A stretch of DNA of 63,974 nucleotides, the filler included. It is 8 parts of 8 records of this genome, joined end to end, with 100 filler letters (N's around TTAATTAATTAA, not from the genome) between each part and the next. Parts side by side here need not be neighbours in the genome. Positions count along the whole stretch, not along the records: positions 58,975 to 63,974 come from SRR31147125_86529; 7 more parts are not named here. One strand, 5' to 3'. The position numbers were made by a program, and so were the translations under genes. Positions 1-63,974 of the stretch are shown here, one piece after another (position 1 is the first letter of the stretch; each line of letters opens with the position of its first letter). Under the pieces are notes generated by a model that searched no databases, had not been told where the DNA came from, and saw nothing but the letters and a program-made list of their open reading frames with translations.

Positions 1-327
1 CTCAATTTCGGTTTTACCGGAAATTCCCAGCTCCTTCTCCATCTCATACTCTACAGGCAGACCGTGACAGTCCCAGCCGAAGCGGCGCTCCACCCGTTTG
101 CCCTTCATGGTCTGGTAACGGGGAATAATATCCTTCAGAGTCCCCGGTACGAAATGGCCGAAATGAGGCAGGCCGGTAGCAAAGGGAGGTCCGTCGTAAA
201 AGACGAAATCCTCTTCCCCGTCGCGCTGCGAGATGGACTTCTCAAAGATATTCTGCTCTTCCCAGAATTTCAGGATCGCTTCTTCCATCTTGGGAAAGCT
301 CACTCTGGGATCGACTGGTGTGTACAA
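1..327 (-). CDS. ileS: Isoleucyl-tRNA synthetase, type 2 (IleRS2), N-terminal 109 codons; runs off the window start
   Basis: Not in the ORF track; manual translation from TTG at 327 (SD AGGAG upstream) gives [31 protein letters not shown]...[18 protein letters not shown]...[13 protein letters not shown], i.e. a class Ia HIGH-type motif plus GWDCHGLP. Confidence 0.93.
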
Positions 328-611
328 AACTGTTCTCCTACATAAGTTAAGATAAAAAGCACCCTTCCCCTCAGGCCATGCCCGGAAAAGACTGATTCTT
401 AAGTCAACTCACAAATAAAATAGATTGGCAGTATTTTAGGGTATTTTGACTGTTTGGGCAAGGCGGGATCTGTGCCCTCAGAGAAGTGTTCCCGGGGCGG
501 AACAGAGAAAGGGAAAAATTCTGAGAACAGGGCCGTCCGATCTGGACGAAGGTCCAAAAAGCAGTATTGTTATAACGATTACAGCAAGTTACGATCAGGT
601 GGTTTTCCTAT

Positions 612-2275
612 TTGAACCGACTGCACTTTCTTACAGCCCTGAAACGCTCCGCCCGCTACCTCGCCCCGGCGTTCCTGATCCCTCTGATCCTCTCCATCGC
701 CCTGGAGTTGAGGCGGGACAGTCGGAATATCGACAGCTGGCTCCTCGGGCTGGCGGGGAATGCCCCCCTCCTGCTGGCGGATGATTTTCACGACAGGACC
801 CGTGATGCGGACAGCATCAGCTATGAAGAGGAGTTGTTAAACCGGGACCGTTTCAACCGCTATACACGAAACAACCAGGCCGCCTGGGTCTATACGGTCG
901 TAGAAAAGGCGGGCCGTCTCTACTTTACCGCTCCCACGGTAACGGACGAGGAAGCCCGGCAGCAGGAACGGTGGTACTTCCACCCCTACGAGGATGCCCC
1001 TGAAGAGTTCTTTACCGCCCTGCGGACCGGTGAGCCCCAATTCATCACCTACAAGGACCAGTGGGGCACCTTCCGGACCGTCATCCTTCCCCTCCGCTCT
1101 CCCGGAGGGTACCGCTATGCCGCCTGCGTCGATGTCAACCTGGGGAAATATTTCCTCCGGCTCCTCCGGAAGGGGATAACGGACTTCATCCTCCTCCTGA
1201 TCATCTTTCTCCTGGTAATTGTGTACATATCACTCCTGACCCGGGAGACCGCACCCGGAAAATCCCCGGACGGCATGTGCTCCTCAGCAGGAAGGAACTG
1301 CAGCAGATCATCGACAGGCAGACGAATCATCTCCAGGAGATGAGGGAAAAGGAGCAGGCCCGGAACATTCAGTTCCTGAACGCCCTGTACGCAAGCCAGA
1401 TGGGACTTTTTTCCTTCAACATGAAAACCGGAGACCTGGTGCATGTGTACAACAACACCATCCCGGAGACACTGGGTTTCCAGCACGATCAGTATAAAAT
1501 GAATCTGATGTGGATGGTCCGGAACATTGGTGAACCAGAAAGACTGGAAGAATACGAGAGGATAATAGAAGATTTCAGGCTGAGAAAAACAGCTCAGGAA
1601 ACGGTCGATGTACACATGAAGAACGTGACGGGAGGCAAGACCTGGTTCAGGCTCCACCTGGCTCTCCAGAAAGGCACCGCCCCGGAAGATGATACCCTGC
1701 TGGTACTGGCTCAGGAGATAGAAGACGTCAAAATCCGGGAAAAGAAACTGATAAAGCAGGCTCACACCGATACCCTGACGGGGCTCTACAACCGGTCCTA
1801 CTGCGAGCAGTACTTCCGGACTCTCAGGGAGCACATCCGGAAAAGCGACCTGCCCCTTGTCCTCTGCTTCATCGATATCAACGGCCTGAAGACCGTCAAC
1901 GACAACCTGGGACACAATGCGGGGGATAAGCTGCTGACTGACTTTACATCCCTGCTGAGAAGCAGCACCAGGGAGTACGACATCTCCGCCCGGCTGGGAG
2001 GTGACGAGTTCCTCCTGATCTGCCCCCGGACGGGGAAAGTGGATTTTGAAGAGATGTGGCGGAGGATCATCCGAAATACGGAAGAGTTCAACCGGTCCAT
2101 GGACCGGGACTACCTGATCTCCTTCAGCCACGGCTGCTGCCTGGTGGACCGGATCACCCCCGAAACCGATTTCCCCACCCTGCTGGCGGAAGCCGACCGG
2201 CTGATGTATATGGAGAAGAGGAATATGAAGGGCCGGGGGTGCGGGTGCTCAGGGGTTGATAAAAATCAGTGTTAA
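612..2275 (+). CDS. Membrane-bound sensor diguanylate cyclase (periplasmic sensor, PAS-like region, GGDEF); split by a frameshift near 1245-1260
   Basis: ORF 612-1343 has two TM helices flanking a Cache-like region (YKDQWGTFRT). ORF 1061-2275 has DTLTGLYNR, DINGLKTVNDNLGH and ARLGGDEF. Confidence 0.85.
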
Positions 2276-3423
2276 CAGTTCCTTCAGCATTCTATCCTGC
2301 TCGTTCAGTATGACCTGGTAACGCTCAGGCCCTCTGTCTGAATACCGCTGCCGGATCTCCGGGTTCTCAAACATCAATATCCGGCTTTTGATCTCATCTA
2401 CAGAATAGGGGTTGGCATAGAGGGCAGCATCACCGCAGACCTCGGTTACAGAAGAAAAAGCCGAAGCCAGAACCGGCGTTCCGTATTTCATGGCCTGCAG
2501 AGGCGGATAACCGAAACCTTCATTCAGTGAGGGATAAAGAAGAGCCCGGCTGTTTTTAAAAAGGACTTCCAGAACATTTGATTCCACGTAATCCAGAAAG
2601 AGAAAAGCATCCCTGTGTTTCAATTTCCTGTAGATACTGAGAGAACCTCCGGTAAGAACCAGTTTCCGCCCTTTCAGCAGACCGGATGAATATAGCTGAT
2701 CGAATGCCCGGGCAAGACGGAGATTATTTTTCAGCCATCTCCCGCTTCCCAAAGCCAGATAGTACTCCCCGCTGCTGAGCCCCATTTTATCGAGAACATC
2801 CGTTTCAATCCGTTCTACTTCTTCCGGCAAAACCGGATTAAAAAGAGGAGAATAGCATACCTGAAGTCTGCGTTCCTCAAGCTCCGGAAAGAAGGACAGG
2901 AGAGAATATTTAGTATGATTGGATACCGTAATAATCTGACTATTCGGAAGATCCAGCAACCGCTGAACTTTGGACTTGGCAATTCCCCGGTATTTCCACG
3001 GAAAAAAGCGTATAAAAAAGGCTTTCAGTATTCGCTTATATGCCCGAGAGGAAATGTAGAACGGGATTTCCAGGGAATCGCGGGGCATTTCCAGAGACCG
3101 GATCCCGTGGATGGTATATATCAGACGGGTTCTGCCGTCAGCAGCTCCGTCGAACTTCCCGTAAGGCAGACCGGTAAAGAAGGTATCGTATTCTCTGAAG
3201 GCTTCAGAATAAGACCGGCCGTTCAGATCGACCAAAGGAATATCATGGACTTCACAGAGTTCCCGAATATGGGGATCAGATACTTCCGGCTGTCATATAG
3301 GGCATCAAAGCGGTAACCGCCCCGGACAGCTCCTTCGAAAACGGCTTTTGAGTACTCCCCTCCGCCGTGGAATTTACTGTCTCCCAGGGGCTGGGTAGCG
3401 ACCAGATCAAATAAGCATTTCAT
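2249..3423 (-). CDS. Glycosyltransferase family 4 (GT-B); frameshift near 3235-3270
   Basis: C-terminal part has YPSLNEGFGYPPLQAMKYGTPV. The N-terminus MKCLFDLVATQP...HGGGEY lies in another frame, starting at ATG 3423. Confidence 0.85.
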
Positions 3424-3531
3424 GTTTCCTACTTTACAGCAAGGGATGCATCCGGGCAACCGGGTCCTGTGGTTGGCAAACTCCTGCGGATAGAATAAGC
3501 TGGAACAGATTAAAACTCTGAGGATGCCTTC

Positions 3532-4989
3532 TTGAATAAGAGAAAACTGTTTTCCGACTACCTGTTCAATCTCACCAGGATGATTCTCAACATCGGACTG
3601 CCGGTGATCACCCTCCCCTTCGTACTCAACAGAATAGGACCGGAAAACTACGGTGTATTCTCCTATGCTAACTCCATCATCTCATATTTCACCCTGGCGG
3701 CAGTGCTGGGAATCCCGGATTACGCCTCACGGGCCATTGCCCGCCTGGACGACAAAAAATCCATTTCCAGAACGGCTTCGGAGCTGTACGTCATTCAGTT
3801 CATATCCGTCAGTATCGCTCTGATTATATTCTTCACTGCTTTCTACCCTCTGGCATCGCAGGAGTACAGACCTGTTTTCCTGATCCTTTCCATAATGATC
3901 GGTTCCTGCTATTTCAATACCGAATGGTTCTATATCGGACGGCAGAAATTCAAATACATCGCTACACGATCCATGATCATCAAGATCCTGAATGTGGCTG
4001 CCATCCTCCTGACCATCCGGGACGGAGACAACTCGTATAAATATGCCCTTATTACGGCACTGACCAATCTGGGGAACGGCCTGGTCAACATGGCGGGCAT
4101 GGTCCGGCATCTGCGATTTAAAAATCTCTCACTCCGCCCCCATATCAAACCGATCATGGTTCTGTTCGGCCTGAGTATCGCCGGTGTGATCAATACCAGC
4201 ATTGACAAGACTCTGACCGGTATTCTGGTAGGCCCTCTCTATGTAGGATACTATGCAGTAGGATTCCGGCTGACCCGGATCGTCCAACAGCTGTTCACCG
4301 CCCTGAACCATATTATTTTCCCCAGGATCACTTCCTACCTGTCACAGAATGACGAGAAACAGTCGGAAAAACTGATCCGTTTCAATATGGATTATATATT
4401 CCTCTTTTCCTTCCCTATCATTCTGGGATTATTACTTTATGCAAAGGACATCATCACCCTGTTCTTCGAGCCCGAATTACTGCCTGCCACCAGCTCCCTG
4501 ATCATCCTGACAGGAACGGTCCCTGTCATAGCAGTTCTGAATGTGATCCGGCGGCATGTGCTGCTGCCCCGGGACAGGGATAAGGTTCTGATACTCCTGT
4601 CGATCATCACAACGATGACAAATATTATTGTTAACCTGATTCTGGTGCCCCGGTTCAGACATATGGGAGCTGCTGTTGCAACACTGCTGGCGGAAAGTGC
4701 GGGAATGCTGTACGGGCTTATCTATATTCAAAAGAAGTTCGGCATCCGCCTGTTTTTTCCGGCTCAACTGAAATACCTGCTGGCCGTGCCGGTCCTGTTC
4801 GTTCCGCGATGGCTGGGGGACCAGTACCTGCCGCAGCTGCATCCTCTGTCGGTGCTTCTGATCCAGGTGGGATTGAGCATCCTTCTGTACTTTATCACCC
4901 TGTTTGTTATCAGAGATGATGTGTTTTACCGGTATACGAACCGGTATTCCAGAAGGATGCTTGAAAAACGCAGAAAAAACAGATCCTAG
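3532..4989 (+). CDS. Oligosaccharide flippase (Wzx/MOP superfamily)
   Basis: 485 aa with many TM segments; ITLPFVLNRIGPENYG and GAAVATLLAE motifs; adjacent to a glycosyltransferase. Confidence 0.88.
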   Translation: MNKRKLFSDYLFNLTRMILNIGLPVITLPFVLNRIGPENYGVFSYANSIISYFTLAAVLGIPDYASRAIARLDDKKSISRTASELYVIQFISVSIALIIFFTAFYPLASQEYRPVFLILSIMIGSCYFNTEWFYIGRQKFKYIATRSMIIKILNVAAILLTIRDGDNSYKYALITALTNLGNGLVNMAGMVRHLRFKNLSLRPHIKPIMVLFGLSIAGVINTSIDKTLTGILVGPLYVGYYAVGFRLTRIVQQLFTALNHIIFPRITSYLSQNDEKQSEKLIRFNMDYIFLFSFPIILGLLLYAKDIITLFFEPELLPATSSLIILTGTVPVIAVLNVIRRHVLLPRDRDKVLILLSIITTMTNIIVNLILVPRFRHMGAAVATLLAESAGMLYGLIYIQKKFGIRLFFPAQLKYLLAVPVLFVPRWLGDQYLPQLHPLSVLLIQVGLSILLYFITLFVIRDDVFYRYTNRYSRRMLEKRRKNRS

Positions 4990-5078
4990 AGTTTGTAGAC
5001 CTGTTCGTCTGCAGCTTCATACAGGTTCTGCAGGTCCACAATCAGGGACGCCTTCTCCCGAATGTCCTCTTTGCTGAA
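4986..5078 (-). CDS. C-terminal fragment, possibly of a nucleotide-sugar dehydrogenase
   Basis: Manual translation FSKEDIREKASLIVDLQNLYEAADEQVYKL*; resembles the IVD.RN...KL end of UDP-sugar dehydrogenases; truncated by the spacer. Confidence 0.3.
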   Translation of the reverse strand, partial: FSKEDIREKASLIVDLQNLYEAADEQVYKL

Positions 5079-5079
5079 A

Positions 5080-5179
5080 NNNNNNNNNNNNNNNNNNNNN
5101 NNNNNNNNNNNNNNNNNNNNNNNTTAATTAATTAANNNNNNNNNNNNNNNNNNNNNNNNNNNNNNNNNNNNNNNNNNNN
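5080..5179. other. Artificial contig spacer 1
   Basis: 44 N + TTAATTAATTAA (stops in all six frames) + 44 N. Confidence 0.98.
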
Positions 5180-5195
5180 CGGGACCGATGCGACT

Positions 5196-5984
5196 ATGGC
5201 CGTGCCCCGTTCCAAATGGCTTCAATTCGCCAAGGACTTCGTCATCACCGTGGCGTTGTGGGGCTATTACACGATCGGGTTTGTGGTTTTGTTCGCGCCT
5301 TTTTATGTCCTGGCACGGCTTTTCTCACCGGATGTGGCCCGATCCTTTCAGCGGTTTAATTCCCGCTTTTACCGCTGGTTCTTTGTGCTCCTGCGGTGGC
5401 TGGTGCCTGCCTGCCGCTGGCAGGTGGATGATGCGGTTAAAGCGATCCGCGGCTCGGTGATCGTGGCCAACCACGCCTCCTATCTGGATCCGATTCTGCT
5501 GATCTCCTTTTTTTCGCATCATACGACGATTGCCAAACGGCGTCTGTTTTATATCCCCCTCTATGGTTGTATGTTGCGGCTGTCCGGCTATCTTCCGTCA
5601 TCGTCGGACGGCCCCCTGGCCGATCTGATGCTATCGCGCATGGAGCAGATGCCGGCACTTTTGGCCGATGGGGGCAACCTGGTTGTTTTTCCCGAGGGGA
5701 CCCGCAGTCGTGACGGACGAATCGGTTCGCTCAATACGGGGGCCTTTAAGATCGCCCGGCTGTGCAACGCCCCCATCGATGTGGTATACATGCAAGGTAC
5801 CGCCCGCCTGTTCCAGCCGGGCCGGTTCCTATTCGATACCGGCGCGCTTAATACTATCCGCGTGCGGCACCTGTCGCGTATCGAACCTGGGTACGGCGAT
5901 CCTGATTTTTCCCTCAGGTCGCTGATGGCGCATGTGCAGGAAATACTGGAAACGCGGCGGAGCGATCAATCACCGACCGGATAG
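5196..5984 (+). CDS. 1-acyl-sn-glycerol-3-phosphate (lysophospholipid) acyltransferase family protein
   Basis: NHASYLD (HX4D) and FPEGTRS motifs; N-terminal TM segment. Confidence 0.9.
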   Translation: MAVPRSKWLQFAKDFVITVALWGYYTIGFVVLFAPFYVLARLFSPDVARSFQRFNSRFYRWFFVLLRWLVPACRWQVDDAVKAIRGSVIVANHASYLDPILLISFFSHHTTIAKRRLFYIPLYGCMLRLSGYLPSSSDGPLADLMLSRMEQMPALLADGGNLVVFPEGTRSRDGRIGSLNTGAFKIARLCNAPIDVVYMQGTARLFQPGRFLFDTGALNTIRVRHLSRIEPGYGDPDFSLRSLMAHVQEILETRRSDQSPTG

Positions 5985-6111
5985 ATTGCTAATTAATGAA
6001 ATCTTCAATAATATTTTTATAAAGCTTTTTCCGATTGTTTATAATTACCGGAAAAATGAGTTTCTTTGTTGAGGGTGCCTGGCCCTGAAAAGTTTTTTAA
6101 GTGGAGTGTGA

Positions 6112-7601
6112 ATGAAAATTTTGCTTTTTTCCATGCCGGATGTGGCACCGGTGATCATGCACGAGTCGGCGTTTCATATGCCCAACCTGGGGATCGCCAA
6201 TATCGGTGCCAATATCGATCCAGGTCATGAGGTGTATATCGTCGATCTGATCCGCCAGCGCCGGGGGCTGAAAAAACACCTGGAGCGCCGGTTGACCGCC
6301 ATCCGGCCCGATCTGGTCGGGCTGTCGACCATGACCTGGCAATACCCCACCTGCGTAAAGATCATCCGGCTGATCAAGAAAGTGCTTCCCGAGGCACGCA
6401 TTGCCATCGGCGGCTACCATGCCACGCTCATGGCCGAGGAGGTTGCCGCCGCGGACGAGGCCCGGGACATCGATTTCATGGTTCGGGGAGAGGGAGAAGA
6501 GGCTTTCCGGCGGCTGGTTAACGCCCTGGACGGCGAGGATCGGCTGGCGGACATCCCCTCTCTGTCTTATAAGGACGGCGATGCTTTTGTACACAATCCC
6601 AAGGGAGAACTCTTGGACCTGTCGCGATTGAAACTGCCCATCCGCGATAAGCGACGCCTCACCTGGGGGTACCACATCATGAACCGGCATATGGAAATGA
6701 TGGAGACTTCCCGGGGCTGCACGCGCAACTGCAATTTTTGCAGTATCCGGCACATGTACGGCCGATCCTTCCGACCCTTTCCCATGCAGCGCATCCTGGC
6801 CGATATCGACGACATCTACTACAATTGCAAGGCCCGATGGATTTTCATTTCCGATGACAACCTGGTGCTGGACACCGAGCGCGTGATGCGACTGTGCGAG
6901 GCCATCATTGCCAGGGGTATCGAAACCTTAACTTCGTGGTGCAGGCCGATTGCGTGACCATCTCCCGCAACGAGCAGATGGTGGCCAAGATGGCTGCGGC
7001 CGGGATCAGGTCCATGTTCCTGGGTATGGAGAATGCGTCCAAGAAGAATCTGCTGGCGGCTAAAAAAGGCGATATCATCGATGCGTCCCGCAAGGCCGTG
7101 GAGATCTGCCATAATCACGGCGTCATGGCCATGGGCGGGATGATTTTCGGTTTCCCGGATGACGGGGAGGAAGAGATCGTCGAGAACTACCGTTTTCTCA
7201 AATCCATCGGCGCGGATACCGCCTATTGTCAGATCCTGACCCCTTATCCCAAAACAGATATCCGCCAGCAACTGCTGGATCAGGGACTGGTCACCAACCC
7301 CGATGACTACTCCCGTTACAATGGCATGTGGGCCAATGTCCGCACCCGCCAGCTTTCTTCCGATGAGCTGCAGTACCTGTTCTGGTACCATAATGAGAAA
7401 ATCATGGGCTGGTGGCACCCGTCCGAACGAATCCGGGAGCAGGGCCGCCTGTGGACCTCCATCTGGCTGTATGTATTCAAACCGCTGCTTAAGAAAAGCC
7501 TGGCCCGCCAGCAGAAACGACTCGGCTGGCGCGGCCGGTTCGAGCAGGCCATCCAGGCTCGCGCGGCCATCAACCGCTTTGTGGATCTGGATGAGATCTG
7601 A
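6112..7601 (+). CDS. Cobalamin-binding radical SAM protein; frameshift near 6915
   Basis: N-terminal B12-binding domain (PNLGIANIGA, GGYHATL, VRGEGE); ETSRGCTRNCNFC (CX3CX2C); second half continues in ORF 6894-7601. Confidence 0.9.
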
Positions 7602-7639
7602 TAATGGAGAATTGCACTTAATTGCCGGGAGAAGCGCCC

Positions 7640-7888
7640 ATGCCCCTGGATACCGTCGTCATCAATGATATCACCGTCGGCAAGGTCCTGCTCTGGCTGG
7701 GCCTCGGGTTCGGCCTGTACGCTATCCTCAAACTGTATCGGATCCTGTTTGCCCGCAAGAAGGTCAACCTGCAGCATCTGGTCTATTTCGTCTGCGAAAA
7801 TTGCGGGTGGGAAGGGCATGTCAGCAAATTCGGTACCCGCTGCCCCAAATGCGACGCGTCCGTGGCAAGGCCCGAGCAAGACGGGTGA
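7640..7888 (+). CDS. Small membrane protein with C-terminal zinc ribbon
   Basis: One TM helix, then CENC...CPKC; GGAG SD upstream of ATG 7640. Confidence 0.6.
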   Translation: MPLDTVVINDITVGKVLLWLGLGFGLYAILKLYRILFARKKVNLQHLVYFVCENCGWEGHVSKFGTRCPKCDASVARPEQDG

Positions 7889-7976
7889 CCCGAGGCCGGT
7901 TGGATTGCAAAATGGAAGCGGGGATAATCATGGGGGCAGATTATATTCTTCCATCGCAGGTGGCTGCCCTTTAAAA

Positions 7977-8579
7977 TTATGGTTGCGTTGCCCTGATCAA
8001 TCCGCCCATGAAAATGGTGCGGAAGGTTTTCACGTATCGCCTTCCATCCAGGTGGTCGCGGTTTAACATCCATTGGTGCAGGACACCATCGTGCAAGCCG
8101 ATGAAAATCAAAGCCGTCAAATCAGGATCAAGATCATTCTTGATAAGCCCCTGATGAATCCCGGTCGTGATCAGCTTGCCGATGAATTGTTGATGCTTGC
8201 GGTAGGTTTTTTTTAAAACCGGCAGGAAATCGACATCGGCGTTCAATTCAGTGGTCAAAAAAGTTAGAAACACACACAGTTCCGTGTTTTGGGTCGCGAA
8301 TCTGGAACTGAAGCTGATCGCCCCGTTCAGCTTATCTATGGCATCTCCCTCGATTGCATCGACGATCCTGACCAATTGATCAATGTACTGGGTTTCGAAT
8401 TCCTCGATGATTCGAAACAGAAGCTCTCCCTTGCTTTTGAAATGCGCATACAATGCCCCCTTGGTCAAATCCACCCGTTGAGTAATGTCACTGACGGACG
8501 TGCCATGGTAGCCCTTGCGAACAAAAAGTTCCAAGGCCGCCTGCACGATCCTTTTTTCGGTCTTTTCACTGCGTCCCAT
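7977..8579 (-). CDS. TetR/AcrR family transcriptional regulator
   Basis: N-terminal HTH IVQAALELFVRKGYHGTSVSDITQRVDLTKGALYAHFKSKGEL. Confidence 0.93.
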   Translation of the reverse strand: MGRSEKTEKRIVQAALELFVRKGYHGTSVSDITQRVDLTKGALYAHFKSKGELLFRIIEEFETQYIDQLVRIVDAIEGDAIDKLNGAISFSSRFATQNTELCVFLTFLTTELNADVDFLPVLKKTYRKHQQFIGKLITTGIHQGLIKNDLDPDLTALIFIGLHDGVLHQWMLNRDHLDGRRYVKTFRTIFMGGLIRATQP

Positions 8580-8599
8580 GGATCGTATATTCCCTTAAA

Positions 8600-8618
8600 A
8601 AATACCAACCGGTTATTT
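8600..8618. promoter_or_regulatory. Putative TetR operator upstream of tetR
   Basis: AAATACCAACCGGTTATTT, an imperfect palindrome centred on AACC|GGTT and similar to the site at 8878. Confidence 0.5.
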
Positions 8619-8871
8619 AGTAGCTGTCGGCCTGGGAGTTGCCTCTGGTCCGCGGGTGGTTGTCGTGTAGAACGGTGCCTACCGGCATTGTGCGGCGCTG
8701 CGTATTTCCCCGCGTAGTGGTGACTGTGTGTCTAATTAATATGACAATCATTTGATATTTTCAAGCTTTTTGTTGTGCCTCCGCTCGACCCGCGCCGGGC
8801 CTTAAATAAAGACACGTTCAACGCCGGGGATCTTCTGCGGTTTAGGTGGGGCCTATCAGGGGGCAGCGACT

Positions 8872-8930
8872 AAAAAAACTAAACGGTCAGTATTTTTTTG
8901 TTGACAGACGCACCCCGGGTAAATTACCTT
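8872..8930 (+). promoter_or_regulatory. Putative TetR operator plus sigma70 promoter of the acyl-CoA dehydrogenase gene
   Basis: ACTAAACGGTCAGT (8878-8891) imperfect palindrome flanked by A and T runs, followed by TTGACA (8901-8906); the -10 is weak. Confidence 0.55.
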
Positions 8931-9049
8931 CGAAAAAAAAATGAGCTTCCCCGTCTGGTTGAAAGTCAGGCTTTCTTTTTCCAATACCATACGGCCATTC
9001 AATGATCACAACATCCAATTATAAATAATGATGAAGGAGGTTTGATCGC

Positions 9050-10803
9050 ATGCTAATAATGCAGCCCCTTGTCGGCGGAGCATTTCTGGTCGACGATTGC
9101 CAGGCCCGCCAGATCTTCATCCCCGAAGAATTCACCACGGCCCAGCAGATGGTGCGGGATGCCGCCCATGATTTTGTTCAAAAAGAGATTCTGACCAACG
9201 CAGAACAAATCGAAACCAAGGATGAAGGGATCTCGCGGCGGCTTCTCGTCAATGCGGGTGACTTGGGCCTGAATGGGACCGATGTTCCGGTTGCTTTCGG
9301 CGGCGAGGCGCTGGACAAGATCAGCACCTGTCTGGTGACAGAGGCCATGGGGGGCGCCGGTTCGTATGGCATCACCCATATGATTCACACAGGGATCGGA
9401 TCGCTGCCCATCGTTTATTTCGGCAACGATGAGCAAAAGAAAAAATATTTACCTAAACTGTGCTCGGGAGAGTGGATCGGGGCTTATTGCCTCACCGAGC
9501 CCGGCGCAGGTTCCGATGCCATGAATGCGGCGACGACGGCCCGATTATCAGACGATGGTAAGTATTACATCCTGAATGGCGAGAAAATATATATTACCAA
9601 TGGGTCGTGGGCGGATTGTTATGTGGTCTACGCAAAAGTGGACGGAGAGAAATTTAGTGCCTTTATCGTCGAACGCGATTTCGAAGGGATCGATCCGGGT
9701 GCCGAAGAACATAAGATGGGGCTTTCCGGTTCTTCCACTGGTTCGGTAATCATTAAAGATTGCAAGGTTCCAATTGAGAACGTCCTTTTCGAGATCGGCA
9801 AAGGGCATAAGATCGCCTTCAATATCCTCAACATGGGGCGTTATAAAATCGGTGCTTATGCAACCGGTGGCGCGAAAACAGCAATTGCCGGGGCCGCCAG
9901 CCACGCGTTCGCGCGGGTCCAATTCGGCCAGCCGATCGGCTCGTTTGGCATGGTTCAAAACAAACTCGCCGACATGACCATTCGAACGTATATGATGGAA
10001 TCCATGCTTTACCGGCTGGCATCCATGATTGATGAGAAATTAAGTACTCTGGATGATGGTGAACGCGTGTCCGGAACCGAGACCGCCGCCGCCATTGAGG
10101 AGTATGCCATCGAGTGTTCCATGGCCAAGGTATACGGCAGTGAATGTCTTGATTTCTGTGTTGATGAATGGGTCCAGATCCTTGGCGGCGCCGGTTACAT
10201 CACCGACTATCCGGCCGAGCGTGCCTATCGTGATTCCCGCATCAATAGAATCGTCGAAGGCACCAACGAAATCAATCGCCTGCTGGTGGCCCGGACGCTG
10301 ATTAAAAGAGCCCTGCAAGGAAGCGTCGCGTTGATGGAGGCCGCCGCGGCTGTTTCGCGGGAGTTGGAGGGCAGTGACCCAGTGCCATTGCCTTCAACGG
10401 TTGGCCCGCTTTCTCAAGAATCTCACGCGGTTGCCATGTGTAAAAAGATGACCCTTCTCTCGCTGGGATCCACGATAGAGCACTTGGGTAAATCGTTGGA
10501 TAATGAACAGGCCGTGCTCGAGATGTTGGCGGAAATGATAATGGAATCATTTGCCATGGACAGCGGTCTTCTCAGGGCAGCGAAAATGATCGAGAAAAAG
10601 GGGGAAGCCAAGGCAGGGTATCATATCGCCGCCGTCAAGGCCTATGTCGCGGAGATTGCGCCTCGGATGCACTATTGGGCCAAGCAGATTCTGGCCTATG
10701 TGAGCCCGGCGGGTGGCTCAAGTGAGACGATTTTAAAAATAGACCGCATGGCAGCCAGCCCCACGGTCCCCGTGATTGCATATAAAAGAAAGATCGCCAA
10801 AAA
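9050..10803 (+). CDS. Acyl-CoA dehydrogenase, long (about 590 aa) type; 3' end truncated by the spacer
   Basis: AYCLTEPGAGSDA, LNGEKIYITNG, GAEEHKMG, VQILGGAGY and RIVEGTNEINR motifs; AAGGAGG SD. Confidence 0.93.
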
Positions 10804-10903
10804 NNNNNNNNNNNNNNNNNNNNNNNNNNNNNNNNNNNNNNNNNNNNTTAATTAATTAANNNNNNNNNNNNNNNNNNNNNNNNNNNNNNNNNNNNNNNNN
10901 NNN
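10804..10903. other. Artificial contig spacer 2
   Basis: Same 100-nt N/TTAATTAATTAA linker. Confidence 0.98.
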
Positions 10904-12147
10904 AAAAATCCCAACAACTTTTGGGATGAAAAATAATCCGTAAATTCCAGGGAGCGATTATCCTCCATCAGGATCCTGCCATTCAACAACAGTGTACTTT
11001 CCCCGGCTGCCAGACGCGCCGACGTCATGGATTGGATAAGGGCAATTCGCAGAAAAAAAGGCATCAGGTTATTCAACGACGGATCAGAGGCCATGCTTAA
11101 ATTATATTCATGTTGCCCGTCTGCTGCAGAGGTTTGCACCAATCTGATTGGAATCATGGCTGGTTTCCTGGATAAATCCCCGAACACTCCTGCCATCCTG
11201 TCCTGACGAAACGTACCTATAATGTTAGAAGATATGGACATTTTATTCGAACCCATCATACTGGGTAATGTCGCCAGAATATGAGCACGAGCGAGCGGCA
11301 AATTAATCGGCCCCAGATTAAAAACATAATGGCCAAAAGCCAATAACATATCATTGTTAACCGCCGTAACTGTACCTGTCGTTTCTATGCTATAATCACC
11401 ATCTATAAATACCTGAGCAACTGCTGAACCCGGTTTGATTTCACCTGTATCTGACTCTTGAACCTGAGATTGACCGCCACCCGGGATAGAAACAAAGCCC
11501 ATTGAAGCGAAAATATCTCTGTACTGTTCCATAATGCGATCATTGAATCCGGAAAAAACCAATGGAGACTGAATATTGCTAAAAACACCTGTCGTTTGAT
11601 GAATATCATGGGAAAAAGAGGAGACCAGATCCGCCCAGAAATCACTATCCGAATTCGCAAAAGTTAAATCCATATAATTGGGTAATAGTGACGTACGAAC
11701 GGGTTCATCGAGTTTTCTGTTATTTTCCTTGCTAGCGACTTCAAACATATTCCCAATTGGCATGACACCGCCAATTGGCTCTTTCATAAACTGACCAAAG
11801 CGGTAAGCCAAAGCGCCTACCAGTTTACCGTCTATATAGACCGGACTGCCACTCATGCCACTTACAACACCGGTATATTCAGCTTTTTCCCCTGTTAAAC
11901 GAACAAGAATAACATCTCGTTTGGGGTAAAAATTTTTGACAATATCGATGACCTCGACGCCAAATTCTTCAATTTTATCCCCATAAAAAACCGTTTTCCC
12001 AACACCGGTCATCCCCGCTTTGACATCTTTAATCTCCATGATTGGGACACCCCAATTGTCATTACCCCAGAGAAGCGAATGGAAAATCAATAAAAATAAA
12101 ATACAAATATTTTTTCTGGTTACATTCATCACTTTTTTGAACCACAT
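10904..12147 (-). CDS. SpoIVB peptidase S55 domain protein, secreted; 3' truncated
   Basis: Signal peptide; VKAGMTGVGKTVF, GVVSGMSGSPVYIDGKLVGAL and LLAFGH motifs. Confidence 0.85.
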
Positions 12148-12374
12148 AAAAGTCTATAACACTAATATAAATTATCAGATAGATTTCAATATACAATCAA
12201 TCCTTTTCTTTGTTATTTTTCGCGAAAAGAGGTCGAAAAATAATTAGAATAATAATTAATATATTGATTAATTAACCTCAAGTCAAGCCAAAACTCCAGG
12301 GCTATTTATCTGTAAAACAAAAGGATACTTTATCCAACCTGATAAGAAACAACGCTGAGACAAACTACAAAATA

Positions 12375-13064
12375 TCAATAATTGAAAGACTCTCCCAACT
12401 TTAAAATCTGTGACCTAAGCCCTGCCTTTTTCATTTTCTTTGAAAATTCGTAAGGATCCGCTTCAATAACATCAAAGGTATTGTAATGCATGGGGATCGT
12501 TAATTTGGGCTGTAGTAATTCTGCTGCCTTGACAGCATCATCACTGCCCATTGTAAAATTATCACCAATAGGTAACAATGCAATGTCTATGGCATTCAGT
12601 TCGCCAATAAGCTTCATATCCATAAACAAGCCGGTATCACCAGCATGATAAACGACTTTACCACCTAACGTGACCAGAAAACCACAGGGATTCCCCATAT
12701 AAGCTAATGCATCTCCACCCAAATCAAGTCCCGATCCATGGTGAGCAATGGTTAGCTTTACTCTCCCAAATGGAAAATGAAACGCCCCGCCAATATGCAT
12801 GGGATGTGCCTTGCAATCCTTGTTCTGACAATAAATAGCCAATTCATAAGGGGCAATAATAGTTGCATCATTTGCTTTTGCGATCTCAATTCCATCCCCG
12901 ATATGATCTCCATGTCCATGCGTAATGAGTACATAGTCCGCTTTAACATCTTCGGGTTTGGTGACAACATTAGGATTACCTGTAAGAAATGGATCGAATA
13001 CTAGCCGCACTCCCTTATCTTCAATATAAAAGGCATCGTGACCAAAATAAGTTAATTTTGGCAT
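12375..13064 (-). CDS. Metal-dependent hydrolase, metallo-beta-lactamase fold (UPF0173 type)
   Basis: ITHGHGDH, YHAGDT, LLPIGDNFTM and IPMHY motifs. Confidence 0.9.
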   Translation of the reverse strand: MPKLTYFGHDAFYIEDKGVRLVFDPFLTGNPNVVTKPEDVKADYVLITHGHGDHIGDGIEIAKANDATIIAPYELAIYCQNKDCKAHPMHIGGAFHFPFGRVKLTIAHHGSGLDLGGDALAYMGNPCGFLVTLGGKVVYHAGDTGLFMDMKLIGELNAIDIALLPIGDNFTMGSDDAVKAAELLQPKLTIPMHYNTFDVIEADPYEFSKKMKKAGLRSQILKLGESFNY

Positions 13065-13179
13065 GGTTATTCCTCTCTAAAAGTACGTGCTGTTTATTAA
13101 AAATAGTGATTTTTCCATTCATAAATAGTATTACAGCAATCAACTATTTATGTTAATTCTCCTGACAACTTTTCCAGAG

Positions 13180-13895
13180 TTACAGATCACCACCCATTGG
13201 TCGCATTACAACTTCTTCGACCATTGTACCAGAGTTATTACATATACTCACAATTCCCGACGCTACCTGTTCAGGAGTCATCATCTTTTTTCTGTCAACA
13301 TTCGCCTCCCCCAAATAGCCGTGTCTGTGGCCCCGGGCAGAAAGGATGTTACCTGAATTCCCTTTGTCCTGACCTCCATACGTAATACCTCGGTAAATCC
13401 GAGCAATCCATATTTTGAAGCACAATACCCACCACAATTTAAGAAAGGGGTTTTTCCAGCGACAGAGACGATATTAATAATATGTCCTGATTTATTCTCC
13501 AACATGGAAGGTAGCACAGCTTGAGCACATAGAAAAGCGGACTTTAGGTTAACGTCCATCATTTCGTCCCACTCTTTTTCATGCAAATCTTCAATTTTCT
13601 TGAAAATACCTGTGCCAGCATTGTTGACAAGTGTGTTAATAGCCCCCCACTTTTCATTTACGCTTTGTACTAATTTGGTAACATCCACTCTTTTTGAAAC
13701 GTCACAAGGAATGGCTATCACTTCTCCCTGACTCGTTTTAATGTCCTGAGCTGTTTCATTCAACTCGGATTCCGTACGTGCGGACAAAACGACCCTGGCC
13801 CCTTTTTCAGCCAACGCTATTGCTATGGCCCGACCAATCCCTCTTCCACTACCCGTAATCCAGCATACCCGGCCATTGATATTGTTTTCATTCAT
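13180..13895 (-). CDS. Short-chain dehydrogenase/reductase, sepiapterin-reductase-like; frameshift in the G-run near 13308-13312
   Basis: TGSGRGIG, NNAG and YCASK motifs; repaired C-terminus AIWGEANVDRKKMMTPEQVA...VEEVVMRPMGGDL; 1 nt gap from folE. Confidence 0.8.
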
Positions 13896-13896
13896 A

Positions 13897-14457
13897 CTAG
13901 TCCCTGTTTTGCAATAATTCCAAAAACTCTAACCGTGTTTCACGGCTCGTTTTAAAAGAACCCAACATAGCGCTGGAAGTAACAAAACTATTTTGTTTTT
14001 CCACACCTCGCATCATCATACACAAATGCTTTCCTTCAACAACCACAGCAACGCCATAGGGATCTAATATATCCTTAAGAGTTGAGGCAATCTGATTTGT
14101 CATACGTTCCTGAACTTGCAGGCGACGGGCAAACATATCCACCAACCGGGGTATTTTGCTCAATCCGATTATTTTTCCTTTCGGAAGATAAGCGACATGA
14201 ACTTTACCATAAAATGGTAGCATATGATGTTCACACATGCTATAAAATTCAATGTTTTTTACAAGGACCATCTCATTACATTCTTCAGTGAAAAGAGCAT
14301 CGTTTAAGACCTCCTCCAGATCCATATCATAGCCCCTTGTTAAATACTTTAAAGCCCGCTCAACACGCTCAGGAGTCCGTACCAATCCCTCTCTCTCCGG
14401 ATCTTCACCCAATAGTGGTAACAGTTCTCTTACAAGTGGCTCAATACTATTTGTCAT
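13897..14457 (-). CDS. folE: GTP cyclohydrolase I
   Basis: [43 protein letters not shown] and HLCMMMRGV motifs. Confidence 0.97.
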
Positions 14458-14873
14458 TATTCTTCCCCTCTGTAAATAACAATATTCCTTGGTGTCTCAT
14501 ATAATTTAAGTTCATACAAACATCCTTTTTTGATTTTGTCGACAAGTAAGTTCCAAAATGCGATGACAATATTTTCCGCAGTAGGTACAATACCATGCAT
14601 AAAATCAACATCGACATTTAGATGCTTGTGATCAACTTTATCAATGACCTCCTTGTTGACAATTTCTTTTAACTCATTTAAATCGATGACCATACCCGTT
14701 ACAGGATCTGGCTCACCTGAAACAGTCACTTCCAATTCATAATTATGACCATGACCCATCAGGTTATTGCAATGTCCATAAACTTCAGCATTTTTATGGT
14801 CATCCAGCAATTCACTATGAAGTCTATGCGCGGCACTAAAATGAAAATGCCGTGTAAGATAAACAATCGGCAT
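14457..14873 (-). CDS. 6-pyruvoyl-tetrahydropterin synthase family (T-fold) with the PTPS-II signature
   Basis: [16 protein letters not shown] (CX5HGH), TGMVID, DHKHLN, TAENI and ETPRN motifs; stop overlaps the folE start. Confidence 0.9.
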
Positions 14874-15005
14874 ACCCTACTTTCTCCCAAACAATCTATA
14901 AAAAACCTTTAATATTCGGTCTGAAAACCAGACACTTTAAAAAACAATCTGGACTCCTAAATAATCCCAATTTCTTAAAGAGGGTAAAATTGACTTTGCT
15001 TAATA

Positions 15006-16273
15006 TCATACCGGATTTGAAACAGTTGAATATTCCAGGGAGCCATTACCCGTTTTGGCATCTGCTTTCTTTAACAAATAGGCAAACAACATACCGGCGA
15101 ATCCAAGGATTGAAAATATCCACATTCCTAATTTATAGCCACCACTGATATCATTGGAAAATCCGATCAACAGGTTAAAACCAGCCAGGCCAATATTTTG
15201 AATCATTGTCATTAATCCATAGGCTGTTCCAAGCCGTTCCTGCTCCACAATAAGCGCAACAGATGGCCACATGGCAGCCGGGACCAGAGAAAAGGCGATT
15301 CCCATCATAACCATGGATACGAGAGGATGAAATGGCGTATAGATAAGCATCAAATAAACGGGGATCAATAAAATGGACCCAAACATCATCAGTGTTGCAC
15401 GTCTGCCAACTTTATCCACTAACAGACCAAACAAAGGTGTTCCGATCATCGAGGCAAATGTGATAAAGCTTGAAGTAAAACCTGCCATACTGCGACTTAT
15501 CCCATGATGTTCCATAAAAAATTTGACGGCAAATGTCTGGAACGGGAATACAGCGGAATAAAAGGTGACGCACAACAGAGTAATATACCAAAAGGATGGA
15601 TTCATTTTAAATATACTTTTCAAACTCACTTTATCGACTTTTTCCGTTTGCCCAAGAGAATATTTTTTTCAGCATTTGCTTCCAGCACAAAATAGATAAT
15701 CACAGCCAAAACAGAAATAATGCCTGCGACGACAGCAATCAGCAGCGGATACTGCCACCTGCTAAATAAAGCTTTTGCCCAGGTAGGCGAATTAAGAGCT
15801 GCAAACGAACCCAGTCGGGCAATTGTTAAATTTAATCCAAAAGCAAACGACAACTCTTTACCCTTGAACCATTTTGCGATCACTGTTGTAATGGCAACAA
15901 TCAAAGACTCGGCACCCAGGCCAAAAACAAGCCGTCCGGTTGCCATTATTAACAGATCACCCTTTAATGCCGTAATGATAGCTCCGGTCATACAAAATGC
16001 GGCAAACATAATCGAGGCTTTTTTCGTACCAATCCGATCGATAAGAATGCCACCGATTAACACCATTATTATATTGGGAATACTATAAATGGCATTTAGT
16101 AATCCGATATTCGCATCAGAAAATTTTAATTGCGCTTTGAGCAAGTCGGCTAGCGGGCTAATGCTATCATAAATATAATAATTACCAAACATTGCAAGGC
16201 TAATAAAAACGAGAACACTCCACCGATACAAAGATGAAGGTTGTTTTTCTAAACGAGTACCCAGGTTGGTCAT
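15006..16273 (-). CDS. MFS transporter, MFSD1-like; frameshift near 15630-15660
   Basis: Two halves of about 6 TM each in consecutive ORFs; GILIDRIG and GLLVDKVGRR MFS loop motifs; N-terminal RWSVLVFISLAMFGNYYIYD. Confidence 0.85.
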
Positions 16274-16430
16274 CTTTTCTTCTCCTATAGTTTATAAAAC
16301 CTTAAGAAACAAAATCCTTTTCATGATTACAAGTCTTTTTTATCAATCTATCAAAACACAAAAAATTATATCATTTATTATTTTACCAATGTACATTATC
16401 TGCCTGTTATATGATGAGTTAATTATAAGC

Positions 16431-16459
16431 TTGACATTAATTATGAGAATTTCTATAAT
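16431..16459 (+). promoter_or_regulatory. Consensus sigma70 promoter of the antiporter gene
   Basis: TTGACA (16431-16436), 17-nt spacer, TATAAT (16454-16459): a perfect match. Confidence 0.8.
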
Positions 16460-16509
16460 CATAATCATATACAAAAGCACATTTTTCATTTTTTAAAAGG
16501 AATCTATCT

Positions 16510-18273
16510 ATAGAATCGTTTGGACATACACTATTTGCCCTGGGCCTCTGCTATATTGCTGCTCTTTTTATCGGACATTTTATTATCAAATTACACATCC
16601 CGCGTGTGACGGGTTATTTGATCATTGGTATTTTTGCAGGTCCATCATTTGCCGATCTTTTGGGAATGCCAGCCCTTATCAGCTGGACATCGCTCGATAA
16701 TCTTAAATTTTTATCTGAAATCGCACTTGCTCTCATCATGTTTGCCATTGGAGGACAGTTCCGCAGTGAATATTTACGCCGCTGGGGTCGGCAATTATTC
16801 ACCCTTTCATGCTTTGAAATCGGGATCACCTTTCTGTTCGTTTCACTGGCCTTTTTTGTGGCAAACTTTTTCATTTTACACTCTTTTATAGATCCCCAAA
16901 CCGGACTTTTTCTTTCTTCTCTGCAAATGGCTATTTTCGTCGCCATCATTGCCATCGCAACAGCTCCGGCAGCCACTCTCCTGGTCATTCGTGAATACGA
17001 GTCTAACGGACCTGTTACAGAAATTGTCCTCGCACTGGTCGGTCTGAATAATTTCATCTCGATTTTTATTTTTAATATATTCTCATTTATTGTTATTCAA
17101 AATGGCAGCTCATTTAGCAGCTTTCTCACTACCAGTTTAGGCCCTATTGCGATTGGTATTTTCATCGGATTCATTATCAGCGTCTGGGCCCAGGAAATTG
17201 AAACCCCGAACGAGATACAATTGCTTTTGCTAGGTGGTATTATTGGCTACACTGGAATATCCCATATCCTTCAGATTGATACATTTTTAGGTTGTTTTTT
17301 CATGGGCGTCACCATTTCCAACGCCTCTCCCAAAGTTGTTCCCCTGTTTACATCCCTACGAAAAATCGAATATCCGATTTATGTTCTCTTTTTTATCATT
17401 GCCGGAGCCAGTTTACATATTGACACAATACCTCATCTGGGATATCTTGGGGTTCTATATATTGCTATGAGATTCGCAGGCAAATTTATTGGCACATGGA
17501 TTGGTGCCCGTGTTGGAAAGTTTGGTGAAATTGAACGCAAATGGATTGGTTATACATTACTCGCGCAGGCAGGTGTTGCCATCGGACTCTCCCAAACGTT
17601 AGCACGAACCTGGCCTGAAGGTGGACAAATAATCCAAACGATCGTACTTGGTTCTGTAGTGATATTCGAACTCATTGGCCCTATTGCCGTAAGACATGGA
17701 TTAGTAAAAGCCGGAGAAGTCCCCATTCTTAATCTTTTGGCAAAAAGAGCACCGGAAAACTCTTACGAAGGTTTGCATCATGTCCTGGAACACTTTCGCT
17801 CCTCTGTCGGCATCCCGATTGGCCATAAACTCAATAGTCCGGCCGACATTCAAGTCCAGCACGTAATGAGAAAAAACGTTGAAACTATTCTTGAAACCAC
17901 CCCGTTCAATGAACTATTACGTAGAATATCTCACAGCAAATATGACAGATTTCCAGTTGTAAACTCGGACAAACAATTTATTGGTCTTATCGATTACCAG
18001 GATATCCGCGAGATTCTTTTTGATGATACGCTTTCAAGTCTCGTGGTTGCCAAAGATCTCTTAAAACAGGAAGCAATAGCTCTTTACCCAAACCAAACAT
18101 TGGGTGATGTGTTGGCCATTTTCCAAATACATACCAATATCAGCTATCTTCCTGTAGTAGACAATGATGCGGCAGAAAAGCTTTTAGGCATCATTAGCCA
18201 AAACGATGTGTTGGCTGCCTTTCGTAGTCATAAAATACCCAAAATTAACAATAAATATAGAAATAACAAATAG
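16510..18273 (+). CDS. Cation:proton antiporter with C-terminal CBS pair
   Basis: IPRVTGYLIIG, ATAPAATL and AQAGVAIGL motifs plus CBS domains; the frame stays open upstream of GTG 16606 and includes the first TM helix. Confidence 0.85.
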   Translation: MESFGHTLFALGLCYIAALFIGHFIIKLHIPRVTGYLIIGIFAGPSFADLLGMPALISWTSLDNLKFLSEIALALIMFAIGGQFRSEYLRRWGRQLFTLSCFEIGITFLFVSLAFFVANFFILHSFIDPQTGLFLSSLQMAIFVAIIAIATAPAATLLVIREYESNGPVTEIVLALVGLNNFISIFIFNIFSFIVIQNGSSFSSFLTTSLGPIAIGIFIGFIISVWAQEIETPNEIQLLLLGGIIGYTGISHILQIDTFLGCFFMGVTISNASPKVVPLFTSLRKIEYPIYVLFFIIAGASLHIDTIPHLGYLGVLYIAMRFAGKFIGTWIGARVGKFGEIERKWIGYTLLAQAGVAIGLSQTLARTWPEGGQIIQTIVLGSVVIFELIGPIAVRHGLVKAGEVPILNLLAKRAPENSYEGLHHVLEHFRSSVGIPIGHKLNSPADIQVQHVMRKNVETILETTPFNELLRRISHSKYDRFPVVNSDKQFIGLIDYQDIREILFDDTLSSLVVAKDLLKQEAIALYPNQTLGDVLAIFQIHTNISYLPVVDNDAAEKLLGIISQNDVLAAFRSHKIPKINNKYRNNK

Positions 18274-18304
18274 TTCAACTATCATATTACAAGGAAAATA
18301 AAAA

Positions 18305-18934
18305 GTGCAAAGCGAAAAAAGTCCCTGGACATCTATGTTACTTGACCCAAAAAACACCATAAGGCAGATCGTTGATACAAATCCACACGAAAAAGTGCTT
18401 TTTCTTACAGCACTCGGTGGATTCGGTCAAATTCTGAGTAATGCCTCTGCCAGAGGACTTGGAGAATTCGTTCCATTTCATTTGGTTATTTTCATGTGCA
18501 TCATTTTTGGTCCTATAAGTGGACTCATATCCCTCCATCTCGGAGGATTTATTATGCATCTGATCAGCCAAAAGTTAGGTGGAATCGCTTCCAGAGATGA
18601 GATAAAGGCGGCCATTGCCTGGGCCTGGGTTCCCATTGTAATGATGTTGCCCCTGTGGATTGTAAAAGTTATTTTTTTCCGTCACGAACTTTTCCTTAGC
18701 AAAACACCAATCATCGACTCGCAACCTGTCTTGTCCACTCTTTTTGGATTTTTTACTTTTATCGACCTGATCATTTCAATCTGGTCCCTTTTAATTTTGT
18801 ATGTCACTCTGAGCGAAGTCAATAAATTTTCTACATGGCGAGGGTTTGGGACGGTTGTTCTATCCGGCCTGATAGTGAGCATCCCGGTTCTTATTCTCCT
18901 CTATCTGACCGGCGTACCTGCAAATCTCATGTAA
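18305..18934 (+). CDS. Yip1 family membrane protein
   Basis: SPWTSMLLDPKNTIRQI N-terminus; about 5 TM; LSEVNKFSTWRG. Confidence 0.75.
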   Translation: MQSEKSPWTSMLLDPKNTIRQIVDTNPHEKVLFLTALGGFGQILSNASARGLGEFVPFHLVIFMCIIFGPISGLISLHLGGFIMHLISQKLGGIASRDEIKAAIAWAWVPIVMMLPLWIVKVIFFRHELFLSKTPIIDSQPVLSTLFGFFTFIDLIISIWSLLILYVTLSEVNKFSTWRGFGTVVLSGLIVSIPVLILLYLTGVPANLM

Positions 18935-19175
18935 TCAACGAAACACATCTGACAAACAGAGTCACACACCCAAAACCAGCTGGTTGCAAAGTCCGATCAG
19001 CCACCGTGTGACAATAAATCCGGTTTTGCAAAACAAAAACAATGTCCCAATAATCGGATTTAACAATAAGTAAAAACAGCCTGTTTTAAAACTGCTATTT
19101 TAACAAATAAACTTAAATCCCAGGTCTATCCTTGCCATTCGAATTAACATATCATTTCATATAAAGGATTTCCAT

Positions 19176-20120
19176 ATGAATAAAAGAAAACTTGGTATAA
19201 ACGGACCCGATTTAACAGAGATCGGTCTGGGAGCATGGGCAATTGGTGGCCCGTGGCAATGGGGTTGGGGCCCATCCGACGACAACGAATCGATAAATAC
19301 CATCCACGCAGCCCTGGATGTGGGCATCAACTGGATCGACACAGCCGCCTCTTACGGCCTGGGTCATTCTGAAGAAATCGTGGGCAAAGCCCTGAAAGGT
19401 AAAAGAGATCAGGTTTATATTGCAACAAAATGCGGCATTGCCTGGAACAATAAAAATAAATTACGACACGATCTGACACCTTTAAATATTCGCCGCGAAC
19501 TGGAAGCGAGTTTGTCAAGATTACAAACGGACGTTATTGACCTTTATCAATTTCATTGGCCAGACCCAAAAACCAAAATTTATAACTCGTGGCGAGAAGT
19601 GGTTAAATTAAAGGAGGAAGGCAAGATTCGTTGGATAGGGGTCTCTAATTTTGACGTTCCTTTGCTCCAAAAATGTGAAAAAATTCTCCATGTGGATTCT
19701 TTACAGCCACCTTATAATATGTTGAACCGAAATGTCGAATCCGAGATCCTACCCTATTGTCAGAAAACTGGAATTGGTGTCGTACCCTATAGCCCGATGA
19801 ATTCCGGGTTGTTGTCAGGAAAATTTGATATAAATAAACTGGCATCTGATGACTGGCGTCGTAAAAGCCCGAAATTTATGGAACCCCAGCTTTCTGATAA
19901 TCTGGCACTCGTTGAAAAATTACGGGGAATCGCGCTAAAGTATGATAAAACCGTGGGGCAATTGGCTGTAGCATGGGTCCTGAACCATCCTGCCGTCACA
20001 TCAGCTATTGTCGGCGCCAGGCGGGTTGATCAGGTGCAACAAAACATTTTAGCAGCAGGCTGGAAAATCGAACAGGACGATCTGCAGGAAATAGAAAACC
20101 TGCTTGCACAGAAAAACTGA
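19176..20120 (+). CDS. Aldo/keto reductase
   Basis: IGLGAWAIGG, IDTAASYG, ATKCG, DLYQFHWP and IGVSNF motifs. Confidence 0.95.
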   Translation: MNKRKLGINGPDLTEIGLGAWAIGGPWQWGWGPSDDNESINTIHAALDVGINWIDTAASYGLGHSEEIVGKALKGKRDQVYIATKCGIAWNNKNKLRHDLTPLNIRRELEASLSRLQTDVIDLYQFHWPDPKTKIYNSWREVVKLKEEGKIRWIGVSNFDVPLLQKCEKILHVDSLQPPYNMLNRNVESEILPYCQKTGIGVVPYSPMNSGLLSGKFDINKLASDDWRRKSPKFMEPQLSDNLALVEKLRGIALKYDKTVGQLAVAWVLNHPAVTSAIVGARRVDQVQQNILAAGWKIEQDDLQEIENLLAQKN

Positions 20121-20210
20121 CCCAATATCCTTTTTATAAAAAAAATCATTTACCTGATAAAATACTACCTTTACCTTAATAATCCCGGCACTAAAGTCCC
20201 CCTTGGCCAA

Positions 20211-20310
20211 NNNNNNNNNNNNNNNNNNNNNNNNNNNNNNNNNNNNNNNNNNNNTTAATTAATTAANNNNNNNNNNNNNNNNNNNNNNNNNNNNNNNNNN
20301 NNNNNNNNNN
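20211..20310. other. Artificial contig spacer 3
   Basis: Same linker. Confidence 0.98.
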
Positions 20311-20426
20311 GAATTACAACCCGGAAATTATCGGAGAGCCAGAAAAAAACATTTTGATTAATTCAAAGCTGTATGGGTGAAACCTCTCATTTTTATATAT
20401 TCAACATTAGCCCTTGCCCTTGTTGT

Positions 20427-21215
20427 CTAATCACCGTCCAGCATTCTGCCTAGGCCGCCGAGGACGGATCCTTCTCCACTGCTCTTGCCTCCGGCACTGG
20501 GTGCATGCTGTAAAATCCGGTCTGCCAGCCGTGAAAACGGAAGGCTTTGGAGATAAACCGTGCCATGCCCCTGGAGCGTGGCAAGGAAAAGCCCTTCCCC
20601 GCCGAAAAACATGGATTTAAGATTTCCTGCCCGCTGTATGTCATAATCGATTCCCTGGGTGAAGCAGACGATACATCCGGTATCCACCATTAGACATTCA
20701 CCGCTTAGCTGTTTTTTAACGATGGTACCGCCGGCATGGATAAATGCCATACCGTCTCCAATCAAGCGTTGGAGGATAAAACCCTCTCCTCCAAAAAAAC
20801 CGGTGCCCAGTTTTTTATTGAACGCAATGGTCACCTGGGTTCCTAGGGCGGCACACAGAAACGCATCTTTCTGACAGATCAGCTCCTGCCCTTCCTCGGC
20901 CATGTTCACAGGAATAATTTTCCCTGGATAAGGTGCTGCAAAAGCAACACGCTTTTTGCCGCTTCCCTGGTTTGTAAAATGGGTCATAAAAAGCGATTCA
21001 CCTGAAATAGCCCTTTTTCCCGCACCAAGGAGTTTGCCCATGAACCCCTTGTCCGGCTGGGCGCCATCCCCCATTTTTGCCTCGAAATAGATTTCTTCTT
21101 CCATCCAGTTCATGGCACCGGCTTCTGCAATGACCGTTTCTCCCGGGTCCAGTTCCACTTCTACGGTCTGCATGTCGTCACCAAATATTTCATAATCAAC
21201 TTCGTGGCATTTCAT
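20427..21215 (-). CDS. TIGR00266 / AIM24 family protein
   Basis: IAEAGAM, GESLF, FFGGEGF and DTGCIV motifs; AAGGAG SD before ATG 21215. Confidence 0.9.
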
Positions 21216-21254
21216 ATTAAATCTCCTTATGTAATTTGGACTCATTTCAAGTCG

Positions 21255-23324
21255 TTATTGCTGGGTCTGTACCCCTAAATAGAGCAGAGCGGAGAGCACC
21301 CTCACTTCCACAGCATCCCACCAAGTGGCGTCCAAGATACCATCTGCATTGTCATCTACCCCAAAATAGAGGACAGACGTTCCTACGCTTTTCGGCAAAG
21401 GTGGAATCGAGAGTGTTGAAAAAGAGATGATTTCCATCTCTATACATCTTTTTATACCCGACTTCCAACCGAACCCCTCCGGTCCGACAACCAAAGAATA
21501 GAAATCGGTAGCCGATGCAGCCACGATCCACCAATCTGCATTTTTGCCTTCCCTGTTTCCGGGATCCATCCCTATGGTAATGGCCGCCATATCGGAAGAT
21601 GCTACTGAAATTGACGTATCTTGGCCATTTGCTTTGATATCCGGTATCGGCGAAGATGTCCCAGGTGCATTACCGCCTGTATATTCGTGGCATCCCATAT
21701 CCGACCCGCCGCCGTAGGGTCTTGAGGTTCCGTTGATATCATGAGTCGGTATAAGGCCATTCAAACTCCCCGGCAACAGTGCCGCATCGATAGCCGGACT
21801 GTTTTGATTCAGTCGATAATCAAAGGACTCCAAGCGATTATCGGTCAATTGAGGGTTCTCATTGAGGTCACGATCCGATAAAGACACGTTGCCGATTCTC
21901 GGTTGACCGTCTGAAGCGTAAAGTAGGTTGTAATGGATTTGCCTTGTACCGAACAGGTCCGGCTCATACCAGATATAACTCGACAACTCGGTCGGCTCGG
22001 AAAACTCGTGGTACTCATGAAAAATATTATTTACAACAATGACTTCGCTATTTTCGCAAGTCCCCTCAGCGCACTCCACCAGAAGCAGGACATCTCCTTC
22101 TCCCGCTATGGTGGAGTGAATCAGCGACACTTGATTTCCTTCTCTTAACGTCAAGGCAACGCTGCTTCCCCCTGCCCTGCAGTGATCCACATGGTAAGTA
22201 AAGGACTTTTCATCGAAAAAACCGCAATCGCTGACGATCAAACAGTTTTCAATACGTGCCGGGCCGTTGGTCTTGAATTGATCCCCTGCATTCCCGTACG
22301 CGTGACTTCTTTCGATATCAATCTGCGTTCCAGGCTCTCTTGCATAAAGCAGATCGAGACCGTCTGATGTATTATATCGAAAAACGGAATCTTCAATCTT
22401 CCAATGGCCGCCTGTTGTCCCGGTGCCGAGCCCATCTCCATACCCTCCGGCGGTTTGTCCCCAGCAGCTATGGGGTTCCGATTCCGGGTAGGACTCCCCA
22501 CAGCCATTCCACTCGACAATGACACCATCAAACCGCAGGGTGCCCCCGTTACTGTCTTCGCCGTCTGCCAAATCGCCATTCCAGCCGCCCCAGCCGTTCC
22601 CGGCAAGGCGCACGTCCTTGAGTGTCCAGTCCCGAAGGCCGCCGGCTTCGACAGCGTAGGATGCAAATCCGTGGATCTCCACACGTTCCAATAGGATCGA
22701 TGACGCACCTGATGCATAGAGTCCGGTTGACGCCCACGTTCCATAGGGATACGAATCTCGTTGACACCGAACATCAGGATCGGCATGTGATTCAACGCAA
22801 CCGGAGTGATCGGTGAGCTCAAGACATCTGATCTCAGCATTGGATGTGCCTGAGAGATCAACGATGTGATAGGCACGTTCAGTTCCCCATAACTCCGGCG
22901 CATCAGGGCATCCCTGGTCCCACCCCACTCCCAGAATTCGCGTTGGATGATCGGCGTCCGCTCCCGAAGGAAGGGGAGGCAGATGGCAATCATAGGGATA
23001 GTCCATGGAGCACCAGTCGCTGTTGGGCGCTCCAAATCCCATTTGATAATTCCCAGGAAAAAGAATCAGTGTATCCCCGCCTTGAATTTTCCATGATGGG
23101 GGCTCTCCTCCCTCCAGAGCCCAGAATGGATGAGACCATGCACAATCTCCAGGACTTGAGGCACTGTATGGGGCATCTGAAAGCCCGGTGCATTGTGAGG
23201 ATGTTCCGCCTTCCGGCCTCACGAAATATACTGCTGCGATTGTCCTTCCCGGCATTTCGAATCCCCACGACATAATCCATGAATAAACAACGACCCAAAT
23301 AACCTTTTTTGCCATCTCTCTCAT
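21255..23324 (-). CDS. Secreted right-handed beta-helix (pectin-lyase-like) protein with a distinct C-terminal domain
   Basis: Signal-like N-terminus; repeated beta-helix turns (NGWGGW, YNTSDGLDL, GNAGDQFK); SPAIDAA...RPYG..DMGCHE motif. Confidence 0.7.
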   Translation of the reverse strand: MREMAKKVIWVVVYSWIMSWGFEMPGRTIAAVYFVRPEGGTSSQCTGLSDAPYSASSPGDCAWSHPFWALEGGEPPSWKIQGGDTLILFPGNYQMGFGAPNSDWCSMDYPYDCHLPPLPSGADADHPTRILGVGWDQGCPDAPELWGTERAYHIVDLSGTSNAEIRCLELTDHSGCVESHADPDVRCQRDSYPYGTWASTGLYASGASSILLERVEIHGFASYAVEAGGLRDWTLKDVRLAGNGWGGWNGDLADGEDSNGGTLRFDGVIVEWNGCGESYPESEPHSCWGQTAGGYGDGLGTGTTGGHWKIEDSVFRYNTSDGLDLLYAREPGTQIDIERSHAYGNAGDQFKTNGPARIENCLIVSDCGFFDEKSFTYHVDHCRAGGSSVALTLREGNQVSLIHSTIAGEGDVLLLVECAEGTCENSEVIVVNNIFHEYHEFSEPTELSSYIWYEPDLFGTRQIHYNLLYASDGQPRIGNVSLSDRDLNENPQLTDNRLESFDYRLNQNSPAIDAALLPGSLNGLIPTHDINGTSRPYGGGSDMGCHEYTGGNAPGTSSPIPDIKANGQDTSISVASSDMAAITIGMDPGNREGKNADWWIVAASATDFYSLVVGPEGFGWKSGIKRCIEMEIISFSTLSIPPLPKSVGTSVLYFGVDDNADGILDATWWDAVEVRVLSALLYLGVQTQQ

Positions 23325-23377
23325 TTTATCCTCATTTTTCCCAACTATGGCCCGGCAGACAAAAGGGCGACGCTTCT

Positions 23378-24154
23378 TTAAATTATTTTTTTTGCAACGG
23401 AATCAGAAGCTTTAAGCCCATTGAGTAAGGGTTCAATGAGATCCATAGGCAACGGAAAGACAATGGTTGAGTTTTTTTCCGAAGCGATTTCAGTCAGCGT
23501 ATGCAGGTAACGCAACTGCATCGCTTGGGGTTGTTTGACCAGGGTTTGGGCGGCAGCCAGTAGTTTCTCGGAGGCTTGCAGCTCGCCTTCGGCATGAATG
23601 ACCTTGGCGCGGCGCTCGCGTTCCGCCTCCGCTTGTCTCGCAATGGCGCGGACCATATTTTCATTCAGGTCAACGTGCTTAATTTCTACATTGGTCACCT
23701 TGATTCCCCAGCTTTCCGTCTGTTGATCCAAAATGGCTTGGATATCGACATTCAACTTTTCCCGTTCCGCCAGCATATCATCGAGTTCATGCTGTCCCAG
23801 TACGGAACGAAGCGTGGTTTGCGCCAACTGGCTGGTGGCCTCCAGAAAATGTTCCACTTGGATAATGGCTTTCATCGCATCAACTACCCGGAAATAAAGA
23901 ACCGCGTTGACTTTCACCGAAACATTGTCGCGGGAAATGACGTCCTGCGTGGGGACATCCATCACCACCACCCGCAAGTCAACCCGCACCATCTGCTGGA
24001 TCACGGGAACCACAATGATCAAACCGGGGCCTTTGACCTTCCAGAAACGTCCCAGCATAAAAATTACCCCACGCTCGTACTCTCGTAAAATTTTGAACAT
24101 GCTTACAAATAGGATCAATACAATCAAGCTGACATATATAATATAGTTGAACAT
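23378..24154 (-). CDS. Slipin / stomatin (SPFH band 7) family protein
   Basis: [33 protein letters not shown] and [10 protein letters not shown] motifs. Confidence 0.95.
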
Positions 24155-24157
24155 TTA

Positions 24158-25540
24158 TTATCCCTCCTTTTCATCTTTTTCGAAAGATTGAATCCACAGG
24201 GTCAGCCCCTCCAACTTCATTACCTGGACGGGCTCTCCCTGTTTGATGGGATGACGGGTGCGTGCCTGCCAAATCTCGCCCTTCAATCTCACCCGGCCGT
24301 CCTGATCAAAGTCTGACAGAGCAACGGCGGTTGCGCCAAGAATAGATTCCTGACCACTGACAACCGGGCGTTGCCGGGCTTTGATTATTGCCCCCACGAG
24401 CAGGATAAAGAATGCCGCACTGAACAGGGCAAAGGTTCCTATCAGGAATGGTGAAATACCATAGCCGGGCAGTTCGGTATCCATCAGGAATATGGATCCC
24501 ACCACAAAAGCAATGACGCCTCCTATCCCTAAGATCCCAACGCCGGGAGCAAAGACCTCCGCGACCATCAGAGTAATGCCCAACAGAATCAGTCCCAGTC
24601 CCGCATAGTTGACCGGCAGCATTTGAAACGCATACAGGGCCAGCAACAGGAAAATAGCCCCTGTCACACCAGGAAGAATGGCTCCCGGATGAGCGAACTC
24701 AAGGATCAGTCCGTAAATTCCCAGGATCATGAGGATATAAGCCACATTTGGATTGGTGAGTACAGCTAATAAGCTGCTGCGCCAATCCGGTTCAATTCGT
24801 TGAATGGAGAGGTGTTGAGTCTGCAACGTCCTTTCCAGGTTCAACACTTGCACCTTTCGCCCGTGGAGCCCCTTCAAAAGGCCGGACACATCGTTGGCTA
24901 TCAGGTCAATGACGTCGAGTGTCAATGCTTCCTCAGCAGGGAGACTGGCTCCTTCTCTCACCGCTTTTTCCGCCCATGCCACGTTACGGTGACGCAACTG
25001 TGCCAATCCGCTGAGATACGCGACGGCATCATTAATGATCTTCCTCTCCATCGCGGTTTTTCCCATGGGCGCAGAAGGTTTTGTCTCTTTATCTTTGTCC
25101 ATTGGAAACTCTTTATCAGGAAATTCAGGGATGGGAACTCCGCCAATCCGTACCGGAGTTGCAGCCCCTATGTTGGTAGCCGGAGCCATCGCAGCGATAT
25201 GACAGGCGTACAGGATATATGTTCCGGCGCTGGCGGCCCGCGCCCCGCCGGGAGCGACAAAACCGGCCACAGGGACAGAGGAAAGAAGAATTTTTTTAAC
25301 AATATCCCGCATTGCCACATCCAAACCGCCGGGAGTGTCGATGCGAAGAACAACAAGGGCCGCCCCTTGTTGGGCCGCCTTTTTCAAGCCACGATCCACA
25401 TAATCACTGGTCGCAGGACCAATAGGCCCACGAATCTCCAACAATACGGCTTCATGGGAATCGGAATACGCTTTTCCCACCATGATGAAGAACCACAGGA
25501 GCAACAGCGTACACCCTGTATGTCGCCAACCGTAAACCAT
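24158..25540 (-). CDS. nfeD: NfeD long form (stomatin operon partner protease)
   Basis: IDTPGG, ARAASAG and TNIGAATP serine protease domain, TM region, C-terminal OB fold (GEIWQA); adjacent to slipin. Confidence 0.93.
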   Translation of the reverse strand: MVYGWRHTGCTLLLLWFFIMVGKAYSDSHEAVLLEIRGPIGPATSDYVDRGLKKAAQQGAALVVLRIDTPGGLDVAMRDIVKKILLSSVPVAGFVAPGGARAASAGTYILYACHIAAMAPATNIGAATPVRIGGVPIPEFPDKEFPMDKDKETKPSAPMGKTAMERKIINDAVAYLSGLAQLRHRNVAWAEKAVREGASLPAEEALTLDVIDLIANDVSGLLKGLHGRKVQVLNLERTLQTQHLSIQRIEPDWRSSLLAVLTNPNVAYILMILGIYGLILEFAHPGAILPGVTGAIFLLLALYAFQMLPVNYAGLGLILLGITLMVAEVFAPGVGILGIGGVIAFVVGSIFLMDTELPGYGISPFLIGTFALFSAAFFILLVGAIIKARQRPVVSGQESILGATAVALSDFDQDGRVRLKGEIWQARTRHPIKQGEPVQVMKLEGLTLWIQSFEKDEKEG

Positions 25541-25644
25541 ATTCCCCCCTTTTTCCCATTTCAATTCTCGACACGGGTTCAGTCTCAAGAATTACCGATT
25601 TAACCTTTCTTTTCGCTGCAAAGCATTGAGCCGCTAAAAAAAAA

Positions 25645-25744
25645 NNNNNNNNNNNNNNNNNNNNNNNNNNNNNNNNNNNNNNNNNNNNTTAATTAATTAA
25701 NNNNNNNNNNNNNNNNNNNNNNNNNNNNNNNNNNNNNNNNNNNN
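25645..25744. other. Artificial contig spacer 4
   Basis: Same linker. Confidence 0.98.
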
Positions 25745-27683
25745 GCCGGCACAATCGGGTGACACGTTCACCCTGTACGCAAGTTTTGATGATGCGGACT
25801 ACGGTGTCCCGATGACGCTGAAACTCGCATCCGGATCAGGCATCCGGGAAGGCTCGACCAAAGTGATATACCGGGGCATCGAGGCAGGTAAAGTCAAGGA
25901 GATCTCGATCAATGACGATCCCGATCACTCGGTCACCGCCCACATCCTGCTCGACCCCCGGGCCGAGATGATCCTGAAGGAGAACACCAGGTTCTGGCTG
26001 GTCAAACCGGAACTCTCCATCGATGGTGTCCGCAACCTCAACACCCTGCTGTCAGGCACCCATATCACCTTTCAACTCGGAGACGGTGCGTTCAGGGATG
26101 ATTTCGAGATTATGCCGGAACCTCCCGTACACACACCACTGCGACCCGGAAAATCATTTCAGCTGAGCTCGAAAGAAACGCCGACATCCGGGGTCGGAGC
26201 ACCGATCTATTACAAGAAAATGAAAATCGGTGAGCTGCTCGGCAGCACCCTGGCGCCCGGCTATGACTCAGTTGACACATCGATTTACATCTACGAGGCG
26301 TATTCCGACCTGGTGAGGACCGACTCGGTATTCATCGAATCCGGCGGGATATCGATCAAAGCCAGTCTTTCCGGGTTTTCATTCAAGATGGATCCGCTGG
26401 TCTCCACGTTCAAGGGCGGCATCGACCTGCTCACCCCGAACCTGAATCAGCAGGATCAGAACGGTTTTGCCGAAGAAAATCACCAGTTCACCCTGTACCG
26501 AAATTTTGAGGAGGCGGCCGATGCCATGCCGGAGCTCCTGCCGAAAGGGTTGTACCTGAAGCTGACCACGGACGATCTCGGTTCTTTCCGGGCGGGTACA
26601 CCGCTTTTCTTCAAGAAGATCAGAATCGGCCAGGTCATCAGCTACGACTATTCAAAAAAATCCAATAATATCGAGCTGTCCTGCTTTATCGAAAACCGTT
26701 ACCGTGACCTGATCACAACGGCGTCGAAATTCTACAACACGAGCGGAATTCGTGTTTCCGGCGGACTCTCTGGTGTCTCGGTGGAAACCGAGTCTCTGGA
26801 GTCGATCATTCTCGGCGGCATCAGCGTTCTTCCCGGTTCAGACGGAGACGCGGTCGGCCGGGACCATCGATTTCCGGTCTACACGTCACACGATGAAGCA
26901 GAAAAATCCGAACACATAGAGATCTCGGTTCAGTTCGAAAACGTCGGCCAGCTCAGCAAAGGTGCCAAGGTCTTCTGTCGCGGTGTCGCGCTTGGAGAGG
27001 TCATTCGAACGTCATTCAACGACGACCTGAGAACGATCGTGGCAACGCTGAGCATCGAAAAGCAGTACGAGAAGTTCTTCAGGAGAGACACAAAGATCTG
27101 GCTCACCCAGCCGACAATCACATTGAGCAAGGTTGAAAACCTCGGCAGCATGCTCTTCGGGCTGTCGGTGATCGTCGAGCCTGGCAGCGGCAAGCTCGCC
27201 CGTACCTTTAACGGGTTGAGCACGGCACCGCACCCGTTCTTCACGTCGATCGGCGGCCTGGGGCTGATACTCGAGACAAACCAGCTCGGCTCGCTCGATA
27301 TCGGCTCTCCGGTCTATTATCGGCGGGTGAAGGTGGGTGAGGTAACCGGCTACGACCTGGCGTTCAACTTCAAGGACGTCCTCGTCTACATCACCATCGA
27401 AGACAGATATACGCCGCTGATCAGGGAGAATACGAAGTTCTGGAATGCTTCCGGAGTAACAATCACCGGCGGAGTCTTTTCCGGTATCACCGTGTCCACC
27501 GAATCCCTCGAGGCCCTGGTTGCCGGAGGTATCTCACTGGCAACACCGGACAAGGAGAAGATGGGCTCCCGGGTAGATACCGGATTCCGGTTTACGCTCC
27601 ATGACAAACCCGAGGAAGGCTGGCTCGACTGGAAACCGGAAATCTTCGTAGTCGAGGAAGAGGAAAAGACCGAACTTAACTGA
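25745..27683 (+). CDS. Multi-MCE (MlaD) domain protein, PqiB/LetB-like; 5' truncated
   Basis: About five MCE repeats (YRGIEAGKV, YKKMKIGE, FKKIRIGQV, CRGVALGEV, YRRVKVGEV); FWNASG. Confidence 0.9.
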
Positions 27684-27691
27684 CACAAACG

Positions 27692-27739
27692 CCGAACCCC
27701 TTCCCCGATAAACAGAACGGTATCGGGGAAGGAGTTCGG
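27692..27739. terminator. Stem-loop between convergent genes (likely bidirectional terminator)
   Basis: CCGAACCCCTTCCCCGATA pairs with TATCGGGGAAGGAGTTCGG with one mismatch. Confidence 0.75.
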
Positions 27740-27740
27740 T

Positions 27741-30700
27741 TCAGATCATCTCCCGATTCTTCACTTCCTGCTCAACGTCAACCACAAGTTCACGCATAGT
27801 CTCGAGCAGCACGTAGATAACCGGAACCAGCATCGTGGAAACAAAGGTTGCGGCAATCATTCCGCCAAGAACAACCACTCCGATTGATTTCATCGTCATC
27901 GCTCCCGCACCGGTTGCAACCGCCAGTGGAATAACGCCAAAGACGAATGACAGAATGGTCATCATGATTGCCCTGAAACGTGATTGTGCGGCAAACAACG
28001 CTGCCTCCTTGATCGGGACGCCAAGCTCGCGCTGTTCCTTGGCGACCTCGACGATTAAAATTGCATTTTTCGACGATAAGCCGATCAGCAAAACAAGGCC
28101 GATCTGGGCGAACAAGTTGTTATCAAGACCAGCTAAGTTCTGCCCGATGAGTGCACCGAGCATGACCAGCGGCACCGATACCATAATCATAATCGGTAGG
28201 ACCCAGCTTTCATATTGAGCGGAAAGGACCAGGTACACGACAATCAGCGCGAAGGTAAAAACATAGATCTTCGAATTACCGGCCAATCGCTCCTGGTATG
28301 ACATTCCAGACCATTCATAACCATACGCATTGGACTCCGGCAGCACCTTGGCAGCCACCTCCTCCATTGCAATCATAGCTTGTCCCGAGCTGTAGCCTGG
28401 TGCTGCTGATCCGTTGATCGTAATGGCACGGTACATATTGTAATGGGACAGATCGGACGGCCCGATAGTCTTTTTGAGGTTTATCAGCGTGGAAACCGGC
28501 ACCATATCTCCGTTTCGGTTCCTGACAAACAGATCGGAGATGTCTTTTATTTCGCTTCGAAACGACTTGTCGGCCTGTATGTAGACCCGGAATACCTTCC
28601 CAAACTTATTGAAGTCATTAATATAAAACGAACCGAGATAGGACTGCAGGGTAACGAACAATTCCGCGAGGTCGACGCCAAGCGCAGCAGCCTTCTGCCG
28701 GTCAATGTCAATCTCGACAAACGGATAATTAGGCGCATAGGTCGTATAGGCCATGCCGATTCGCGGATCCTGGTTTGCCTCGGCGATCAATTGACCTGCA
28801 TAGTTTACAAACGTCGTGAGGTCACCGGACAAGTAATCCTGCAGGCGGAAATCAAACCCGCCGACGGTACCGATCCCCGGAATACCCGGAAGATTGAACG
28901 CAACGACATTGGCATCAGAAATAGCCGCTGCCTTTGTATTGACCTCCTTTAAAATAGATCCAATGTCCAATCCCGGTTTATTTCGTTCACTCCAGGGAGT
29001 CAGTGATACAAAGCCCGCTCCGGCACTTGAATCAAGCGTTGAGCTGAGCAGGTTGTAGCCGTCGATCAGAACCAGGTCCTTGATCCCTTCCACCTCTCTG
29101 AGCAGTTCCTCAACATCTGCCCGGACTGCACTGGTCTGGCTCAAGGCGGTCCCCGGTTTCAGATTGAACATGATCATGAAGGCCCCTTTATCCTCCTCCG
29201 GAACAAATCCTGTGGGCGTTACTTTAAACGCCCACCAGGTAGCGACAAGCAGGCCGATAAAGACGAGTATAATCAGATATCTGACCTTGATCAGGAATTT
29301 CACCAGTGCGGTGTAGCCCCTGGTCAACAACTCGAAAAACTGATCGAATAGCCGAAACAGGATGAACTTGCCCTTGCCCTCCGGGAACCGTCTGATAACA
29401 ATTGCCGAGAGCGCCGGCGAGAGCGTCATCGCGTTGAGCGAGGAGATCATTACTGCAAATGAAATGGTCAGAGAGAACTGGCGATAGATAGAACCGGTCA
29501 GCCCCGGCATCATCGAGACCGGTACGAAGACTGCCACCAGAACGAGTGTTGTCGCGATAATCGGCCCAATGAGCTGGAGCATTGCCTTCTTGACCACCTG
29601 CGGTATCGTCAGCTCTTTTTCCTCATTCATGATGGTCTCGACTTTTTCCACCACCAGAATCACGTCATCCACGACAATACCAATCGCCAGGATGAGGCCG
29701 AAAAGCGTGAGGAAGTTTATCGAAAACCCGGCCGCCAGCATGACGCCGAAGGTACCGACGAGTGACACCGGAATCGCCACTGAAGCGATAATAGTCGGCC
29801 GCCAGGACCCAAGAAAGACGAAGACGATCAGGATAACAAGCGCCACCGCTATCACGAGATTCTGGACCACATTCTGGATCGCCACATCGACAAAGAGCGT
29901 CGTGTCATACGGTATCGAATATTCAATCCCATCCGGAAAGCGCTGACTGAGCTCTTCCATTTTTTCAACGGCACGCTTCTTGATATCAAGCGCGTTTGCA
30001 CCGGGTAATTGATAGATCGCAACGGATGCGGCCGGCTTCTGGTTCACCCGGGCATTCCAGTCATACTTCTCGGCTCCCAGCTCGATGGTCGCGACATCGC
30101 GCAAATATACCAGCGTACCGTCATCATTGTATTTGACAACGATCTCCTCAAACTGACGCACGTCCTTGAGCTGGCCCTGGGTCGTCAGGGTAAACTGGAT
30201 CTGCTGGTCATCAAAAGTCGGCGGAGCCCCCAACCGCCCGAGGGCAGCCTGTCGGTTCTGGGACTGGATCGCCGAAATAATGTCATTGGGACTCATGCCG
30301 AGGGATTTTATCCGGTCAGGCTCAAGCCAGATCCTCATCGAATACTTCTTCTCACCCAGCGCTTCGGCTTTGCCCACACCAGGTATTCGCCTGAGCTCGT
30401 CAAGAATATTAATGGTTACGTAATTGCTGAGAAATCCCTCATCAAAACGCTCATCGCCCGTCACCGCGATGAAACAAACGATGGAGGGCGACTGCTTGTC
30501 GACGATAACTCCCTGCTGACGAACCTCTGAGGGAAGCTGGGGGGTCGCCATCGACACCTTGTTCTGTACGTCCACCGCAGCAATATCGAGACTGTATCCG
30601 GGCTCAAAATAGACGTTGATGGAGGCCGTTCCGGCACTGGTGCTGGAACTGGTCATGTAGATCATCCCCTGAACACCGTTGATGCGATCTTCCAGTGGCC

Positions 30701-30890
30701 GGGTTACCGATTCTTCCACCGCAAACGCATTCGCACCAGTATAGGTCGCCGATACCAGAACCGTTGGTGGGGCAACTTCAGGATATTCCTGGATTGGCAG
30801 GATGAATATCGACACGATACCGGCCAGTACGATGAGCAACGATATGACCATCGCAAAAATTGGACGCTTGATAAAAAAGACTGATAACAT
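27741..30890 (-). CDS. RND efflux permease (AcrB/MexF type, HAE1)
   Basis: 1049 aa; FFIKRPIFAMVIS, GIVVDD, KNAILIVE and RFRAIMMT motifs. Confidence 0.96.
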   Translation of the reverse strand: MLSVFFIKRPIFAMVISLLIVLAGIVSIFILPIQEYPEVAPPTVLVSATYTGANAFAVEESVTRPLEDRINGVQGMIYMTSSSTSAGTASINVYFEPGYSLDIAAVDVQNKVSMATPQLPSEVRQQGVIVDKQSPSIVCFIAVTGDERFDEGFLSNYVTINILDELRRIPGVGKAEALGEKKYSMRIWLEPDRIKSLGMSPNDIISAIQSQNRQAALGRLGAPPTFDDQQIQFTLTTQGQLKDVRQFEEIVVKYNDDGTLVYLRDVATIELGAEKYDWNARVNQKPAASVAIYQLPGANALDIKKRAVEKMEELSQRFPDGIEYSIPYDTTLFVDVAIQNVVQNLVIAVALVILIVFVFLGSWRPTIIASVAIPVSLVGTFGVMLAAGFSINFLTLFGLILAIGIVVDDVILVVEKVETIMNEEKELTIPQVVKKAMLQLIGPIIATTLVLVAVFVPVSMMPGLTGSIYRQFSLTISFAVMISSLNAMTLSPALSAIVIRRFPEGKGKFILFRLFDQFFELLTRGYTALVKFLIKVRYLIILVFIGLLVATWWAFKVTPTGFVPEEDKGAFMIMFNLKPGTALSQTSAVRADVEELLREVEGIKDLVLIDGYNLLSSTLDSSAGAGFVSLTPWSERNKPGLDIGSILKEVNTKAAAISDANVVAFNLPGIPGIGTVGGFDFRLQDYLSGDLTTFVNYAGQLIAEANQDPRIGMAYTTYAPNYPFVEIDIDRQKAAALGVDLAELFVTLQSYLGSFYINDFNKFGKVFRVYIQADKSFRSEIKDISDLFVRNRNGDMVPVSTLINLKKTIGPSDLSHYNMYRAITINGSAAPGYSSGQAMIAMEEVAAKVLPESNAYGYEWSGMSYQERLAGNSKIYVFTFALIVVYLVLSAQYESWVLPIMIMVSVPLVMLGALIGQNLAGLDNNLFAQIGLVLLIGLSSKNAILIVEVAKEQRELGVPIKEAALFAAQSRFRAIMMTILSFVFGVIPLAVATGAGAMTMKSIGVVVLGGMIAATFVSTMLVPVIYVLLETMRELVVDVEQEVKNREMI

Positions 30891-30893
30891 GGG

Positions 30894-32075
30894 TTACTCC
30901 TCTGTCTCAAGCATACCCTGCTTTTCAAACACAGCTCTCACACCTTTCTCCCCAGTCGCATCTTTGGGTTCGAGCTTTGCGCCCCCACGAAGCTTGGCAA
31001 AACCTGAAACAACAACACGTTCACCCCCTTCAAGTCCGTCTGTAACGATGAGAAAGTATCGACTCTCATATCCGCTCGCGATATCCACCCGTTTCGCTTT
31101 ACTGCTCTCATCGACGACATATACATAGCTCCCCTGCTGGTCTTCCTGAACAACACCAGGAGGGATTAACAAAAACGACGCCTGGTCGGTAACCATGACT
31201 TCCACATACACAAACGTACCCTCGAGCAATGAATGATCATCATTTTCAACCAGGGAGCGCATGGAAATCGTACCGGTCATGGCATCCACCCGGTTATCGG
31301 CAAAATCAACTTTGCCCGTCAGCGCTTCACGCTCGACCATCGAGTTTGATGCATCGGAGACGAATACCCGGGCCGGCATCTGGTCCTGCGATTTATAGGT
31401 CCGCATGGTCTGGAATTGCGCCTCTGTCGGATTAAAGTAGGCATACATCGGGTTATCCGACACGATGGTTGTCAAAACCGTCTGTTCGCCATACCCAACG
31501 ACATTTCCAACATCTACCAGTTTTCTGCTGACCCGCCCGGAAATCGGGGCCTTCACCTCGGTATAGCTTAAATTGAGCTCGGCCTCCCTGATGACCGCCT
31601 CATCGGATTTAATGGCTGCTACCAACTCCGCTTCACGGGCCTCGTATTGGTCAAGTGTCGCTCGCGGCGCCAGGTCTTCAGCCACCAGAGGTTTGTAACG
31701 TGCAACATCGGCACGGGCAAGTTTCAGGCTTGCCTGGTTCTGCTGCAATTGCGCCTGGGCCCTTTCAAGAGTCGCCTCATAGGTGTCTTTCTCAAGAACG
31801 AAAAGCAACTCCCCCTTCTCGACATAATCACCTTCGGTGTACAACACCTGCTCGAGTCGTCCGGAGACCCGGGCACGTACCTCAACCCGTTTGGTCGCCT
31901 CGGTCCTTCCGGTAAATTCGATCCATATCGGCACTGGTTCTTTGTCTACGGTGATTACCTCGACCGAAAGTGGCGGAGGCTCTTTCTTTTCAGTGGGAAC
32001 CTCTTGTTTTTCCTCGCTGCACGCAGCCAAGAGGACAGTTGCTGCAAGACAAAAGGATACGAAAAAACGGATCAT
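30894..32075 (-). CDS. RND periplasmic adaptor (membrane fusion) lipoprotein
   Basis: Lipobox LAAC; VEVRARVSG and YTEVKAPISG motifs. Confidence 0.95.
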   Translation of the reverse strand: MIRFFVSFCLAATVLLAACSEEKQEVPTEKKEPPPLSVEVITVDKEPVPIWIEFTGRTEATKRVEVRARVSGRLEQVLYTEGDYVEKGELLFVLEKDTYEATLERAQAQLQQNQASLKLARADVARYKPLVAEDLAPRATLDQYEAREAELVAAIKSDEAVIREAELNLSYTEVKAPISGRVSRKLVDVGNVVGYGEQTVLTTIVSDNPMYAYFNPTEAQFQTMRTYKSQDQMPARVFVSDASNSMVEREALTGKVDFADNRVDAMTGTISMRSLVENDDHSLLEGTFVYVEVMVTDQASFLLIPPGVVQEDQQGSYVYVVDESSKAKRVDIASGYESRYFLIVTDGLEGGERVVVSGFAKLRGGAKLEPKDATGEKGVRAVFEKQGMLETEE

Positions 32076-32303
32076 GACGTTTTCCTTCTCGGAATAGGGG
32101 CGGTGGATGGATAGAGGTTTATATCAAAATACGTTACCAATTCCTTACCTGTTTTTGATTTCAATAACAAACCATTAATCGGCAAGACCTTGTCGTAAGG
32201 CTCATCTCTATGTTAATAGTTACTGTCTGTATTGCAACATAGATAGTCCACGCGGCGATTATAATACTGAGATAAACAGTGAGTTCCACCCAGGGGTCCT
32301 GAT

Positions 32304-33638
32304 ATGGTTACTATGATAAGAAGTCTGCTCATCCCGCTTTTGGTTCTAATCATGTCGTCTTCCAGCATATGCCAGGCGGCAACGGAATCATTGACTCTGG
32401 ACGATTGTATTGAAATTGCTATCGGTAATAATCCCCAGATTGAAATAGCCAGGCAGCAATATTTTGGTAATACAGGCGCGCTGACCCAGGCAAAATCACT
32501 CTATTTACCCCGTCTGTCCGGTGGCGTTGGTTATGGACGCCAATATTTCGACAGTGAACAGCCCGTCACCGAAGACAACGTTGGATCCGGTCTGCTGCAG
32601 GCATCGCAGCTGATTTTTGACTTTGGGAAAACCACTGGGCTTATCGACACCCAGGCTTTCTACGTTTCCGCATCATCGGAAAACCTTGCCCAAGTATACC
32701 ACGACATCGTTTTCCAGGTAAAAAGCTCTTTTTACACGGTACTCGAAAGTAAACGACTCATCGTTGTCGCCGAAGAGGCCGTTGCCAATTATGAGCAGCA
32801 ATTGTATCGCGCTGAAAAATATTATGAGGCAGGCGTCAGGACCAGGATCGATGTCACGAACGCCCAGGTTAACCTCTCGAACCAGAAGCTCAATCTCCTG
32901 TTAGCCAATTCCGACTACAAAGCAGCACGGGTGGCACTCGAAAAAATACTCGGAAGCGTTCCAAATGGCGGCGATTATGAATCGGTCTCAAACGAACCAG
33001 CCCTTGATCAGCTCGCTGCGAAGAAACCCCAGATGCCTGGTCCCCTGGAAGAGCTCCTTGTAAGCGCAGAGCAGAACAGGCCGGGACTCAAGCAATTCCA
33101 GTTTCTCGTACAAGCCGCCGAGTCGTCGGTATCCCAGGCAGAGGGAGACTACTGGCCGACCGTCGATGCCGTTGGAAACTACAACGTATACGAAACGGAT
33201 CTCGCTTCGCTCTCTGATCAGTGGCAGATCACCGCCAGGCTCAACTGGGAATTTTTCTCCGGCTTTGAGACAGAAGGCAAGGTGGCCGAGGCTTCTGCCC
33301 AACTGCGTGAGGTAAAAGCCGGGTTAAGGGATTTCCAGTTAGAGATAATCCAGGATGTCACCGACAGCTATCTGCAGGCCGAAGCGAACCGCGAAGGCGT
33401 CGATATCGCCGCCCAAACAGTCGAGTTGGCTACAGAGAATCTGAGGCTGGCGGAAGGTCGCTACAAGGCCGGTATCGGTGACCTGCTTGAATTCAACGAC
33501 GCACAACTGCTCTACACCCAGAACCAATCAGATTTGGTCGTCACCTACTACACTTACCTCACGGCACTTGCAAGAATCGATCGGGCTATCGGCACTACTC
33601 CGGAGCTGGTGGATTATCCGTTCATGGAAGAGGAATAG
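32304..33638 (+). CDS. TolC family outer membrane protein, divergent from the RND operon
   Basis: Signal peptide; LTLDDCIEIAIGNNP, QLIFDFG and RYKAG motifs. Confidence 0.92.
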   Translation: MVTMIRSLLIPLLVLIMSSSSICQAATESLTLDDCIEIAIGNNPQIEIARQQYFGNTGALTQAKSLYLPRLSGGVGYGRQYFDSEQPVTEDNVGSGLLQASQLIFDFGKTTGLIDTQAFYVSASSENLAQVYHDIVFQVKSSFYTVLESKRLIVVAEEAVANYEQQLYRAEKYYEAGVRTRIDVTNAQVNLSNQKLNLLLANSDYKAARVALEKILGSVPNGGDYESVSNEPALDQLAAKKPQMPGPLEELLVSAEQNRPGLKQFQFLVQAAESSVSQAEGDYWPTVDAVGNYNVYETDLASLSDQWQITARLNWEFFSGFETEGKVAEASAQLREVKAGLRDFQLEIIQDVTDSYLQAEANREGVDIAAQTVELATENLRLAEGRYKAGIGDLLEFNDAQLLYTQNQSDLVVTYYTYLTALARIDRAIGTTPELVDYPFMEEE

Positions 33639-33668
33639 CTCCGAGATCTGTCGCTTCCAGAATTGTAT

Positions 33669-34217
33669 ATGGCGGAACACCCTTCCCATCACCTGGTATA
33701 CGGAACGCTGCAGGACTACCTGACCGGGGAAGAACTGACGGATACCGATGACGAACGGATCCGGCAGCGTATCAGCAGGATGATGGTCGAGGAGCTCGGC
33801 TATCATCGTGACGAACTGCACCCGAGGCTGTACATCGAAACCCTGTTTACCCGCAACTTTGTCACGTCAACCATCGATTTGACCGTTGAACTCCAGGATA
33901 AACTGGTTATGATAGTCCGCTACGGTCCGGGATCACTGGTCAGCCGGGAGCGCTCGGCGCTGGCTGCGGCCCGGGTCCTCAACGATACGTACCGGATACC
34001 TCTGGCGGTGGTGACCAACGGCAGGGATGCGATCCTGCTCGATACCATAACCGCCGGGGAACTCGGCAGCGGCATGCAGGCAATCCCGAATCGAGAATCG
34101 CTGACCGCACTGCTGCCGAACCTGATTTTTCTGCCGCCCCAGAGTGAGGAGAAACGTTTGCGGGAAAAACGCATCCTGAACGCGTTCGACCTGGAGCGGT
34201 GCTGTATCGGCATTTAA
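33669..34217 (+). CDS. Stand-alone HsdR N-terminal-like domain protein
   Basis: DYLTGEEL...DDERIRQ...LGY, then AVVTNG typical of the HsdR_N family; no hsdM or hsdS nearby. Confidence 0.7.
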   Translation: MAEHPSHHLVYGTLQDYLTGEELTDTDDERIRQRISRMMVEELGYHRDELHPRLYIETLFTRNFVTSTIDLTVELQDKLVMIVRYGPGSLVSRERSALAAARVLNDTYRIPLAVVTNGRDAILLDTITAGELGSGMQAIPNRESLTALLPNLIFLPPQSEEKRLREKRILNAFDLERCCIGI

Positions 34218-34266
34218 GAACACAAGGTAGCCACAAGACAAATTCAGACAAGACAAGGGAGTCGTC

Positions 34267-35616
34267 ATGTCATCTGTTTCACCCCAATGGAGTAAATCAA
34301 GCTGGAAATCACACGTTGCCCATCAACAGCCGAACTGGCCGGATCAGGCTGCGGTAGACAAAGTCCTCAAAGAGCTGGGAGTCCTGCCGCCGCTCGTATT
34401 TGCCGGTGAAATAAGGGCGCTCAAGGCGCTGCTCGCCAAAGCGGTAACCGGTGATGCGTTTCTGCTGCAGGGTGGTGACTGTTCAGAGAACTTTTCCCAT
34501 GTCACCGCACCCAAAATCCGTGAAACACTTAAAGTACTGCTGCAGATGGCCATTACCCTCACCTATGCCGGCGGTGTCCCGGTCATCAAGGTGGGCAGGA
34601 TCGCCGGCCAGTTCGCCAAACCTCGTTCATCCGATACGGAGACCATTGACGGTCTGGTGCTTCCATCGTATCGCGGCGACATGGTCAACGACGCAGACCC
34701 CACCGTCGATGCCCGCACGCCGAACCCGAAACGGATGCTCAAGGGATACAACATGTCCGCATCCACACTGAACCTGCTGAGGGCATTCACCCGTGGCGGT
34801 TTCGCAGCTCTGCACCGGGTCCAGGCATGGAACCAGGAATTCGTTTCTCAGTCCCCGATGGGCCGCACGTATGAACGTATGGCCCGGCAGATCGATCAGG
34901 CAATCCAGTTCATGGAAACCATCGGCATCTCGGTGGATAATCCACAAATTAACCAGGCCCAGGTATTCACGTCGCACGAGGCACTGCTGCTCGGGTACGA
35001 AGAGGCGTTGACACGGATAGACTCGACCACCGGGGACTGCTACGACTGCTCCGGCCATTTGCTGTGGATCGGAGAGAGGACCAGGCAGCTTGACGGTGCA
35101 CACGTCGAGTTCCTCCGCGGCGTGCTCAACCCGATCGGCGTCAAGGTCGGGCCCGATTACGAACTCGACAACATCAAACAGCTGGTCGAGACACTGAACC
35201 CGGAGAACGAGCCGGGCCGCCTGACCCTGATCACCAGGCTGGGCAAGGATCGTATCAGCGATGTCCTCCCGCCGCTGCTCCGAGAGATGAAACGTGAAGG
35301 CTATAACATCGTGTGGAGCTGTGACCCGATGCACGCCAACACCTTCACCGCGGAGAGTGGTCACAAGACTCGCAATTTCAACGATATCCTGTCTGAAGTC
35401 ACTAGCTTTTTCGATATCCACTGGGCGGAGGGGACCATCCCGGGAGGTGTTCATTTCGAGCTGACCGGCGACAACGTCACCGAGTGTGTCGGCGGAGCCA
35501 GAGATATCGAGGATCAGGACCTCAAGATCAACTACCAGACCACCTGCGACCCACGCCTCAACGCTGAGCAGAGCCTTGAAGTCGCATTCCAGCTGGCCGA
35601 GATGATCAGGCGCTGA
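34267..35616 (+). CDS. Class II DAHP (3-deoxy-7-phosphoheptulonate) synthase
   Basis: LLQGGDCSE, GRIAGQFAKPRS, LWIGERTRQ, CDPMHAN and CDPRLN motifs. Confidence 0.96.
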   Translation: MSSVSPQWSKSSWKSHVAHQQPNWPDQAAVDKVLKELGVLPPLVFAGEIRALKALLAKAVTGDAFLLQGGDCSENFSHVTAPKIRETLKVLLQMAITLTYAGGVPVIKVGRIAGQFAKPRSSDTETIDGLVLPSYRGDMVNDADPTVDARTPNPKRMLKGYNMSASTLNLLRAFTRGGFAALHRVQAWNQEFVSQSPMGRTYERMARQIDQAIQFMETIGISVDNPQINQAQVFTSHEALLLGYEEALTRIDSTTGDCYDCSGHLLWIGERTRQLDGAHVEFLRGVLNPIGVKVGPDYELDNIKQLVETLNPENEPGRLTLITRLGKDRISDVLPPLLREMKREGYNIVWSCDPMHANTFTAESGHKTRNFNDILSEVTSFFDIHWAEGTIPGGVHFELTGDNVTECVGGARDIEDQDLKINYQTTCDPRLNAEQSLEVAFQLAEMIRR

Positions 35617-35627
35617 CCATTGCCCGT

Positions 35628-35658
35628 CCCAACCGGGGTCCCTGTCACCCCGGTTGGG
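35628..35658 (+). terminator. Stem-loop after DAHP synthase
   Basis: Perfect 12-bp stem CCCAACCGGGGT / ACCCCGGTTGGG. Confidence 0.7.
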
Positions 35659-35788
35659 AAATTTCCTTTCATTACACCAAGATTACAAATCGGTAATCTC
35701 GGCCGATCCTGCTTGACCCCTCTACCCAACCGTTTACAGTTTGAGTCATAGCGCGCACCCATTCACGCCAATCAACAAGGAGATTGCT

Positions 35789-37243
35789 ATGACTCAAATC
35801 AGGGAAAAATCAGTTAATCCGATACTGATCATTGTAGCCGCATCGCTGATGCTGCTCGCACCTCTTGTGATGAGAGATGCTCATGCTGCATCGGCCGACG
35901 TCGATATATTGAAAAAATCATCGAGGGCATTCACCCGGGTTGTCAAGGATGTCAAACCGGCCGTTGTCCACATCGCCGTGGAAAGCACCGTCTCGATGAA
36001 TCGTGATTACGAGCAGTTCTTCAACAACCCCTTTTTCGAACGATTTTTCGGTCCCCAGTTCCGTTACCAGGATCCCCATCAACAAAAGCGGAAACAACAG
36101 GGAGCCGGGTCCGGATTCATCATCGATAAAGAGGGACACATCCTCACCAACAACCATGTCGTCGAAAACGCCGACAAGATAACCGTCACCCTGTCGGACA
36201 ACACCAAAGTCGAGGCAGAGCTGATCGGTTCAGACCCCAAATCGGATGTCGCCCTGATCAAGATCGATGCAGACCACAATCTCCCGGTGGTGGAATTCGG
36301 TAACTCAGATAATCTTGAAGTGGGAGAGTGGGTCATTGCGATCGGCAACCCGTTCGGACTCAGCCAGACCGTGACGGTCGGCATCGTCAGTGCCACAGGA
36401 CGGAGCCGTGTCGGCATCAATGAATATGAAAACTTCATCCAGACTGATGCGGCTATCAACCCGGGCAACTCGGGCGGTCCGCTGCTTAACATCGACGGAC
36501 AGGTTGTCGGCATCAACTCCGCACTCTACAGCAGGACCGGCGGGTACATGGGAATTGGGTTCGCAATCCCAATCAACATGGCCGAGTTTATCAAGCAGCA
36601 GCTGCTCGACAATGGCAAGGTGACGAGAGGGTATCTCGGCGTCGGCATCCAGGATGTGGATGAGAGCCTGGCCGAATCGTTCGGACTCGACAAAGCCGGA
36701 GGTGTATTGATCACCGATGTCCAGGACGATACCCCCGCCGCGGATGCAGGCTTCAAGAGCCAGGATATCATCGTCACCATGGGCGGTTCGGAAATCAAGG
36801 ATACCCAGCAACTGCGCAACCGTGTTGCCGAGACCATTCCGGGAACCACCATCGATATGCAGGTAATCAGGGATGGGAAGCCGAAGGATCTGCAGGTGAC
36901 CATCGGAGAGCAACCGGAAAATTTTGGATCGATTGCCTCCGCCGGCCCCACCGCGAACCCGCTGGAACCGTTTGGCCTGGCCCTGCAGGAACTGACTCCC
37001 GATATCGCAGAACAGCTCGGCTACAAGGATCGTCAGGGGCTGGTCATCAGTGAAGTAGCTCCCGGCAGCCCGGCCGCTGAGTTTGGCCTGAAGCCGGGTC
37101 TGCTGATCGAAGAAGTGCAGAAGGTCAAGGTAGCGAGCCTTGCCGAGCTGGGCCAGATCATGGCCCAGGCAGGTGATGCGGATCGGGTCCTGCTGCGCGT
37201 CCGCAGCGGCAACAACAGCCGCTATATCGTGCTGAAGAAATAG
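35789..37243 (+). CDS. degQ: DegQ/DegP (Do) family serine endoprotease with two PDZ domains
   Basis: GSGFII, TNNHVV and QTDAAINPGNSGGPL motifs; AAGGAG SD before ATG 35789. Confidence 0.93.
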   Translation: MTQIREKSVNPILIIVAASLMLLAPLVMRDAHAASADVDILKKSSRAFTRVVKDVKPAVVHIAVESTVSMNRDYEQFFNNPFFERFFGPQFRYQDPHQQKRKQQGAGSGFIIDKEGHILTNNHVVENADKITVTLSDNTKVEAELIGSDPKSDVALIKIDADHNLPVVEFGNSDNLEVGEWVIAIGNPFGLSQTVTVGIVSATGRSRVGINEYENFIQTDAAINPGNSGGPLLNIDGQVVGINSALYSRTGGYMGIGFAIPINMAEFIKQQLLDNGKVTRGYLGVGIQDVDESLAESFGLDKAGGVLITDVQDDTPAADAGFKSQDIIVTMGGSEIKDTQQLRNRVAETIPGTTIDMQVIRDGKPKDLQVTIGEQPENFGSIASAGPTANPLEPFGLALQELTPDIAEQLGYKDRQGLVISEVAPGSPAAEFGLKPGLLIEEVQKVKVASLAELGQIMAQAGDADRVLLRVRSGNNSRYIVLKK

Positions 37244-37281
37244 GAAACAACATGCAGACGAGATTCCTGCATTAAAGCAAC

Positions 37282-37314
37282 CAGCCGGACCCGTTTACAA
37301 TCCGGGTCCGGCTG
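37282..37314. terminator. Terminator between convergent degQ and lon
   Basis: Perfect 12-bp stem CAGCCGGACCCG / CGGGTCCGGCTG, followed by a T-rich tract. Confidence 0.75.
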
Positions 37315-37323
37315 ATTTGTTTA

Positions 37324-39767
<2,444 letters not shown>

Positions 39768-39916
39768 GAAGTATCCTTTTATCCGTTTCTGATTATATGG
39801 GAACAGGGATGTTGCCGGCGACATAGGCCGGAAATACTCCCTCCACGTAAAATTTTATGACAGGAACGAAAATTGGCAACAGCCAGAGCCACTACCTCCG
39901 GAAATATACCCCGAAA

Positions 39917-40016
39917 NNNNNNNNNNNNNNNNNNNNNNNNNNNNNNNNNNNNNNNNNNNNTTAATTAATTAANNNNNNNNNNNNNNNNNNNNNNNNNNNN
40001 NNNNNNNNNNNNNNNN
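39917..40016. other. Artificial contig spacer 5
   Basis: Same linker. Confidence 0.98.
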
Positions 40017-40157
40017 TTTTTCAGACGGATCCGACGGTGCGGGTGTCGGAGCGGCAGCGCAACTTGCAATTAATAAAATCGCAAAAACTGCGGCTGTCGT
40101 TCGAATCTTTTTGATGAAAGTATGAATGATCCTTCCCCTTAATATTAAAAGAGGCAA
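40017..40157 (-). CDS. Lipoprotein N-terminus, truncated
   Basis: KKIRTTAAVFAILLIASC: signal peptide with a lipobox. Confidence 0.45.
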
Positions 40158-42630
40158 TCACAAGGGATTGCCCTTTCAAATTTAAACAAACAGTGTCGGC
40201 AGCGGCGTTGACGATTGATGGATCACGATGTTTCCTCTTTGTCGCTCTCCTTCTTTTCGCCGGGCTCTTCTTTCTGGATAGCTTCAGACCTAAAGCGGTC
40301 TTGAGCACCACATCCATTTTATCGGTAAAGGTAAAACCCATACTCTCTTTGACGTTGTCCGGAATGTCTTCCATATCTTTTTCATTCCATTGGGGAAGAA
40401 GCACATCGGTGATACCGGCTCTGTGCGCGGCAATCACCTTCTCCTTGATGCCTCCCACCGGAAGCACATCTCCCCGAAGGGTGATTTCTCCGGTCATGGC
40501 AAATTTCTTTTTGACGAGTTTTCCCGAGGCAAGGGAGGCCAGAGCGGTCAGCATGGTGACACCGGCAGACGGTCCATCTTTGGGAATGGCACCGGCAGGC
40601 ACATGGATATGAATCTCGTGCTTTTCAAAGAATTCCGCATCAATGCCGAATTTATCCACGTTGGCCTTAAGAAAACTCATGGCGGTTCGGGCCGACTCTT
40701 TCATGACATCTCCCAACTGGCCCGTCAGGATCAGTCCTTTACCCTTCATGGCGGTGGCCTCGACAAAGAGAATATCCCCGCCCACAGGCGTCCATGCCAG
40801 CCCCACCACCACACCGGGAACGGAGATGTCGGCACCGTTTTCCTGTCGGTTTCGGACGGGTCCCAGGTACTCATAAAGATCTCTTTTACCAATGGAAACC
40901 TTTTCTTCCTCTTCTTCGGCGATTTTACTGGCCACCCCGCGGCAAACCGACCCGATCTCCCGTTCCAGATTTCGGAGACCAGACTCTTTGGTATAGCCGG
41001 CGATAATATCCCGGATGGCCGCCGGAGAGAATTTGATTTGGCCGGACTTCAACCCATTGGCTTCCCGCTGCCTTGGAATGAGATACTTGGTGGCGATCTT
41101 CATTTTTTCATCTTCGGTGTATCCGTTGAGCTCCAGCACCTCCATTCGATCCCGAAGGGGGGCCGGAATGGTGTGAAGCACATTGGCGGTGGTGAGAAAG
41201 ATGACGTCGGTCAGATCAAAGGGGACATCGAGATAATGATCGGTGAAGGAGTAGTTCTGTTCCGGATCCAGTACTTCCAAGAGAGCGGAGGATGGATCGC
41301 CGTGGTAGGATGAGCTCACCTTGTCGATCTCGTCCAGCATGAAGACCGGGTTGTTTTGCCCCGCGCGTCGAATTTCCTGGATGATACGACCGGGCAGTGC
41401 CCCCACATAAGTGCGCCTGTGGCCCCGGATCTCGGCTTCGTCGCGGATGCCGCCAAGGGCGATTCTGACGAATTTTCGTCCAAGTGACCTGGCGATGGAG
41501 CGCCCAAGCGACGTCTTCCCCGTACCCGGAGGGCCGAAAAAGCAAAGAATCGGGCCTTTGGAATCGTTTTTAAGTTTACGAACGGCTAAGTATTCCAGGA
41601 TACGCTTTTTAGGCTTTTCCAGTCCGTAGTGATCCTGATCCAGAATTTTACGCGCCTCTTTGATATCCAGTTTATCTTCGGATTTTTCGTTCCACGGAAG
41701 GGCGGTGAGCCAATCGAGATAGGTGGAGGCCACGACATATTCAGAGGATGAGGGGTGCATTCTAGAAAGGCGCTTGAGCTCTCGATCCGCTTCTTTGGCC
41801 GCCTCTTCGGGAAGGCCTTTGGCAGCGATCTTTTCCCGGTACTCTTCCACTTCAACGCTTTCGTCATCGGTCTCTCCCAGCTCTTCCCGGATCGCTTTGA
41901 GCTGTTGCCGGAGATAATATTCCCGCTGGCGCTTATCCATATCTTCTTTGACCTGGCTCTGGATTTTAGAGCCCATTTCCAGAATTTCCAACTGATCGTT
42001 CACAAGGCGCGTCACTTTTTTGAGCCGTATCTTCACATCAAGCATTTCGATGACATTCTGCTTTTCCACAATGGGGGCATTGATGGTGGAAGCCACCATG
42101 TCGGCAAGAATATCCGGTTCCTGAATCGATTTCACCATGGCGGCAATCTCCGCCGGAAGCCCTGGGGAGAGACTGACGATTCGCTCATATTGCTCTACGA
42201 TGTTGGCCATCAGTGCTTTGGTCTCTTTATCGTCGGAGATGTTGGTGCTCTCCAGTACCTCGATACGGGCCTGCAAATAGGGTTTCCCGTCCAGATACTC
42301 AACGACCTTGAATCGACTCAATCCCTGGATCAAAAGCTGGGCTTTGTTCTCTTCCATCTTCGCCATCTTCAAAATCACGGCAACGGTTCCCATGATGTGG
42401 AGATCGCTTGCTTTGTGTTTCGATCCGATATCGGAGCGTTTGGAGAGAAGAAGCCCTAAAATTCTGTTACCGGCCATGCATTCATCGATCAGTTCAATGG
42501 CCTCCTGCTGCATGATCACTAAGGGCAGTACCATCTTCGGGAACAGGTTGGTATCGACGATGGGAAGAAGGGGAAGTGTGTCCGGGATATGGTCGGGACT
42601 GACATTTACTGAAGTCTGAATTTCATTCAT
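40021..42630 (-). CDS. lon: ATP-dependent Lon protease; true stop probably near 40223
   Basis: GPPGTGKTS, GHRRTYVGA, LDEIDK and PKDGPSAG motifs; an alternative frame near 40285 gives EAIQKEEPGEKKESDKEETS*, so the long tail is probably an indel artefact. Confidence 0.95.
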   Translation of the reverse strand: MNEIQTSVNVSPDHIPDTLPLLPIVDTNLFPKMVLPLVIMQQEAIELIDECMAGNRILGLLLSKRSDIGSKHKASDLHIMGTVAVILKMAKMEENKAQLLIQGLSRFKVVEYLDGKPYLQARIEVLESTNISDDKETKALMANIVEQYERIVSLSPGLPAEIAAMVKSIQEPDILADMVASTINAPIVEKQNVIEMLDVKIRLKKVTRLVNDQLEILEMGSKIQSQVKEDMDKRQREYYLRQQLKAIREELGETDDESVEVEEYREKIAAKGLPEEAAKEADRELKRLSRMHPSSSEYVVASTYLDWLTALPWNEKSEDKLDIKEARKILDQDHYGLEKPKKRILEYLAVRKLKNDSKGPILCFFGPPGTGKTSLGRSIARSLGRKFVRIALGGIRDEAEIRGHRRTYVGALPGRIIQEIRRAGQNNPVFMLDEIDKVSSSYHGDPSSALLEVLDPEQNYSFTDHYLDVPFDLTDVIFLTTANVLHTIPAPLRDRMEVLELNGYTEDEKMKIATKYLIPRQREANGLKSGQIKFSPAAIRDIIAGYTKESGLRNLEREIGSVCRGVASKIAEEEEEKVSIGKRDLYEYLGPVRNRQENGADISVPGVVVGLAWTPVGGDILFVEATAMKGKGLILTGQLGDVMKESARTAMSFLKANVDKFGIDAEFFEKHEIHIHVPAGAIPKDGPSAGVTMLTALASLASGKLVKKKFAMTGEITLRGDVLPVGGIKEKVIAAHRAGITDVLLPQWNEKDMEDIPDNVKESMGFTFTDKMDVVLKTALGLKLSRKKSPAKRRRATKRKHRDPSIVNAAADTVCLNLKGQSLVIASFNIKGKDHSYFHQKDSNDSRSFCDFINCKLRCRSDTRTVGSV

Positions 42631-42669
42631 GGAAAATATCCTATGTGCTGTTCTTTTATTTTGAAATGG

Positions 42670-43104
42670 TTAAGAGAGTTCTATCTTTTGTGGTTTTTGT
42701 ATCGGAAGTTTAGCAAGAGTCAGTTCAATAAAACCATTATAAAAAGATGCAGTCACTTTTTCCGTATCGATTAGGGAAGGAAGATAGAGAATTCGTTCAA
42801 AGGGGCCGAATTGAACTTCGGCCAGTCGATAGGTGGCCGGTGCATGGGGGGGCTTACGGGATCGGGTACCGGAAATTTTAACCGCCTTATTGGTGACCTC
42901 AATGGAGATATCATCCTTTTCCACACCGGCAATTTCCGCTTGAATGATAATTTCCATTTTGGTCTCCATCATGTCCATCTGGGGTTTCCAGAGCCGTTTG
43001 GTGAGACAGAACATAGGATTCATGGAGAACATATCATGGGCCGACTTTTCACCTTTGGCGGATCGTTCAAAATCTTCGCCAAAGTGTATTTCAATAAATT
43101 CCAT
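42670..43104 (-). CDS. Hsp20/alpha-crystallin family protein
   Basis: WKPQMDM, AEIAGV, GPFERILYLP and NGFIELTL motifs; directly upstream of lon. Confidence 0.9.
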   Translation of the reverse strand: MEFIEIHFGEDFERSAKGEKSAHDMFSMNPMFCLTKRLWKPQMDMMETKMEIIIQAEIAGVEKDDISIEVTNKAVKISGTRSRKPPHAPATYRLAEVQFGPFERILYLPSLIDTEKVTASFYNGFIELTLAKLPIQKPQKIELS

Positions 43105-43533
43105 AAAGAAAACTCCTGACGCTGCATTGTTACTGATAAACCACCTGGGAGGCCCGATATATGACGTCGGACCCTGCCCGTCAATGTAAAGATCAAAAAA
43201 GAGGCATCGATCTTTTCAAGACCCAACTACCGGTCAATTAATTAATTTAACATTGCCGTTTTTACTTGTAAAGTTTCGAAGGGCAAGTTCAGCAATTTTA
43301 TATTTAGCTTGTCGAAAAAAACACCAGTTTTACCTCTCCATTCCCCTGCAAAAGAAAACCGCAACCGATGGAAAGCCTTTGTTCTCTCAACTCGTCTTAA
43401 ACGTATTGAGTCGACCTTGGATTTCCCCGCTTCTCCGGCCAGGCCACTTGGATGGTGATATTCTGCGCCAATAGAAAAGGCATGACATCGCACTGAATGG
43501 TTAGCGATGCCATGCCTTAACAAAATGAAATCA

Positions 43534-43566
43534 AAAGAGATATCGGAACGTCAGGAATATCTCTTT
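43534..43566 (-). terminator. Putative terminator downstream of the AOR gene
   Basis: AAAGAGATAT / ATATCTCTTT inverted repeat. Confidence 0.5.
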
Positions 43567-43625
43567 CGATTCATGGGGGATTTTCATCAGAGACAGCGGT
43601 TGACGCTGTCTTTATACGTATCAAT

Positions 43626-45359
43626 TTAGAAGTTGAGGGTCTCCTGAAGATCATCCTCGGTGAAGTCCCAATCCGTGTTATGGGGCGGAAACTGCTTTTT
43701 AAACATCTCAGGCAGTTGATCATCCTGTTTGGTGAATCCGGCTCTTTTGTTGAACTCTTTTTCATCGTTGAGGATGGACTGTCCAAGCGCCACCACATCA
43801 TCGGGGGTGAGGCTGAGGCCGTGCTGGGCATTGATCAGATCCACAATGGTCTGTACGCCGTCTTCGTTATCCAGTACTGCAAATGCGACAAAGAGACAAA
43901 GGCCTGCCGCGTCAATGGCTGCAGTGGCGATCTGAAGGTTCTTGGAAAGCTCCACATTGCCCTCTTTTTTCAACGGATCGACATCGCCGCCCACCTTGAG
44001 GATGTTGGCGGTAACCCCGTATCCGGCGGTATGATCCGCACCCATGGGAGAGGTGGCATAGGTGACACCAACGCCTTTTACCGCTCTCGGGTCATAGGCG
44101 GGAAGGGCTTGCTTTTTCACCACAGGAACGCGATCCACACCCAGGGCATCGCCCACAAATGCCGCACCATTACCGAGGATCTTTCCTTTTTCAGAGCCTT
44201 TTCCCATCTCATTCAAGAGATCAATGGAGGCTTTGCCGTCTCCCCAGGGCACCATACCGCCTTCCATGGCGACCCCCAATGCCACGCCGGTCTCGATGGT
44301 GTCGACACCGAAATCGTCACACTGTCTATCCATCATGGCAATGTCATCAAGGTCCTTGATGGTGGTGTGGGCACCAAATGCCCAGAGGGTCTCGTATTCG
44401 AATCCGGCGGTGAGTTGTTTGCCGTCCTTGTCGTTGTAAACCTGAGAGCATCGAATGATACAACCGGGATGACATCCTTCAGATACGATACCGCCGCGGG
44501 CTTCGATGTTTTCAACCATCTTTTCGCCGCTGATATCCTGGGCATGATCGAAGCGGCCGTCCCTGAAGTTCTTTGTGGGAAGCGCACCGGCTTCGTTGAT
44601 GACATTTACCAAAACCGCCGTACCAAGGCCGGGCAGACCTTCACCGGTTACCGGATGGGAGTTGAGCATCTTCACCCATCGTTTGTTGGCGGCTTTGAAT
44701 GCATCGGGATCGGCCATTTTGAGGCGATCACACCCTTTGTCATCGACCACAATGGCTTTGATCTGCTTGGATCCCATAACGGCCCCCAATCCACCACGAC
44801 CGACGGCTCTTCCCGGTGTTCCTTTGAGATCTGCGGATTGAATGCTGGCAGCTTTCAGGCGTTGTTCACCAGCTTGACCAATACTCATTACACCGCTGTT
44901 TTTTCCGTATTTATCCCAAAGTTTGGCAATGGTTTCGTAATTGCCCATTCCGACATACTCATCTGCAGGCAGAATTTCCACCCCATCTTTTTTGATGACG
45001 ATCATCTTGAAGGTATCATCGTCTTCTGCAGGTTTGCCTTCCAGAACAACGGCGCTGATCTGTAGTCTTGCCAACTTCTGGGAAACAAATCCGCCGGAGT
45101 TACTCTCTTTGATACCGCCGGTCAGAGGGGATTTGGCGCCAACAGAGAGTCGGCCGGAGTTGGCAGCCGGGGAGCCGGTCAGGATTCCGGGGGCCATAAC
45201 GAGTTTGTTGGCTTCTCCCAAGGGGTGGCAGGTGGCAGGTACTTCATTGAGGACCAATTTGGAAGTGAGGGCACGTCCACCAAGACCAGCGTATGTTTCC
45301 GGGGTTTCTTCGAAGGTAAACGTTCGAGTTTCGGTATTGATTCTAAGTATCTTAGACAT
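43626..45359 (-). CDS. aor: Aldehyde:ferredoxin oxidoreductase (tungsten AOR family)
   Basis: KSPLTGGIKESNSGG, GRGGLGAVMGSK, CHPGCIIRC, EYET, DTIE and YDPR motifs. Confidence 0.93.
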   Translation of the reverse strand: MSKILRINTETRTFTFEETPETYAGLGGRALTSKLVLNEVPATCHPLGEANKLVMAPGILTGSPAANSGRLSVGAKSPLTGGIKESNSGGFVSQKLARLQISAVVLEGKPAEDDDTFKMIVIKKDGVEILPADEYVGMGNYETIAKLWDKYGKNSGVMSIGQAGEQRLKAASIQSADLKGTPGRAVGRGGLGAVMGSKQIKAIVVDDKGCDRLKMADPDAFKAANKRWVKMLNSHPVTGEGLPGLGTAVLVNVINEAGALPTKNFRDGRFDHAQDISGEKMVENIEARGGIVSEGCHPGCIIRCSQVYNDKDGKQLTAGFEYETLWAFGAHTTIKDLDDIAMMDRQCDDFGVDTIETGVALGVAMEGGMVPWGDGKASIDLLNEMGKGSEKGKILGNGAAFVGDALGVDRVPVVKKQALPAYDPRAVKGVGVTYATSPMGADHTAGYGVTANILKVGGDVDPLKKEGNVELSKNLQIATAAIDAAGLCLFVAFAVLDNEDGVQTIVDLINAQHGLSLTPDDVVALGQSILNDEKEFNKRAGFTKQDDQLPEMFKKQFPPHNTDWDFTEDDLQETLNF

Positions 45360-45525
45360 TGTTTTTCTCCCTGATTCGGGACCGCCATTTGATGACCGGG
45401 GTCAGATTGACGGGTCGGTGATAGATTTTAAACCCGTCCCTTAAAGCGTTAGTACACGGATGGACGACTTATTTATGACCGACCCCTAAACTCTGTCCCT
45501 AAACTATAGAGACGGATCCCGATGG

Positions 45526-46762
45526 TTATCTTCTTTTGTTTTTCTTCCTTGATATTCGTTTTGCTTTTTTGGCTCTTGATTTTCTTCTATCAGGTGGTGC
45601 CATCTTGACCAGCTTGGGGTCGAATCTGGCAACAATGGAAATCAGATCCTTTTGCTGGGCCATGACATCTTCGATGTTTTTGTATGCCATGGGCACCTCA
45701 TCAATACCTGCTGAAATTAGTGTTATTCCCTTTTCCATGAGCAGCATCTCCAGATCCCGCCACTCAAATCGGCGGATGGCCGCATTGCGGCTCATTTTTC
45801 TGCCGGCGCCATGGGCAGCGGAGTTGAGGGCAAGCTCGTTCCCCAATCCTCTGACCACAAATGCCGGGGATGCCATGGATCCCGGAATAATACCGACGAC
45901 TCCATTTTCAGCAGGGGTTGCACCTTTCCGGTGAACTATCACCTCCCTGGGCCCACACTGCGTTTTCCATGCAAAGTTGTGATGGTTTTCAATGGTTAAA
46001 AGGGACTCTGCTCCCAGTGATCCCAACACACTTTGGTGGATAATCTCATGATTGGCAGCGGAGTATCTGCCCATGAGTTCCATAGACTTCCAGTATTCAA
46101 GGCCTTCGGACGAATCCATATCCAACCACGCCAGGTGGTGCAAATGCGGGGAGCTCCGGATGGAGATTTCGAGCGAGAGAACTGTAATGTGAGGCAATCT
46201 CAGCCCCGGTTCCCCGGCTTCCGCTGTGGGTCAGAAGTGCCGGGTAGATTCCTTTTTTCAGCCCTAGATCGTCCTGATCCAAGGTCACTTTTCCGAATTC
46301 GGCAAAGTGATTTCCGGAACCGCTGGTGCCCAGCTGTTTCCACGCTTTGTCTTTGAGATTGGATATGACTGTCGAAAAATCCCATGGTTCGTCCATCACC
46401 CGGTGCTGTTTAGGCCTTGAAAAGGTTTCTCCCACACCAAACCGGGTTTCCCGCTCCAGAGCCATTTTGAATCGGCCCCGCTCTTCTTTAAAATCACTGT
46501 AAGGGACATCCAATACCGACAGGCACATGCGACAGGCAATGTCCACCCCAACGGCATAGGGGATCACCGCATTTTTGACGGCAAGCACCCCGCCAATGGG
46601 AAGGCCGTATCCTTTATGGGCATCGGGCATGAGGGCGCCGCGAACGGCAATGGGCAAGCTGCAGGCATCGTCCATCTGGGAAATGGCCTGGGGATCGAGA
46701 TTCTCTCCCCACATTTCATATGGCGCGTTTTTTTCTGCCTTCAAATTTGCGCATTTTGGCAA
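45526..46762 (-). CDS. rtcB: RtcB family RNA 3'-phosphate/5'-OH ligase; frameshift near 46150
   Basis: MPDAHKGYGLPIG, VGVDIAC, GSGNHF, THSGSRG, NHHNFA, HRKGAT and HGAGR motifs. Confidence 0.93.
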
Positions 46763-47323
46763 TCCCTCATTGAATGAAGTGATTTTAGTTAATAAATAAA
46801 ATTTTTATAACGGAAAGAACGAACAAAAATTGACCTTAACATACTTTTTTGGATTATAAAAAAGATAAAAACTTCTGTAAAGGGATAACTATACTATCCA
46901 ACTTTGTTTTTTCATAAAAGCGAGAGTTTACGCTTATTTATTTTTTTAACCCTGTAATTCGTCAAGTTCAGCAAAATCTATTCTCCGGAAAAACCAAAGT
47001 TAAAACCAAAGTTGATTGACGATAATGTGTTTCTTTGTTTGTCCATTTTATTTTATTCTGCAATAGAAAGGCCAGAGTGATAGTCAATGAAAAAATAGTT
47101 GAATCGACAACGGTGAGCCTTTTGTAAGAAGCTGATATTAAAATAAAATTACCCATGAGGATGTGGATTGGTTTCCGGAGTTGAGAGATAATTTTTTTCG
47201 TATAGTTGTACACTCGGGAAATAATGACCCACCCGACGCGATTTTTGAGTCAAATCGATACAACCAATGGTGAATATGGAATTGGATGGGATAGATTTGC
47301 TAAGCCTACTTATATCTCCCTGG

Positions 47324-47830
47324 TTAGAGCTGAGTCATATGGATGTGGTATTCTTTTTGATCTTTTTCTTCCATCACTTCTGAAAATTGAACATTTCGAA
47401 AGTCGTCATCCAGGGTAATGGATGCATACTGACTGGAAATAATCGTGCCTTGGCCAATGCGTCCGGAAACGGTGACTTCCGGCATGGCGGGTCGTCCTTC
47501 AGCCCATTGAAAAAAGCGTTTTCGGTCAAGTTCCAGAAAAAAGGTCGCCTCCCGAACCCGGAGGGAGAGAGGTTTGATACTGCCTTTCATTTTTTCGATG
47601 TGGTTATCTAATTGCTTTTTCTGATGATTGTATTTACGTAAAGAGGCAATGGCCGAGTCCATTCTCTCTTTGAGTCCTTCAATTAAATTGAGGGTCTTTT
47701 CACGGGACTCAACGCCTTCCGGAAGGGAGCCGTTTTCAATTTGCTTGTTGATTTGTCCGGCTTTTTTTTGCGCCCGATCGTGCAGTCGTTTCAGATCCAC
47801 CATTTTGTTGAAAAGTTTTTTACTTTTTTT
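47324..47830 (-). CDS. C-terminal fragment, probably FapA/DUF342 family
   Basis: Coiled coil followed by VTVSGRIGQGTII...FRNVQF; truncated by the spacer. Confidence 0.5.
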   Translation of the reverse strand, partial: KKSKKLFNKMVDLKRLHDRAQKKAGQINKQIENGSLPEGVESREKTLNLIEGLKERMDSAIASLRKYNHQKKQLDNHIEKMKGSIKPLSLRVREATFFLELDRKRFFQWAEGRPAMPEVTVSGRIGQGTIISSQYASITLDDDFRNVQFSEVMEEKDQKEYHIHMTQL

Positions 47831-47930
47831 NNNNNNNNNNNNNNNNNNNNNNNNNNNNNNNNNNNNNNNNNNNNTTAATTAATTAANNNNNNNNNNNNNN
47901 NNNNNNNNNNNNNNNNNNNNNNNNNNNNNN
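47831..47930. other. Artificial contig spacer 6
   Basis: Same linker. Confidence 0.98.
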
Positions 47931-47932
47931 GC

Positions 47933-48016
47933 CGCTCTGTCCATCAGCACGAAGACAAACGGGCTTATCGCGACATTTTCAAGCGCTTGAGAGAAGCGTT
48001 GGAGGACAGAGGCTAA
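47933..48016 (+). CDS. C-terminal fragment, possibly YjgA/DarP (DUF615)
   Basis: Manual translation RSVHQHEDKRAYRDIFKRLREALEDRG*. Confidence 0.3.
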   Translation, partial: RSVHQHEDKRAYRDIFKRLREALEDRG

Positions 48017-48072
48017 CATCAGGCTGTGGTGGGATTGTTGCTCAATAAGTTATTTTCGGTGTTTTAAATCAT

Positions 48073-48108
48073 AAAAAGCCCGGCAGTGAAAACTGGCCAG
48101 GCTTTTTT
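48073..48108. terminator. Bidirectional intrinsic terminator
   Basis: AAAAAGCC...GGCTTTTT between convergent genes. Confidence 0.75.
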
Positions 48109-48127
48109 ACGTGAACGTCAGGAAGCT

Positions 48128-48472
48128 TCAACCGATCAGGTCAAGAGCTGAATCTTCCATCTCTGCAGCTGTTTGAAGAGCTTTCAGATTGGCTTTATAG
48201 GCATGCTTGGTTGGGATCATGCTGGTCACTTCGTCAACCAGATCGACATTGGACATCTCCTCGACACTGCCATCCGGTTGGTTGATCATGGTTCCGGGGG
48301 TGTTCACAACCTGATTTTTGGTTGTCACCGCACCATTGGTGCCCTCTTCAAGGATGGTTTGAGACTTCTTGAATCCCTTCGACTCGCTGTTGGCGATGTT
48401 ATTGGCCGTTGTCGCCTGTTTTTTTCCAAGGGCGTTCAGTGCCGAGATATTGTTGTTGATCGATAGCGACAT
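48128..48472 (-). CDS. Small flagellar basal-body rod/hook-like protein (N- and C-terminal motifs only)
   Basis: ANNIANSESKGFK and SNVDLVDEV...YKANLK motifs. Confidence 0.8.
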   Translation of the reverse strand: MSLSINNNISALNALGKKQATTANNIANSESKGFKKSQTILEEGTNGAVTTKNQVVNTPGTMINQPDGSVEEMSNVDLVDEVTSMIPTKHAYKANLKALQTAAEMEDSALDLIG

Positions 48473-48630
48473 GGGAGAGCCTCCTCTATGTTTGTATTAT
48501 GCCACCGTTCCCGCCGGATTTGTGAAAACTAACATTAAAGTTATAACCTGCTATTTTATCATTTGAAATGATGCTTGTGCGAGAATCTGACGCGCTGTGA
48601 TTTTGAGCCTCTTTCACTTTAGCAGAAGCC

Positions 48631-49293
48631 TTAACTCTCCATTTGACTCGCTTCTTTCTTTCTCAAATAATATGCCAGCCAAACCCCTGATACCATAAAC
48701 AAGAAAGAGAGTATCAGGATCAATAGACGGTTGTTGATTCCTGCCGCTGCCGCTCCGCCGAGCAGAACAAAGCCGATCAGGGACGGTAGAATCCCAATTG
48801 TTGTGCCAATTGCGTAATCGCGCTGGCGCATAGCGGTCAACCCGCAGCCGAAATTGACAGCGTCGAAGGGGAGCATGAGCAGACGCATGGTTATGACGGC
48901 AACAAGGGCGTTGTCCTGCAACTTTCTATCCCAGCGTTTGATGATATCGCTCGAATGCTTCTCCACGCTGCTGCGTCCAAACCAACGGCTCACGAGGAAG
49001 GCCAGATTGGCGCTGGCATTTTCTCCGATGATGGTGAAAAGAGTCCCGAGCCAGGGGCCGAAAATCAAACCAGATGCAACAGTGAGCAGTGTGGCTGGAA
49101 ACAGGGTCAAGGGGCGGATGGCATAGATAAAAATGTAAACACCTGCTGCCTGCAAGAGACCGAATTCGAGCAGAGTTCGACTAAGCAAATGGGGGATTTC
49201 GTTTAAGGGAAGCTGGGAGTACCACCAGGACAAGAGTAGAGAGAGCAACAGAACGAGCCACAGTGTTGCCAGCGTTAATTTGAGGTACTTCAT
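48631..49293 (-). CDS. TVP38/TMEM64 (DedA/VTT) family membrane protein
   Basis: FPATLLTVASGLIFG and MRLLMLPFDAVNFGCG motifs. Confidence 0.9.
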   Translation of the reverse strand: MKYLKLTLATLWLVLLLSLLLSWWYSQLPLNEIPHLLSRTLLEFGLLQAAGVYIFIYAIRPLTLFPATLLTVASGLIFGPWLGTLFTIIGENASANLAFLVSRWFGRSSVEKHSSDIIKRWDRKLQDNALVAVITMRLLMLPFDAVNFGCGLTAMRQRDYAIGTTIGILPSLIGFVLLGGAAAAGINNRLLILILSFLFMVSGVWLAYYLRKKEASQMES

Positions 49294-49359
49294 TGGCCCC
49301 TCTTTGTCCTGAACGGCAGTGTTCTTCCTGGACGGACTTGAACGTAATCGTCACGCAAT

Positions 49360-50598
49360 TTATTTAACCGTCTTTTTTTCGTCGCGTAAGCAAGTCACAA
49401 TTCGGGCTTCACTCTCCAAGGTTTTGTGAACGGGACATTTGTCGGCGATTTCAAGCAATTTCTGGCGTTGTTCCAGGGTCAGGTCGCCGATTAATTCCAA
49501 CTCTCGTTCAAATTGATCGATTTTATGACCGGGATTTTCACAATCCCGGCAGTCTTGAGCATGGATTTTTGCGTAACGCAGTCGAACAACAGCATCGTCG
49601 AGGGGCCATTTTTTGCGTTGCGCGTACATTTGCAGAGTCATGGACGTGCAGGCTCCCAAGGCTGCCTGGAGATAGTCGTAGGGAGACGGTCCTCTGTCTG
49701 TCCCGCCATAGAATTCGGGTTCGTCGGCAGGAAGGTTGTGGCCGTTGACGAACATGTCGCTATAAAATCCACCTGCCTGAGTACGCACAGTCACGCGATT
49801 ATCGATGTCTTGCGGTATTGAAGACGGTTCCTCTTGAGTGTCAAGGTAACGTTTGGCCCAAGTGGCGATCATGTCTGCAGCATAATGAGAGTCTTCTTTA
49901 TTGCTCAGCAGATGATCGGCCTGATCGAGGGAGACAAAATTCTTCGGGTGTTTGGCCGCCTTATAGATTTCGGCGGCATTGTCGATGCTGACGACCTTGT
50001 CCAACGGCGAGTGCATAACCATCAGTGCTGCTGAAAGATTATCAATTGCCGAGGTCGGGTTCTGTCTGTGGAGGTCATCGATAAAAGCTTTGCGAATAAT
50101 AAAGGACTTTCCTCCAATACTCACTTTCGCTTCGCCGGCGGCAGCTATTTTGTCGCTTTCAGCGGCAAAGAGATGGCGAGCATGATCGGGATGAAAGGGG
50201 GCCCCTATCGTTGCCACAGCACGAACAGAGTTAACTCGCCCGGCAGCGTGAAGGACAGCAGCGCCGCCTAGTGAATGGCCGATGAGAATCTGCGGAGCTT
50301 GGTGATTCTCAGCCAGAAAACGGCTTGCGGCGGCGATATCCTCAATATTGTGCGAAAAGCTGGTGGCAGCAAATTCTCCACCGCTGTTGCCCAAACCGGT
50401 GAAGTCGAAACGCATGACCGCAATACGTTTATTGCTCAGAGCCCTGCTGATGTTGACCGCTGCGGCAATATTTTTGGTGCAGGTGAAACAGTGGGCAAAC
50501 AGGGCAAAACCGAGAGGTGTTTCTTCCTCAGGCCACTCGATTACCGCCGCAAGATCGTCTCCGGCATGGTTCTTAAAGCTGGTTTTTTCTGATTTCAT
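49360..50598 (-). CDS. Bifunctional alpha/beta hydrolase - OsmC family protein
   Basis: FAHCFTC and GHSLGG; C-terminal ALGACT...CPVH OsmC cysteines. Confidence 0.93.
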   Translation of the reverse strand: MKSEKTSFKNHAGDDLAAVIEWPEEETPLGFALFAHCFTCTKNIAAAVNISRALSNKRIAVMRFDFTGLGNSGGEFAATSFSHNIEDIAAASRFLAENHQAPQILIGHSLGGAAVLHAAGRVNSVRAVATIGAPFHPDHARHLFAAESDKIAAAGEAKVSIGGKSFIIRKAFIDDLHRQNPTSAIDNLSAALMVMHSPLDKVVSIDNAAEIYKAAKHPKNFVSLDQADHLLSNKEDSHYAADMIATWAKRYLDTQEEPSSIPQDIDNRVTVRTQAGGFYSDMFVNGHNLPADEPEFYGGTDRGPSPYDYLQAALGACTSMTLQMYAQRKKWPLDDAVVRLRYAKIHAQDCRDCENPGHKIDQFERELELIGDLTLEQRQKLLEIADKCPVHKTLESEARIVTCLRDEKKTVK

Positions 50599-50718
50599 CG
50601 GCCCTCACTCGGTTTTGGCAGAAGAACCCGTTTCCGTTTCAGTCAATCATATCGTTCCTGATAACAAGCTGTCTACAGTGAGAGAAGGAGCTTGAGGCAT
50701 GTTTAACGGTAAAAAAGA

Positions 50719-50756
50719 AACAACACCCCGATCCATATCTGGACCGGGGTGTTGTT
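50719..50756 (-). terminator. Intrinsic terminator of the phosphoesterase gene
   Basis: AACAACACCCCG / CGGGGTGTTGTT stem, followed by a U-tract on the minus strand. Confidence 0.8.
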
Positions 50757-50780
50757 GTGAGTTGAATGTTGTCGGCCTGG

Positions 50781-52304
50781 TTAAAACTGCCCGTGACTTT
50801 TGTTTTGTTTCTTATGGCATTTGCCAGGTTTCTTAATCGTGTAGGTGTCGAAAATATCCATGGTGTCGGTTACGAAGGTCGTTACTTTAAAATGTTCGTG
50901 ATCGACTTCGATGTAGGAAAACATAGGAACTTCCGGTTGCCCGTAGACAGCAACATGCTTGAATTTATCGCTGCCTGTATCAATGTCCGAATCAAGAGAA
51001 TAATATTTGCTGCCGCTAGAAGAGTTGGCGGTGAAATAGACAACACCCGTCGGGTTAACGGACTCGCCCTGTGTGTTAAAGGTTTCTTCCTGGACTTCGT
51101 CGCCGAGCATCGGGTAGGTGCGGCAGTAGGTGTGGTCATGACCCATCAGGACGACATCGACGCCCATGTCTTCCATGATTGTTGTCATTTCAGTGCGATC
51201 AATAAACGCATTTCGCGATGCGGCGGTATAAATTGTGTAATGCCACATGGCAACTTTCCATCTGACGTTCGGATTGGCGGCAACGGCGTCCTCCATGAAG
51301 GCACGATGTGCTTCGTAATCGGTTGAATCCATATTCAGGGCCATGTACAGGACATTTCCGTACGTGTAGTAGTAGTCACCGGAAAGTTCGATATCGACGT
51401 ATTCGGAGGTGCAATCATCACTGTCGCTGTCACTGCTGGTCATTCCCGGAGGGGCACCGCCAGGGCCACCCCCGGTGTTGCAGTTGTTGAAATCGACTGA
51501 TGTGACGGTTCTCTCCCCTTCGTTCGGGAGGTTAAAGTGGTAAATGTACCCTTCCGAGTAATTGCCTCTCATCGACTGATCATGATTTGCCGAAACCGGT
51601 GCGACCGGGAAGGGGTGTTGATTCTGGAACGGCGCAAAAAAACCGTTCCATTCGTTTTCGTCGCCGGGTGTTTCGATTTGATCTCCAGCCGACATGATAA
51701 ACGCTGCCTGCGGAAAGTTTTCGTAAATCAAGTCAATGGTATTGGTCCAGCCTTCGATATCGGTATCGGCGATACCATCATCATCATTGTCATCACCTTT
51801 TCCGGCACCGATTTGTGCATCGGCAAGATAAATAAAGCCGTATTTGTTCTTATTTTCTGTCGAGTATTTATAAATGTCACTCCAGTAGCCGTAATTATCA
51901 CCAAAGCGATAAACGTATTTGGACTGATTCTTCAACCCGGTTGCAGTGACTTTACAATAGTAGTAATCGACGACACCATCAGCTGATTGAGCATTATTCG
52001 CTGTGAACATGCTTGATTGGTGTTTATCTTTGCGGTGCATTGGAGTCTTGAAACCGAAGAATTTTTTTGCATGTTTGAATTTTGAATGTTCGGGTGCAAT
52101 TTGAACTACGCACTCCCCAGTACCGATGTCGTCAGTAATCCAGGAAAAATTCAATTCGCTTGCGTCGCTCCCTGGGGTCAGGGAAACGTCTTGCGCTACG
52201 TAACTCTCTGAGACGTCCTCCGCCATTGCCGATAATGGTAACAGCAGGGACAATGCCATTAAGATGCAGCTCAATCGTTTGAACCGCCATTTCCGGGTTT
52301 TCAT
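50781..52304 (-). CDS. Secreted metallophosphoesterase (purple acid phosphatase-like, with N-terminal FN3-like domain)
   Basis: Signal peptide; LADAQ, SAGDQ, ANHD, MWHY and MGHDH motifs; GGAGG SD. Confidence 0.88.
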   Translation of the reverse strand: MKTRKWRFKRLSCILMALSLLLPLSAMAEDVSESYVAQDVSLTPGSDASELNFSWITDDIGTGECVVQIAPEHSKFKHAKKFFGFKTPMHRKDKHQSSMFTANNAQSADGVVDYYYCKVTATGLKNQSKYVYRFGDNYGYWSDIYKYSTENKNKYGFIYLADAQIGAGKGDDNDDDGIADTDIEGWTNTIDLIYENFPQAAFIMSAGDQIETPGDENEWNGFFAPFQNQHPFPVAPVSANHDQSMRGNYSEGYIYHFNLPNEGERTVTSVDFNNCNTGGGPGGAPPGMTSSDSDSDDCTSEYVDIELSGDYYYTYGNVLYMALNMDSTDYEAHRAFMEDAVAANPNVRWKVAMWHYTIYTAASRNAFIDRTEMTTIMEDMGVDVVLMGHDHTYCRTYPMLGDEVQEETFNTQGESVNPTGVVYFTANSSSGSKYYSLDSDIDTGSDKFKHVAVYGQPEVPMFSYIEVDHEHFKVTTFVTDTMDIFDTYTIKKPGKCHKKQNKSHGQF

Positions 52305-52748
52305 GTTTTCCTCCACTTAGAATGGTTAATGGGTTTGTTGAGTAACTTGCTTGGTGTGGCAGGTGAGATAGTCGAGAGATTCTGTTAGGGAAGGATGAGT
52401 TCGTTCGTCTTGTTACGTATTGTTACATTAAGGAGCACTATATTTGTACTTGAAGGAGGTGACTTCCCAGCTGAAAAAAGCTGTTTTGGGGATGGGACTT
52501 GCCGTGGTTGCGAAAGACGTTAAAGTTCGCTGGATCGCTGTGAAAGGCAGTAAAGGAAGCGGCCGGTTTGATTTCCGGAACCGTGGATAAAACGCAAAAC
52601 GGTATCAATATTGTCTGCCAGACAACAGAATTGACCACGTATTTGGAGAGGACACGCGCCAAATCGATGAGCAGGGCTGGGTAAAAGCTTGGAAAACAGA
52701 CTCGAATCAATGTTTTTTATCCGGGACTGTTTTCCAATTTTTGTCCAT

Positions 52749-53690
52749 CTACTTTTCCGACTTTGATTGGTAAAAGGTTCCGCGCTGTTGTCTGCTGATC
52801 CCAATTTTCCCTTCAGCTTCTAAAACATCCAGATATTTGTTGATTTCGCTGCGGTGCAGACCGAGGATTTGCTCGATATCCTCCAGGGTGCAAGGTCTGC
52901 GGGAGATGGTTTCGAGGATTGTCGCTTCGGCGTCGTCACGGTAGGCTTTGATATGTTTGCGCTGTGGCGGTGCGGCGATGATGGTGACGTTGTCAAACCC
53001 GAGCAGGTCTGCAACTCGATTCAGTTCTGATCGACTTGCTCCATGCAGGCCGGCGACCGTTCCGGGGCGGTCGAGGGTGTTGAGCTGGATCGAAACCGGT
53101 TTGATCTGCTCGATGACTGTTTTCATTGCCAGGATTTCTTCTTCGCTGTCGTTGTAGTCGGGAAGGATAAAGACTTCGAGCCAGATGGTTCCGCTGAACT
53201 CGCGGCAGAAATCGATCAGCCCCTGAATATGCTTGTCGACCGTCAGCCCGGATGCCGGGCGGTTGATTTTTGTGAATGTCTCTTCGCTGACGGCGTCCAG
53301 CGAGGGTAGAATCAGATCTGCCTGCATCAGTTCGGAGCGGACCTGTGGATCGTACATCAAGTTGGCATTGGTCAGCACCGCGACCGGGATCTGTGGTTTT
53401 TCTTTCTTAATGAAAGCGATGACATCCCCGATACGGCTGTTCAGAGTCGGTTCCCCGGAACCGGAGAAGGTGAAATAATCCGGATCGGGGTTGTTTCCGA
53501 AGTAGTCGAACAGTTCGGCGGTGAGCTTGTCGAAGGGGATGTATTCCTTGCGCTCAAGAGTCAGTTTTGTTGACGGTCCGACTTCACAGTAAACGCAATC
53601 GAGAGAACAGACCTTGACCGGGACCAGATCCACACCGAGAGACATGCCGAGCCGCCGCGATGGCACCGGGCCGAAGAGATATTTGTACAT
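52749..53690 (-). CDS. Radical SAM protein (COG0731-type) with C-terminal HTH
   Basis: FGPVPSRRLGMSLGVDL, CSLDCVYC and SGSGEPTL motifs. Confidence 0.9.
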   Translation of the reverse strand: MYKYLFGPVPSRRLGMSLGVDLVPVKVCSLDCVYCEVGPSTKLTLERKEYIPFDKLTAELFDYFGNNPDPDYFTFSGSGEPTLNSRIGDVIAFIKKEKPQIPVAVLTNANLMYDPQVRSELMQADLILPSLDAVSEETFTKINRPASGLTVDKHIQGLIDFCREFSGTIWLEVFILPDYNDSEEEILAMKTVIEQIKPVSIQLNTLDRPGTVAGLHGASRSELNRVADLLGFDNVTIIAAPPQRKHIKAYRDDAEATILETISRRPCTLEDIEQILGLHRSEINKYLDVLEAEGKIGISRQQRGTFYQSKSEK

Positions 53691-53721
53691 GATAGAACCT
53701 TCGCTGTTGTTGTGCAGAGCG

Positions 53722-54918
53722 CTACTGAAGCAGTTTTTCGACCTTTTCACAGATGTGTCGTGCGATCGGCATGGCCGAAGTCGCCGCTGGTGAAGGCGCA
53801 TTCCCGACGATCAAAGCTGACTCGGTTTCGACGAAAAGGAAATCGTCCAGCGTTGAACCGTCCGGTCTGACCGCCTGTGCCCGGACTCCCGCCGGGTAGG
53901 GCAGCAGGTCGTATTCTTTGACCTGAGGACAGTAACGATTGACCAATTTCAGGTAGCCGGGGCGGTAGAGTGAGTTTTTCAGCTCGTTCAGGGTCGCCAT
54001 CGGGTACTTCATGACCAGCTTGTAAAGGCCCGGATAGCTCAGCATTTCGGCCATATCGCGCAGGCTCATTGACCAGCGAGTGTAGCCTTCGCGCGCCATA
54101 GCCAGAGTGGCGTTGGGGCCGACGGTCAGGGAGCCATCGATCATCGGTGTCAGATGGATGCCGAGAAATGGCAGCTCCGGGTTCGGGATCGGATAGATCG
54201 GGTGCGACACGATCTGGCTTTTGGCCTGCGGGAGTTGGAAATACTCACCACGGAACGGGATGATTTTAAAGCTCGGTTCCTGCCCCAGCATACGGATGAC
54301 GCGGTCGGAGTGCAGGCCGGCGCAACTGACCAGGAAGCGACCGTGAAAGCAGCCCTGAGTCGTATTCACCTCAATGCCGCACTCTTCCCGAAGGCTGGTG
54401 ACACGGCAGTTGGTGATGATCTGCCCACCTGCTTCAGAGACCTGCTCGGCCAGCTTTTTCGAGACCTCAACAAAGTCGACGATGCCGGTTGACGGAACCC
54501 AGGTTGCAGCAACACCAACGACATTCGGTTCCTTTTCGCGTAGCTGCTGCTGGTCAAGCTCATAGGTTTCGATTTCGTTGATACGGCAGCGTTCCAGCAG
54601 GTCCTGCATCCGTTCGGCATCATTTTCGTCGGTCGCGACCAGCAGTTTGCCTGTTTCTTTAAAGGGAATGCCATGTTCTCGGCAGAACTCTTTGGTTTCA
54701 ATATTCCCGGCCCGGCAGAATTGAGCCTTCAGGCTGCCAGGCGCATAATAGACACCGGCGTGAATGATGCCGCTGTTGTGTCCGGTCTGATGGCTGGCGA
54801 GCTTCAGCTCTTTTTCGATGACCAGAACGCTGGCGTTGTTAAATTGCTGCTGCAGCTGACGGGCTGTGGCCAGGCCGACAATTCCCCCTCCGATGACGAT
54901 AAAATCATAGTTTTTCAT
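53722..54918 (-). CDS. lhgO: L-2-hydroxyglutarate oxidase
   Basis: GGGIVG, HQTGHNSGIIHAG, PFRGEY, PFLGIH, GVRAQA and NAPSPAATS motifs. Confidence 0.93.
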   Translation of the reverse strand: MKNYDFIVIGGGIVGLATARQLQQQFNNASVLVIEKELKLASHQTGHNSGIIHAGVYYAPGSLKAQFCRAGNIETKEFCREHGIPFKETGKLLVATDENDAERMQDLLERCRINEIETYELDQQQLREKEPNVVGVAATWVPSTGIVDFVEVSKKLAEQVSEAGGQIITNCRVTSLREECGIEVNTTQGCFHGRFLVSCAGLHSDRVIRMLGQEPSFKIIPFRGEYFQLPQAKSQIVSHPIYPIPNPELPFLGIHLTPMIDGSLTVGPNATLAMAREGYTRWSMSLRDMAEMLSYPGLYKLVMKYPMATLNELKNSLYRPGYLKLVNRYCPQVKEYDLLPYPAGVRAQAVRPDGSTLDDFLFVETESALIVGNAPSPAATSAMPIARHICEKVEKLLQ

Positions 54919-55393
54919 GGGTTGTCCTGTTCAAAGGCCAGCTGTCGAGCCAGCCGAGTTCGAGGAGACCGAAGAGCCCCACAAGAATCGCTTCGGCCGT
55001 GTCATGTCGTAAGTGAGTCGGTTTTTTTCCACCAAGGGCACTGATGACCTGATGTGCCAGGTCTCCTGCTTCTTTTTTGGCCCGGTTGCCGCTCGGATAC
55101 TGTCGTGGAACGAGCAGGCGTTTGCGCCACTGTTCAGCCTGGACCTGCCTTGCCGTGATGCTTAGTTTTTCCGCATCACGGAGCCACAGGTCTGCCAGAG
55201 GCCCGCCCCCTTCCAGATAAATATGCGTCGGACGCGGGGTGTCGCGCAACAGCTTGGCAATAATTTTTTTCAGTTTCTGCGGATTGGCGAGGTGGTGGGA
55301 TCGGTACCAGAGCAGTTGACCGCCCTGGCTAAAAAATGCCAGCCCTGTATGCAGGCCAACATCGACAGCAAGCAGATAGTCGCCCGAAGTCAT
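54905..55393 (-). CDS. Hypothetical protein, RuvC-like (RNase H fold)
   Basis: LLAVDVGLHTGLA, IYLEGG, AEQWRK and HDTAEAIL match the RuvC motif order. Confidence 0.6.
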   Translation of the reverse strand: MTSGDYLLAVDVGLHTGLAFFSQGGQLLWYRSHHLANPQKLKKIIAKLLRDTPRPTHIYLEGGGPLADLWLRDAEKLSITARQVQAEQWRKRLLVPRQYPSGNRAKKEAGDLAHQVISALGGKKPTHLRHDTAEAILVGLFGLLELGWLDSWPLNRTTHEKL

Positions 55394-55396
55394 CGG

Positions 55397-57210
55397 TCAC
55401 TCCTGAAAGTCCTGCTTGGTTTTTTCCATCTGCTCAGCGTAATGAGCCAGCAGCGTCCTGCGCGACAGCATGTAGAGAACCTTTTGCGGTACCTCAGCAT
55501 CGACGACAGGAATTTCATCAAGATTGCGCGCGGTCAGTTTTTTCATAACATCGGTCAGATGTTCATCCGGTGTGGCCGTGATCACGCTGTGGGTGGCGAT
55601 GTCTCTGGCAATAACCAACGTCGGTGGAATGTCTTCATTGAGAATCCGGCGGATGTCGGTCATTGAAAAAATACCGGTCATCAGACCTTTGTCATTGATA
55701 ATCGGATAGTAGGTGGTTTTGGCCGCAGCGATACTGTCGAGGATGTCCGGCAGCGGCATCCCTTCCGGAATCAGGGTCGGAACCTTCCCTTTGCGTGACA
55801 GAGACTTCACCTGGACCCCTTCGAGGACATCGATGACAAAATCACCAAGATGAGCCGGTGAGTCGAAGCGGCAGGCCACCTGTTTTTCGTAGATGGTGTT
55901 TTTGCGCATGACCAGCATGGCAATGACGCAGACCAGCATCAGCGGTGCAAGCAGTCCGTAGTTCCCGGTCAATTCACTGACCATAATCAGGGTTGCAATC
56001 GGAGCGTTGGCGACACCAGCAAAAAAGCCCGCCATCCCGACCAGAACATAAGCGCGTGGGTCCTGAGTGAGCATGGGGAAGAGAATCTCCGCTGTTGCTC
56101 CGAAGGTTCCCCCGAGCATGGCCCCGATGACCAGGCTGGGAGCAAAAACACCTCCAGATCCCCCGGACGAGATGGTCAGCCCGGTTGCAATCACCTTGGC
56201 GATGGCGATGGTCAGCATGACCCAGAGGGCCATTTTCCCGTAGAGGGCGGCCTGGACCCAGCCGTATCCGGATCCGAGAACCTGTGGGATAAAGAGCGCC
56301 ATCACGCCGAGGAGAAAACCGCCGATTGCCGGTTTTAGCCAGTCGGAAACAGGGAGTTTGCGAAAAAGTGTCCGCATGCCGTAAAAAGATTTGACATAAA
56401 AGACACCGAACAGGGCGCATACGATCCCCAGAATCAGGTAGAGGATCAATTCCGAAGGTTGATCAAAGTGAAACAGCGGCGTATCGAGCAGCGGCTCCCA
56501 GCCAGTCACAGCACCAAACAGGGAATAAGCGACGATCGATGAAATAATGCAGGGGATCAGCCCCTCGTGTTCGAATTCCGGATCCCGGTAGAGAACCTCA
56601 ACGGCAAACAGCGCGCCGCCCAGAGGTGAGCGAAAGGTTGCGCCAACACCGCCCGCCATGCCCGCCAGTAATAGGATCCGGCGATCCATTGATGACAGTC
56701 CCAGCTTGGTTGCGACGAAGGAACCGAAGCCGGCACCGATCTGGGCAATCGGGCCTTCTCGGCGGCTGACCCGCCCGTCCCGATGGTAACGATTGAGGCG
56801 ATGGTTTTGACGATCGGAACCCAGCCGCGAATAACACCGCTCTTGCGGTGGAACGCTTCCAGGGCGCCGTCGGTTCCATGGCCCTCAGCCTCAGGGGCAA
56901 ATTTGAAGACCAGAAAGCCGGAGATCAGTCCACCAAGCGCCGGGAGCAGAAAGAGACACCAGCGATACGGTGTTGAGAGGCTGTCGATAAAATAGTCGAA
57001 GGAGCTTTCGGGAGTGCCCTCCAGGGGAGGATGGAAGTTGCCGATCTGCCCCAGAGTCAAATGCTCGACGCTGTTGGTTGCGTAATAGAAGAAGAGGGCA
57101 CCACAGCCCGACACGATTCCAACCAGGACAGCGAGGATCAGCAGCCGGAAGCCGGTCCGATCAAGAAATTTAAGGAGTCCTGGAATGAATGGCATGGAGT
57201 TATCAATCAA
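55397..57210 (-). CDS. ClC chloride channel/transporter with CBS domains; frameshift near 56760
   Basis: EAEGHGT, broken GGSA(GR)EGP, GGSGGVFAPSL, C-terminal CBS pair. Confidence 0.92.
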
Positions 57211-57305
57211 TCTGGTGATGATTCTGAAGTCAACGCGAACCTTTGATGTTTAGCAGGTTCGTGAGCCGGGAACAAGCCCGATTGTTGACCTGAGAAAAGA
57301 AAGCG

Positions 57306-58874
57306 TTATTTTTCCTGTCGCAGGCGGTTCGCCGCCGCCATCAGTTCGTAGAATCTTGGCAGAGAGAGGTGGCCGGCCTTCCATGGAAAGAGGATGTCGA
57401 GCCCCTGATCCTCGACTGCTCGCAACACTTGCTTGAGCACTTGGCACAACCCTTTTGCCTGATCAGGGTTTTGCCGATGGGACCAGGCAAGCATGTGACC
57501 GATCGCTTCACATTGCCCGGAGTCGATCAGCTGTTCGACCAGGGTCAGGTCGATCCGTTGGCGACCATATTCGAGCGATCGTCCTCGGACCTGAATTTTG
57601 ATCTCTCTCTGGCGTGGAAGAGGCTGTGTGCCCAGCCCTACTTTTCTGGTTTGGTCGTGAATGAATGGTCGCAGTTGATTGCGTTCTGTTTGCAGCTCAG
57701 TCTGACTCTCTGCAATGACCCTGGCTTGTTCTGTTACATCGCTGACCTGGTACGCGTTCAGCATCAGGACATGGTCGGCCACCGTCAGGTAGGCCCCCGA
57801 GCCACCGGTCACCAGAATGCTTGAAACGTGTTCCCGCTCAAACAGCTCACGAATCCGGTGCAGCAGGGGGGTGATCGGTTCCTGGGTTGCGGGAACAAGC
57901 TGCTGCATCAAGCGGTCCCGGATCATGAAGTTGGTCGCCGAGGTGTCTTCATCAATCAGCAGGCAGTGGCAGTCACATTCGAGCGCTTCAATAATATTGG
58001 CCGCCTGTGACGTGCTGCCACTGGCGTTTGGCGTCGAAAAGCAATCGGTGTTACGCCCTCCCGGAAGCTCGCCGATAAAGGGGCTGATATCAACCTGGTT
58101 GATCGCGCGGTGATCCTCGGCGCGGATTTTAACGGCGGAAGGGTCGCAGACAACCAGCTCACGTCCGTCACCGGGGATATGGTTGTAAACGCCTTTTTCC
58201 AGCGCCTGCAGGAGGGTTGATTTGCCATGGAAACCGCCCCCGGTGATCAGTGTGACACCACGAGGAATCAGCATGCCGCTGATCTCTCCACGGTGAGGCA
58301 GTGTGAGAGTCTGCCGCAATGAGTCGGGAGATTTGAAAGGAACGGCTCCGTTAAGGGGGCGGTCATCGATGCCGCTGCGCCTTGGTAGAAGAGCGCCGTC
58401 TGCAACAAAGGCGACCCCATTAAGGGACGGTAGCTGCTTACGCAGAGTCTCCTGGTCTTCAACCGAATCCACGTGTCTGTGTATGCTGTCCGGCGATTTG
58501 TCTGCCCAGAGTAAACTGTCGCTGACAATGGCCGGAATCTCTTCCAGCAGCATTGCTGCGGCCTCTTCAGCGAGAACAGAGCGGCCTGATCCCGGTAGCG
58601 CGAGGATGAGACGAACATCGACGCCAGCTGGGTTGATAATCACTGCATTTCGACGCAGGACCTGCTGACCGTTGACAGCAATCTCCACATCACCGCTACG
58701 ACCTGTGCCGCGCTGTCCTTGAACGTTTTTGTTGATGGCCTTGCTGACCGACCGACCGATGAAATCTTCAAGAGCCGTGCAGCGCACCCGATTCTGATAG
58801 AGTCCTTCCGGAATCAGGTGCTGCTCCGGTGTGAGAAAGAGACTGATTCGTGATGGGCGAGCGTAAGGGTCTCC
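57306..58874 (-). CDS. ABC-ATPase domain-containing P-loop protein (COG3044 type); 5' truncated
   Basis: Frame is open to the contig edge (DPYARPSRI); GGGFHGKST, NASGSTSQAA and IDEDTSATNFM motifs. Confidence 0.88.
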   Translation of the reverse strand, partial: GDPYARPSRISLFLTPEQHLIPEGLYQNRVRCTALEDFIGRSVSKAINKNVQGQRGTGRSGDVEIAVNGQQVLRRNAVIINPAGVDVRLILALPGSGRSVLAEEAAAMLLEEIPAIVSDSLLWADKSPDSIHRHVDSVEDQETLRKQLPSLNGVAFVADGALLPRRSGIDDRPLNGAVPFKSPDSLRQTLTLPHRGEISGMLIPRGVTLITGGGFHGKSTLLQALEKGVYNHIPGDGRELVVCDPSAVKIRAEDHRAINQVDISPFIGELPGGRNTDCFSTPNASGSTSQAANIIEALECDCHCLLIDEDTSATNFMIRDRLMQQLVPATQEPITPLLHRIRELFEREHVSSILVTGGSGAYLTVADHVLMLNAYQVSDVTEQARVIAESQTELQTERNQLRPFIHDQTRKVGLGTQPLPRQREIKIQVRGRSLEYGRQRIDLTLVEQLIDSGQCEAIGHMLAWSHRQNPDQAKGLCQVLKQVLRAVEDQGLDILFPWKAGHLSLPRFYELMAAANRLRQEK

Positions 58875-58974
58875 NNNNNNNNNNNNNNNNNNNNNNNNNN
58901 NNNNNNNNNNNNNNNNNNTTAATTAATTAANNNNNNNNNNNNNNNNNNNNNNNNNNNNNNNNNNNNNNNNNNNN
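58875..58974. other. Artificial contig spacer 7
   Basis: Same linker. Confidence 0.98.
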
Positions 58975-59477
58975 TTATTTTATGCCGTTTTTGGACAGTA
59001 GTGAAATGAGTTTTTCGTTTTGGTGAAGGATATAAGCGCCGCGATCAATATTCCGCTCCAATATGTCAGATAATAATAGAATTTGAGCCTCCAATGCATT
59101 CGGTGAGTCAATTGTTTTGTTAAGCTTATCCCACGCGGTGTGATGGTAGCTTTTACTATTTCAGCTGATGGTTTAAGCCAAGAAACCTGATTTAAAAGCA
59201 TTTCACCAATATTACAATGTTTTTCAGGGTTAGCTGTTTCAAAACCATTATGAATATCTATTTTCTCTTCTGGAGATAGCGCTCCAATGTCGTGCAGTAA
59301 TGCGGCAACAAATAATTTTTCGATTTTTTCATGCGGAAGTTTTAAATATCTGGCGACTCGCCATGAAATATAAGCGGTTCTCTGTTGATGTCTCGACAAT
59401 ATTGGACTTACCAAATCTAAAGCATCTGACAAAGAAAGGATTAGGTTAACCAGATTAATTGAATTTCTTTTTAGCAT
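58975..59477 (-). CDS. HD domain (HD-GYP-like) protein, N-terminal part; frameshift near 59152; truncated
   Basis: LSDALDL, HQQRTAY and LLHDIG; the alternative frame continues YHHTAWD; AAAGGAG SD. Confidence 0.8.
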
Positions 59478-59855
59478 GATATAAAGCTCCTTTACCAAAA
59501 TCATACTGTTTTGAATCAATTATAATTTTTCAACTATTATATTGAATATCGCCATAAATCGTATTGACGATAAACAGCGCTTAATTTGAAAAAAGAATTG
59601 TTACAAAAGTATAAGAAAATTTATCTTTGCGAGCAGACTAATATTATTTTACAGCAAAATTCTATTTAATGCAAAAAGGTAATTAAAACCAATCAATAAG
59701 GGCTCCAGGTTAACAATAATATTATATTGACTGACCTACTGTGATTTTGAATAGAGAGGAATTGGCAAAAGCAACCTGCGGTTTTCAGATATAGAGATAG
59801 AGCGATAATTTGTTAGCGCATCGTTTATATTTACTATGAAACAGTCCAGAAAAAT

Positions 59856-60065
59856 GACACCCATTTTTATATCATTTTATTCACGCCTCAAATATTCTGC
59901 TGAATGAGAAGGATAAAGCAGATGATTTAAGGGCGTGCTTCATTTATGTCGGCTTATAATTGGTGAGGTTGACGATAGCGGAATAGGCTGCCTTTCACAT
60001 CTTTTAAACAGTCCAATGCTCTAATAAAATGGGTGTCTATATATTCGATATATTCGATATATTCG
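59856..60065. repeat. Inverted-repeat-bounded element with adjacent tandem repeat
   Basis: GACACCCATTTT (59856-59867) and AAAATGGGTGTC (60026-60037) form a perfect 12-bp IR; (ATATATTCG)x3 at 60039-60065. Confidence 0.7.
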
Positions 60066-60366
60066 AAAATGGTGTAGTTTGTCCTAATCTTTCGTTTATC
60101 TAATGCCATGATTCAAGAATAGACCTCATATTCAATTTAAGGAATAACGCCGTAAGCCATGAGTCAACACCGACAGGCAGCGGCTGCCCGGGAATTTTCT
60201 TGACAACGCTATTGGGTGGAAGGAAAATGAAGGTCGGTTTTTTCAGCTATCCGGTTTAATAGAATAATGAAATTATAAAATATTACGTGCTTGCCCTGCC
60301 GCCAAGCAGGTAAAGCTGAGCTTTAGCAGGAATGATACATAAAAAGTTATCAAATAAGGAGACGCC

Positions 60367-60934
60367 ATGAGTAACGAACTGGTGTTGGATTCATTACGTC
60401 GCCGCATGAGGGCCATGCATTCACTGTACGAAGAAGCCACGGCCACCATGACTGTTGAACAAGTCAATCACCGTGAACGTGAAGGCATTCTGCCCATGGC
60501 CTTCAGTTTGTATCACTACATCAATATGCAGGATGCATCGTTCATGATTATCACCGGCCAGGCGCCCATATGTAATGATGAGTGGGTAGAGCGCATCCAG
60601 CCCGCCATTGCCGACCACGGCAAGGAAAAAACAGTGGAGGAGATGCAGTTTCAGCAGATTGGCAATTACGAGGCCTTTATCGAATACATGAATGCGGTGT
60701 TCAAGCGCACTGAGGATTGGCTTGCCCAACTTGCTCCGGCTGAACTTGAACGGGTGGTTATCCCGCGGCCGTTTCCTCCCCAGATCGAAAGCACGTACAG
60801 CGCTCGTGTGGCCGGAGAGGTCGGGCTAACCGTGCTTGATACTGTCGAATGCTGGATACCAGCACGGCCTCAGGCATATGGGGGAAATAGAGCTGTCCCG
60901 CAGTTTTGTCGGCCTGAAGGGGATGACGTCTTAA
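60367..60934 (+). CDS. DinB superfamily protein; frameshift near 60857
   Basis: Helical protein with AFSLYH; repaired C-terminus YQHGLRHMGEIELSRSFVGLKGMTS* supplies the HXXXH motif. Confidence 0.75.
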
Positions 60935-61210
60935 GCCTTATGACATGTCCTGATGCATGAACGTTGGAAAAGGTTGATTTTCAGACAAGGTTGAAAAGCC
61001 GCCTATTGAGTATGAGGCGCCCGGATTAAGATGACAAAACTGTGGGCGCCGGTCTTCGGAACATGCCTTGTCGGCGTTTCCTTGGGATTGCCCCTGTTTT
61101 TACTTATGAGGGAAATACACTTGTCAAAAGAATCAAACACTTAATAACGCACTATAATTCCAATTCATAAAACGGGGGCAAGACCTTCCAATGGGGAAAA
61201 GGAGTCAAGT

Positions 61211-61271
61211 CAAGTCTGCTATTGACCCTGTTCACTATCCAAAGTAACTATATGAGTCAATGGCAGACTTG
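61211..61271. repeat. Inverted repeat pair (REP/REPIN-like)
   Basis: CAAGTCTGCTATTGAC (61211-61226) versus GTCAATGGCAGACTTG (61256-61271): 15 of 16 positions complementary. Confidence 0.7.
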
Positions 61272-61372
61272 CCCTCTTGTCACCACGGCCTTTATTTCTG
61301 ACAAAATGTCTCTATTTGTGCTACGAGTTTGACAACCGGGATGGAAAACGATAGGCGCCCTCCCTCACATGT

Positions 61373-61699
61373 TTAACTTGTTGGGGGTTTATATGCGACT
61401 TCCCCCGCTTTCTTCATCACATCAACCGCCTCCTTGGCGGTTAGAAGGGTTGTCGTCTTAATCGCTGAAATCGCCCCACCGGCAAGAGTGGCCATGGTTA
61501 ATACTTCTACACTATCGAGGTCGGGAACCTCGCATAACAAATATACGGTATTTTCACCGACCGCAAAGTAATACTCTTCCAGACGACCACCAAGGGCCTC
61601 AAATATGGGACGGACAGCCTCTCCACGATCCTGAGGATTCTGCATCATCGGTGCATACGCCTCAGGTTTGATACAAACCTGCAATAGATAGCGTGCCAT
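61373..61699 (-). CDS. GYD domain-containing protein
   Basis: NPQDR.EAV...LGGRL..Y...GE...IKTTTLL; AAAGGAG SD. Confidence 0.85.
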   Translation of the reverse strand: MARYLLQVCIKPEAYAPMMQNPQDRGEAVRPIFEALGGRLEEYYFAVGENTVYLLCEVPDLDSVEVLTMATLAGGAISAIKTTTLLTAKEAVDVMKKAGEVAYKPPTS

Positions 61700-62127
61700 A
61701 CTGAAATCTCCTTTCGCCAATCACCCGGCTCTGCCGGGCGCCTGCCTTTTATTATTTTAGGTGGTTCCGCTGTTTCTGATTAAGTCCTTTCCTTTACTTT
61801 TTCCGCTCCATGACCCACTCGCAATGTGGATCGCCGCGTTGCATGTTTTTGGTAATGGTAATACCAGAACCTGGATTTAGGATATCGACAATCCTGGCGC
61901 CTCATCGTTGGTGTCAGGTTGCCCAATATCCACGTTCACTGTTACACACACATTCGAAGCACTTCGAAAACATCTCCAACACGTGTGGATACAGTCGAAT
62001 CAATTTGCAGGTGACAGGTTACAGAAAGTAACAAGAATTATGCGGCTAGCGACTCGTTTTCAATGTTTCAAGCCTTCTGACCGCACGATTTCCCTGTTGA
62101 ATAGGCTTTGAGTTGGAATGAAGGTAT

Positions 62128-62197
62128 TTGCTTTTTGGGATATTGCTCTAATAATATACCCCTCCGACATTACATGCAAAGTTATCCCAAAAAGCAA
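62128..62197. repeat. Perfect 15-bp inverted repeat
   Basis: TTGCTTTTTGGGATA (62128-62142) / TATCCCAAAAAGCAA (62183-62197). Confidence 0.8.
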
Positions 62198-62207
62198 TCA
62201 TAAGTTT

Positions 62208-62245
62208 AGACATCCATGACAAGTAATATCATGGATGTCTTTTTT
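62208..62245 (+). terminator. Intrinsic terminator with its U-tract on the + strand
   Basis: 12-bp stem AGACATCCATGA / TCATGGATGTCT followed by TTTTT. Confidence 0.7.
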
Positions 62246-62261
62246 ATCATAATGGCTCAAG

Positions 62262-62591
62262 TCAAACGACCTTATCAATTATCCTGCTTTTAGCTTCCGC
62301 CTTGGCGGGTTTTTCAGCAACCGCTTCCTCTCCTTCTTTAACCTGCCCCTTGTCGCCGGCTGATTCGGCTTGTTTGGTTTCCCCGGCTTTTAGGCTGCCA
62401 TCGTCGACCTTTTCCGCTTTTTTCACCAAGTCGACCGAATTTTCATCATGTTGAGCCTGAACCTGGGATTCAACCTGAGCTTGAAAATCCTCCCAACTGA
62501 CCAAATCTTTCGACTTTATTTCCAACCGGGTTAATTCCTGGGAAGCCTGTAACTGCAACTGAGAACCATTACTGACGCCTGAAATATCCAT
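62262..62591 (-). CDS. Hypothetical low-complexity protein
   Basis: 109 aa with GGAGG SD; starts MDISGVS and ends IIDKVV. Confidence 0.7.
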   Translation of the reverse strand: MDISGVSNGSQLQLQASQELTRLEIKSKDLVSWEDFQAQVESQVQAQHDENSVDLVKKAEKVDDGSLKAGETKQAESAGDKGQVKEGEEAVAEKPAKAEAKSRIIDKVV

Positions 62592-62625
62592 AGCTCGCCT
62601 CCAATGTGTAATCTTCCCTATTCCC

Positions 62626-62649
62626 CTATCGGCTTATATTTGGATTTTA
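62626..62649 (-). promoter_or_regulatory. Possible sigma28 (FliA) promoter
   Basis: TAAA-N12-GCCGATAG on the minus strand; good -10, spacing shorter than the canonical 15. Confidence 0.35.
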
Positions 62650-62681
62650 ATAAGTAAAATTTGGACATATTTGGAGGGAAT

Positions 62682-63370
62682 CTAATTTTTACTAACCTGT
62701 CTGATAAGCATTAATCCGCATCCGAACGATTTGGCCGGGCCTATACCGTTGAACAATATACGCCTTAGCTTTTCAGGATTGCTAACGGTAATCCGTCCAA
62801 AATAATCAAGTAATGAAATCCTGATGGCTGCCCCGTTTTTTATTTTTTCGAATGTTTGTTGCCGGTAATATTTCACCCTAATGTCTGATTCATCGAAGAT
62901 AAATCCGTTCTTTTCGGATCTGGCCGCCAGCCAGGCCAGGCCTTCATTACGAATAATTTCTTTTTTGAAGGCGACGGCTGTGCGGAATGATTTCCATTTC
63001 TGCAATTCCACCTTGCATCCATGACAACATCATGGCGATGATATCGACCCTGACTGTCTTTTTTATTGCGCACGGGATTGGCGGTCAGTATAAAATCCAG
63101 AACCTGGCCTTCCCTTAGCGCCGGACTGTAATCCATACATTTAATGTCCCATAACCCGTTATAATTAGTTGGTTTATTTGTTGAGACAGCAATAATTACC
63201 GGGCCGTCCGGTCTGTTTTCGAACCTGTAGATAAAATCCCTTTTATGGTCGATATTATCGTGAAAGAAAGACCAAATTAGCCTGTGAACCTGGTAGGCGT
63301 CGTCTGCGGGCAATTCATTGCCCAGGGCATCCTTAGGCTTTTTTGCAGGTGTGATTTTACTTATAAACAT
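62682..63370 (-). CDS. cas6e: Type I-E CRISPR-associated endoribonuclease Cas6e/Cse3/CasE; frameshift near 63015
   Basis: YQVHRLIW, RDFIYR, GQVLDFILTANP, HRHDVVMDA, LAWL and C-terminal G-loop GIGPAKSFGCGLMLIR. Confidence 0.92.
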
Positions 63371-63470
63371 TAGCCAAAATCCAATTGTCGACTTTAGAAT
63401 AATACGATCAAAGGCATGAGATGCATATTACGCAGGGGATTATTCTATAGTTGGTAAATGGCTCATCATC

Positions 63471-63892
63471 GTTTATGCGGCAAGCGCCGTGATATGGTTG
63501 TATCAAACCTCGAATATACATTTAATTGAACTCCAACCCCGAAAAGAATATCTTCAGCGGCTATAGCTGATAGAATAAAGACAAAAAGAAACGGCCCCCT
63601 GGTAGAAAAGCAATATTCCCTATCCCGAACACCTCCATTTATACTATTTAATGTTTAAATAGAGTAGAGCTGCCTTTGATACAAATATACGAGAAAACAG
63701 CAAATTTGGTCACATGCAAAAACAAGTATTATTAGTCGAACATCTCGTTGGCGGCAGCGCGCACAGGCAGACAAAATCGTCAAATAAAATACGATAAGGG
63801 ACAGGTGTTTTTACACGACTAATCCTTTAATGAATGTCCCTTTTCCTTTTCCCTATCATAGCCGATATTGGCGGGTTTATGCGGCAATCGCC
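63471..63892 (-). repeat. Two copies of an 18-bp direct repeat upstream of cas6e
   Basis: GTTTATGCGGCAAGCGCC (63471-63488) and GTTTATGCGGCAATCGCC (63875-63892): 17 of 18 identical. Confidence 0.65.
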
Positions 63893-63974
63893 TTTCCGCT
63901 TCGCCGTCACTATCAGACCGTGCCTGGTCATGGCTAAAATGCTGATTTTGGATTGACCGGCTGAGTTCAGATGG
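63819..63974 (-). CDS. Possible C-terminal end of an unknown gene entering from beyond the window
   Basis: Open frame PSELSRSIQNQHFSHDQARSDSDGEAERRLPHKPANIGYDREKEKGHSLKD*; no recognisable motif. Confidence 0.3.
   Translation of the reverse strand, partial: PSELSRSIQNQHFSHDQARSDSDGEAERRLPHKPANIGYDREKEKGHSLKD

Follow-up and report, generated by a model that had tools for sequence, protein, structure and literature searches.

The best described relatives of the gene studied here are the Cas6e (CasE, Cse3) proteins of type I-E CRISPR systems, among them T. thermophilus Cse3 (1wj9, 2y8w) and E. coli CasE (4qyz chain K), and their usual surroundings can be read from the loci in which related genes lie. 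Scans with P0001, a 229-aa homologue of the gene in question, gave 124 such loci, 59 in species-representative genomes and 65 on metagenome contigs, all of them at most 45% identical; three of the 124 have no cas6 match in tblastn. Annotation with NCBIfam of 110 ORFs from 15 related loci gives the canonical order cas3-cse1-cse2-cas7-cas5-cas6e-cas1-cas2, and repeats of 29 nt at 61-nt spacing follow in all eight of the related regions examined. Of the 99 loci in which 600 nt or more are visible upstream, 96 carry a cas5e gene within those 600 nt, and of the 58 in which 3.7 kb or more are visible downstream, 55 carry cas1/cas2 within that distance; these neighbour counts include 8-10 self-hits per family, some of the queries having been taken from the same loci. 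The statement in a preliminary description of this DNA that cas6e is normally embedded among Cascade genes agrees with these numbers. The six exceptions are rearranged or are without adaptation genes, and every one of them retains other cas genes in the locus.

Several of the related loci have arrangements of their own. In L109 and L118, cas6e stands ahead of cas7-cas5, and in L028 the block cas6e-cas1-cas2 stands ahead of cas3-cse1-cas7-cas5-cse2. Two Acetobacter loci (L045 and L054) and L047 have Cascade genes with no cas1/cas2 within 3.7 kb, and L045 and L054 have no cas3 match either; the three may be adaptation-less or decaying systems. Three ORFs stand out in an I-E operon of the Planctomycetia (L008: 3600-4439, 7379-8041 and 9448-10011): two extra ones that belong to no NCBIfam family, of which one separates cse1 from cse2 and the other cas6e from cas1, and one for a DnaQ-like DEDD exonuclease after cas1.

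Placements of cas genes outside a standard I-E operon have been described in other settings. A Cas6e-derived Cas6 nuclease works outside the I-E operon in type IV-A3, according to the available part of 10.1101/780106. Isolated cas loci are defined in the accessible text of PMC5294841 as those with at least three cas genes. Viral orphan cas genes are presented as anti-CRISPRs in 10.1101/2023.06.24.545427, the available passages of which concern homologues of Cas3, Cas5 and Cas8b, and the main text of which contains neither “cas6e” nor “I-E”, its 358-gene supplementary table aside. For a solitary cas6e we found no account in the literature searched, as far as the available portions of these sources extend and with the supplementary tables of 10.1101/2023.06.24.545427 aside.

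The gene considered here lies at 62682..63370 on the minus strand of the window, by which we mean the whole stretch of DNA that was analysed (63,974 nt). It is split between two ORFs that overlap: 62873..63370, of 165 aa, corresponds to the N-terminal half of one protein, and 62682..63011, of 109 aa, to the C-terminal half. Both halves match PF08798 (E 3.1e-17 at profile positions 1-115 of 223, and E 2.5e-22 at positions 127-222 of 223, respectively), and each scores above the curated cut-off of 45.2 bits for TIGR01907, the type I-E Cas6e model (64.1 and 61.3 bits). Between them, the two halves cover the Cas6e family profile from end to end (1-115 and 120/127-222). The N-terminal part, in frame A (62967..63370, minus strand), starts with an ATG at 63370 and holds the Y-x-x-H-R motif as AYQVHR, and the C-terminal part, in frame B (62682..62960, minus strand), includes the Gly-rich loop GIGPAKSFGCGLM and ends at the stop codon. 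The likeness to Cas6e/CasE/Cse3 of type I-E therefore extends over the full length of TIGR01907/PF08798 and includes the conserved His and the GxGxxKSxGCGL loop; E. coli CasE is matched by phmmer with E 4.7e-12 over residues 23-223.

In an alignment with E. coli CasE (chain 4qyz_K), the histidine of the AYQVHR motif, His29, falls on His20, and its column contains His in all 89 of the relatives compared as well as in the window's protein. We take this residue, His20 in CasE and His29 here, to be the catalytic one. The Gly-rich loop GIGPAKSFGCGLML is kept at all ten of the positions that are 100% conserved among the 89 relatives. More broadly, these operon-borne Cas6e sequences have 38 columns with a conservation of 80% or more, of which 34 are retained in the protein, and the four departures (L47I, K79M, R96T and F202L) are common to the window, P0001 and a second homologue, P0002. 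The third of these places Thr at the Arg of the conserved F-x-L-R-A-N-P stretch, and it sets the window lineage apart from type I-E Cas6e proteins, as does an identity of at most 45% to any relative of known context. Judged by its sequence, 62682..63370 encodes an endoribonuclease of the type I-E Cas6e family, with the invariant His and the Gly-rich RNA-binding loop, and the preliminary description of a clear Cas6e with Y-x-x-H-R motif and G-loop is upheld by the scores of both halves.

An identity as type IV-A3 Cas6 was considered and rejected. The two have in common, on the available part of 10.1101/780106, that a Cas6e-derived nuclease is found outside an I-E operon, but PADLOC, applied to the intact homologue P0001, matches Cas6e models at 1e-40 and the IV-A3 Cas6 model at only E 1.7e-9, over residues 153-223, i.e., the C-terminal 70 residues, and neither csf nor dinG occurs in the flanks that are visible. 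With the viral orphan genes and isolated loci, as the accessible passages on them describe these, the gene shares the position of a cas homologue off its operon beside a small ORF of no known function. It differs from the viral orphans in that no viral or plasmid hallmark was found around it in the visible 5 kb, and the definition of isolated loci by at least three genes, as worded in the available part of PMC5294841, excludes a single gene.

Whereas a Cas6e is encoded in a single ORF of about 200-240 codons, the frame here is broken, as assembled, by one missing base. Frame A follows P0001 up to ...SPSKK (117 of 140 residues identical), and from KKEIIR onwards the match continues in frame B as far as the end of P0001 (91 of 94 identical, or 97%), with no stop codon; against P0002, frame B is identical at 63 of 94 residues. 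Because the switch of frame occurs between ...SKK and EIIR..., we place the break at a run of six A's on the minus strand (62961..62966; T6 on the plus strand), which is the only homopolymer of five or more within the overlap of the two cas6e ORFs. One extra base at this run restores a single 229-codon frame as in P0001. The indel had earlier been put at about 63015, and the alignment with P0001 moves it by some 50 nt, to 62961-62966.

Breaks of the same kind are found in four other genes of the window. In the second of two Lon genes, C6 has become C5 at about 38575, in the codons for GPPGVGKT (the Walker A motif, or P-loop), as located with the window's intact Lon paralogue. The RtcB gene is broken at about 46150, where a run of C3 has become C4 (located by PDB alignments of both halves), and continuity of motifs places a change of GG to G at about 56740 in a CLC channel gene and one of A4 to A3 at about 6925 in a B12/radical-SAM gene. 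All five of the breaks located in the 64-kb window, including the change of A7 to A6 in cas6e, are thus changes in homopolymer length. Five such breaks in 64 kb are the signature of consensus errors and not of five independent pseudogenes. A gene for an MFS transporter (15006-16273, minus strand) is likewise present as half-size ORFs in different frames (215 and 207 aa), which could reflect a natural split or a one-base error; it was not counted as a further frameshift, as these ORFs, with their overlap of 4 nt, could be separate genes.

These breaks bear on the possibility that cas6e is a relic, i.e., that the rest of an I-E locus has been deleted, that the remaining gene is decaying and that its frameshift is real. 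The broken ORF would fit such a history, as would the lack of cas neighbours on either side and the long stem branch of the lineage (see below). The relic reading leaned on the frameshift, however, and the frameshift is of the homopolymer error type that also breaks Lon, RtcB, CLC and radical-SAM genes, four genes of housekeeping type, in one case within the Lon P-loop. There is moreover no second lesion in cas6e, 34 of 38 conserved positions are kept, conservation of the protein is at its highest behind the break, and P0001 and P0002 have intact reading frames despite divergences from the window of 10% and about 31%. We consider a decaying relic unlikely. The frameshift is likely to be an assembly error in a run of seven A's; and, given the homopolymer breaks elsewhere together with the conserved and stop-free segment behind the break, the gene is probably intact in the organism and would encode a protein of about 229 aa.

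The break could also be a site of programmed -1 ribosomal frameshifting, for the sequence TCA AAA AAG holds the slippery heptamer A_AAA_AAG in frame, and a slip back by one base leads to exactly the ...SKK-EIIR... junction that is seen in P0001. The heptamer arises automatically, however, when one A is deleted from TCA AAA AAA GAA, and both relatives are single-frame proteins. Stimulators of -1 frameshifting typically lie 5-9 nt downstream of the slippery site, whereas the predicted fold puts the site itself within a hairpin loop, and the next GC hairpin is about 20 nt downstream. A programmed frameshift therefore seems to us scarcely credible.

The gene has few close homologues. Two came up in a word-indexed search of 5.8 billion proteins, both uninterrupted: P0001, which is 87% identical over the N-terminal 120 residues, and P0002 (236 aa), which is 69% identical. 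Among 1.84 billion representatives, scanned exhaustively with HMMER, P0001 stands for itself at the 50% level, and the next best sequences after it are 41-45% identical (208 vs 528 bits). A quick maximum-likelihood tree of 92 sequences, in which the row for the window carries X at the three residues at the break, groups the window sequence with P0001 and P0002 in a clade that has full support. The stem branch of this clade is long (0.71 changes per site in the same quick tree), and the clade is nested among operon-borne Cas6e proteins from Methanosarcina, from one genome of the Syntrophobacteraceae and one of an archaeon, and from contigs of sediment metagenomes. By these comparisons, the window's cas6e belongs to a rare lineage of three sequences. 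The long stem branch, together with R96T, could mean a changed role. Complete I-E operons around all close homologues would, by the preliminary description, speak against its reading; such operons are the surroundings of the relatives that are at most 45% identical, and the answer extends to that class only.

The window is a patchwork, a draft or bin in concatenated form that may mix organisms. Seven identical copies of an artificial linker, N44-TTAATTAATTAA-N44 (44 N, TTAATTAATTAA and 44 N; 5080-5179, 10804-10903, 20211-20310, 25645-25744, 39917-40016, 47831-47930 and 58875-58974), split it into eight pieces of 5,000-14,172 nt, and G+C across the eight ranges from 0.40 to 0.54. The cas6e piece is exactly 5,000 nt long (58975-63974) and is bounded downstream of the gene by the last linker, 58875..58974. 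Given this range of G+C, the other seven pieces may stem from a different organism, and their missing cas genes therefore weigh little either way.

Within its own piece, cas6e adjoins genes that are unrelated to CRISPR. These are a fragment with an HD domain (58980..59519), a gene of the DinB family (60367..60960), a gene with a GYD domain (61373..61720) and, 90 nt after cas6e on the same (minus) strand, an ORF for an acidic protein of 109 aa (62262..62591). An AT-rich gap upstream of the DinB-family gene contains three tandem 9-nt units (TCGATATAT-like) at 60036-60066. On the other side of cas6e, 604 nt are visible (63371..63974), consisting of about 450 nt of non-coding DNA followed, at the edge of the piece, by the open-ended tail of a possible ORF (51 aa; 63819..63974, minus strand). 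The sole ORF of at least 40 aa in the interval 63371-63818 is a 42-aa ORF with a TTG start and a poor codon score, in keeping with the roughly 450 nt of upstream non-coding DNA that had been noted before. The 51-aa edge fragment has no Pfam match at E up to 10, and a comparison with longer proteins gave 12 candidates, none at E 0.1 or below. The cas6e leader folds no better than shuffled sequences (z 0.14). Used as a synteny anchor, the GYD neighbour was matched in 20 of 401 genomes of Thermodesulfobacteriota, a phylum that was guessed, with a best identity of 46%, and the eight loci fetched around such matches have no synteny with the cas6e piece.

No other cas gene was found beside cas6e in the window. 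Among the best 40 of 308 matches, a tblastn search with 58 Cas proteins from related I-E loci (Cas3, Cse1, Cse2, Cas7, Cas5, Cas6, Cas1 and Cas2) recovered cas6e as the only cas gene; in the same set of 40, the best match outside cas6e has E 0.01 and lies on another piece, the upstream interval 63371-63974 has no Cas match below E 0.88 and no cas5, and the 3.7 kb downstream of cas6e have no cas1 or cas2. Direct-repeat families of CRISPR type are absent from the 64-kb window, and the I-E repeat pattern of the relatives (GTTCCCC-N7-GGGGATGAACC-like, with a 61-nt period) has no match in it at up to three mismatches. Rfam gave no CRISPR families and nothing else of relevance for the window. Across the 64 kb, no array and no Cascade or adaptation genes were found by these searches. 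The absence of cas genes and of an array from the 3.7 kb downstream, as described earlier, stands on the basis of tblastn and the repeat search, but that stretch ends at an artificial linker and not in native sequence.

The locus thus differs from a complete type I-E locus in that neither a cas5e upstream nor a cas1e/cas2e downstream is in view, nor an array of 29-nt repeats at 61-nt spacing. This arrangement is found in none of the relatives that could be judged (99 upstream and 58 downstream). The local detachment of cas6e is real and uncommon, as seen within the 5,000-nt piece, and the earlier remark that no operon surrounds the gene is borne out locally, with neither a cas5e nor a cas1/cas2 neighbour in that piece.

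The small acidic ORF at 62262..62591 was rightly described as an unrelated small gene downstream. Its product (109 aa, pI 4.7) is hydrophilic and without a known family: there are no matches in Pfam, NCBIfam, PHROGs or PADLOC, and an atlas search gave only unnamed clusters. The ORF has the best codon score within the cas6e piece, and the AF2 model of the protein is poor (pLDDT 59) and largely disordered. It has a single homologue, P0003, which is 90% identical; no homologue from a contig of the size of P0002's (35,518 nt) appeared. P0003 and P0001 were each seen on one contig of 15,147 nt, and they appear to be on the same contig of an independent assembly, an impression that comes from a coincidence of lengths and is no proof. 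If so, the pairing of cas6e with the small ORF is common to the closest relative.

This pairing argues against a misassembly, in which cas6e would have been joined to unrelated DNA and its odd neighbours would be artefacts. The assembly is fragmented and error-prone, and the visible piece ends only 604 nt beyond cas6e, both of which make such a join conceivable. On the other hand, P0001 and P0003 apparently share their 15,147-nt contig, and G+C is alike in cas6e (0.43), the small ORF (0.48) and the flanks (0.41-0.45). We therefore regard a false join as highly unlikely.

The same pairing is relevant to the idea that cas6e has been co-opted as a solo gene and is kept in the absence of Cascade, either to process hairpins other than those of CRISPR or as an anti-CRISPR-like decoy for I-E pre-crRNA or Cascade, perhaps jointly with the small acidic protein. 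In line with this idea, the arrangement is absent from the 99 and 58 judgeable relatives, the lineage is rare (with the next best sequences beyond P0001 at 41-45% identity), the acidic ORF appears to be conserved beside cas6e in the closest relative, and viral orphan cas genes act as anti-CRISPRs according to the available passages of 10.1101/2023.06.24.545427. There is, however, no sign of a mobile element: none of the nine ORFs of the cas6e piece, 5 kb of which are visible, matches PHROGs, and a scan of viral contigs with P0001 found no Cas6e relative. Nor was a repeat-like hairpin found in the window as a candidate substrate. Overall, we rate co-option as improbable. A more specific form of the idea is that the small lineage to which P0001, P0002 and the window's Cas6e belong departed from the I-E operon and is kept as a two-gene unit with the 109-aa acidic protein. 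Independently of Cascade, it would process hairpin RNAs other than those of CRISPR, or would serve as an anti-CRISPR-like decoy, capturing I-E pre-crRNA or preventing Cascade from assembling; to this version we give less credence still.

Two further elements were noticed around the gene pair. A 16-nt motif, TTATGCGGCWAKCGMC, occurs in three exact copies on the plus strand (A, 62038..62053; B, 63473-63488; C, 63877-63892), of which B and C lie upstream of cas6e, while A and B bracket cas6e and the small ORF at a distance of 1,435 nt. The window holds these three exact copies and one match with two mismatches elsewhere, compared to an expectation of 0.26, for a pattern that was defined after the copies had been seen. 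Taken as a motif of 16-18 nt, (G)TTTATGCGGCAAKCGCC, the three copies have the same orientation and are alike over only about 18 nt. None of the 124 related loci contains the motif. A reading as a sigma-54 promoter was rejected by eye on account of a misfit in spacing. The second element is the gap after the small ORF (62030-62255), which folds far better than shuffled sequences (z -3.69) and contains a perfect inverted repeat of 15 bp (62128-62142 / 62183-62197), as well as a hairpin of 12 bp that leads into a T-run on the plus strand (62208-62250). On the predicted fold, this structured gap could be a bidirectional terminator or a small plus-strand RNA.

The reading that we prefer, and hold only tentatively, is that the Cas6e is intact, stands apart from its operon locally and works for an array and a Cascade encoded elsewhere. 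An intact protein of about 229 aa would be made, the frameshift being an error of the assembly only, and the gene would probably share a transcript with the small acidic ORF, starting from a promoter region of its own. By analogy with Cas6e elsewhere, the enzyme would bind the stem-loop of an I-E-type CRISPR repeat within a long precursor RNA, would cut at the 3' base of the stem in a metal-free reaction, and would remain on the 3' handle after cleavage. Since there is no array and there are no Cascade genes alongside, it would have to act in trans, on an array and with effector genes located further upstream or on other contigs.

The main present value of these findings is cautionary. Because the window is pieced together with linkers and contains errors in homopolymers, calls of “orphan” and “frameshifted” made from it are unsafe. 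If the gene is solitary genome-wide and under selection, it would be a rarity, a nuclease for type I crRNA processing that is kept alone, and this, if true, would be a lead to crRNA maturation in trans, or to a co-opted or anti-CRISPR role of Cas6e.
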